A DNA stretch of 64,000 bases, taken from assembly GCA_964247055.1 (NCBI GenBank), contig OZ176055.1, forward strand, positions 992,001 to 1,056,000, in the 5' to 3' direction. A model generated the notes under the pieces. That model was not told where the DNA came from and ran no database searches. It saw nothing but the letters and a program-made list of their open reading frames with translations. The DNA comes from Paragordius varius. Lineage: Eukaryota > Animalia > Nematomorpha. The translations under genes and the position numbers were made by a program. Of the stretch, positions 1 to 64,000 are shown in pieces (positions within the stretch are counted from its first letter, which is position 1; each line of letters starts with the position of its first letter).

Positions 1-1312
1 TAATATTAATATATGGATTATGCATAAATTAATATATTTTGCATATTAAAAAGTATTTAATTGATGGTTTAGTTTGTATTATACTATATGGAGTAGCAAT
101 TGGCATCTCTAGGTCCAGTTAAAAGTATTTTAACTGCAATTTCTACTAAAAAAAATTTATTTTAACTAGCCCTACCGCGGTACTACAGATATAACAAGTT
201 AATAAATATAAATCATGCATTTATCCTTTGAGGCAAATCAATGGAGTTCAATCGGTCTTAAAAATTGATTTAAAATTTTTTGGACGATAGATGTCATCTT
301 ACGTGACAAATTAGATTCTTAATTCAAAATTCTAATCTGACAAAGAGGTTTTTTCCTCGAATACATAGATTATATATTTTAAGTCTGGAAAATGTATTCA
401 AATTTATGTTAAAATCATCATATACGGGTTAAGTGAGATATATATATCGTTATACGGTAATAGTTTCAAAATTAACTCAGGAGTAAAGTATGTATTTTAA
501 ACCAACATTTCAGCTCCCCTGTGCTCATTATTATATTAAGGACTTTGGCAAATTTTGAAACCTCCGTAAAAGATACAATTTTTTATTCTGCAAACAGTGA
601 TATATTTAGCAAACCCATATTGGGTATTTAATACAAAATTGAATAAACACTTTTCTAGATAATTTGCCATAAAGACAATCTGGTCATTTTATATGTGTTA
701 AATTGAAATTTAGCTGTTAAATTTTTTTAGGCCTGAATAGTAGAGTAATTTAAAATTATAAATACAAGAAATAAATTTATAAAAAACCACATTTTGGCCT
801 TGATTTTTCGTACATATTTATCTTTTAGGGTTATATATATATTAAACAATCGTAAAAATATAGGTTTTGAATGAAACAACCAAGGATTATATCATACAGT
901 TTTACTTAGCGAAAAAATATTATTCTTTACTTTAATGTTTTATTTTAATAAATTTGCCGTAAATTTTGGTTTTTAAAGATTTACCCTAAATATATTGTTT
1001 ACCCCAAACACCAAATAATGCGATATTATCTTAAATAACCGAATGCTTTTAAAAATAGTGAAATGCAGGATGATAGAATCATTGATTTTATTTTGGGAAA
1101 TTGGATAATATAGTTTGAAAAAATGCATAATACTAAGGACAAAATTAAATTGTATGTGTATATAAAATGTTTGTCATCATATCTATAAATTATAGATTAT
1201 ATGTGGAATACAAATGATATAATTGGTGATATTATAAAACGAAAAGTCAATAAGATAAAAAATCCCAGTTTCATAATAAACAAAAATTAATACATATGTT
1301 GGATATATATTA

Positions 1313-1594
1313 CAGTAAAAATTCAAAATATACTGACAAAAATTAAAAGCTAAAAGATTATATTTTTTATAGACGACAATATTTTTTAACCTTTATTTTT
1401 TTAAAATATATGTCCTATAGTTTAAGGTTGCTAAATAAGGAATCGAAATGCGCGGTAACGCTCTCAATTATACATTTCACAATTAAAATCAATCCGGTCG
1501 TATATAACATATCAAGGTTCAATTGTTTTTTTATCAAAAAAAAATATAATCCCTTAAGTTTTTACGTTTTGTCTTTATGTTTTAATTTTTACTG
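1313..1594. mobile_element. MITE family B (CAGTAAAAATT... TIRs, TA-flanked), just 3' of SLC34 stop
   Basis: Begins ta|cagtaaaaattc and ends tttttactg|ta; arms resemble the better-preserved copies at 40958 and 55049. Confidence 0.7.
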
Positions 1595-1642
1595 TATATA
1601 ATTTACAACAAATGTACTATATTATAAGTGTGAGAGTGAGTA

Positions 1643-4600
1643 TCAAGATGGATTTTCATTAGAATCTGTTGTCGTCGTATTACTATTGGCATTAGAGACA
1701 TAAACATTTGGGGCGGTGTTGGCATTTAAGCTAAGAAGGGAATTGGAATTATCGTCAAACAAAACAATTCCAGAATCATTTATGGAATTTCCGCGGGTTA
1801 AATTAGTTAATCTTGAAGCGGAAGATGCTGTTTGGGTTTGTTCTTGACTGCCATTCAATCGATTCGATGTATCCAAAATCACTGAAGCCGTATTTCGCAT
1901 CATATTAGTATGGTTGTTATCAGAAGAATGAATATTTCCATTTGTGGTGATGGCATCCTTGGGCTGTGAATCATTTAATAACTTCTCTAAACTTTCAGTG
2001 TTGCTGAAATTGGGACACTTTTTATTCTCGTCGCCTTCGGGAGAATTTCGGTTAATTTTTATTACAGATACAGGCATGGTATTTGTCTTTTGAGATCGTT
2101 CTTCTCCTTCTTCGTGTTGTTTTTGGGTCAATCGTTTTCGAATCCGATGTACCAGAGAGGTTAAAGGTTTTGTGGGAAAAAATTTTGATGATGTTTTTAT
2201 ATGCGGCGTTGGAGCCATAGAAATTGAGCCTACGCTATTCATTACATCTTGATTAACTAATTTATCCTTGTAAAGCATGAGCGGAGAGGTTCGACCACAA
2301 TCAATTTCAAATACTTTGCTGGTGGCGGTATTTGGTTGAATTTGCATACAAGCAGCGTTAGGTGAAGAGAGCTTTTGGTTTTGAGTGTCTCCCTCAACCG
2401 TAGGTGTCATACATTTATCATAAACTGCGTTTAATGAGCAATTATTATGATTAGGGGGATATTTATCTTGTCGATTAATTTTGTTTTCAAGAGTAGTTTT
2501 ATCACAGCAACATGATGGGCAAAAGCGCCCAAGTAATTTTTTTCTATTCCCTCCTTCTTCGTCCTCTCCATCGTCACCGCTTGGCTTTGTTCGTTTTTTC
2601 CGTCGAAAATTTGACGAAATAAATACTCTCATGATACGTTTTATTAAACGGTCCATAGGTTTAAGCGAATGCAGATATTCAGGCAAAAAGTCCCAATCAC
2701 GGAGGAATGGTGGTAAAAGTTTTGGCTTACACCTTTGTAATTTGTTAACAATGAGCGCGAAAGCAATTATAGTTAGTACAGGTCCAATGAAAACGCCCAA
2801 AAGTAGCCGTATCCCGCCTAAAGCACTGAGACCAAACACAAGAATTGGACATAAAAAGTAGAACCCAAGAAGGTACATGGTACTAAACCAACGGTATCTA
2901 AAGGAATAATGTAAAACATTATTTGTTAAAACATCTTACAAGGTAAATTCATATATATATACAGTAAAAATTAAAAGTATGCAGACAAAAAGTAAAAATT
3001 AAATAGCCAATATTTTTTTAAACCAGTCTTTTTGATATTGTTAATTATAACATCAATGATGACATTATAAATTATATGTGAATAATAAAATTACATTATT
3101 ATTCCTTTGTTTGGGACCCAAACAATAAGTTATATTTAAAAAAACTATGGTTTAAAATCATATGGATATCTTTTTACAAAAGTATATTTGTCTTTTAGTC
3201 GTTACGTTTTGTCTGTATAATTTTAATTATTACTGTATTAGCTCAAAAAATATCTCTTACCTGTAAACGACGTCACCCAAAAATTTTGCGATAAAGAGTG
3301 GCCAGCGCATAAATGGCAAAGGGTAAAAGAGCAGGACACCAAAAATGTTATAGAACATATGTATGAGAGCAATTTGAAGTGATGCTTTCAAACTATTGTA
3401 TGGTTGTATTGGCACAAACGTAGTTCGATTATACGGGGATGTTACATTACTTAGGCCTGAAGAGAAATTTGTTGATCCATGACCAGTTTCTAGATTATTG
3501 TAATTGATATCATCTTCATCAATATCTACTCCAGTAACTGTGAGACTTGCTATTAAACCAGTTGTCGTTGTTCCAATATTGCTACCCAGCGCCAAAGGAT
3601 AAACATTTTCAACTCTATATATATCCATCATAAAATATCATGATATTATTTGGTTGTTTTAAAGATAAAATGTTTGAGAGGAAGTTATATTTACAATAAT
3701 ATCAAAAACTTACGCCACAAGTCCGACGCCTACAAGAGGTGTTAGGGTAGAAGTAAAGATTGTACTACTTTGGATCATGAATGTCACAAAAGCCCCAAAT
3801 AAAATAGCAATGTACCCGGTGAGAAATCCCAACTTCCCCGGTAATTTGTAATTGATTATGTGCCGAATACTGACTGATATACGAGCTAAATTTTATGTTA
3901 AAATATATATGTTGTTAGATTTTTAGAGCTGAATTACGCGCTTTAGAAAACCGATCTAATTAATTTTTGCAATCAAAAGCATTTTATTAATTAAACCAGA
4001 AAATGAATGCATGTATCTACGCACAAGCATTCAGTTTATATATTAGGTTTTTTTGATTTTATGTTAATGAAAAGGAATATTGTAAAAAATTCGTCATATA
4101 CTATATTGTATAACTTTTATATGAAAATAAGCGGGTTGTAGCCAATAATTCATTTTAAAATAATAAATTCACGTATACTTTTGAGAATGGATTGCAAAAT
4201 TTTGACCATTCCAACCAAACAAAATCCCAACAGGCAGAGTGAAAATATGAGCAGTATAATTCCAACGATGTTATCGGATAGATTTGTGCGAGCAAATAGG
4301 AAATGACCTATTTTATAACATATGTAAAAATAAGCTCACATAAGCAGAGAAAAAATGGTATATTTTATACATCTTTGTTTAGTTATCACAGTAGAGTGGT
4401 CAGCTGGACCAACAATGGTATTTGATTTAGCTACGTTTCTGCACCAACGTTTAAGGATCGTTAGGTTCATGGAACCCGGCTTTGATTTGGCTATATCGTC
4501 CAAAGCCTTTTCATCCAACTATCATAATAAATTTTGTTTTTAAACTTTTTGGTATTATAAGGACGGTAAATAAGACATATATATTATATGTTAGCTTTAA

Positions 4601-7225
4601 GGTAAATTTTAAGCAAGTCAAAAATGTTAAGAAGTTTGATATAAAATAAAAAAATATATTTGGTAAATATGATCTTTGAAAAACTTTTGAATAAAATTAG
4701 TAAAGATAATATATTGTTTTAAAAACAAGAAATATTTTACCTGAATAAATTGGGATGTAAATGGTTTAGTTAAGGCTTTAAGCATTTGTTTTTGCTTGTA
4801 GTTTACTGTTTCAATCTTTAAACTGTTTATGATGGCACTCGTTGTGTGAAATAAAAATCCTAAAATAATTATAATATAAATAAATCTTTTACATCTTAAA
4901 AAATCAGTTATTAATTTTGAGAATTCGTAAGTAAAAAACCTGTTAAAAGTTCCAAGGGCAGAAAAATAACCACACTTAACCAATTAAACATATCATGGAC
5001 AGTGGCTGCGGCAAAAGCTCTCTTGTAAAACTCATTGCCGGTTAGCTTTGGTTTTTCAGTTTCTTCCTCTTTGCCTTGTTGAGTTAAGGCAGAGATTCGA
5101 CCATTTTTACCCACGGAACTTATAATACTACTTCCACCCAGTGTGGTTTTTATCGTTGAACCACCATTTGAATAAGGATATTGCTGTTGTTGTTGTTGTG
5201 AGTTTTCACCAGGCAGCACCGTAATTTCTTCCAACCCGTTGATATGATTGTGATGTAGGAAAGCACAATAATTTGGATCAAGGCCAAATGTTTCAAGAGA
5301 CCTTATAACGCTTTCTTCCTCAGCTAGATTGAGGCTTTGATTACTGAATGTATCTTCTTCGTCCTCATTCTCGCCATTGTTTGTCAACATTGTATTTGCC
5401 AGGGATAAATTAGTTTTTTCTGAAGGCGAAGACGTGGTATTATTGTTAACCATATTTTGTTTGCCAAGGGCAGCTTTTTGTGGTTTACGTTTTTTGGGTT
5501 TTTTCGTTTTCCCACTGCTACCCCCTATGATGGAAACTATGATATTGGTTATGGCTGTACCAATATCGGCACCCATTATGATTGGTATTGCTGTACGTAC
5601 CATGATAACTAGAGAAAATCAAATTAATAAAATTTAATTTATAATAAAGACGACCGACCTCACGAAGCAGTGATACTTAAACCGTGGCCGTAAAAGTGCT
5701 TTTTAAAACCCTGATTTAATAATTAACTTTGTTGATGTTTACAATTTGGAGTATAAATATCTGCAAATGTGTCAAACGATAGAATTTTTATCGGTATTAT
5801 AGCACTTGAGACAGGAAACATATTTTTTCGGCCCTTTAAAAATTTTTGTGATGTGTACAACTGTTTTATAGTGGCCGTAATTTTTAAGGGTCATAAATAA
5901 CATTATCGTTCGTTTCTTATGCATAAAAAATAAAGTTTGATAGATGTTCAATTTAAACTATATTGTTCAAGTAGGGAAGAAATACTCATTCAAAATTAAA
6001 AGTTATATGTGAAGCTTACTTCTGCTAGCTACCATGGCAATCACGACAGAAACAACCATGGAGGAACTGTGCAAAAGCGCTGCACTCAATATTCCAACCA
6101 TAAGGGCAGCGATTGGATTGCTAATGAAACTACTTTCATGGAAAACTTTTCCAGCAGTTTTTGCTATTATATGAAAATGCAAATAAATTAATTTCATTTT
6201 TTAAAATAGTTTTTATGTGCCCAACACTTGTTTTTGGAGCTATAAAATATGCGTAAGTACGTAGTTAAAATATAATCAATCAATAATTTGTGGTGACAAT
6301 ATTTACTTTACTATATTTAATTGTTATACGACGAAGCGAACAAAAGAAAGCGAACGCTATTTTAATATTATGCAATACATAACTGTTGTGTAAAAAATAC
6401 GTTATAGCTATGGCCCAAATCCAAAAAATTAACATTTTTGGATAATGCTATTTTGGGGTCACAAAAACATAAAAACATTAAATAAATTTAACATATATAG
6501 CATGAATCACATGAATTACACATTTCATTTTTGTAAAACACTCCCTAAACTATGTTTCATTAACAATTATGAATTTGAATATGTGATATTTAGCCTATGG
6601 CGTTATAAAATTTCAAAAGTACTATAGAGCCAATATACATATATAACTATTAATAATATTTTATATATAAATGCAAGAATTGAAAAATTGTCAGACACAC
6701 GAGATGTCAAAAATTTTAGACACATTGCTAATGAAAACGGTATTTTTTAAAATATGGTTATTGTTTTATTTTAAATATATCATATTTTGTTCAATAAAAA
6801 TATGATTTATTTAAAATGAAAATAGACATATTTATTATAGTAATGGTCAGACGATTTCATTTACACAATCGTTAGAATATTTTAGATATGGCTGACATAT
6901 AATTTTTTGCAAAATTTTATTAATTATTCATATACCTCCGAGGAGTCTAAATGCGGCGGACATGAAATCCAGTGAGCAGATAAAGAAGTAAAGACACGTT
7001 AGTACTCCCAAAAATTTAGTTAAACTTATTCCAGTTCTGCGGAACTTTTGCAACAAAGTTAACTCTGTATAATTAAAAATTATATTTAAGTAGTATAAAA
7101 ATTTTCCAAAAAAAAATATTTTCCAAAAGCCAAAAAAGTAGAATTTATTTACCTGCCCAATGTTTACGTGTAATCTGAATATCGGGTAACTCCCAATCCT
7201 CCTTCATTTTATCCATTTTGGACAT
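1643..7225 (-). CDS. SLC34A: Sodium-dependent phosphate cotransporter, SLC34/NaPi-II family; 10 exons, 1063 aa
   Basis: Exons 7225-7153, 7064-6936, 6163-6020, 5608-4940, 4859-4741, 4518-4371, 4307-4179, 3885-3714, 3614-3261, 2897-1643. All introns are GT-AG, phases are consistent, total 3192 nt. Family motifs: [131 protein letters not shown]. Confidence 0.95.
2962..3235. mobile_element. MITE family B filling most of the last SLC34 intron
   Basis: ta|cagtaaaaattaaaagtatgcagacaaaa ... ttttgtctgtataattttaattattactg|ta: inverted arms, TA on both sides. Confidence 0.75.
5668..5880. repeat. Dispersed repeat family F (hAT-MITE-like end); related copies at ~16560-16745 and ~31718-31905
   Basis: Shared string cttaaacc.yggcc.taaaagtgc.ttt..atggccctga ... 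atatctgcaaatgt ... cttgagaca ... ggcccyttaaatttttt at three loci. Confidence 0.65.
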
Positions 7226-7559
7226 TTTTAGGGCGTTTTGCTTTCAGTTTATGGCTAATTATAAATTGATGATGTTTGCATTAATGTTCATAAGATTGTT
7301 TTGAATTTGTTTGATAATCTTTCATGTTGGAATAGAAAAATTGTTGGGTTCCAGCAAAATTTGATTTGGGAAAAAATCGGCGGTTAATATGTTTCTCGCG
7401 CGGTTTTTATAATATGTAATGTGTGTGGTATACAATTTTATCGATAGAAAAATAAAGTTTGATAATAGGAGATATGTATATAAAAATATCCCTTTCTCCT
7501 CCGTATGTTAAAATATGTATATTAGTATAAATACGCGGGAGAATTTATTAATGATAATA

Positions 7560-7741
7560 CAGTGGCGTATGCAGTAAAAGATTGTTAGTGCAAAGTAATC
7601 TTAATGAACACAAAACAGGGGGACAATTTTCATATATTAATTATCATTCAGTCCTATTTATAAACATATCCATAATATCCCCCTGTTTTGTCTTCATTAA
7701 GATTATTTTGCACTAACAATCTTTTACTGCATACGCCACTG
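7560..7741. mobile_element. 182-bp MITE with 64-bp TIRs (CAGTGGCGTATGCAG...), TA/TAATA target duplication
   Basis: Arms 7560-7623 and 7678-7741 match at 62 of 64 nt as inverted repeats; taata lies on both sides. Confidence 0.92.
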
Positions 7742-9149
7742 TAATAAAAATTTTGCGATCTAGATCAGGTTAATAATATAAGTGTAAAGTGTGTTTGTAT
7801 GCTTATCTATACAGTAGTGTATGGTAAAAAACAACAAATGGTTGAAATTATTTATTTTTACTATATGTTTTAACATTATAATGTTTTTAATTTGAAACTA
7901 CTTTTTTTGCCACATACCTTACCGTAAAATATAACTTAAAGGTATTTTATATTATAAATATACATAAAATAAAATAAACAAATATATATATATATTATGT
8001 TATATAATAAATTATTAGAAAGGGAATATCATATATATATAAAAATAAAAAGTAAAATGTGAATATCAATAAATTATATGTGTTTTTGTCTAATCAATAA
8101 TTTTTATATATGAACGCCTAATGGCATACACATGTATATAATATGCATACATAATGTGTGATAAGGAAGTGTTGGTCTCTCCCTTTAGTAATTGCGCGCG
8201 AAAAATGGAAAATCAAACAGTCACATAAGTAAAAAAATATATTTAAAATGGCCTTCCGAAACAAGCTAATTTGATGCTAAATATATATAAAAATTAAAGC
8301 TAAAATGCAGACATTTAAAGGTTAATGGTTTGGTTTAATTGGTAGTTCGTTAGGAGAGGGAAACTGTTAGCTTTAATAGTCAAATTAAAATTTAAACTTT
8401 ACGTTTTAGTTGAGCGACACAAATACATCTGGAAAAAGTAAAAATATATATTCAAATTTAAAGTATTTTCATACTATAAATGCGCCAAACATTAATTCAC
8501 TTTTTAGCCACTCAATAAGACGTCCGTGTAAAAATAGGGTTTTTCTCACAAAAGGCGTGTTTTCGAGAAAATTTTTCGGGTAACGCTTAAGTTCATTCTC
8601 TAATATTTTTTGGATGAGTCGAACATAGTTAAAGGACAACATTTTTTAGTTTGGATTCATCTGTATTTAGCCGTTACCCTATAAAAGTGGAGTTGAATAT
8701 GTCACTAAAAATAAGATGGAATTAAAAAGTCCATAATTTTTCCCCTTTATCAGCGCTTTTAAACAACCCGTAGGGCTTATTCCATTGTAAAATATTGATA
8801 CTAATTTTTAGAATACCCAAGGCATCATATGAATTCAAATAAAAGTTGCACTCCCGCTTTATAAATTAACCCTGGGAAGAATTATATCCTCTCTATTCTA
8901 GGAAGTTATATTTTGAAAAATAGAGTAAAAGATCTAATTTATGAAATGCGCCACCATAAAACGATTTTAGGCAACTTTTTCAAAAATTAATGAGAGCATA
9001 TGGAATCAATCATAATTCCAGGTATTCGCGGTAAAAAGGCAAAAATTTTATTCAAGCGCTTTTTTGTATCAGCCTCTGGGTAGGGGTCTACTCATTTAAA
9101 ATTGCGCCACCATATCGATTGCGTTGTTTAGGAGTTGGTTGGTTTTTCC

Positions 9150-10930
9150 TAAGTCGTACGACTTTTTGGATATAGTTTTAACTATTTCTTTCCATTTTTT
9201 TCTATCTTTAACCGCTATATTGAGCTCTTTCAATGTCATTTGGTCTCTTTATTTATCGTATCCAACCACCTCATCGGTGGTCGGCCTCGTTTCCTTTGCC
9301 CTTCTACCTTCCCAAACATTGTATCTTTCTCCAGAGAATTCGATCGCATGACCTGACCAAAATATGTTAACTTTCTTTTTACAATTATCTCCAGGATGTT
9401 TGTTTTAGGTTTTATTTCTGAAATTTGATTTCCATTCTTAATTTTATCCTTCCAGGTGTATCCTAGCATCCTACGCCAGCATCTCCTTTCAAAAGCCATG
9501 AGCCTTTCTTTGTCCCTTTTTCTGAGAGTCCAACTCTCACATCCATATGTGGTGACCGGGAGTACGAAACAGTAGAGTAATCTTTTTTTGGTTTCAACTC
9601 CTACGCTTTTGTTTTTCCAAATCTTTATTAAATTAGACATCGCTTCTCTACCCAATCCTATTCTCTTTCTGATGTCAGGAGTTGAAGACCCATCCTCTGA
9701 AATTATTGTGCCCAAAAACGTTAACTGTTTAACTATTTCTATTTCTACTCCTTATATAAAAATTGAAGGCTTTTTTCCTGTACATATTATTTAGGTTTTG
9801 TTAGGATTAAGCTTAAGACCATAACTCAAACTTTCCTTTCGAATCTCTTCAATCAATTCCTTCAGATCATTTGCACTTTCAGCTATAAGAGTGGTATCGT
9901 CTGCAAACCTTAAATTATTAATTGTTCTCCCTCCTATTCTTACTCCAATATTTTTACCATCCAACTTCCTCATTATCATTTCTGTGCACATATTGAACAG
10001 ATAAGGGGATAAGCAACACCCTTGTCTGACTCCTTTCAAGATAGGTATTTCGTCTGTTTCCCCCGCTGTTGTTCTAATAATCGCTCTTTGTTTAACATAG
10101 AGAGAGCTAATCAATCTTATGTGAGACGATACTCCTACTAACTTTAATGTTTCCCACATGAGTCATAGTTAATTGAATCGAAGGCTTGTCTGTAATCAAT
10201 AAAACACATGTATAATTCTTTCTGGAACTCTTTTGATGTTTCCATTATCCTTCTCATGTTTGAGATATGGTCTCTTGTGCTTTTTCCCTTCATAAATCCG
10301 GCTTGATTTTCTGGTATTTCTGTCTGTATGATACTGTGCATCCTGTTTTGTATTACTTTTAGTAAGACCTTACTAGCGTGGCTAATAAGAGATATGTTCC
10401 GATAGTTCTCGCATTGAAGTGCATCTCCTTTTTTGTATATTGGGAGATATACAGATGATGTCCAGTCGTTTGGCCACTCACATGTTTCCCACACCTTTTG
10501 ACATAACTTGTGTAACGTTTCTACAGGAATATCTTTTATGAACTCTATTGGGATATTGTCTAATCCCATTTTGCTGTTAGGAATTTGTTTTAAGGCTAAT
10601 TCAACCTCCTCTCTTAGTATATCTGGATCACGTTCTTCTTCTTTTAATTGCAACACCTTTGCTTGAGGAGCCTGATAGAGTTTTTGCGGTATTCCTTCCA
10701 TCTTTCTCGTACTTCTGTTTGTTTGCACAATATGGTGCCATTCTCTTTTTTAATCTTTTGGGATGATATAAAAGGTTTATGAGTCAATTGCTTCAGTTTC
10801 TGGAACATTGGTTGCATTAATCCTTTTTTGTTATTTAATTCCACTTCCAGACATTGTTTATTAAGAAAATCTTCATAATCCTTCCTTGTTTGTCGTTGAT
10901 ATTCTTTGTTATATAATTTTACCATTTATA
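9150..10930 (-). pseudogene. RTE reverse transcriptase and C-terminal part, frameshifted
   Basis: ENYRNISLISHASKVLLKVI, QAGFMKG, CFIDYRQAFDS, KGVRQGCCLSPYLFN, NNLRFADDTTL, YGCESWTL, KRGRPPMRWLD spread over 4 frames. Confidence 0.95.
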
Positions 10931-11326
10931 TTTATATATACTATAAATATATTTAAAAATATGTTTCCTTTTAGTAATTTTTTCTTTGTTTTGTAGAGTT
11001 TTTTTTTGTATGCTAAGTATGTAAATTAAAGAGTAATATAATTCATAAATAATCAAAAATCATTGTTATACATATCATATCTTTTTACTCTACTCCTTAG
11101 TGCCTAATTATTTTATTTTTAGTAGCCTAGCCATAATTTCTTTATATTTTTCTATGATTGCTAGATAGAGTGAAATATTTATAATTTATCCATATTAACA
11201 ACATTTATAAAGATCACTCTTTAATTTTATTTATTCTAGATATTTTTTTTTGTAAAGAGGGTAAGTGAGAGGGAAGGCAATGGCAAACCACCCTCGTTTA
11301 TTACTGCCAAAAAATAGTGTTACTAT

Positions 11327-12281
11327 ATGAACTTAACGAGACTTTTTAAAGTTGGATGCTGGAACGTACGTTCCTTAACAGAAACAAAACAAGTGATAAT
11401 TGAAAAAGAAATGGAAAGATTAAACTTAGATATACCGGGTCTAACGGCAAAAAAGGTGGCGCGAAAGTACAAAACGAAAATTATACATTGTTAAGATCGG
11501 GGAGAGATGACCAGAAATTAGAAGGCGTTGCAATATTAATAAAAAACAAATTAAATAAAAGTCTCATTAGTTATACACCATATACATTCAGAATCATGAG
11601 TATTAGGCTGAATGCCAAGCCACTTAAATTTACATACATAGTAGTCTATGCTCCTACGTCAAACGCTCCCAAAGAAGACATAGAGGACTTTTATGCAACG
11701 TTGCAAATAGTTTTGGATGAAACGAAGAAAGGAGATATGATTATCATAGGAGGGGATTGGAACAACAAAGTCGGGAGAGTTAGAGTAGATCAAATAGTTG
11801 GCCCATATGGATTGGGAGAACGAAACGAGGCCGGTGAAGCACTGATCAATTTTTTTCAAGAAAATGAGATGATGATAACCAACACATGGTTTCCACAACA
11901 CAATAGGAGGTTATACACATAGACCTCCCCATGTGGTAAATATAAGAACCAAATTTATTACATAATATGTCCTCAAAAATGGAATAGCTCTATAATCGAC
12001 CAAAACAAGCAAAAGCAGCGATTGCTCTAGCGATCATGAGCTTCTAGTAACCAAAATCGAACTTAAAATAATTAAAAATAAGGTTAAACAGATATACAGA
12101 TATGACACTCGGAACATTCCAAATAGTTTTGGAACAGAAACAAAAGATAGATTAGAAAGATTGGGCAGTGAATGTGGCTCAGAACAATTATGGGTAACGA
12201 TAAAAAATGTTGTTAATGAAGTGGCAAAAGAAAAAGTGCAGAGAGTAAAGAGGAAAAATAACAAATGGATATCAGAAAAGA
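11327..12281 (+). pseudogene. RTE apurinic-like endonuclease (APE) N-terminal part, frameshifted
   Basis: ATG at 11327: MNLTRLFKVGCWNVRSL..EMERLNLDI, then EGVAILI, VVYAPTS, IIGGDWN.KVG, GLGERNEAG, NTWF, SDHELL; ends KNNKWISEK at the TSD. Confidence 0.92.
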
Positions 12282-14858
12282 GTTTAGGAGTTAATTTTTA
12301 GAAAACATATCAGGCCATATGAGTTCAATAAGGGCTTGAAATTACCCGTAAAAAGGCAAAAACTTTGCCCTGAAAGGTACGCCACCATATAATGACTTTT
12401 TGTTACTAAGGCAATTTTTCGATCCCACGAGAGCATATGGAATCAATCATGATTCCAGGTATTACCCAAATTAAGGCTCAAATTTTAATCTAGCGTTCTT
12501 TGTTTCGCCCGGTTAGGAGGCTACCCGCGTAAAACTGAGTCACCATATCGATACAGCATGCCTTTGGAGCCAAAGAAAATGAGACTATGGAGTTAAATAA
12601 GGGCTTAAAATATATAATACCCCTTAAATTCAAATATTTTAGAATAGGGGGTTATTTTAATGATTCGCTAAGTAAAGTTTTAGGTCCTAAAAAATTTGCC
12701 GTCATAGATAAATTTTTTCGTAATTCAAGAACTTAGGAACATATGGAATCCATAACAATTCAAGACATTCCCCATAGAAAGGCAAAAATTTTCTTCAACG
12801 CTTTTTTTATACCTGCCCTAAAATAAGGAGCTACCCGCCCAAAATTGCGCCACTACAGAAAACTTATGAAGCCATATGAGCTTATATAGAGTTTGAAATA
12901 TTACCCGTAACTAGGTAAAAAATAATGAGGGTTTTTTTTAATAGGCGTTAATTTGGGGCCTTTATACTAAAAAAATATGCCATCATATAACGATTATTTG
13001 GCTTTGAGGATTTTTTCGAATAACCCATGAAACGATAGTATCAAAAATGATTCCAAATATTCACTATAAAGGCAAAAAATTTAACTTTGCTCCTATATAG
13101 ATCTATGCGTATCGGGTCTACTGTTTAAAACTGAAACGCCATACAAAAATGGCATGGTTTTGGAGCTGATTTTAAAAAAACTTAAGAACTCATAGGAATT
13201 ATTTAAAGGCTTTAAATAATTCCCATAAAAAGAAAAAATTATAGTATTGTTTTTTCCGTTAGCCGTTAATTTGGGGCCTTCACACTAGTAAACAATATAA
13301 TAGTATGAATGCACAGTTTTGAAATTTGTACTTTTAAGATCATATCTATTAAATAATGTTTCGAAATAATCCACATATATGGATCATTTTATTGAATTCT
13401 TTTATCAAAAAGCCACCCCGTCCATGAAGTCCGAAGAACTTACTCGGGCTGCGTAGCAGCACGAGATTTACGCTAGTGATTATATAAATTAAAAAAAAGT
13501 ATGGTGCTTTTAGAAAAAAATATCTGTCTGTATATTTTTACGTTTTGTCTATAATAAAAATTGAATTATAACTGTAAAAGCATTAATGATTCACATTAGG
13601 TTTTATGCGAGTTTTTAAATTAATTGGTTATTTGTTTTGTATTTTTTGCTCAATTTATTTAAAACAAAAAATAGATTTATGTTTCATCCTGTGAAAAAAA
13701 AGTGTTACAAAGATGGGTAGATCCAAAAGCACTAATATTTGAGCAAATAATGTTAGGTTAGGATATTTCGCGGACGTCAGGCATTTTTTATGAAATTCAA
13801 TTTTATTTGTTTCAAATAAAAATTTTAAGTCATTATTGGATTACAAATCAATTAATTCCATTTGTAATAAAATAGGAGCGTTGATAGCTTCAGCGTGAAA
13901 CAAAGAGCAAAATATACTCTAATAATAAGGGTATATCTAAATGGGACTGTGGTTTTTCATAAATATTACGCTTTCAATAAATGATTATTAATAAAGTTGA
14001 TTTGTGGCAAATATTCTAAATTTCAGATTGTAAAGGAAATATATGATTAAATGAATGTGATGAAAAATAATAAAAATATTATAAAAAATTTTTTATGCAA
14101 ATCAATTCAAAATTTTTACTTTTTGAAAAAAAATCTTAACATTGTACATTGCCACTCAAACATTTAACTTTTTGCAAATTTTTTTTTCAATTTCTCAAAA
14201 TTTTTAAAAGAGCTACAAGTGCGGTACCATCTGTTGGACACTCCTGACCTAAAGCATTGCAAAATTTAATAATTTTGATATGTCATCTCTATCTGAATTC
14301 GGAAAGGGGTTACGCTGCGAAGAAAAATAAGCCGAACTGTGTTATAAGAATCAGCTCTGTTGTTAAAATATTATCTATATATTTACGAACAAAACGTAAA
14401 AAAATCTCTATTTCTTTTTGTGTAATGCAAAAAACAATGAGTTGTATATCAAAAACCTAATTTAAAAAAGTACAGCAATCTTTTTTAAAATATTATTTTT
14501 ACGTTTTATTCGTATGATTTGAATTTTTACTGTAATTTTTCTGATATTATCCAAAATCAAGTCGCATTTTTGTCGCATATTAGGTCAAATAAACCTATTT
14601 CAACGGAGAAAAAGGCAACGATATAGATACTAAATTCGAATCTAAAATTAAGATTAAAGGGCTTACAGGAATCAATAATTCTCACTTTGGCGTCAAAATA
14701 TTATCAAATTAAATTGTTATTATGCGGTCAAAGATTTTAATTCTTATTTTTACTATCAAATAGTTATTATATATTCAAATTCAGAGAATGAGGCATTACA
14801 CAGTGTGCCCAAAAAATATCATCATGAAATATATTTATATTCCGATAGAAAAATATGT

Positions 14859-15872
14859 CAAGAATATCATGGTGCTTTTGGTTTTGTTTACACTTTCAGA
14901 GTAATTGGTCCATATCAGAAAATGACAATATTTGAGCACATTTTTAATAATTTTTTTAATGAAAGATAAATGCCGCCAAAAAAAAATCACTAATCTAAAC
15001 TACTTATAAAAAGCAAAGCAATATTTTTCTACAACATTTTAGTTTTTAAATGTATTATTCCACTTCTAAAATGGACTCTAGTTCTTTTAAAAGAAATGAG
15101 ATTGCGCGATCAGATTTTTAAATATATGCTAGAATTGACATCAGAAAATTATATAAAAAATGCTTACTTTTTACAAAAATTTAATTAGCGCAAAATTTTG
15201 TTAAAGCATAGTTCATGCTATTTTTTAGGCATTATAAAAACTATATAAAAGCGCTGTTAGATATTATAAAAACACTTTATTATGTAATATGAACACTTTT
15301 ATTACCTCAGAATTTTGATTAAAATATTTCGTTTGTTTAAATTAATGTCAAATATAAATTGTTTTTTTATATAAAAATTCACCAAAATTTGAAATTAAAC
15401 GAACCTTTAAATTAAAATTCTAGAAATGTTCAGCATCACATTATATAGAAAAAGTGTTTTTATATCTTAAAGTGTTTTTCGTCCATCTTGCCTAAAAATA
15501 ATAGGAGGTACGCTTCAACAAAAATATTCTAAAAATTGAAATTTTCTAAAAGTAATTTTTTAAAAATATTTTTTTATGTCAAATTTTAGCATATATTTAA
15601 AAATATTCCGGCATTTGCGTTTATCCTGAAAGAACAAACCCGTTATGAAAAAATTTGGGACTAGAGCCCACATCTAAAAACTAAAACATTATATATTGTT
15701 TTGCCTTTTATAAGTAGTTTATGTTATAATTTAGTGATTTTTTTAGAATGGAAAATTTAGCTTCATTAAAAAAATTAATAAAAAGTATGCCATTTTTCTG
15801 ATATGGAGCACTTGGCAGAGTGTAAATAATTTATTTTAGCAGCCTTAAAGGCCACCCACCATGATAACCCTG
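14859..15872. mobile_element. Degenerate ~1-kb foldback / long-TIR element
   Basis: Nested inverted matches: tatcatggtg...ccatatcagaaaatg (14865-14925) vs cattttctgatatgg...caccatgata (15790-15866); ~15115-15145 vs ~15575-15600; ~15225-15295 vs ~15430-15500. A lone right end occurs at ~49350-49442. Confidence 0.6.
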
Positions 15873-16807
15873 ATATATTTTTTTATCAGAATATATTTAT
15901 TTAATCAAGATATTTTTTTATGCCCCGCGATTTTGTACACTATGTTATATATATATATATATATATTAAATAATGTAATTTATTTAAATAATAAGATAGA
16001 ATGTGTGATAAAATAAAATTTTGGATAAAATTTTTTGAATAAAAAAGGAAAAATTAAAACATTTCTTTTATTTTTTTACGCATTCCAGCTTATTTTTTAA
16101 ATAAATTACGTATATATTTAAAGTTTACCCAAAATATTGCGTTCAAAATGATTCAAAGCTTATATAAAAATATGTTTTTTATAATTTGCAAAGTGGAAGC
16201 GTATGTTTTTACAAAACATCCAATCATTGGTGCGTTTTTCTCCATTGTATTTAATTTTATTCAACCTAATGTACGACCAAATGCGATTTTTGGTTTAGAC
16301 TAATAATAGAAAAAAAAATAATAACTATTTTCTAGTCTGTTGACCGCATTTTATTTCGGTATATTCGTAAACCTAAATTAGCTACCGAATGATATATGAA
16401 ACATAAACGCAGCTTTTTTGATGCGCACGGTATACCAGTAATAATGTTTGAAAGCAAATTTTATATAATTTTAATATTTTAATCTAAAGTCCAAATATTA
16501 TGCCCATATCAAACCCGTAAATAGTATAGAACCGGTTATTGAACGTAAAATTTTAATATAGGCGCCCACGGCCGCACGCGGCGTGTTTTTTATGGCCCTG
16601 AAATTTTTATTTTATTTTTGATGTATAGAGTTTAAATATCTCCATATGCATTTAACAGCTATGCAACATTTGTCGGTATTATATGGGGAGCTCTTGAGAC
16701 AAGAAAAATGTTTAATTCGGCCCCTCAAATTTTTTAGTAAGAACCACTGGAAAAAGCTTTATATTTTAGAAATATTTTTAAGTTTCTTTGGTGTTACTAA
16801 CGATTAC

Positions 16808-16813
<6 letters not shown>

Positions 16814-16856
<43 letters not shown>
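16814..16856. repeat. (TA)n microsatellite; others at ~15945, 37030, 38910, 41717, 42035, 46410, 48610, 51295
   Basis: Direct reading. Confidence 0.95.
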
Positions 16857-16859
<3 letters not shown>

Positions 16860-17375
16860 GTTTTTAAAATATCTAAGTAAAACTGTTTGGGATCAATTCT
16901 ACAAAATTAAATTTTTGAAGTGAAGATCTTTAGCACCATCAAATATTGTAAAAAAATGTGGCGACTGCTTGAAAAAAGTTGTTTTTGACTGAAAAATGGT
17001 AAAAAAAATTGTTTAAAAAATGGAAAATTACGACCAACTATGTAAGCTTTTAAAAAAGGAGATGCGATTTAATTCCTTTTTTTGCGTTTATTTTAAGGAT
17101 ATCATTCTCATTTTAACAGTTCTTTACGATGAATTTTCCAAGTATAAGTATTAAGGGTATATTTTTGTACTTAAACTACATAAAATATATATCCGATCTA
17201 CGATCGCCGTGGCAAAACTCCTAAAAAAGGCAACTAAATGCTTTTTTAATAAATAATCAAAAATATTGTAAATCACATAGGTATAAATTTATTTAGATCT
17301 AAAAATGGAGCTTGTTGTTGAATATAGTATAGAGATAGTAGAATGTGTGTGATTGGGAAGGGTCGTTTATTTTGA

Positions 17376-17933
17376 CTATTTTCTTCCTATGCCAAAATCA
17401 TAACCTTCAAAATTATTAAAAAATTATTTTATATATATATAGTTTGTTTTTTATGGCGACATAAATAGCCATTTTATTTGTGGTGCAAAAATATAAAAAT
17501 TATAAAAAATATTTTGCTATTAGTGCAATTACATATTATCGAAACTATCTACAATCAAATTAAAGTAGTAAATTACATAACTTGAATATCATACTTCAAA
17601 AATGTTGTTAAGATTTTAAAACAGGAATTAACCCCTATTTTAAGTAACGATCTTAGTTTAAATAATATCTTAAAAAAACTGGCGGTACCAAAGTTTAGCT
17701 ATACAAACCTTGAAATTTATCGACCAAGTATGCAGAAATTATTTTACCGTCAAATAAAAATGATAGTAAATTAAATAATTACGCCTCGTAAAAGGAGTTG
17801 TTGTTGTTCGGGTACATCCACAATTCCCTTGATTTGCATTATTTGCAGGGGTTGGGTTTGCCATAGTAACAGCGAATATGCTAGCTAATACCATTACTGA
17901 AAGATATATGACGGTGAAAGATGGGAAGTGCAT
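17376..17933 (-). CDS. Small secreted neuropeptide precursor (59 aa), allatostatin-A/FGLamide-like (YDFGI-amide)
   Basis: Exon 1 17933-17783 (ATG; ends AGG C|GTAATT) plus exon 2 17404-17376 (tttgaag|GT TAT GAT TTT GGC ATA GGA AGA AAA TAG) gives MHFPSFTVIYLSVMVLASIFAVTMANPTPANNANQGNCGCTRTTTTPFTRRYDFGIGRK*. It has a hydrophobic signal peptide, a dibasic RR and a G-RK amidation signal. Confidence 0.75.
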
Positions 17934-19124
17934 TTGATTTGATAACAATGTAGATGTGAAAATCGAAGAAATTTATTAAAACTTATATATTGATTTATCT
18001 AATTTTTAGCCATATTTATACCTTTCATATGTACTATGTGAGAGGTGATTGATTTATCTTACCAAATATAAATTTTTGATGGACATGTCTAAAAATAGTT
18101 ATTTATACAGTAAAGAAACTTACCCTGGACGGTTATTACCCAATGTTTTATTGATGGGCCATTTTGCTTTGGATAAATTTGGCTTAGTTTAGTTATCAAT
18201 TAATAGTCTAGACATGATATTTATTTTTGCGATTTATATTTAGTAACATTAAAGTTGGTAAAAAACCTAAAAATATATATACAAATATACATCCTTAACC
18301 ATTATATTTGTAACTAATATTAATAAACAATATCTAAATCAAATTTTTGCAATCAAGGCAGTTAATTTTTAAACTCAAAGATAATAATAGAATTATCGTA
18401 TTACCATTATATCATAAGTCGTATAATGTATTAAAAATAAATTCATTTAAAATAAGTCCAACAAATAAAATTTATATTCCAATAAATGCCAAATTAAAAA
18501 GATGTGCATTGTTGTAAATTCTGAAAAAAACGCTTAAATTCCAATAATTGTTGTAATGATATAATATAATATCTTATAAGCTAATTTTTTTTGATTTTTT
18601 CATCATGTCACTTTCAATTTTTATATAAGAAATATGTCTAAGGTTTTTTACTAAATTAGCTTTTGCTAAATGTAAATATTAATAAAAGTAGTTTTTGCTT
18701 AGTATTGGGGTGTCGAACACAAATGGCATTATTGACCGATTTTCGACCCAGAATATCAGAGGGAGACCGTGTCGTATTATAAAAATAAAAATGATTATTT
18801 TTAATACTTTAAGAATTCTTTACTCCAGAGCGGAAATTCCCATGAAATGTGTTCAAGGTAATGGGCCAAATAGTATGCATTTTTATGTGAATCAATTTTT
18901 TTATAGACATAAATGTGTAAAACGTCCCCAACCCCAACCTTTTAGGCGCAATTTTTTTCTTTGAATTTTTTAAAATCGCTAATACAACAAGGTAAATAAT
19001 AATATTATGGTAAAAAAATGTTATGAAACAAATTGTGAAAGCTTTCAAAAACATTTTAGCGCAACAAATTTTTCATATAACAATAATTACACTATATGAT
19101 ATTGCTCTTTCGAGCTGTCATATT

Positions 19125-19640
19125 CTTAACCATTTCGCTATAGAATTCTGTCTATGGCGTCCTAACCTTTTACGTTTAGTTTTGCCATGTTCCCCTTAAC
19201 TGCATCAATCCATCGCGTTTTAGGGCGCCTTCGTCCCCTCTTATCTTTCACAATATAATCATCAATCTTTTTACCAATTTAAGTATTATCTCTTCTTTCT
19301 ACATGTTCGAACCATCTTAAACGATTTACCATCATCTTGCGTTATCGTTTAATTTCCGTACTTCCTCTAATGTATATTTTACTCACCTTGTATTTCCTCG
19401 TTACACCGCACACAATCTAAGCATTCTCATTTCACAACCTCTCAGTGCCTCTCTTCTGACATTTAATCCCCATGTGATAGTCTGTTAGCTGTACAGCACT
19501 GTAAATCTTAACCTTGACTGTTAAAATATTATTATCGCGCAAAGATCTTTTTATAATTTGCCCAACTATTAAGAACTCTTAAATTTATATCATGCGTTAA
19601 GGACTGCTGAATCGCTCCTAAATATTTGCATTCCTCCTGA
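19125..19640 (-). pseudogene. 3' fragment of a second RTE-clade LINE
   Basis: Minus-strand translation gives RLRWFEHVERRD...KRGRRRPKTRWIDAVK with stops, the typical RTE C-terminus. Confidence 0.8.
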
Positions 19641-20443
19641 CCTTTTAATATCGACCCTTTTCTTAATTCCAATTCTCGTTTTTTTCCCACCGAAAGCTGT
19701 TAAATCGAGTATAAGATTCCCAATTTTCCGCCTTATTTTTAATGAAAAAACAGGACAATAATGTTTTATAATTTAATATTAACCATAACAAAAGATGGTT
19801 TAAAACTAACCCAACATGCATTTTTCCACAAATGAAAAGTTTTAATAAACAAAATGGTATTGTATGTAGGACACCGGTCTTAAACACTGTTTGCGTGGAG
19901 TACCAGATTCGAAACCCTAAAGCTGGGAATTTTCTAGGTAGGGGAGTGTTAAAGCTCTCACAAATCCTGATATTAATTAAGTCCTACCCTTTTAAAAGGA
20001 AAAAAATGTCTCTAATTCTGTTTTTTTATATTATTTTTATATTCATTAAATTTAAAATGTGTGGTATTCAAGTGTTATAAAAACTAAATAAAACTTTATT
20101 ATACATAAAAATTGAAATGACGAAACGTAAAAATATAAAGACAAATATTTTTAACTAAAAAACAACCATACTTTTTTCCTATAAAATAATTTAATTACAA
20201 TCGTATACTACATAATTTCTTGCTTAAATCTTTATTTCCTATTTATAAGATTCGATAAGTTGGATTCTTTTAAAAAGAATTGTTTTTATATTTTTACGTT
20301 ATGTCCGTCTAATTTCAATTTTTCACTGTATTTTTATGATGATGCTGAGCATTTTCATCACCTCAAATTTTTAATTTTAAAATATTGCCTTTGATTAATT
20401 TAGAAATATATAAAGCACAAATGTCCATTTGTATGATTTGGGG

Positions 20444-22043
20444 CAGGAGTTCTTAAACCTTTTTAGTTCCCGATCCCATTTATGATGCGAGTTCCTTAAC
20501 AACCCCAACAAATCTAAAAAAACAGTTCTTCTAGATAACACTTAGAAATTTTGTTGATAATATTTATCAAGATTATTTCGGTTTTGAGAGATTGACAAAA
20601 ATAAAATTTTTTTATAATTTTCTATAACATTTTCTGATTCATAGTAAATTTATACAAGTTACAAGCTGGCCCTGTTACGCTTTAATTGTGGCGTAGTTTT
20701 ACCGAACTATTCTTAATAATTTACATTAAATAGAGTTAATGGAGATAAAAAATAATAATAAATATATTTAATAAAAAGAATATCGTATTATTCTTTTACG
20801 GGTTTTTACATAGGCTGAAATATTGTTTACTCGAAATCGACCATATAAATGTCCCTTATTAAAGTTAATATTCAACTATCATTAATTTATTTGATGATTT
20901 TTGTTTTACGAAATCATGGTTAGAAGTTCTAATTTGTATATGTTTATATATCTGGGATCAAGGGATATAAAAAGTAAATCATTTGTGGTCCCTTTTTAAA
21001 GGGATTGAGATTATACAAATTTTAAATGTGTTTAACTGAACTCGTATGGCTTCTTAAGTTTTTTGAAAATTATCCAAAACTAGGGCTATGTATGGCGTCA
21101 CAATTTAAAACTGATAGACCTCTACCCATAGACCTGCATGTAAAAAGCACAGAGTTAAATTCTTTGTTTTTATGCTCAAATATTTGGAATCATCTTTGAT
21201 ATCATCGTCTCATGGGGTATTCGAAAAAATACTTTAACACTAAATAATCGTTATATGAAGGCGTTTTAGGGCATAAATTAACGGCTAATAAATTACGGGT
21301 AATATTTCAAGCTTTTCTTCGTAAATATTCTGTAATTTAGCTCCAAAAGCAATTTCTATATAGTGGCGGAGTTTCGGCTTCTGTTATCCAGCAACCAATA
21401 TAAAAACTCAAAACTAAGAAATTTTGATTTTTAACAGAGAATAACTCGAATCCTCAGTGAATTTTGACGGTCTCATACCCTGGGCAAAATATTACTTAGT
21501 TTTTTTGAAAAAAATGGGATTTTACGGGTGAAACGGGTAAAAAGGAGCCTAAATTAAAAAAGTAAGCCAGCTAGGTTCAGCGCAATCGAAAAAAATAAAT
21601 ATAATGATATTTGAAATCGAATGGTCCAACAAGTTTTCCGGAAAATTGTCTCAAAGACACGATTTTTCTGTTCTGTTTTCAAAAAAACTCGTTTTTTACA
21701 CAAGGTGGGCCCGAACAGTGAGCCTCATTCAAAAAAGGGCGAATTGTCGGAGCAATGATTAATAATTATATTTTTTTGACATTTGGATTTGAATGGTTCT
21801 AACGGTTTTCCAACAGATCACAAAGCCAGCATTCATTTTTATAAATATACAGATTATGATCGGAATAGAAATGCCAGAAGATTTTATGATTTTATCTACA
21901 ATGAGTGTTATTTTTCTTTTTATAACAATAATTTTACAAGTTAAAAAACATTTTTTGTTAAATTGTATTTTTATCACTCGCGACCCCATAATTTTGCTAC
22001 GCGACCCCAAATAGGGTCGCGACCCATAGTTTAAGAAGCCCTG
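20444..22043. mobile_element. hAT (Charlie-like) MITE, ~410 bp of its own sequence, split by a nested Helitron
   Basis: TIRs caggagttcttaaac / (rc) cagggcttcttaaac match 13/15. 8-bp TSD atttgggg (20436-20443) / atttaggg (22044-22051). Subterminal gcgacccc repeats. Confidence 0.82.
20662..21853 (-). mobile_element. Non-autonomous Helitron (copy 2)
   Basis: Reverse-complement homology to 62547-63700. The 5' end A|TCtgtatatttataaaaatg is at 21853. The 3' end is tentative (CTTG|T at 20665-20662). Confidence 0.7.
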
Positions 22044-22982
22044 ATTTAGGGTAATGATAACGTTTTTATCCTGTATGTCCATTACGCGCATAACTATTTA
22101 AATATATATTTGAATCTCTAATTTATAGAATGCAAAAACAACCCTTTTTTGATACTTAATGAATAACTATTTTCTTATTTTCAGTTATAATCGCTGCAAG
22201 CACAAAAATAGCCCACTTACATAATCCTACAAAAAATTATGTTTAAGGCAAAATTAATTTACAAAAATTAAAAGGGCCGGAAAGGACAGAGCATCTTACG
22301 GATTTACTTTCAAAAATTAAAGATGAAATTCTAAATAATAACCATAATAATTATGAAATGCTCTGAGGATTCCATCCAGCAAAGAAACTGAAAATACAGA
22401 ACCCACACTTTTGGTAAATAACCAGCTTTTGGAGAAGAATTTTATCGGAGTCACCGACTAAACATTATTGCACATTGGTGTCAGGTCATTTTAGAAGTTT
22501 TTTTGGCGATAAAATAACATAGCCAAACATCTTCCAATGTATTGCAAAAAATACTGTTCCATATTAGTTCAAATATTGCTAATTAAAATTTACAAAAAAG
22601 GATTTAATTAATCATCACTTTGTTATTTTTTGTATGAACTAGACTCCTCAATTAAGCCCCACTCCGTGTAAAAATAGCGGTTTTTAAATGTTACAAGTAC
22701 CAAAACTCCTTTCTTTGCAGTAATATATCTTAGGAACCCATTCAAATATATTAATTTGTTGCTTTTTTGCTAATCCAAAGAAAATTTGCTGCTATTTGCA
22801 CAAAAACTAACCCTCGAAATATTTTTGAGGCAATATTTAGCCCAAGCTTTGAGTATTCCCAGTATAAAAACAAATTTAACCTAACGCCTTTTATAATTAT
22901 CGGATGTGAAGGCCCCGACCTTATGTGAAAACGCCACAATACAAAAGTGGATTTTAAGCCATTTTCGTTGGAAATCCTTTAG

Positions 22983-23290
22983 AGAGGCGTAGCTTGCATT
23001 TCCGGCGACCGGTGAATAAATCCGTGGCGCCTTCTTCCCTCCATGCAACTCGCATTTAAAAAATGGAATTAAAACCGCGGACATGACAACTCATAAATGG
23101 GAAATTTTTTTATGTATTATTTGAATAATAACTTTTAAATACCTATTTTTTTGAAAAAAAATTAAATTTTTTAAATCCAGCACCATTAACCAATTATTAA
23201 AATTAATTTTCTTTTTAAATCCGGCGCTCCTTCAACTATGGCGCCCGATGCCTCAGCAAACCCCCCCCCCCCTCCCCCCACTACGTTTTT
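22983..23290. mobile_element. Decayed GC-rich MITE (CAGTGGCGTAGC-type ends, ggcgccc motifs, poly-C)
   Basis: gaggcgtagcttgc...ggcgaccgg at left; ggcgcccgatgc...cccccactacg at right. Confidence 0.45.
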
Positions 23291-24566
23291 GATCTTATGG
23301 GTCCAATCATAGTTTTAATTGCAATTATGAAGGCAGAACATCAGGCACGTTTAAATTAGAGCAGATGGGTAGAACTACTACCCATGTATGCATCTCAGGT
23401 TTAACAATTTATTCGTTTTTGATGTTTTATTGTTTGTAAAAAAATCTTTTTTTTAAAAGATTAGAGCCTTACTCTATATGAATACTTTCCAAACAAAATA
23501 GTCATGTCTATGGACCAATATAATTGATAAGCAAATGTCCTAATTGAAAAAAAACATATTATCATTTCATTGAGCGTGTCGACTGCGCGTGTGAGGGCAC
23601 AGTTAGTAATATATGCTATCGATTCATATATTAAAACAGTGTTACTCACCAAAAATTCTTAAAGGGCATGTAATGCCGATAAGATTTCATAGCTGTTTGA
23701 CACAATTGTAACCTATCCATTAAACAAGTTTGCCAAAAATAAAATAAATAATTTAGGTCAAAACAAGAGGTTGCTAAATTTTCAGGTAACAAGCCAAAAA
23801 GGTAAAAGGTTAATTCACCCATTTAACCTATGTGACTGGTTATAAAAAGTAGGTTTTGAATCTATTTTATAACAATAAATTACCGATGGCAAACATATCT
23901 TACGTCTCGTAACAGTATTCATAAACAGACCATCATTATTCACGGATCCAGCGGTAAGCCAAAGCGGTTAAAATTTTTACAAGCTTTTTATACGGTAGTA
24001 ACCCATAATAGGTCTTTCATAGTTAGTGCAGAGGAAATTAAATAGATACTAATAATAGTTTAGAGTTTGGCTTTAATATAAAAATATCGTTCAGGGAACA
24101 ATTGTATCTCTCTAGATTGCCATTCAGTAAAAAAAATTTTAACCAACTGACTTAAAATGCGATTAGATCTATGCTCGTTAGTATTAGTTTAGAATAAAAT
24201 TACGTAGAGAGCGGATAAATTATGCGTTATGAGGTTATTAAAACAAAAAGATGTCGTAAAGGTTGGTGAGATCCTGTTATTTTCAATGTTTCTTTAATAA
24301 TTGATTTGAGCACGATATATTAAACTTAGGAGATTGATCTGCCTCGAAAAACTAAAACTGCACATTTTAAATTATTTATGTACGAGTCTTCCCGGGCTAT
24401 GATAGGTCGATAACTAGTATTTTGGCCTAAATTAGGATATTGTTAAACAGGCTCAAATATATGGGAATTTTCAAACGAAAATATTGAAAAAACGGTAATT
24501 TCTATCCAACTAACACACACATTACAGTAGGAGTAAGTATATATATATATATATACATTAGTTCTT

Positions 24567-24686
24567 AATTATTGCCAAATAGTAAACACAACAAAGGGCA
24601 GTATTATTGATATTGAAAAAAAGTGAAAAAAATAATTATAACCCAATAATACTGCCCTTTGTTGTATTTACTATTCGGCAATAATT
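24567..24686. repeat. 120-bp inverted repeat (43-bp arms, 34-bp spacer)
   Basis: aattattgccaaatagtaaacacaacaaagggcagtattattg vs the reverse complement of caataatactgccctttgttgtatttactattcggcaataatt: 41/43 match. Confidence 0.9.
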
Positions 24687-25147
24687 TATAATGTTCTAGC
24701 AACGTTTACTTACTCATGCTGTAAAAAATAGTCAATTTATTTGTACCCCTAAGCTTTTTCCTATCTGAATGGAATTTATATTTATAAATTATATATTGTA
24801 AAATTTATTGTTTTGTAAATTTCATTAGTATTTTACAGTTAATTATGCATGATATAATATTGAATAATTTAAATATAAATAGGTATATATATATATATCA
24901 TCAAAAATAAATCAATTTTAAATAAAATATATTATGCCATAAATACTAATACAAAATTATATATATAGTAGTTTTTAAAAAAAGATCACAAATACTGACC
25001 GTGATAGGGGTAGGTAGGTAGGTATGTAAAATTATGTGCAACTCTATGTCTATAAATATATACTGCAAATTTTAGCAATTTACGCTTTTTAGCTTAGGGG
25101 AAAGCCTTTTTTCCAGTTAAAAAGATTAACATAAAGTAAAAAAAAAC

Positions 25148-28100
25148 TTAGGCAGGTTTCGCTTCTTGTGGTGTGGAAGAAACGTCTTCCTTATTATTGC
25201 TTTGAATTTCATTTTTTTCTATTGGTGCAGAGTTAGGAGTTGAATTCAAAGGCGTAGTTAATGCGGTCGCTGCTTTAGTGTTAAAAAACTGACAATTTAC
25301 AATGTAGGTGGAATTGTGTTGACCATCATCATATTGAAGGTGAACATTACTAACGACTTTCATACGTTTGGGATTCAGAGCCTAGGTATACAGTAAAAAA
25401 GTGTGATAATTCAGACAAAGCATAAAAATTAAAAGACAAACAATTTTATCTTTTCAAAAGACAACCATACTTTTAGGATTTAGGGCCTAGGGAGGCAGTT
25501 AAAATTGAATTATCCAGACAAATCATAAAAATTAAGAGACAAATAATTTATCTTTTCTAAACATCCATTAGGATTTGGAGCCTAGAAATACAGTAAAGAG
25601 TGATATTATCCAGGCAGCACAACATAAAAATTAAAAGTAGACAAATATATCTTTCTAAAAAACAACCATACTTTTAGGATTGACAAGCGAGGAATACAGT
25701 AAAGAGTGAGATTATCCAGGCAACACAACATAAAAATTAAAGTAAAATAATTTATCTTTCTAAAAGACAACCATACTTTTAGGATTGAGAAGCAAGGAAT
25801 ACAGTAAAAATTATAATTATAAAGATGTAAAAATTAAATGAAAAATAAAAGACAACTACACTATTCTTATATAATTCATCGTTTTTTATTGCATAATAAG
25901 TAATAGGAATGTAGATCGGTAATACACCCAATTATAAATTCAAAAATTTAAATATGTAGTTTGGGAAATATTAAGGTTCAAAAAAATATGTTTGCCTTTA
26001 AAAAAAATATTTGTTTTTTAATTTTTATTTGTGTGTATGATTCCAATTTTTATTCTAAAAATAGGCCAAAATCCCCCAAAAAATAATTACCACCATCTTT
26101 TGTAATAAACAACTAATTTTAATCACAGAAACTTTTACATCTTCTTATATAATGTATTGTTGTTCTTAATCTTAATGTTTTTCTGGCTTTTATTCTTAAA
26201 TTGGGGCGAATAAATTATGATTAAATTATCTCTAAAACCGGTTAATAAAACCTAAATAGTTTCACTTTCTATTCCTGCTAAAATATTAAATGTGTTAAAG
26301 TATCCTAATTGCAAAAATTATTTTAACAAAAAACGACGGGAAAAATGGATTAAATTACATTTCTAAATCCTGATGTGCCGCAATAATGAATAGGAAACGA
26401 AATTTTGACTTCTTGTTGTTTCTCAATACGTTCAGTGCAATTTGGATCATCTAAACTGACTTTTCCTGTGTAAAGTCCACCAGTAAAAATTATCCAAATA
26501 TCGAAATTGTCTTGATTGCAATTGGCTTGAAGACCTAAACAACATTAAAAAAATATTTTAGTTTTTTATATTTTTTGGCATTTTAAAATTATGATAATAA
26601 ATGGGATTTGATAGTTTAATTCAAGGCCTGCCAGCAAACGGCCTGCAGGCCGCATTCGGCCCTCCATGATATTATGTGCGACGGGGGGAAAACTTAAAAA
26701 AATACTAAAATGTATCCAAATTTGTAATAACATTCTAATAAAATCTCATTAAAAGTGGTATTTCTTAAATAAATTTTCTTGAAGGTTTTTTAAATTAGCA
26801 GTCAGAAAATTAGTGAGATAAATACGAGTTACTTTTTTAAAATTATTTTACAGTCCTCATATGTATAAAATCTAAATTATAATTATCACAGGCAATATAT
26901 TTTTTAAATGCGACCAGCCAATTTTTTGAAATGCGGTCCGCGAATTTGTATTGGACACCCGAGATTCAATTACAATATATGAAAAAAAAATATTTAGTGC
27001 TGAAGCATGCGATAATTAGTTTTACTTATTCCCTGACCGTAACTGTAATCGCCTGCAAAAGTAACCAATTGAAGTTTGTATATTCCATTCATTCATTTAT
27101 CATGTGTAAAAAATAATGGCACAATAACATTAAATTTGATGGAAAAATATATAATATTTATGTTAAATATTTTATTTTCAAAACATTATATCATTTCGCT
27201 TCAATTAGTTACAGAATAAATTACTATATAAGCGCTATAGTTATAACCATTCAATAGATTGATTCAGCTAATCTTTCTCCAATATGAGTATTAACACCAT
27301 GAACTTCTAACTTTTGCATATTAGGGTAGTAGAGCTTAATCTTGTAAATAAACTATTGTTTTGAAATTTTTCAGTTAAATTTAATTAAACATTGTTCTAG
27401 TGTATTACATGAAAAGTTTATATTTAAAACAGTTTTCTTCTGGAGACTAAAATCGGGACAGCTTAAAACACGTAGGAACTAAAATGCTAATTAAAATAAA
27501 TATCAAGTTTTCCCAGCTATGTAACCTGAAAGCTTACTAAAATTAATAATTTACATTTTTTAACCATACAAAACATATTGTACTAACGATATAAAAAAAT
27601 TTATAAAAAAATAATGGCGGCAAAAAAGTTTGAGATGAGAAATTTTTTACAATTATTAAGAAAAAATTCAAAATGCACCTAAAAGGCTAAAGAAAGCATA
27701 TTTTTTAATTTGGCTTAATACCTTAACTACTTTAAGGTAATAATATCAAGACGCTCTAGATTAATACTAACTACCCCAAAAATGCTAAATAAACTATAAA
27801 AACCAAAAGCGTTTTTCAGTGAATACAAATCAATTCGTCTATATATTTATATGGCGCCTAATTTGTGTAAAATAAACCATTTTTTAGTTATTTTTATAAT
27901 TCAGTTATTTGTAAATAATTGACAATGATGTTTAGTTTAACCTGCACGCAATATAAAATCGTAATATTATATAATTTAATTAGCATATTTATGTATTTTG
28001 TAGACAACGTAATTATTTTAGATCGGCAATTTTTACTTCAAAATATTTTATTTTTTTGGAAAAAAATATGCTAGTTTTAGATATAGATATCGATTCATTA

Positions 28101-31100
28101 ATTAATATCTGAAATATTCATCATATTAAAAAACATTAAAAATTGTAAAACAGGGAGAGACTTGTTTATATGTTGTACAAAGACAAATTTTTCTTTGAGA
28201 AATGTTTTTTCATGTTTAATAAAAGACCTATTGACCTTTTTATGTTATTTGATCAATTTACATTATATATGCTTTAGTTAACCTCTTTCACTCTGTCTCT
28301 AGGTTAACAAATGATAAAATAATAAAATGATAATCATATTAAAGATGCTATTAAAAACAATTCAAATCATTTCTTTGTTTTATATTGTTAGTTAAGGAGG
28401 AATTGATTTTTAAGCTGTTTTTATGTTTTTTTTTCTTTTTTACAACGAAGATATAATTACTCTTACAATAAAGTCATGTATATAGGTATAGAAAGATGTT
28501 TTTGATCAGATTATATAATGATTGGATATCAATATATTTAAATGCAATGCTTGGAAGAAGAGAAAATATACTTTTAACTCGTGCAAATGTATTGATAGGA
28601 GCCACCAAATTTTGTTCGATTGCATTATTTTGAATTAGAGGTGGAAGGAAGTTTTGTTGAACACGCGCGCTTGCTAAAACAGAGGCTGGCATATTGTATG
28701 ATACTACTTGTTGAACATTGCTGTTTTGTCCAGCAATTTGAGGTGTTGCTATTTGTGGTCTCGGTGGACCCATAGGGTTTGATGATATTTCATTTATAGA
28801 ATCAACATAGGTCGATTGAGTTAAGTAAGGAGGAGAATTCTGAATATGATACGAAATACAATACGTTTTAAAATAAAGCTAAACCTTAGGGTAAAAAAAT
28901 GAATAAAATTTTGATGCTAACTAACCAAATCAGTGGCCAAATTATATGAGTGGCTAGGGAGAATTGAGGAATATACATGCCCATTTTTATATTCATCAAC
29001 TGTTTCCGGAAACGCTACATTTACGGAACTAGCAATGGGTGAAGTCGAAACGATAGGCGGAACAATATTGCTCTGGTTCTCGTCCACATCAATTTCGTTT
29101 GGAGATTGGTACGGGACATTAGAGTCGTAAGGTGAAAACGGCTGTTGATTGTTACCATAATTAGAAACGCGGTTTATCTCAAGTCGTGATGTTTGAGCCA
29201 AATATTGATTGTATGAAGTTGGTTCTCCACTTGGACTTGCATCTACCATAGAAGTATGGGTCGAGAGACCATTACCCAGATCGGCTGATTTCCCATTAAG
29301 ATCACTTGTATTTGGATTATAAATACTTTGGACACTGGAAACACCATTTGTAGGGTATTTATATTGGTTATATGGATCATTTATAATTACAGGAGATGGG
29401 ATATATTGATTTTCGGCCATGTTAAGATGATTGTTTAATTGAGAAGTTATATCAATCAACGGGATATTGCTATTAATCATCGATCTTTGATATAATGGAT
29501 AGATATCAGAAGATGGAACACTTTCTAACGTGGATACATAAATAACGGGTTGGGGTTGAGGACCCGAATTTGCATAATTGGAGAAAACACCTGCGGTGTT
29601 TGCAGATATGGCATCCGTGCTTTGATACGTTGGAATATTAGAGTTTGATGGTAGATGGCCAAGCTGGAGTCGATACCCGACAGAATTTGATGTAGAAGTT
29701 ATGGAAGGCAAGCCATTAATGCCTTCGGATTCTTGAGTTTGAATCAAGATTTGAGTTCCATCCGGGTTCTCCAAGTTGCTGTACAGGCCTTCAGGACTGT
29801 AGTATCCTTCAAATTTGTTTGGATTGGCAAAGTTGTTAGTGGTATCTTGGGTAAGGTGTGCGTTCTCTTCATTCCTTTGGGTATCTATCACTGGTCCATA
29901 TCTCATCTGACCCGGGGCCCCTGAGGGTGAATAATGAGATTTTTTGCTATGGAGATAGCCTAAACTTCCCAAAGCTGGATTATACATCACTCCAGATCCC
30001 GGACGGTTTATATACCGTACATTATTTAATTGTTGTGCATAAGCGTAATTTTCGGGTCGAAAATATGTTGAAGATACGTAATTGAATTGGGGAGAAGGCA
30101 GAGTATTTTCTTTGTTCAAGGTATTACTCTGGGTAGTAGGTGCCATACCAGCTGCATCGTTCAAAAGAGGCACCAATAAGTTTGTCGGTTGCAATCTAGA
30201 AGGTTGGACTCTTCGGACCAAGGGTCGTCTCCGCTCCTCATTACCATTGTAATAGGTCATGGGTTGTGAGGGAAAGCCTGGGTTTGATAGTTGATGAGAC
30301 CTGGGTTGTGTACCAGAGTTATAACTGATGGGAGAATTGGAGTTTGTATTCATGCCTGATGCAACAAGTTCGTTAAAACCTTCACGTATTCGACATTCAG
30401 CAAGCCACCAAGGGCATTTTGGATCAGCCCTGTGAACCTGTTGTGGGGTTTGAGCGGGCGCTAAATTATCTGTCCTCCTCCCCTCAATAAAGGGACGGGG
30501 CGCAGATTGGCCCAAATTTTGGCTAGGATCTGGCTGCTGAGCATATTGGGGCATCATTATGTTATTGTCTAGAAAATTTCTACCGTCCATAACGGGGTCA
30601 GACGCTAACATATGTTGTTGTTGTTGTGAGAACAGGCCTTCTCCCTTTTTCTTTCGGCGATTGCGGTATCCACGTCCTTTCTTAGCAAACACGAGGAAGG
30701 GAGTTGTACTCTCTGTCGTAGAGGTTGTACTCGAAGAGGTTGTACTCTCCTCCACAACTTTGACCAATTTAACGATCCGTAATTTGGGTTTTTTCTTTTT
30801 AGCTGATAATACTTGTGAAGACTCACCTGTTTTTGGTTGGGAACTAAAAACAAAACATACATATAATATATATATTAGTTTATTAATATAATTTAATATA
30901 GATGTTTTTTTGACATTACATAGTAAACGGTAAACAATGCTGTCATTTTGCAATTATTAAGTGATTTGGAAACTACTACAAAGCCAAAAACCTAATACTT
31001 ACTATAAACTTGTGTCATAATGACCCAATTAACTTTTTCTCAGTAATATTAATAAAGATTGATTGAATTGTCAAAAAAAATTCTTTTCCGCTTTTTTCCA

Positions 31101-34100
31101 CATTGCGGTGTGTGCGACAAAATTAAATTAAATTAATTTTTAATTTATATTTTTAAAATAATATAATCACCAATTTTTTTTATTTCAAACTACAAACGCT
31201 TTAAAATATGCATTTTAAATAGCTGAAAAAATTAACGCATTAATTACCTCAAACAATAATTTTAAATAAAAGAAATTATTTTCTACTTGACACAGCATAA
31301 TTTTTTAATTATGAGATTTCGAAGAGTCGAGTAATTATAACTTTAACTTTGCACATGTTTTTATCATTGTTAAAAATTTGGTTTTTTCTCTTTTTATTTT
31401 ATAAATGCCTACTAATATAAAGATTTGCAAATTTTCTATAGTTTTTCAGCAGTTTATCTATGTAAATCAATTTATAAAAATCATCAAATTGGTGTATTTA
31501 TTTTAACTATTTTAAAGTACGAAAATTTGGTATAGTATGTAGAATGTCCTCTTATATTAACTGCACGGATTGTCAGAGTTCGAACCTCGAAACTACGCAT
31601 TTTTTCCATCATATTACTGTCAATTAGCCCTGGGCAAGCAGGCATGCGAGTGATATAGCCTTTACCCTGACGCTTCAAGTCCTTACTTTTTATGAAAAAA
31701 AGAAAAAAACTCTAAACCAGCTTAAACCACGGCCCTAAAAGTGCTTTTCTATGGCCCTGAATTACTACTTAAATTATTTAATATGTATTTTTTTGAGTAT
31801 AGATATCTGCAAATGTAAATAGCTATGAAATATTTATCGCTATTATATGGTGCACGGGCCTTGAGACAAAAAATGTTTTTTGAGGCCCTTTAAATTTTTT
31901 TTGGTGAGTACAAATGTCTCAAACTATATATTTAATAAACACTAACTATACTTACTAAATATTTGGTCTCTGTGATCCATCGTCCGATTCGGAACCAGAT
32001 ACATCATTGCGATCTAGGTCTAAACTTTGTTTCTTGACAATAATTGGTACAGGGCGGGTTGTTTGGGGCCAACTTGGCCTTTCCAAATTTTCTTTTGGCT
32101 CATCAACCTTGTTGCCATTGCTGGAATCTTTTTTAGAGTTGGATTGCTGTGGGAAATATGATAAACTATTCGAGAATGGCAAAGTGCTAACATCTGTTGC
32201 TGGTCTGAAATTTAAATCAACGGCGTTCTTGTTATCAGAGAATTCGTTAAATCCGTTATTTGTGTTAGTGTTGCTAGAAACACCAGAATAACTTGAGAAA
32301 TCTGAGATTGGAGGCTGTTTGTATCCAACGAAATCTCCATATGCATCGTATATGGCTTCCCCCCTCCCATTCGGAACAAACACATTATTTTGTTTGATGG
32401 CGTCATCGTTTTTGTTATTGCTGATTGGGTTAGTTTTGGAATTATCAGCCTTTTGAGCTGAGGTTTGGGCTACTCGAGGCTTGCTTGATTCAGATGGCGA
32501 TAAAATTGTATTTGGTAGTTTTTGTGGTGTCCTTTTCACTGAATCGCCCATTACATCAGAGTTGTTTTTTCTGGATTGTTTCGATTTTGTCTTCGCTTGC
32601 TTTGGTCTTGATGATTTCGTATCAACTATTTATGAAACAATAATGATATTCAAAATATTTAACACACTATTATAGATTTTTTTATAAAAGAATTACAATG
32701 AAACAGGAATATATCTAATAATCTTTAAATTAAATGATTATACCTGCATTGTTAAAATTGGTTCTTTGATTTTGATTTTGTTGTTGCCTGTTGCTAGAAG
32801 ATTGTGATGGCTTTCTCTTTCCTACTTCAGGCAATCTCCGATTCTGGGGTCGAGTAACTCTTACAGGATTTGTGGTTCGTTGGTAACTGTTTTGTACCTT
32901 TCGTGGAGCGGGCGTTTTCCTTTGTGGGTTCGCGCCATTTAATGATGATCTAGGGGTTGAGTTTTGCTGTACATACCCTCGTCTTGTAATAGGATCTGCC
33001 GGTGGACGGCGCCTAGCTGTAATAATTCTTTCTGGAGTGTTTGAACGACTTCTTGGAGTTACAATAGCCACAGAACCTGATACTTTTGGTCGAGTTGTTT
33101 GGGGTAGCCTACGTTTCCAGTCCGATGTCGAAAAAGAGGACACGAATTTTCCCAAAGGTCTTGTGGTCAAAGGGTATAATGGAAGACGTTTACTAGTCGT
33201 GGATGTTAATGATTTTCCCGATGATTTAACTTGTCGGGCGTTTTCCTCAGTACGAACCCTTGCTATATTAGCATTGGATACTGTAGGTTTAGGCGAGTCT
33301 CTTTGTTGCTGTTGTTTTTGTTGTTGTTTTAAAATTCTCCAATTACGGCCCGTTATCTCTTTTTTATTTTGGCTATTTGGGACCGACCCGCTAATCGAAT
33401 TCTGGATTTGGTCTTTGACTTTGGCGCTACTAGATTTGGTTGTTGATGGTTTCCCTATTTGAGAATCGCTAGAATCTCCAGCATTATTCCTGTAATAGTT
33501 TTGATAGTATTCAAACAAATTTTGTTTCAACGGATACAACTCAATTTTAGCCTCTAGCTCGGGTTCACTTCCCCCGTTTTCGTTGTTTCCGATCGAATTA
33601 ACATCACTAAATGCTGCTGATGCGGAATATTGGCGTCTTCGATCATCATTTGAAGAACCTCTTTGATTCGAGGAATCGCCGTCTGCTGTCGAGGAATCGA
33701 AAGTTCTAATATGTTTTCTTTCAATTAATGGTGCATTCTCTACCCTATCTGATGATGATACCCTATTTCTATTACTTTGATCGCCAGCATATTCGACAAT
33801 CTCATCTTCCAGGCCATAGCGATTATTATTATTGTTATTTAAGCGTCCCGTGTAATGTCGGACATATTTGTCGGCATAGCCACGCCTTTTACCCGAAGAC
33901 TTGGGTAAACCAAATCTATTAAAGCGTAAGAAACTGGCAAAACTACTGTATGGGATTCGATAACGAATTTTCCGTAATTCCGAGCTTTCTGTGGCATTGG
34001 TACTTTTACCTTTGGTAAGGTTGTCACTTTTTGCAGCTTTTAAAGACGACGCAGGTCGCCCATTGGCCTGATTGGAAGACGACAACTTTTTGCCATATTT

Positions 34101-34600
34101 AGATAAGTCTATGGAGCTTGTAAGATTTACTGGATATTCTCGGGTAATGTTATGCTTAAAATGCTCCTTCTTACTCGTGCCACCTTTATCATTGGAATGA
34201 AAATTATTTTGTTTTTGAACAATTTTGGCTTTTAAGAGAGATCGTAGCGGGTAGCTGTATTGAGAATGTGAGAATGGGTATGATCCAGCCCCTGAATATG
34301 CATTATTTTTATTTCCCTTCTCTGCCTGAATTCTATTGCCTGTTGATTGCAAAAGTGGGATTTGTCGATAACTCCTTACATTGTGTACATTTCTTCCGCG
34401 CTCATTTTTTTCGATTGTAGTAACTTGGAAAAATTGGTTTAATTTAGGATTTTGTGAACCAACAAATAATCCAGAAGAAGAAGCGAAATGGAACCAATCT
34501 AATATTACCTAAAAGTAAGAATAAAAAATGTTGTTTTATGTATAAAAATAAAGACATATACGGTGGCAAAATTTGCCCTTGGAATCATAGTAATACTCAT
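25148..34600 (-). CDS. Very large low-complexity (S/N/Q/P/R/Y-rich) protein with a single C-terminal ZP-N domain; 1689 aa (1744 aa with the optional exon)
   Basis: Exons 34600-34562 (tentative), 34508-32744, 32625-31956, [31685-31521 optional], 30843-28926, 28839-28572, 26534-26359, 25381-25148; phases are consistent, 5070 nt without the optional exon. The last two exons give LQANCNQDNFDIWIIFTGGLYTGKVSLDDPNCTERIEKQQEVKISFPIHYCGTSGFRNALNPKRMKVVSNVHLQYDDGQHNSTYIVNCQFF, the four-Cys ZP-N pattern. Confidence 0.78.
25361..25860. repeat. Tandem array of ~100-105-bp units (MITE-B left arm plus a copy of the ZP gene's last-exon acceptor)
   Basis: catac..ttt.ggatt...cctag / tacagtaaa / gacaaa / caaccatac recur at ~25361, 25466, 25567, 25667, 25772. 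Confidence 0.85.
26622..26961. mobile_element. Decayed hAT-type MITE (ggccgc/ggccc motifs, ttggacacc end)
   Basis: Right end tgcggtccgcg...ttggacacccg resembles 41870-41891; no clear TSD. Confidence 0.5.
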
Positions 34601-37029
34601 TTTAATTTTAAATTTTTGATTCCTTAAAGTTTTTAATTTTAGAGGCCCTTTGCAAAATAGACTTTTAATTGTGTTGTTTAATATTTTTTCGCCAATATAC
34701 CTAAGTATTAAACCAAATATATTTTTCATGCTCAAATATTAATAAATTTTCCTGTTAAAATAACTGGACCTTTTGCCCTCGTTTTTTTCGCGCAAAATTT
34801 CAGGAAAATTTTTTTTATTTTAATGTTAAATGATTTTCTATAAAATCTCTGAGATATAATAATAATATGATAAATATTTGTAAGTAGGAATTAAGTTTGA
34901 CCTTTTATTTTATTTTATTAATATTATGTATTTATCCTCTTTCTGCCATTAAAAAATTGCCTTCCTTTATACCATGTATATAACATTAACATACATTACT
35001 CTCTCTATATATATAGGCTAATTCCTAGGAAAAAATCCTTAACAAAAGATCATCTTTAAAAAAAAATTACTTATGGATTATCTTGAATGCGTAATTATAA
35101 TGAATGACATTTTACCATATAAACTATTAGTAAATACGAAAAAGGATATTTAATATGTTAATTCTTTCAATTATATGTATTGTTGTTAGCCTCCTGGTAC
35201 AAAATGGTATTTTCTCGGAGAAAAATTTTTTTTATTAAAGAAGCAAAACGATTCGTAAAATAATCTGAAAACTATAAATTTCTTTTTTAGTCTCAGCAAT
35301 CCTTTTAACAAAAGCATAAGATCATAAAATAAGCGTTTTCTACAAACAACACCTATAAATTACCAAGGTTAATCTTAAAAGCCGAGTTATATTTCTGATT
35401 ATAATAGGCCATACTACATACTAAGGCAGGGGGGTCCGTGAAAATTTTGAAAGTTATTTTTCAAAAATAGGCCCATAAAATCAATGTAGAATTGATATAT
35501 TTAAAAACAATTTTTCTCAAAAAGTCCTTTGTATTGGCAAAAACTAGAGAAAAAAATGTTATTTTATCTCTGCATTCTACACAGATTTATGCATGAAATA
35601 TAATAAGCAATATTATAAATGCCTATATAATAATCTCAAGTGCCCGTCGGTTCTTTTGAGACTTAAATGCGCCCGCGAAGCCATTTGTGTTGGACAGTCC
35701 TGGTTTGACACAAATTCAGAGGATGAGGAGATTTTGTAGGTCAATATACAATATAAGTTATATTATTGATGAAATCCGTTTATAAATCTAAGATATAAAC
35801 TTATTGGGTTTCGCCGGATAATTTTTTTGCAAAATATTAATTTAAGTTTATATAAAAGATTTTACAGAACTTATCTATTAATTAACTAAGATTTTTTTTA
35901 TTTTAATCACATCAATTGGATATGAACGAACAATATTCCCAAATTTTTTTAAAGCCATATATATCTCGATTCGCATCTAAAAAGGGGACCCTACTAATAC
36001 AAATAAATTATTATATAATATATTAAATTATTTGTTACCAATGTAAATAGGATAATAGGAATGATTAAATTATATTTGAGTTCCATTGATATTTAACGGT
36101 TATTGATTATTATGAAATATTGAGTTTTGAAAATATAAATGGAAGGGACATCATATTTCACGATATATAGTTAAGTTTGGTACACATATTTTAAAGATGA
36201 CATTGTCTTAAACTTAGCTTTCATTAGAGGCGTATATACCAATTTTTGATTTAATAGGTATAAATTTTAAAAATAGATAATTAGTTAAAGGAAATTTTTT
36301 CCTAAAAATTTAGTAGTACATTAAAATAAATATTATTAGTTTTATTATTTAAACAAAATTTGAACATTGGGGAATAAAAATGACGGAAGTTTGAAAATAA
36401 GATTAAAATGATGATAATAAAGTAAGATGCGCGCCGAAGAATGATAATTTAATTTTATGATAATATTTACTAAATTTTCTTTTTTTAACAATTCTGATTT
36501 TAACAAATTTTTATTTTTTAAAGATATTTCTGATAAAATTATGTAAAATAATAATTTAATAACATACATATAATACACAGGTTGTATTATAATAAAGAAT
36601 AAAATACCTTTTTTGATTTTTTAAAAAGAATACTAATTTTATATGTATTAGCTTCCATGTTTCTGAGCGCAGAGATTACAAAAATTATGTATGATATTTC
36701 TTGACTACAAATAATATATCTTTAAATTAATTAATTTTAATTATAAAATATATAAAATTTAAGATTTTTGTTAAAAACTGTCCACAAAACACACACCTAA
36801 AAATTTTTTTGATTTTATTTTATTCTAAAATTTTTGTTTTTTTTATTTATTTTTTTTTAATTGTATCAAATAATATTATGATGATTTAAAATGGAAAAAC
36901 ATATATATTTATATATCTATATATATTTGCACCTAAAATGTTAGAAATAGTATGAAAAAAAGTTTTTTATATTTTATTATATTAAAATAATCCTGAAAAT
37001 AATAATGGCAAATGTCGAGTAGGTTTTAA

Positions 37030-37070
<41 letters not shown>

Positions 37071-38906
37071 AAATTAAAATTATATTTTTTATATATATAT
37101 AATAAAATTAAGGATTAATATCCTATATATATATATATAAATATCAATAACAAATTATCATAACTTTGACTTTTGTTTATTCCACAATATTAAAATATTT
37201 TTTTTTATAATTCCTATCTTATATTGAAAACAATTTAATTTTAAATTATGACCAACTTAAACTTGATCCTTAAGAAGTTTCACAGATCTAGGTTATAAAT
37301 AAACCTTGGGTATAAACTCGCTATAATATTTTAAACTGCTTTTATTTTATAGTATTTTTTTTACTAATAATATGTATGCTAAATGTTAATAAAGTAAATA
37401 GGTTTTAGGGAAGTTTTAATTTTTTTATTTGTTTAAAATATAAATAAAAGATGTATATATTTTGACAAGAGTTAGCGGGAAAAATTCTTAAATAATTTAT
37501 CTGGAATCATTCTTGGAAAAAAAAAAGAATTTCGAATGAGATTTTTTAGAGAAATAAAGAAGGGTTTTAATAGAGTAACAATAACGATACTGACCATAAA
37601 TAAAAACAGTAAAAAAATAAACTTTGGAGATGTAAAAAAATTGTTAGTTTGCGGTAAAAAATGAGAAAAAATGGAAGTCAACACATTCCAAAAAAGTAGG
37701 GTTTGACGTAAGAAAAAACCAAACATAGTTTGTTATAAGTGTCCTTTAGATTTGATTTAAATAATACATTATTGGCGGTAGCCACCAATAAAATTCAAAG
37801 GGTCGCAAATAAAGATTTTTCTCAAAAACCATTCAGCGATAATCATAGCTAATCACATTTGAAGATATTATACTCATAATTAGTTAAAAAATCAAAAGGG
37901 CCATGAAAAAGCATATTTACTCTTGTTTAATAATAATAAATATGATATTAAATCAATGAAAAAAATTCTGTTTTTTAACGGGAAAATTTAAAATAAAAAC
38001 TGTTCAAATTCTTTTGAAAACTTTTACTGCCATAATTTTGCGATAAAATATTATTTTTAAATCGGTTATATAACTCGGAATATACTAACAGAGTTCAGCT
38101 GATTATCCATTAAACTAGATAATGACATACAAATATCCATTTAAATATATTTACTTGAGATGATTAAATTAGTGTCGCCTATAGATTAAGCGACATATTT
38201 TTACGCTCCTATTCGCATAACCAATCTCATGATCGATTTATTTGGTAATTTCGAAAGAGTTAACCTCGGTAAGCGAGTCTTCTCATTATTATTCAGATAT
38301 TTAAGCACATAAGTTACAATGAAAATAATTTTAAAACTTCCTGCTTCTAATCTTGGACGAATTTTAAATTCGGTATTATAGTTATCAAACATACTTTTGG
38401 GGTAGTTTAATACCTTAAAACGATTTTATATATCAATCAAAAGGTAACCATTGGGTGAAATTCAAAAATTATCTAAATTTTATAAACGTGAAGAAGCGGA
38501 TATAAATGAAATATGGCTTAAAGTATATTAATTACAACTTTGATTATCTTTTGATATATTATATCTTTGCAACAGCTATTTTTCATAATTGATTTGAGCG
38601 CAAAATAAAATTTAAAACTTAAATATTAATATATACAAATATTTTTACATATTTAAACCACAACACTTCATTTTAATTAATTCTCTAAGCTTTGAGTTAT
38701 CAGGCTTAAATGCATTTTGTTATGAACCAAATGTAATAACTACTACTATGATTAAAAATTAAGACTCAAATTCAATAATATTTGAATGTTATAAAATGCA
38801 GCCAACGGGAAATTTATATGTAATCTATTTAACTACTTGCAAACAGCAATTTCACAAGATAACATTTTGGCGGCAAAAAAGTATATTTTAATTGTTTTAT
38901 TGATAA

Positions 38907-38944
<38 letters not shown>

Positions 38945-39114
38945 TGAATATTAAATTTTTATGCTTTATATATATATATATATATACATATAATTTTCTG
39001 ATTCCTAAAAATTTAATAAAATTATTTATAAATTGAAGGTTAAGATTTTTATATCCATAAAAAATAAATAAAATATAAACCACATGATGGCCCATATTAT
39101 GTGTGGTTTGTGAT

Positions 39115-41712
39115 ATGGTCAAAATATTTCAGTTATTTTTATTTTTTTCCTTTAATCTAATAAACAAATACATATGCCAGTTTCAAGAAGGTGTCCGTCC
39201 AAACATTAAATATGTCAGTAAATCTCCCACCATTCTTAAACAAGGTACAGAAAAAACACTTAATTGTAACGTCGAGAATCTGGGCTCATATTCAGTATTA
39301 TTCATTTTACGCTTTATATTCTGATCAATCAGATTTTAATTTAATACATGTATGTTTTGTTGCATAGGTGAGTTGGATCTTTCGACACAACGATCAAAAT
39401 ACTATCGTAAGTTCGGGCGAATCGGTAATTTCATCAGATCCCAGATATTCAATCCGTAAAATCGCTGCAAATTCAAACGCTTTTGATTTCCAACTTACTA
39501 TCGATAAAATTAAATCAGATGATGCTGGAGATTATATTTGTCAGCTCAATATTGACAAAATCCATAAAATTATAAATGTCTTTGTTATTAGTAAGTTTTT
39601 ATTACCCTTTTCTTGAAACTCCTTACTTTTTTAAATAATGCGTTTTTTTTACTAATTTTTTTTTTACTAAATGACTAAAATTTTAAATTATACGGATGAA
39701 ACGTAAAAATATAAAGACAAATATTTTTTTGTATAAAAGATACCCATACTTTATTTAATCTTATAATTTCCCATATAATTTATTTAATTACATTTGAACC
39801 TGAATATAAAGGTAAATTTATAAATAATATACATAAATATTTGCACTGTTAATACAAGCGTGTCCAAATAATTTGTCGTCGTCATTAAAAAAAACTTTGG
39901 CATGAAAAAAATTTATATGCATCTCTTAAAAATAATTCTTAAATTAAAGCCTTGGAGTTATTTATTATATATGATTGATATATTTTTCTTATAGCTTCAC
40001 CCTTGATTGGAGATGATATATCAGGTGATTTGGTCGCTCTTGAGGGTCAAACCGTAACCCTAAGATGTAATGCAACAGGTTATCCAACACCCACCATATG
40101 TTGGAAAAAAGAGGGGGCGCCTTTACCCAACGGTAACGCATAATGAACACAAAGATTTTTTTTCAGTGTTGTTAACTTTAAATTTATCCCCGAACAATTT
40201 AAATTTACGCTCGAACAATTCTAACTCACCCTCAAATAAAATATATGTTTCTAAGATTAATAATTGCTTATATTTATATATATATATTTAAAAAAATAAT
40301 TATGTCGTTATATTTCATATTATTAATAAGTTATATTAGTTCGAAAATACATAATTTATTTTAGGGTGATTTAAATTGTTCGAGGGTGAATTTTTGTTTA
40401 AGGATGAATTTGAGCTGTAAATCTATGATAAAATGGTAACGATTTATTTTTTGCACATTCGAAAAGGTTATGATATACCATTTACAATTTAAATTTACCC
40501 TTGAACAGAAATGTACCCTAAAAATATAATATGTATTTTTGGGCTAATATAAATCATCAATAATGTGAAATATAATTTTATGGCATAGCTTATCTTTTCG
40601 GTATTATTTTAAACGAAATTTCATTTTATAAAAATATAATTAAATATAATTAATTTTCGAAAACACTTAATTTATTCTAGGGTGAATGTGAATTGTTCAA
40701 GGATGAAATTGAATTGTTTCAGGGTGAATTTGAGTTCGAGGGGAAATTTTAAATGTAAATGGTATATTAATTTAATCAACTCTAACAGTAACACAATAAG
40801 TACCGCCCTACTTTAGTGATGTTTTTCACTGTAAAAAATATAAATATTTCATGAATTTTATATACTTAAAAGTTTTTTTTTCATAACTTACTTTTTCCCA
40901 ATTTATAATAGTTATTGACCATATAATCAACGGTAATATAAAGACATTTAGTATTTACAGTAAAAATTTAAATTATACGGACAAAACGTAAAAATATAAA
41001 TTTTTTGTTCAAAACACAACCATTCTTTTTTAAAACTAAATATATCCTATAAAAATTATTTAATTTTAAAATACATTATTCATCTGCCAACAATATATAT
41101 ATATATATTTCTATTTCATATTTTACAATTTAAAACAATGAGTAGAGTATATTCGAAAATATCAAAATTAAAAAAAGATATTTGTCTTCATATTTTTAAG
41201 TTTTTTTGTCCGTATAATTTCAATTTTTACTGTAACATATAATATAAATTTTTTGTAATTGAATTTAATTTGTTTGATGGAATCTCCTGAAGATGCCATT
41301 TGATATTTTTATGTCTTATTTTACCGCCATCTCACATCGTTTAATTAAAATTTCTCATTTCGGTTATTTCATTATTAAAAAGTTTTAAACATTTTTAATA
41401 AAAGTTATGATATTACTCAAATAGATTCTAACGGTTAAAATTATTATTTTTTTTAGTTTTTTGTGTTATATATATATTCTAAAGATTGTCCTTACGAAAA
41501 TTTGTAATAATTAACCACGATGATATACAGAGTGCATACATAGTATAAAAATGAATAGTGTTAAAATATATATTTTTTATTGTCCTAAACTAGAGCTTGT
41601 TTTTTAAGTTAAAATAAAAAATTTAAAGACTTTTAAATAATTATAATAATAAAGTTAGTGTTTTTTCTGCAAATACATGATTCCCTCTAATTCAGGGGTG
41701 AACAAGCTCCCC

Positions 41713-41761
<49 letters not shown>

Positions 41762-42034
41762 CAGTCAACGCGAAAAAATTCAAAAATAAAATTTTACAAA
41801 ATCTAAGTAAAATTTTCTTCGATATGTATTTGTTGAATTCCATGTATTTTACGAATGCGGCCCGCAAAGTTATTTGTGTTGGACACCTCTGCTCTAATCT
41901 TTTCTAGAAATTGTATAAAAAATTTTGATATATATATGTATATGTTATGTTTATTTTAATTAAAAAATCATCATTTTTGAGTGTTTAAGAGAGAAAAATG
42001 AAAAAAAAAAACGTTTCAATACATTTTGTACAAA

Positions 42035-42073
<39 letters not shown>

Positions 42074-45000
42074 TACAATTTAAATTCACTCTTAAACAAT
42101 TAAAATACACTTTAAAAATAAAATATTTGTTTTCGGGCTAACATAACGCCACATAATACGAAACATAAATTTATGACATAGTTTGTTATTTTTACTGTAT
42201 TTTTTTATTTTGACAAAATTTTATTTTTTTAAAAATATAAAAAAATATGAGCAATTTTTTAGAGTGAAATTTAAGTGTAAAAGTGTGCATTTTAATGTAT
42301 TAGAGGGCAATTTGCAACATACAGGAGTCTATGGGAAAAAGAAAGAAAATAATTGTTTATTTAACATTTTGTTAAAATTTCCATACACTACTGTGATGCA
42401 AATTGCCCTACTATAGTGTAAAATAAGCAACCATTAAAATGCAATATATATCATTTACAGTTCAAATTCACCCTCGAACAATTCAAATTCACCCCTGAAC
42501 AATTTAAATTCATTCTTTTGAGAGTAAAAATTGTATATATTTTTAAAAATTAAAATTTTGTTTTTTTAATTAAAATAACTGAAAAAAAATAAACTATAAA
42601 AATATATATTAATTAATGATAAGTTATATTAGCTGCTCGAAAACACATAATTTATTTTTAGGGTGAAATTGAATTGTAAATGGTATACATATTTATATAT
42701 ATAGGTAAAGCTTTGCATTGTAATAATACGCTAGTTATTCACAATGTAACCAAATATGATCGGGGACGTTACTTTTGTATTGCAAACAATGATTATGCAT
42801 TTGCTAACATGGGAAACCAATACCAATTTGAGTATTTTGTTAAATATTTTGAGCTGTTTTAAACTTGGAAATTTTGTTTTTTGAAATGTTTTTTCTTTTT
42901 TTCATTCATTTATAAATTTAGAAATAATGGATTGGCCATGGGGGGTGGGAATGTGCCCGTTTTTTCAAACAGTAAGTTACAAATTACTTTGTATTACACA
43001 ATAAAAAATATAAGCTCTAACAACAAAATGTAAAATTATTAAGATAAATATTTTTAAAGTATAAACAACCACATTATTTTAAACATTGATTTATCCACAT
43101 AAACTATTTAATTACAAATATATTTATATAATTGAGTGTTTTAATTATTACCTATTTTTCGATCCAAAATTAACAGTGTTTACATTTAAAAAGTCAAGAT
43201 TAAGTTATAAAATGTATGGCTGTTTTTATAGGCGAGATATATTTGTCTGTCTTTATTATTATACAATTTTTTACTGTAAAAATGCAAAATTCCAGGGATC
43301 CTTACTATACAGTTTTTTGTTCTCCAAAGAAACTAAGTTTTAATGTAAAAGATTTCTTCATATTTTTAAGCATAAAAATTTTGCGGGCGAAAAAAACTCT
43401 TTTTTTGTATTTGCTCATACTATGTAGATTTTGATGACAGTTCCCGTAAACCCGTTGAATTGCTTGTAGAGTTTCGACCAGAATTTCCTGTCCTTTTGAA
43501 TAATCCAAAGCGGATTATAGCACAAAGTCCTAATCGTGATTTCCATGCTATCCTAGAGTGTCACATACAGGCCTACCCAGCCCCTAAAACGTGGTGGACA
43601 AAGGTAGTTGGTTTATTAATTTATTTCATTATATTTTTAATTAAATTTATAAAATTCCTAACATTTTGACTTAAATTAGATTTTATCAGTATTATGGCTT
43701 TTGTTTTTGGTTAAATCCCCCCTTCCCCATTGAAAAAGTTACTACCATTGTATACAATTTACAGTTTATTTTCACCCTTGAACAATTTGATTCATTCCAA
43801 AAATAAATTATGTGTTTTTTTAAAGTTGAAATTACCTATACCTTTTTTATATTCTGAAAAAAATTAAATTTTGTTAAAAATTATTATAATACTGAACAAA
43901 CTGTGCCATAAAAATATATTTCATATTAATGATGAGTTATATTAGCCAAATAACACATAATTTATCTTTAAGGAGAGGGTGAATTCGAATTGTAAATCGC
44001 ATGTACAAAATTTTGGATATAGTTTAAATTATTATTATTTTAATATATAATATTTGTTTTGCTGACAATATTAAAAAGTTTAAGTTTTTATAATTTAATT
44101 AGAGAGAGAGATTATGTGTTTAGTAGTCTAGTATGTTAAGTTTATAATTGGAAATGGAATTTAAACATTTTCCTATTACAGTAAAATGGAAATTATTCAA
44201 TTAAAACGTAAAAAATAATAGAATACCAATCTGTTTTCTTTAAAAAGATGACCATTGATTTTTTAACCTTGATTTTTTCAACGCAATAAAAACCTTTCGT
44301 TTTGGATTGCAATATAAGAAATAAAAAAGATATGGTCATAAGTTTACGTTTCTTATAATTTATATACCGTAAATAAAATTTCGTCAATATTTCAGGTTAA
44401 TATTTATTATAGCAACGGAAGTGCATTTTTGCAATGAAAATGATATTTTTAAGTAAAGAGCTTCTAATGTTGAGTTATTTTTATGTAGTTTATGTTTCTA
44501 ACAATTAAAGGTTTGAATATATGTACCAACTTGCAAGGAGAATACTATTTTTGCCCTTAAAATATATGAATTGGGCCTATAAATTTTATTATTATCATCA
44601 CACTACTTAATATTTGCTATTCGCCCTTTCTTTATAAATGTTATTATTAATGTTTCACACACATATTTTTTAGGTAGCGAAGGAGATATCAAGCGGTACC
44701 AATGAAAAACAAATCCATGATAATTATAAATATGAAGTAACATTTTTATAAATTTTGTAAGGCTATTATAATTTTTAATTTTTATAATGAAATGAATATT
44801 TTATTTAAGACGCCCTAAATTAGTTTAGTTATATAATCGATCGATCTATCACACCACTTTTATTTTACGAATTGAAATCTCTAAAAATTTAAATTGAGTA
44901 AAATTTGAACAAAAGTTTTTTTTGAAAGCCTAATACGGAATTCTGGTTCAATTATTTTGAATAAAACTGTAAAAAAATTTAAGGAGATTAATATATTTAT

Positions 45001-46156
45001 CATGCAATCAAAATAATAATTTCACACAAAGTCGTAACTATCTGAAACTATTAAATATAAATCTCTATTTTAATATATATATTACATACAGATAACTTAT
45101 TACCCCGATCAAAATGATGAGTATAAAACGACGACCACACTAAAAATTTTACAAGTTCAGAATCAAGATTTTGGCCATTATCGATGTCATGCCTCAAATA
45201 CACAGGGGTCCGCTTCATACCCTTTTGAGTTGATTGGTAACTGCTTTTTTTGTTTTTTTAACAATTAATTTTTTTAAAACACCTTTTTGTGTAAATTGGT
45301 AGTTTTTTTCAATTTTTTCTCTAAAAAATGATATACAGTGGGGATTTTTATCTTCAATAATGAGTCTAATCATGAAAAAATGCATGGCTTTTTATTCGCA
45401 TTATGAAAAATTATTATGAAAAATTAATTTTTTAGTTTTCTAAATTTTAAATTAGCTTATTAAGATAAAAGTAATTTTTGATAATGGAAATAAAAAAATC
45501 TGATTTATTTAATGTTGGATCGAATATATATATTATATTTATTCAAAGTATATGCAACAATACAACTTTTAACAGTTGTATTTCAAAGAACTCCCACTTT
45601 TAATAATTTAAGTTCGAGAAAATACTTTATGGTTGTTGTTTAATTAAAAATGCCTAATATGAGCCCTGGTCCTATGTAAATAATTGGAAAATTTTGGAAA
45701 TTTTTACAGTAAAGATTGAAATTAAAAAGACAAAAGTAATAACTATGGGACAAATATTTTTCTAACCAGTCAGCTATACTTTAATACTTTTTTTTAACAT
45801 ACAACATATAATTACAATTTAAAATATATAATTAAATGTTTCCAATTAATATCTCTATTCTTTAATTTGCGAACGAAATGATAGATCTAATAATATAAAA
45901 ATAAGGTTTAATAATTATGGATATCTTTAAAAGGGTGCATTTTTGTTTTTGAAAATTATGGATTCATTTTTTACTGTAATAAAGTTTTTTTATCATATAT
46001 ATCTTTTTAGAATCCTCGGTCATTGTTCAAGAATATGGTAGTATTAATGCGATTAATTCGCTATCAGACACTTCGTTTGCCATTAGACTACACTTTAATT
46101 GGCGACAATTTTGTTTTGCATTTTTAAGCATTTATCTCATATCCATAATACTCTAA
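39115..46156 (+). CDS. Lachesin-like (IgLON/lachesin family) GPI-anchored protein with three Ig domains; 8 exons, 394 aa
   Basis: Exons 39115-39294, 39368-39590, 39995-40132, 42705-42831, 43441-43603, 44674-44736, 45092-45236, 46011-46156; 1185 nt, phases consistent. Signal peptide MVKIFQLFLFFSF; Ig1 LNCNVE..VSW..LTIDKIKSDDAGDYICQ; Ig2 LRCNATGYPTPTICW..DRGRYFCIANN; Ig3 VEFRP..LECHIQAYPAP..W..DFGHYRCHASN; hydrophobic C-terminal GPI-type tail FCFAFLSIYLISIIL*. Confidence 0.88.
40478..40762. mobile_element. MITE family C (CCATTTACA..AAATT.ACCC TIRs, subterminal ~20-bp repeats, TA-flanked); also ~40178-40425 and ~43750-44005
   Basis: ta|ccatttacaatttaaatttaccc ... ggggaaattttaaatgtaaatgg|ta. Confidence 0.8.
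40958..41232. mobile_element. MITE family B, well-preserved copy
   Basis: ta|cagtaaaaatttaaattatacggacaaaacgtaaaaatat ... ttttgtccgtataatttcaatttttactg|ta. Confidence 0.88.
41693..41891. mobile_element. hAT MITE with 8-bp TSD and internal (TA)n
   Basis: TIRs caggggtgaacaa / (rc) cagaggtgtccaa; TSD ctctaatt (41685-41692) / ctctaatc (41892-41899). Confidence 0.82.
42451..42683. mobile_element. MITE family C, 21 bp upstream of a lachesin-like exon acceptor
   Basis: tcatttacagttcaaattcaccc ... gggtgaaattgaattgtaaatgg|ta. Confidence 0.78.
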
Positions 46157-49100
46157 AATTTTATTTAATTACCGTAATATTTATTAAACATAATTTTCCA
46201 TTTTTTTACAAAAAAATATTTTAAAATTTGCAAAATATTGCATTTAATGATAATACATTTTATTGTGATGCGCCAAAACATTCCACCTCCATTTTATATT
46301 TAATATTTTTTAATTTTTTTTGATATGCATATATGTATATATATTGAAATTATGGACGAATCATGCATTTATTTATCGTGATAATTATTCTGTGATATCA
46401 TATTTTAAAATATATATATATATATATATATGTATACTGATACTGGGTAATTATAAAAAAATTACTTGCAATTGGTATTGATATAACGGTATAGTTTTTA
46501 TCTTCAACAGATTTAAATGTAAGAGTTTTGATAGCGTGCTCAAATTATTGAATATTTCAATTTGAAGAAATATTTTCATTAGCAGCGATAATTTAGATGA
46601 CATTGAAACGACAATATTGGGAGAATGTTTAATTAAGAATTAAATATGTGGGCATCTATAACCAGATGGATAGGCATTGTTTGGTGGAAAAAGTGCCCAA
46701 ATTATAAATCTCTATGTTAAATTCTGTATTATTTATACTATTTAGAGGGCTAATCAACAACTTTTTTGTTTTACTATACGTCAGGATTTCTACGAATTTT
46801 TATGCGATAATACTCGTATTACTATCAGCTCTTGTTGAAATCTTATTATTTACACCATGAGAATAAAGTCATATTTTACATTTACAAGTCATTGATTGTT
46901 GAAAAAACGAATAGAATAGATATAATTTGATTGTTAAAAAAATATCAGTTGACTATGAATGATGCTAAATAACATAATTTGATTGTTGGAAAGTGATGGC
47001 ATATTGTTGAAAATATTCTGGTATTATTTTGTTTTATTAAAATATAAAAAAAATTAAATTAAATATTTAAAGACGAATATAAGTTGATTGTTGACAATAC
47101 TTATAAATTTATTATTTATTTCTAGAAAGTGATGGCTGATAAAATTTTGCTAAATATTTAATTAAATGAAGCATGGCATTTTGAAGCGTGTGGGAAATGG
47201 TATAGAAACTTTAAAATATAATATAAATAACTTCATTTGGCAACATTCTATCACCTCAGATTTTGTTTAATTATGTGTCTTAGTTCAAATTCATGCGATT
47301 TTTTGCGGATTAACTTATTGAAGAAGAACAATATTTTTGGCTCAGCACAACGTAATTATATAAAAAAAAGATTTTGTTACAAATCCTTTTATACCGTTTC
47401 CAACATATTCAAATACCATCGATGCTCACAAAGTTAGTCCATAAGTGATGATATCTCACAAATAAATATTAAATTTTTTTAACATATATTGCTTACATTT
47501 TAAATGTATTTTATAATATATTTGTTAAATGAAGTATTTAGCAACAATAAATATTAATTTATGGGTATTGTCAACAATAAAATGGTCATCCTACTATATG
47601 TAATATATTATCAATATTTAAAATGCGCTCATAAGTATTAACAATCGAATAATAATACCAAGCTACTATAATTTTAGCATAATCGCCAATTTTGCGATTT
47701 TTCTGGAGCAATTGCACAATGGTAAAGATTTTTCCTTATATGACTCGCATGGCCCTCAAAAACATTATGAGAATCTTATGCTTAAAAATTTATATATTTC
47801 ATCAGGATCTTTTTTGTAACCGTCCCCCCTTACTTTCAGCGCAGTGTTATTTAACCTATAAGATCTCATTGGTTATACAAATAGTTGCTTCAAAACCATG
47901 TTAATTTTTTATGGTGGTGGATTTAACATAGGGTGCAGTATCCAAAGGTTATAAAAAAGTGGTCGCAATTACTCTTGCTTTGTGTGTAAATATTGAATAT
48001 AATTTCATAGTCTAAAATATAATATTTTATGGGCGTAGTTTACAGAGGGTGGAGGAATGTTCAGAGATTAATTTTAAAAAGATCTGGTACGGGAAATGTC
48101 TAAAAGCATTTTTTAATCCAGTTTTAATTTTCTAAAAATGCCTTAAAGCCATTTTATATTTATATGGGTTATAGAAAATCCATAAGTTAATATAAAAAAG
48201 CGCTGTACTAATTTTTGTCTTTATGCGTAGAATACTTATTATAACTGATTGATTTTGTAGTCTCAGAACTTGGGCGAGTACTGCTTCAAAAAATTATTTT
48301 TTGAGACGTTTTCCTACAAAATGTTTCCGGGAAGATCGGGAAGAAATAATAGGAAATTTAAAAAACCTATTATGATCGACGCAATCGTAAAAAAATACTA
48401 AATATTTGAGTGGGTCAATTTTCTGGAATATTTGTCTCAGCCACAATTTTTAGAGATGTGCTAAAAGACATGGCGGTGAATTAAACGGATGTCTAAAAAT
48501 ACTTGGGGGATATATAAATAAAAATTTCCACTATTTTTTTGAAAAAATTACACCATAACCAACATTCTACATTTTAATTAGTATACAAAATGCAAAAAAT
48601 ATCTTGATAATATATATATATATATATATATATATTATGGTAAAAGCTCTCTAAGATATCTATATAAAAGTATATAAAAACCAAAACAATATTTTATAAA
48701 ATTTTATATTAGACGTGGGCTCAGAAAATTTTATATTCTACCTTCGTCTAAATAGGGCTAATATTTTTAAAACACACTTCAAGATATCGCGCGATAAAAT
48801 TTTTAAATATATACTTATATGCCATTAAATTTTATAGAAAAAAAAATGTTTTTGTTAAAAATTAAACTTATAGCAAGTTTTGGTGAAGCTAGTTTTATGG
48901 TATTTTGATGAATAGTGGAAACGGTAAACACATCAAATATTTTATTTATTTTGTTTAAAACAAATTATTTAACTTAAATTTGTCGACTAACAAAAATTTT
49001 GGAAAGCGGTGATATAAATGTTTAGCATCATTGAATTATATAAACGTTTTTAATACCTTTAAGCATTTGCATACCGTTTTCACCTGCTTCATAATAGCAT

Positions 49101-50122
49101 CTCTTCACCAATGTTTTTATAAATTTAATTTTTAAGCAAAATATCCTTTTTCGGGACAACTTTTTATGTTATAATTTAGCATGTATTAATTATTTTTTCT
49201 CCCAATATCGGTATTTTATATATGTTTTAAGTAACTGGCAAAAATTATTGTCCTGCTATTTATATAATTTTATGATATATAGTGATATTTTTCGATTGGT
49301 ATTTAGCTTTCACTAAAAAAATTTTAATTAACAAAATAATAATAAATTTTGCCATTTTCTGATATGGAACAGTTACCTTAAAGTGGTATTAACTTTTTTA
49401 TCTTTCGTAAGGCATAAAACCAAAAGCACCATGATAAGCTTGATACATTATTCTATTACATCAGGATTGCCTCGATTTGACACTGTGTAAATATAATGGA
49501 ATTTTGTAAGTCTTATAAGACACGTTAATAGCCATATTAGCTAATTAATATCTGACTCCCAATTACAGCATAATTATATGAAAGACATAACATTTTTTTA
49601 CCTACCCTTGATCAATTACCAAATTACATCAGTTTACTATTAAGAAACACCTCCCTTAAAATAATATCATTATAACAGAATAATTTTGTGCGTCACACCT
49701 TTTTTTCCTTAATTTAACTGTTTAATGATTAATGTGTGACATATTTCATAGCTAAGTAAATAAGCAAATATTTACTTTACATTACCCCCATTAAAAACCG
49801 TCATTACGCAAAGGAGGTCATATATCATAAAATTGGATATAAGCCGTTTTAGGAAGCTGTCATAACTTTTTTTGTATCATCCATGAACCAAAACGCAATT
49901 TCAATATTCTTAATAGGTGTTGTGATAAACTGCTTTAACACTTACAATACCTATTTTTTGATTAATGGTAATATTTATATTATTTTATATATATATTTTA
50001 AAAGCCCCTTTAATATAATCTGTTTTTTACGAAAGTTGTATATTTTTAATTTAATTTTAAAAAAGTTTTATTAGTCCGAAGTTTTTTTAAGAAAATGGTA
50101 AAATATTATTTATATTGTATAG

Positions 50123-50367
50123 TACCTAAAGCATATAGTAAAACAACCAATCCTCCCAAATATTTGGAAACAGAATCAAATAATAAAAATCTTTCTAAGC
50201 ATGATCTGTGCCTTGATCTTGATAAGTATTTACCCATCACTCAACAACAAGGAGATAATACCATTTACTTAAAGGATCGGACAATTAAAAATTGTTCGCT
50301 TGTTTTAGAAGTTAGAGATGCCTTCACAAACAAACTTATTTATGTTGCCAATGTAAATTCATACTAA
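50123..50367 (+). other. Possible terminal exon of an unresolved plus-strand gene
   Basis: tgtatag| acceptor, then 81 open codons with protein-like composition (PKAYSKTTNPPKYLETES...LVLEVRDAFTNKLIYVANVNSY*). No upstream exons or homology recognised. Confidence 0.3.
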
Positions 50368-51294
50368 TATTTCAACATTTTACAACATTAATTTCCTTTA
50401 ATATAGACTAACAATCTTTAATAGGAATCGTAGAATGAAAAAATGCTTGAATTGAGAAACGGTTTCATATGGTTACGATCGTTGCTGTAACCGCTTTTAA
50501 AATCAACCAGATTAAGACATATGTTTATCTCGTTACACGAAATAAATAAAATCTAAATTAAAGGCCATATAATTATAAAATTTTATAATTTATTAATTGT
50601 TTTTGATCTTCTATACAATAACTTATCTGCTTCTCTAAAATTTTGTATTTTACCGATACTTAACATCCTTTTTTAAATTTAGTTTTAGTATTGTTATAAT
50701 AAAGCGACCTCTTTAATTAAATTACAATATTATATTTAAAACTTCATTTTTCTAAACGGATTCAGCCACTGGATGATATTCCCCAAATTTTGGCTTTTTA
50801 GAGAGATTATAACGGATAATCTATGTATTGAATTTTATAAAAATTTAAGCTAATGCACAAAACATCCTAAAATGATATATTTATAAACGCAGCATTTCTT
50901 AAAAAAGGCACTATACTAGATTGCCAAAAACATTTTATTTAGACATTTTTAATATAAAATCTGTTTGATTTTTGACCGATCTAAATTTTTAATTTTTGAC
51001 CAATGCAGTCAATGGTTTTAATCAGTTATTATATAACAATTGAGTAACTACGCTGTTGCAAACAAAAATTTTGCAGTTCGAAAGAGTGATATTTGTATAG
51101 AGATATTAATTACTAAAATATTTTTTTAAATATATTAAACGCTCTTTAGAGTGACGAATGCTCTATAACTGCAACAAGACGCCCAAACACATACTTTAAT
51201 TTGAAAGCTTATCGCAAAAATGAACTTGGATTAGATCAATTGTTTGTGCTTAAATATTATCAAAGATTAGGTAATAAAAAATTGGATATTACAA

Positions 51295-51325
<31 letters not shown>

Positions 51326-52529
51326 TCGTTAAAAATTTTAAAAAATTTAAAACTTATATAGATTGTGTGAACTTTCTATTTAATCAGTACAATTATGATA
51401 CACGAATTAATTTCGTGCCTCACATCTATCCTCTGACTCTCCAAGTTCTATATACAGAAAAAGGAAAACACAAAGATTATCCGGTAATTTAATTTGTTAA
51501 ATCATTTTATTTCAATTGTAATACTTAATTTATATTGTTATCTATTTTATAACTCTATTTTTTACAGTTTTAAACAATGAGTTATATTTTAAAAAATCAA
51601 GATATAAAAAGTATGGTTGTCTTTTAAAATTTTATGTTATATATTTTTACGCTTGGTCCGTATGATTTCCATTTTTACCGTAAATATGATTCTAGGTTTT
51701 TTGGTTCTTTCTGGTAAATAATATTCCTAAAGTACAGTAACGAAAGCTATTATAGATGCATGTAAATTAAATGATCTTTTTGCGATTTATATAAATCAAC
51801 CTTTAATAGCTCTCTCTACTGTATCAAAATGCCAAATTTTAATAAATATATATAATGTTAGATTGGATATTCTGATTTTTTCACCATACCAAACGAAAAT
51901 ATCATGGCCATTAATTTTGACGAAATTTTACCAAACAATAGTATTGAATCCATAACGTTGCCCATTAAAAAAGGTTATATTTTATATGCATGAATATACA
52001 GTGGTGGACTTAACTTGCATTTAAATTATCCAGTTGAATTTTTAGTTTTTTGCATAATCCGGGTAAAGCATTATAATTTTAAATCTAATTTATATTTGAA
52101 TGTGTTGATCAAGACGAATTTTACATCATTCAACATACAGTATAAATAAGTATCGCTAATTTTTCACTAATTATTGCCAGATATCATATAAAGCAGAGGG
52201 CAATATAAATGTCCTAGTATTAATTTTTTAGCTTTTTAATGCTTTTAGACAATCTTTCTGGCAATATTTAATAAAAAACTAGCAATGTAAATTTACTTAT
52301 ACTGTAGTATAATTTTAATATTCGGCTTAGATTCAAATAATTTGTATGAATGCGATGGCTGCATGGTATTATACGAAACGTCTCATTAAACTGCCCATAT
52401 TTGCCTATCTTTCGCACAAAATGGATTTTTTCAAAGAATGACTCTTATTTTGCTATAAATAAATGGATAAAGAAAGATATTTTTTTAAAAAAAAATAATT
52501 ATAATTTTTCAAATATTGATTCTTTTATA

Positions 52530-54923
52530 TAAGGTGTCGGGTAAGCTTTTTGGAAGGCGGGTCACTTCAAGAAAAAAATTCCAATTGAGCTGCACATTAA
52601 AATGTAACTGTTAAGGCTTTCATATCATTCTTGGGTATAAAAGATTATGATGAATATGTGATTTATTTTATTAGAAAACGGTTAAAACTTAATACTTTGT
52701 AAAATAAAAAAATACAATTACAATATGAAAAACATAACTATCTAAAAAAGTTATATATAAGAGATTTCGGAATTTATTAATAAATTGGCAGGCATAAAAT
52801 TTCTGTTATTAGGTCAGCGAATTGAATAGAATTTTTAGGAAAGAAAATTAGTAAAACATGAAATTTAAATGGATAAGTAGGTTAACATTTATTGTGGCCA
52901 CGATATAGCGAAAAATTAAATAACGAGAGCTATTTTCAGATCTTGTTTATTTATCTTGAAATAAACATTCATTATCATTTTTCTACTTTCTTATCATGTG
53001 TAACGACAAATCCCCAAAATTAAATTTAAATTGCTAGAGAAATATAGTTAAACTTAGCTAAATTTTTCAACTATATATTAGAAACTATAAAAACTATAAC
53101 CTTATTTATATATTGTCTAATAATTTAAAGTACGTTGAGCGATACTGATATCCTTAACAAATTATGCAATTTTTTATCCGTCATTCTTGTTCTATGCTTT
53201 AATTTTATGAAATTTGTTTTTAAAATTGTTTTACATATAAGTACTAGAAAATCATTGATTTGGCAAATTATAATCATTGTTTTGCATATCAATTAACTCC
53301 AATTGAACACTATCATGTGCTTTAACAATTTCAAAACTAATATGAGATTTTTAAATTTCTTTTGCATAAAAATCTTTAAATCCATTACAAAAATTTTCAT
53401 CTAAGACTTCTAGTGAATTAATAATAATATGCGATGGACATTCTGTGTCGTGTTAAGTTACAAACGATTGCAAAATAACAAAATGACAGTAATTATTTTT
53501 TTCAAGGTGAGAAATAAGCGATTTATTTAAAAGCTTAAAACCTTTTTCTGCAAACAGTTATTAATTTTCCCTTTCCTTATAACAATATATTCAATTTATT
53601 AATATAAGTAGTGATATCTACGAGAAATGCTAGCTCACTCAACCATTAAAAATTTGATAACTCTGGGATATTATTTCCCTTTTCTATTAAAACCATTTAG
53701 ATCTCATCTATTAACTCAAAAAATCTTTTTGAATTACCTCGACCGAGCCATCATTATTTCAGAAAAATATATGATATCTTCATATTTTGACTCAATTTCA
53801 TATGAGAAGTTTCCAAATAGACGACCACCGTTTCTCAGGATAAAATTTATAGATTCAACAGTTATCATAATATTTTCAAAATTCACAATTTTTGTGCATA
53901 GATAGTGCATGTTGATGAATAATGCAATGAAGTTGATAAGGTTTTATTTAATTCTTTAAATTTCTTATTAATCAGGCCAATCAAACCAGTATTTTAACCC
54001 GTCATGTTCTTTGCCCCATCAGGGGTCGCCATTTTTTTAAATTGTTCCCAGTTGAGATCGTACATATTAAAACATCTAATAGTTGCATAAATATATCTCA
54101 CCTTTTATTTCCTGTATACTTTTTAATGCAACAAGTTCTCCTGTTAGAATTGTTCATCAATTTTCAGATAAAAATTAACAATTGAGTCGTTCTTGTTATG
54201 TCATGGCTTTCCCCGAGCGCTATCGAGAAGCATATAAATCGGTAGTATTTTTTTAATATTTAAACCATTTGCGCTGATATATTTTCAATTCGTCGTACAA
54301 TGGTATGTGCCGACAACTTAAAAACTTAAACTTTTCCATTTGTTCCGGGCATAATTGTTTGACGGTAACAGGGAGGCACCTTTTTATAAACTATCCTTCG
54401 GTAAACGGTTTATTCTGTTTTGCAAGCAATTTGGATATATTAAAGTAAGTTTTGATTAATGCGGGATTTAGCTGGTTGCTTTTTCAAAAATATTTTGTTG
54501 GTTTACTAAGATTTTAAAGACTCAATTTTGTATTATCTGAACTGAAAAGAATAATTATCAAAATTTAAGTTTATTTGATAGTGGCGACGCAAATTAAATT
54601 CTTTAAACATAATTGTTGATTCTTTGCATATTAAGCATAATGCTGTGTTGTAAATTTTAATAATTACATTTTTTCTTAGAGTAAAATATATGCCAATAAG
54701 TTAGAGTTATGACTTACTTTTTCTGATATTTATTCACGTATTTATGTCAGTAAGCATTAAATCGAGCAGCACACTGGTTCAATGAAAGAATGCGCTTTAA
54801 GCAACCCTTTATACAAAACTATGTAATTTTTATTTAATTTATGTAAATTATAATTTATGCACAGTCGAGCTAAAAATTATTTTTTTTAAGATTTAAAACG
54901 GGCCGCACGTTGCCGACCCCCGG
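52530..54923 (-). mobile_element. Decayed hAT transposon with GTF2IRD2/SPIN-type transposase pseudogene (~53130-54790)
   Basis: Minus-strand fragments ALCLICKESTIMFKEFNLRRHY, IVRRIENISAQM, DGAKNMTG, LHCIIHQHAL, WLSELAFLVDIT, QLELIDMQ, RTRMTDKKLHNLLRIS with many stops and frameshifts. TIR-like gggggtcggcaac at 54921; decayed aggtgtcggg at ~52532. Confidence 0.88.
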
Positions 54924-55048
54924 GATACTTGAAAATGATATCATATGATGCAATATTTGGGAAAAATAATAGTTAACCAAAATGTGAAATGTAATATTTA
55001 TTTTATTTTGATAAAAACCCAAAAATTTTAGCATACCAAATTTTAATA

Positions 55049-55322
55049 CAGTAAAAATTGAAATTATACGGACAAAAGGTATATAAAGGCATTTTTTTTC
55101 AAAAAACAACTTTTTAAACCTTATTTATCCTATAAAAATCATTTAATTACGATTATAAAATACAAAATGAATTGTGTTACCAGTTACAACTCTATTTTAT
55201 ACTTTTCGGTTTAAAACAATCAGTTCTATTTAAAATAATAAAGATGAAAGTTAATCGTCTGTTAGATAAAATTATTTATCTTTATATTTTACGTTTTGTC
55301 CGTATAAATTCAATTTTTACTG
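55049..55322. mobile_element. MITE family B, complete copy
   Basis: ta|cagtaaaaattgaaattatacggacaaaagg ... acgttttgtccgtataaattcaatttttactg|tg. Confidence 0.88.
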
Positions 55323-55629
55323 TGAATTGAATAAAATATATGGAAAGCACCTAGAGACTAAAATTTATCAATAATTAAAAATAAATCGAGGTTTTAAAAA
55401 GGTTAAATTAAAATCGGCTCCTATTTCCATGTGGTTCGGTATCAAATTTTATGTAAAATTAAAATGTATGCGAAATTTTTATAATCAACATTCATGTTTT
55501 TAATAGCGAGACGACATCCAAAAATACAATAAAATAAGTAAATTAATAAAGTTTCATATATTTATTATGTTAAATTTATTTAAAAATTGGAACTTAAAGA
55601 AATTAAATTTTCATGTTGATTTATGGCAT

Positions 55630-57484
55630 TTAACATTGACCCAAATCAACGTAAATCCGGTGAGACACGTATTCAGTAGAAGCATGGGCACCATTTTTAT
55701 ATGTTGGACGAATGATAACTTCATATTCAGAGCTTGGATTCAAGTTGGAAAAACGATATGATGTGCTATTCAACTATTATAAATTTTATATATTTGAAAA
55801 TTTGTAATTATCTGTTTATAAACAATATAAGCAATACTTACGCCAAGAGTTCCATGTCGTGCCTTTTGTCCTTCCACATCTGTCCGGCTTAATAAAATTT
55901 CCAAATTTTTAATCCCATAAGCCTTGGCATAATGTTTGGACAGGGGATTAATGTATACAAATAAATCTTTGGTTCGACCTTCATTGGTAAAAGTGGCGGT
56001 TGCTCCAACAATTTTAGCAAAAGATTTGGAAATATCTAATATACGCAAGGAATTATTTTGCATAAAAAATAAAATTTCAAAAATTGTTTAGTTAATAATT
56101 AACATATACCGTCTTGTTCGAGTTGAAATTCATCTCCATTTTTGGACACTAAAAAAACGTTATAAAGAAAACTTGAACATATATAAACATTGACTATCAA
56201 AATCTGGATTTGATAGTCAATACTTTTTGATTGACTATCAAATCCTAAGTATTTAATAATATTCACCTGTAACACATTTATTTATAATAAAGCACGAAAA
56301 AAATATTTTTATATTTTAAATGGTTCGCCAAAATTAATTATATTGGTAAAATTTAATGTAAATGTATGAATTTCAGTGGTCAAGGCGTAAAGAAATTATC
56401 AATGATTACTTAACTAATACCTTTAAACCGCAAAAAATCTGCAAAAGCTCCGCGTGCAATATTTTTTTGGGAGGCTGAAACCTTTAACATATACTCGCGT
56501 TGTGGCTCCAATCCTGGCAACACAAAATGTTTAGCCTGCATAAATATATAAAAACGTTATCAATATTTTTGAATCAAGTGAATAGTAAACTTAAAATATC
56601 TGTTTACCATATTTGTAGAGTTAGACTGTATACGACCATTAGCTTCATACAAAGAAGTTGCATTGTAATAAAGCCAAAGTTGATAGGGATACATCATAGG
56701 ATTTTTATTTAATCGGTTGGGTTCATCGAAAGAAGCCATTACAGAATAAAGAGGGCGAGACCCAACGCTAAATCCAGTTATACACACTCTCAGGTTCTGT
56801 ACACCTAGATCTGATGCTTGGGTGATTTTACATTCTATCAAACGCACGTTAAAAATATTTTTTAGTCATCATATTAGAATAAAATTATTCATCAATTATA
56901 TTATTTATTAACAGTCTCGTCTATGAATTGGGACGTTTTCTACCCTAAACCAATTCAAATTTAAATTTTCTAAAATTATATTGTAAGCCAAATAATATGC
57001 CTTATCTTTTTCTGGGTGCGATACTTTAAAAAACGCTATCGTAAATGATTCATTCTTTCCGTCATGTTTTCATAGGATTTTTTGAATCAACAAAACAGAC
57101 AACATGTGTTTTATGAAAATTAATTAACTTTGATAAGTTTCAAATAACTTTTATTTATGTATATTAATTTTAATAACAACTTTTAGCTTAAATCGCGCAT
57201 TGAATATTCATTTTGGGTGATAAATGTAATAAAAATAAAATAGTTTTTTTATTAAACAGAAAAAGTAGGTGTAATATTTCCAACTTTCCAAACAATAGTT
57301 TTAGGATTTAACCTTATGGGATGTTAACTATTCCAAAACGTTATTGTCTAAAAAATGGTAATATAGTAAAACATATATTTTTGTAAAAATTAATTCGAAA
57401 CGTTAACAAATTAACCGATATTGTCGGATACTGGTCCTCTACGTAACATACAATCAGACCTGGCGATGAAAGCAATGAAGATAG
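55630..57484 (-). CDS. Fibronectin type III repeat-containing protein, partial model (5' exons unresolved)
   Basis: Phase-compatible GT-AG exons 57484-57416, 56834-56608, 56535-56421, 56148-56110, 56035-55842, 55773-55630. FN3-like strings VQNLRV..SVMASFDEP..YQLWLYY..FVLPGLEPQREYMLKVSA..G and SYRFSNLNPSSEYEVIIRP..NG, preceded by the FN3-like tail IFIAFIARSDC..GPVS. Confidence 0.65.
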
Positions 57485-60400
57485 CTAAAAATACAGCGAT
57501 CATTTTGAATTTGTTTTATATGGAAAAATAATGTAAATTTGGTCATTTATGGCACCTCCATATATATAAGTTATGAGATCCGTAAATAAATAATCGTTAA
57601 CCTTGACAAATTTGGCAAAATTTTTACTTTTTGTAAAATTTATAGTTTTACGCTATAACTTGGGTTAACAACATTGTTATTACATGTTTAATAAATTTTA
57701 ACCTTGAGCTCATTTTGAGTGATTGGGAGTTAATGCAAATAAATAGAATGTTAGTACGTTAGGGGGCTCTCTATTTTTGACAATTTTCATGGTTAAATAT
57801 GTTTTAAAGAAAACAAAAATATTTGTTTTAGTTTTTTAACAGTTAGTTGCATTCATGATGACCTTTAAACGGAAAAAATAATACGAAATATTTTTTATAT
57901 GTATTTACACAATTGAAACACTTTCAAGTAATTATTTTAAAAAATGTATACAAATTGTTAATTAGAAGAATATTAATCAACATTTATTTGCGATTGTACA
58001 TTGTGTAATATTCCAAGTATTGCTCTATCGTTATATAAGAATTGTTGAAATTAAGTATTTTTTATGAGACACTGCTGCCGCAATTGCTTTTAACACTACT
58101 TTTTAGGGGAATTATATTTGGAAAGGTATTTTAATCTTAACTTTTAATCAAATAATTGCGTTGAATTTTTCGTTTGTTCGGAACTAGTTTCAGATTCAGT
58201 GTTACACGATTAACAAGCCGATAATTTTTAACCACCTTTAAAAAATATATTATAAAGCTTTCCACCTATATTTTTTAAACCATAATGTATAATAAATTGC
58301 CTGTTGTTAGCAATTTTATAGTTTAAAGAAACCCATAACTTAAACATTTAAAGTTTATATTGTGGAGTCTAAAAGTAGTTAATGAATTTAAGGGATACCA
58401 CAATGTAGTATATATAAAACCAACTACAAAAATACTAACTTCCTAATTATTTAATTATGCCTTAAATGGCTATAATAAATGTGTCAATTTTTAAATATTC
58501 TAATTTTGACAATTAAGAATTCAGACAATGTTTCGCAAAGGACTGGATGTTTGCTTATTTTTAATATACTAGGTTAATTCAAATATTTTTTTACCAACAA
58601 TGCTGTTGTTGTTATAGCTAAGATCAGGGCCGATTTGTCGCTATTTCATAAGTGTAGTTACGCGAGCTTGTACCCTTATTGATATGATATCAACTGTTGT
58701 ATTTCATAAACAATGTGTTTATAAGTTGTATTTTATGATAAAGTAGGTTCGCAAATGTTTATATTATTTTCAAAACAATTAACAATTCATAAACGTTTGT
58801 CCACTTATTTATCATGTTTTTATATTTAAGATGCAAACAGAAATGTCTAATTTAAATAACTTCAGGAACCGCATTTTTAACCTAAGAACTCGGCCGTATT
58901 TGTTATTGGGCTATTGGATTTCAAACAAATTATGTATGAAAACACAATATAACAATTTTTCCATTTAAATTAATTTGGTTACAAACTTGTTTTAGCAAAG
59001 TTAGGTATTATAATTTCATAAATTATTTGAAGATTTGTCAGCCGTATATAAAATTTTAAAGCACCGCGTGCACTATTGTTTTATTTAACTTGGATTACAG
59101 TGTTCACAAAAATAAATATATATTATGATAGAAAATGTATCAAGAATGTTGATTCTGGCCCTTACAAGTAATTTGAGAAGATAATTTACAGCTTTATGGT
59201 AACTTTACCATATCAGAAAATGGCAAAACTTGCGCGCACTTTGGTAAATTAATTATATTCCAATATCACTAAATATATTATAAAATCATATAAAAACAAA
59301 AAAATATTTTTTATAATTTTATAGGAGCTTTGATCCCAATATTTTTTGCCAAATTGGACAGATATTATAAAGAATGGGAAAATATTTGAGGTTTTCGATC
59401 GTATGTATGTTTGAAATAGGGTTAACACACACGCATGCCACATACGGCCTGCCAAAATTTTATAGCCTGCAATAAACTAAATTATAAAAGTTCAATAAAA
59501 TCGAGCTTAAACAAATATCACTCGTGTGGACTGAAATCAAAAGATTATGATAATTCTGATTTCCTATTAAAATAATTTATCAGAAACATCAAAATATTTT
59601 TTATACCCACTGATTTTGGACTGATGATATATATAATAATTTTATTTTTGAGTGGAAGAGAAATATGTTTTTAAAAAGACCATTTTTACACATAACTTTT
59701 CCAATTTAATAATTAAGTGTTTGAACGATTGCATTTGTAAGTTAAGGTAAACCTAAACGATAAGCTGTATTTAAAAAATATATAAATATATGCCTTAAGT
59801 AAGTGTGAATCAGGTTTTTTTGCTATTGAACTGACAATCATGGAAATAGTTTTATTAGCATTAATAAACATAGATTTTTAAGTTGATTTATACATATTAA
59901 TATTATGCCTTTTGAAATGTTATTATGAACATACACTGCAAAGTTATACGTTTACATAAAGGGAAAAAATAAACTTGTATAAGAAACATGTTTTAAGGCT
60001 AATGTTACAAAAGTTTACCTTTGTTGGTTATCTAAATATTTGCTGTGTTTTTTCCTTTTTACAAGGTCGATGTTGTTAAAATCCTACTCCAAAAATAACC
60101 AAAAAATATATACAACCTTCTCACTTATAAAAAATTCCTATCTAGAAAATTAATAAAACGGCCTTGAGCTCTGTACTATATGACAAATCGATTATCAAGC
60201 TAAAATTTAATAATGGACTTAATCTAAATATGCATTCGTTTCTATTGGCATATGTTATAAACTTATTGTTTATACTACAGATACTATGCAATATTTTACA
60301 AGATCCCCTACATGATAACTTTATTGTAATTTTACAAATGTATCCTTTTATATTTTGTAATAGTTTCTGGCAATTTTAACAACAAAAAATTTGTTAGAAC

Positions 60401-61125
60401 ATTATGCGGACATATATTGTGAAGGTTTATACCAAATAGGACACTCTCTTTAGTTACTTCTAGGGGCTGAAACCAAAAGACCATGTTATTAATATATATA
60501 TCATCAGGATATTTATTATATTCAATTATAAGATGCACTGTATAGTTTATATATGATAGAAAGTCCTTGAACACTTTAAGTTGGTCTTTGGTCATTAAAC
60601 ACTTCAAGTTGGTCTTTAAAATTTTTGAATTTGGATTTAACCATAAAATTTATTATTATATCTAATTTTCTTTATATTTTTCATTTAAAACTCATATTTT
60701 TGACCAATGTTTCAAACGAATTTTTTCCATTCAATAATATTAATCAATTATAATATTTTCAACAAAAATTTTTATTATAACTTAGATCTATTATATTTTT
60801 TTTCAATTACATGGTGAAATATTATTAAAATTAATATAAAACTTAATAAAGATATACGGTTTTTAAATCATCAATCGATTTAAAAATTTGCTTATATCAA
60901 GAAAATAGGTTAAAAATAATAAAATCGATGAATGATACACTATTTGATTGATAAAAGTAAAAACAAAACATAAAAGTTAAAGAACCAACTTGTAACTTGT
61001 TTAAATACCAACTAGAAGTAACGGATCAGCTTAAGGTGTTTTTCAACTTGAAATGTTCATTCATGAGCACTCTTGTGGTATATTGCCCATGTATTTTCAA
61101 ATTTGCCAAAGTTTTGACTAATATA

Positions 61126-61375
61126 CCATTTACAGTTCAAATTCACCCTGAAAATAAATATGTGTTTTCGAACTAATATATCTCATTATTAATATGATAT
61201 CTTTATGGCATAGTTTATCATTTTTTCGATATTATTTTTTAAAATAAAATTTTATTATTAAATATATAAAAATATAAGATAATTTTTAATCCTAAAAAAC
61301 ATATAATTAATATCAGGGTGTTTGAATTGTACGAAAGTGTTTTTGATTTGTTAAACGGATTTGAATTTTGAATGG
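61126..61375. mobile_element. MITE family C
   Basis: ta|ccatttacagttcaaattcaccc ... ttgaattttgaatgg|ta. Confidence 0.72.
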
Positions 61376-62546
61376 TATATATTGGCCTGCGAAACCATTT
61401 ATTTTAGATAATACCATATAAAAAACAATATTAAATTAGGAAACGTAATTCCGAATATGATATAATTGACAAACGTATGAATGTTATTGCCAATGTTTTG
61501 TTTTGTTAATATAACTTACTTGCGGCAAAAATGGGGATCTAAATATAAAACAACTTTTCTACCCCTCGAGTTTTTTGCAATAGCTGTATCATTTTAACAG
61601 TAAAAAAGAATTAAAAATATGAAGTACATGAATATGTTGTAATTGATTTTTATTATGCGTTATCTTTGTCAAAATTTAAAATTTATTTTTAAAAATTATT
61701 CTACTTAGACTAAAACTCTATGCCTATTAATATGTTTTACATGGAGAGTTAATATAGGAGATAGAAAGCGACAAACTCCCAAAGCGAGAGCGATTTTGTT
61801 AATAATTATATATTTTAAAACCAATGGGTGAAAATAGATCAAATTTTGTATAGATAATAAAGAATCTCTAGAAAAAAAAGTTTTTTCGATAAAAAAATAA
61901 TTTTTATGTCATTCATGTTTTTTAAAATTTCCTAAGACAAAATTTTTTGCCCATCGATTTGCATTTTCTTATATTTTTATTTTAAACGTTTGAGATTCAA
62001 ATCATTTGTATAAATGTGATAACTGCATGATCTTATACAAAACTTTTCATTGAAGTGCCCCATATTTATCTCTCTTTCTCAATGGGGTACAAAGAATAAA
62101 TATTTTACAATAACCATTCCCAAAATATATAAATATTTTTAGGGCTAATTGTATATAAATTGCTTATTAATATAAATAAACTGGTGCTTTTGTGACAATT
62201 TTAGGCCAAAATATTAGATTTTAAATTCAATAATGAGCATTATATTGAATAAATTTTTATATACTTAAAAGTTTAGGGTTATTTTATTTATAAACTCCTA
62301 TGAACTAATTAAATAAATGAAACAACCTATGTATAAAAACTGACATAAAATTAGTATACAGCCTCCATTGTCAACTTTGACAAAATAAAAATAACAGTCG
62401 TTCAATATAAATTTGTAGATCTCTGAAAAAATTAATAATTTTAATACCATCTTATAATTTTAAGTACAAATTAAACGATTATTTAATATATTTAATGACT
62501 GTAAATATAAAAATTATAAGTCAATAAAAAAGTATCGACTAAAACA

Positions 62547-63998
62547 GCTATATTTATAAAAATGGAAAGTGGCTTTGTGATCTGTTTCAGGAAAACCGAT
62601 TGACCCATTCAAATCCAAATATCGAAATAATATAATCAATAATAAACGTTTTGACAATAGATTCGCCCTTTTTTTGATTTAGGCTCCCAGTTCGGGCCCA
62701 TCCCGTGTAAAAGAGGTTTTTTTGAAAACACAAATCCATAAAAATCGTGTCTTTGAGACAATTTTCCGGAAAACGTGTTGGACCATTCGATTTTAAATAT
62801 GATTTTTTTTACTTTTTTCGACTGCGCCAAATAGGTCGGCTCGCTTTTTAAATTTAATCCCTCTTTTCCCGATCCCCCCGTATACCACTTTTACAAAAAT
62901 AATTTTTTAAATCTATTTTACGCCGTAATAATTCAATGAGGATTCCACGTATTCCCTGTTAAAAAGCAAAAAATTTTTAATCAAGCGCTTTTTTGTATCA
63001 GTCTCTGGGTAGGAAGCTACCCGCCTAAAACTGCGCCACCATATCGAAATTGCGTTGTTTGGGAGTTAAGTTTCAGAAAACTTATCAGGTCACATAATTT
63101 TAATATGGACCTGAAATAATACCCGTAAAAAGGCAAAAATTCAACTCGAGCGGATTTTTTAAATTAGCTGTAAAACAGGCCCTTTACGCCCTAAATAATG
63201 CGCTATCACTGAACTAATATTTAGTTTTAAAGCAATATTTCCAAGAACTCATAGGAACATATGGAATCCATTATAATTCCAGATATTCCCTATATAAAAA
63301 CAAAAGTTTTGCCCGACACTTTTTTATACCTGTGTCTGGGTAGGGAGCTACCCGCAAAAAACTGCGCCACTATATAGAATTTGTGTTGTTTTGGAACTAT
63401 TACAGAAAACTTAGGCCATATGAGCACATTCGAAATACCGTAACTAGTTAAAAACTAAGGTCAGGCCTTTTTTATTAGCCGTAATTTGGGGCCTTTAAAA
63501 TCTAAAAATACGCCATCATATAATGATTATCTCGTGTTGAGGTATTTTTTCGAATGACGATGGTCTCAAAGATGATTCCAAATATTTTCCCTATAGGCAA
63601 AAAATATAATTTAGCACTTTTTCCATATAGTCCTATGTGTCGGTTCACTAAGACGCCATACAAAAATGGCGTGGCTTTGGAGCTAATTTTCAAAAAATGT
63701 AAAAAGCCATACTTCAATATAGGCTTTAAATATTACCCATAAAAAGGTATGGCATAGCAGCTTTTTTCGTTAGCCGTCAATTTGGGGCCTTTACATCAGC
63801 AACAATATATTAATATGAATGCACAGTTTTGAAACTTCTATGAAGCACCGTTGTAAAATCCTATAAGATCATAGCTATTAAATAATGTTTCGAAATATCC
63901 ACATATATGGATCATTTTATTGATCCCTTTTTTCAAATAGTCCCCTAGAAGTCCAAAGAACTTCCTCGGGCTGCGTAGCTGCACGAGATTTATGCTAA
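62547..63998 (+). mobile_element. Non-autonomous Helitron (copy 3), apparently complete, ~1.45 kb
   Basis: 5' a|gctatatttataaaaatg (TC>GC relative to copy 2); 3' hairpin ctcgggctgcgtagctgcacgag then CTAA|T; internal subrepeats shared with copies 1 and 2. Confidence 0.8.
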
Positions 63999-64000
63999 TA

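Follow-up and report, generated by a model that had tools for sequence, protein, structure and literature searches.

Gene Structure

The locus at 17376-17933 is on the minus strand of the window, the whole stretch of 64,000 nucleotides that was analysed, and can be read as a two-exon micro-gene. The list of open reading frames gives a frame of 69 amino acids here (17739-17948, minus strand) that starts with TTG. When the strand is read, the first ATG of this frame is found at 17933-17931, with an A at position -3. No upstream ATG is present in the expected 5′ UTR of the micro-gene, and the open frame upstream of the ATG at 17933 contains neither an AG nor an ATG. Since there is no AG in the open frame before the ATG, exon 1 can only be the first coding exon. 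A TATA-like box, TATAAATA, was read directly at 18013-18020 (minus strand), 87 nt upstream of the ATG, which is a weak signal when taken alone at 27% GC.

The coding part of exon 1 (17933-17783) consists of 50 codons and one additional C. Its first 25 residues (17859-17933) comprise the start codon and a predicted signal peptide with the hydrophobic core FTVIYLSVMVLASIFAV. The prediction relies on a crude rule and on the Kyte-Doolittle profile, whose maximum of 2.3-2.5 spans residues 7-23 before it drops below zero; the hydrophobic core was placed at residues 6-22. According to the -3/-1 rule, the signal peptide is likely cut after T-M-A. The rest of the exon (17783-17858) was read directly as a pro-region: an Asn/Thr/Pro-rich spacer that contains C-G-C and ends with AGG and a C, the first 1.3 codons of an Arg-Arg site.

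The reading frame would then be interrupted by a predicted phase-1 intron of 378 nt (17405-17782, GTAATT...TTGAAG) with a GC content of 0.22 and a TA microsatellite inside. At 17782, C|GTAATT would serve as the donor, which has a C in position -1 and a T in position +5; the acceptor would be TTTTGAAG| at 17407-17405, in which the AG occupies 17406-17405. Exon 2 (17376-17404) comprises only 29 nt, (C)GT TAT GAT TTT GGC ATA GGA AGA AAA TAG. It completes the CGT codon for Arg and continues with Y-D-F-G-I, a Gly that can serve as the amide donor, R-K and a stop codon at 17378-17376. Five bases after the stop there is an AATAAA polyadenylation-like signal (17366-17371, minus strand), which is again weak alone in AT-rich DNA.

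The joined product has 59 amino acids and ends with ...F-T-R-R-Y-D-F-G-I-G-R-K-stop. The Arg-Arg convertase site directly before the peptide is built from AGG and the split codon C|GT, and the segment Y-D-F-G-I-G-R-K-stop at 17401-17376 belongs to the product on condition that splicing uses the AAG acceptor. The original prediction had described this donor, acceptor, intron and 29-nt second exon, and reading of the strand placed each of them at the coordinates given above. The layout that it had proposed (signal peptide, spacer with CGC, RR, YDFGI and GRK in 59 amino acids) likewise agrees with the DNA, and so does its view that the intron passes through the RR site.

Splice Context and Base Composition

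Exon 1 has a GC content of 0.42, as opposed to 0.22 for the intron. A GC island, defined as 150-nt windows with a GC content of at least 0.38, extends from 17765 to 17960 and coincides with exon 1 almost base for base; immediately past the GTAATT donor the GC content drops to the intron level. Such islands make up 11% of the 64-kb window, and the others correspond to SLC34 exons, a LINE and giant ORFs at 28-34 kb.

The frame that carries the YDFGI tail remains open for just 15 codons, in which one AG occurs, so an exon carrying the tail must begin at 17404 in phase 1. Apart from that of the acceptor, the predicted intron has 11 AGs, all within its first 266 nt, and the 110 nt leading up to the acceptor are free of AG. 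The first AG past an AG-free zone is normally the acceptor used. The introns of the neighbouring SLC34 gene in the same window measure about 60-400 nt, and one of its donors, GGC|GTAAGT, is close to the GGC|GTAATT of the micro-gene. The acceptors are different: AAG in the micro-gene versus TAG in all five SLC34 introns inspected. A TAG acceptor is also available at 17388-17386, 18 nt past the AAG, and its use would give a product ending with ...TRRRK-stop. Other donor and acceptor pairs for exon 1 within 4 kb were rejected, as they yielded AT-rich junk only and nothing coding-like. In the six frames of the 64-kb window, exon 2 is the sole case of the motif [FYWLM]G[LIVMF]G-basic.

Expectation by Chance

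The genome is AT-rich (about 27% GC) and consists of 110.6 Mb in 44 contigs. Genome-wide there are 21 occurrences of the pattern Y-x-F-G-[LIMF]-G-[KR] and 18 of the reversed control pattern, and the bare motif is thus at chance frequency. From the motif counts, about 0.3 [YF]xFG[LI]G-basic-basic-stop tails are expected per genome, and two were seen: exon 2 and a locus on contig 4 (L065) that is described below.

A control for the whole arrangement was made with 82 other FG[LIMF]G-basic sites of the genome and their flanks, which were taken through the same splice-model procedure. The model required a GT[AG] donor, an AG acceptor and a compatible phase, with a signal-like ATG ORF no farther than 1.4 kb upstream. 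Six of the 82 sites permit a model of signal ORF and GT..AG intron in which a basic residue lies no more than 12 residues away. A dibasic site within 10 residues was found at one, which ends with FGFGRYI-stop, and no site has, in addition to the dibasic, both a first exon rich in GC and a tail with the amidation signal and a stop. One false positive of this procedure (L033, G000:C4:10399934-10402950, plus strand) was set aside. The long ORF of this locus includes a signal peptide, and its cysteine-rich region (...CQPLTIPMCKNLGYNMTTFPN...) resembles Frizzled on visual inspection.

ATG ORFs that reach 50 amino acids are common: 323 kb contain 374, and 12% of these are signal-like. Signal-like ones with a GC content of at least 0.40 are few (5 in 646 kb of strand). 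For an AstA-type family, the joint chance expectation per genome was put at about 1e-3 to 1e-4. After allowing for about 40 peptide families, it amounts to a few percent at most. As a chance pattern, the whole arrangement is very unlikely.

Copy Number, Sequencing Reads and Strain Variation

The locus is present in a single copy, which means that it is not a transposon fragment. No paralogues of exon 1 or of the DNA of the locus were found in the genome, and a protein word search with exon 1 returned no relatives. A full HMMER search with exon 1 produced a sole match, a protein of 608 amino acids, which was discarded as a tandem-repeat artefact. For the ORF neighbouring the micro-gene, an exact-protein look-up gave no record.

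The four sequencing runs that cover the locus are represented by DNA contigs that continue through the intron, and sampled words of the locus were found in none of the putative RNA runs. In a strain that is about 3% diverged, the differences listed for exon 1 are at 17930, 17912 and 17845 and correspond to H2Y, V8I and A30G. All three are non-synonymous and their rate is about that of the flanks; exon 2 is only partly covered. Neither purifying selection nor disruption can be read from these differences. TA-rich microsatellites are present at 17417-17455, inside the predicted intron, and at 16798-16869; they break the short-read contigs, and the strain coverage of exon 2 is patchy for this reason.

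The segments 19174-19674 and 20009-20342 show a summed contig depth 100- to 2,000-fold above that of their neighbours in four DNA runs, with many loose ends. They are very high-copy repeats and are situated about 1.3-2.4 kb upstream of the micro-gene.

Other FG[LI]-Amide Loci in the Genome

The clearest AstA-type precursor of the genome, as judged from its sequence, is encoded on the plus strand of contig 4 (L065:1018-1521, equivalent to G000:C4 at about 7,427,561-7,428,064). It is a single-exon ORF of 167 amino acids with a signal peptide, and the precursor ends with KR-AYDKNRFSFGL-GKK-stop, so that it holds one peptide. A word search gave no homologues of this precursor. Its language-model neighbours are generic neuropeptide precursors, including helicostatins and galanin, which is weak evidence.

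A candidate for a second FGL-amide locus is found on contig 8, where two FGLGR-stop sites (G000:C8:4015512-4015529 on the minus strand and 4022176-4022193 on the plus strand) are inverted and 6.6 kb apart. The chance that two of the 17 genome hits would be so close by accident is estimated at about 2%, and the pair is probably a duplicated small FGL-amide gene. No multi-copy AstA gene was detected in the genome with three codon patterns and PF05953, and clustered AstA-type motifs occur nowhere in it. It seems, then, that one peptide per gene is the local rule for FG[LI]-amide genes. Such a rule raises the prior for the micro-gene and makes its single copy less surprising. The original prediction had called the single-copy layout unusual. 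The one copy was confirmed; the label is weakened, since the clearest AstA-type precursor of the genome is a single-peptide precursor as well.

Two groups of repeats imitate these motifs. Near-identical copies of a LINE endonuclease (L068, L075, L081, L087 and L088, at G000:C4:11100083, C6:939489, C6:5130105, C8:6281509 and C9:906496) translate as ...SGDLNATLG...GGFGLGKRNLRGDKL..., and this endonuclease motif accounts for the excess of FGLGKR hits over the control. A dispersed repeat with ...SPTQRLIQKKRLI... and ...FYGG[LV]GK[RK]... was encountered at L094, at L095 and in the window at 21553-21759 (plus strand). It was rejected as a buccalin-like mimic and not a neuropeptide gene.

Relationship to Allatostatin-A

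The YDFGI-Gly-basic tail fits the form of AstA peptides, Y/F-x-F-G-L/I followed by Gly and a basic residue. Two further features of AstA precursors are present: an N-terminal signal peptide, as predicted from hydropathy and a crude rule, and a basic convertase site, here Arg-Arg. The tandem copies of AstA precursors are absent, as the micro-gene has one peptide. The earlier assignment of an AstA core, Y-x-F-G-[LI]-Gly-basic, agrees with the tail, and YDFGI-amide is documented in ant AstA, where AST-A3 of Atta sexdens is LRNYDFGI-amide (PMC10194420). On its sequence, the micro-gene is AstA-like and not a proven member of the AstA family.

A genome search with the Pfam family Allatostatin (PF05953) was blank at E<=10; the cut-off of this model, 33.5 bits, is hard to reach for a single copy. 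Pfam finds nothing in the 64-aa ORF that contains exon 1, or in the contig-4 precursor. The genome family scans gave no match to the PHM amidating-enzyme domain (PF01082), nor to 7tm_6 (insect odorant receptor) and Chitin_bind_4 (arthropod cuticle). These blanks may be real losses, or exon-by-exon scans may be insensitive in an intron-rich, AT-rich genome. With the same caveat, the two arthropod-type blanks go against the insect and cockroach setting in which the peptide had originally been placed.

Interpretation

We consider it somewhat better than an even bet that the locus is a genuine gene of two exons, which encodes a secreted 59-residue prepropeptide and is spliced as proposed. It is probably a real minor AstA-like paralogue. 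Three other explanations were weighed against this one.

It is rather unlikely that there is no gene at all and that a chance frame in AT-rich intergenic DNA was picked among the approximately 1,700 windows scanned for neuropeptide-like motifs. Such a frame would be in keeping with a bare motif at chance frequency, with the abundance of ORFs of 60-90 amino acids, some of which have hydrophobic starts (see the ATG ORF counts above), and with a locus at which all four runs are DNA and exon 1 has neither relatives nor a sign of selection. The joint probability calculated above, a few percent at most even over some 40 families, speaks against it, however, and chance explains neither the exon-sized GC island nor the AG-free zone. 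Exon 1 could also be real and give another product, either the unspliced ORF of 64 amino acids (...TRRNYLIYYHFYLTVK) or the ...TRRRK form made by splicing to the TAG at 17388-17386, with YDFGIGRK as a coincidence. The GC island and the signal-like ORF stand independently of exon 2, and TAG, the acceptor of all the SLC34 introns inspected, is just 18 nt away from the AAG. Nevertheless, a tail expected about 0.3 times per genome would have to land by chance 378 nt downstream, in the right phase, and complete an Arg-Arg site. In addition, the AAG is the first AG after an AG-free zone of 110 nt, and the GC content right past the GTAATT donor is already that of the intron. We regard this alternative as improbable.

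A young or decaying paralogue would have an intact structure that is not under selection or meaningfully expressed, either no longer or not yet. The strain comparison speaks in favour of this scenario, because the three listed exon 1 differences all change amino acids and accumulate at about the neutral rate of the flanks; the splice signals are weak, and no paralogue or relative is detectable. On the other hand, the differences listed for the diverged strain include no stop, no frameshift and nothing that alters a splice site, and the changes are conservative and confined to the signal peptide and the spacer. These two parts evolve fast in all neuropeptide precursors. The scenario is judged unlikely.

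If the locus is a genuine gene, as we favour, its product would be processed in several steps. Signal peptidase would cut near T-M-A|N, a prohormone convertase would cut after RR, and a carboxypeptidase would remove K and R from the C-terminus. The Gly left at the end would then be converted to the amide, giving YDFGI-NH2 with a calculated [M+H]+ of about 613.30. Where RR is left uncut, an N-extended amidated form of 34 residues that includes the C-G-C motif would result; a dimer of this form through CxC, as had been suggested, is pure speculation. The peptide YDFGI-NH2 may act on an AstA/galanin-type G-protein-coupled receptor, and the micro-gene would serve as a minor paralogue beside the main single-peptide AstA-type gene on contig 4 of G000, which would supply AYDKNRFSFGL-amide.

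A broader proposal is put forward tentatively, and we think it doubtful as a whole. A multi-copy AstA ancestor may have been replaced by dispersed one-peptide genes, namely the contig-4 gene, the probable inverted pair on contig 8 and the micro-gene. The micro-gene would then encode the bare five-residue core, the shortest natural AstA-type peptide, in one of the smallest spliced neuropeptide genes known and with a convertase site that is built by splicing.

Neuropeptide genes as small as 59 amino acids escape gene finders, and no papers describing nematomorph neuropeptides were found in the literature searched. If real, the micro-gene would provide an AstA-type ligand for a phylum, Nematomorpha, with none described. 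Its layout of one peptide per gene would set it apart from arthropods, rotifers and molluscs, whose precursors are multi-copy, and the gene would be a natural test of the pentapeptide core alone as a physiological ligand. Hairworms manipulate insect hosts, and YDFGI is the C-terminus of insect AstA peptides; secretion of the peptide into the host is speculation that finds no support here.

Comparison with Known Systems

The closest resemblance of the peptide itself is to arthropod AstA. The cockroach peptide Dippu-AST 13 ends with YDFGI-amide, and to our knowledge no AstA as short as a free pentapeptide has been described. Arthropod AstA (PF05953) and the micro-gene have in common Y-x-F-G-[L/I] followed by Gly and a basic residue, a signal peptide and a preceding basic site. 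RR cleavage sites are also used in Drosophila AstA (bioRxiv 10.1101/2024.07.20.604414), and the precursor sequences of Drosophila and Daphnia are given in the supplement of the same preprint. The architecture is different. Arthropod precursors have 100-250 amino acids with 4-14 tandem peptides of 6-20 residues, whereas the micro-gene has 59 amino acids, one peptide of five residues placed right at the C-terminal end, and a cleavage site that is split by the intron. It also has no detectable precursor homology and no Pfam match, and its host, a nematomorph, is not an arthropod.

The contig-4 precursor of the same genome is similar to the micro-gene in that both have a signal peptide and a single C-terminal AstA-type peptide followed by Gly, two basic residues and a stop. 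It differs in having one exon and three times the length, and its peptide of 11 residues ends with Leu and would be released at a KR site. The two have no sequence similarity outside the motif.

The AstA/buccalin-type precursors predicted for rotifers and priapulids are multi-copy, with 4-5 peptides that end with xGGL or ASGL (NP-HMMer preprint). Like the micro-gene, they come from non-arthropod protostomes and were found only by motif-aware searching, but the end of the micro-gene peptide is xFGI and there is a single copy. Brachionus AIDKMRFYGGL-amide and the AYDKNRFSFGL-amide of contig 4 agree at 9 of 14 positions, the following Gly and the first Lys being counted. Brachionus-type AstA and vasopressin motifs are absent from the genome, and a rotifer origin of the DNA was rejected for this reason. 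In the nearest phylum, the nematodes, the AstA/buccalin-type system consists of NLP-5 and NLP-6, which are MGL/MGF-amides, and the receptor NPR-9. Like the micro-gene, the nlp genes in question are small and encode few peptides; they differ from it in the C-terminal motif.
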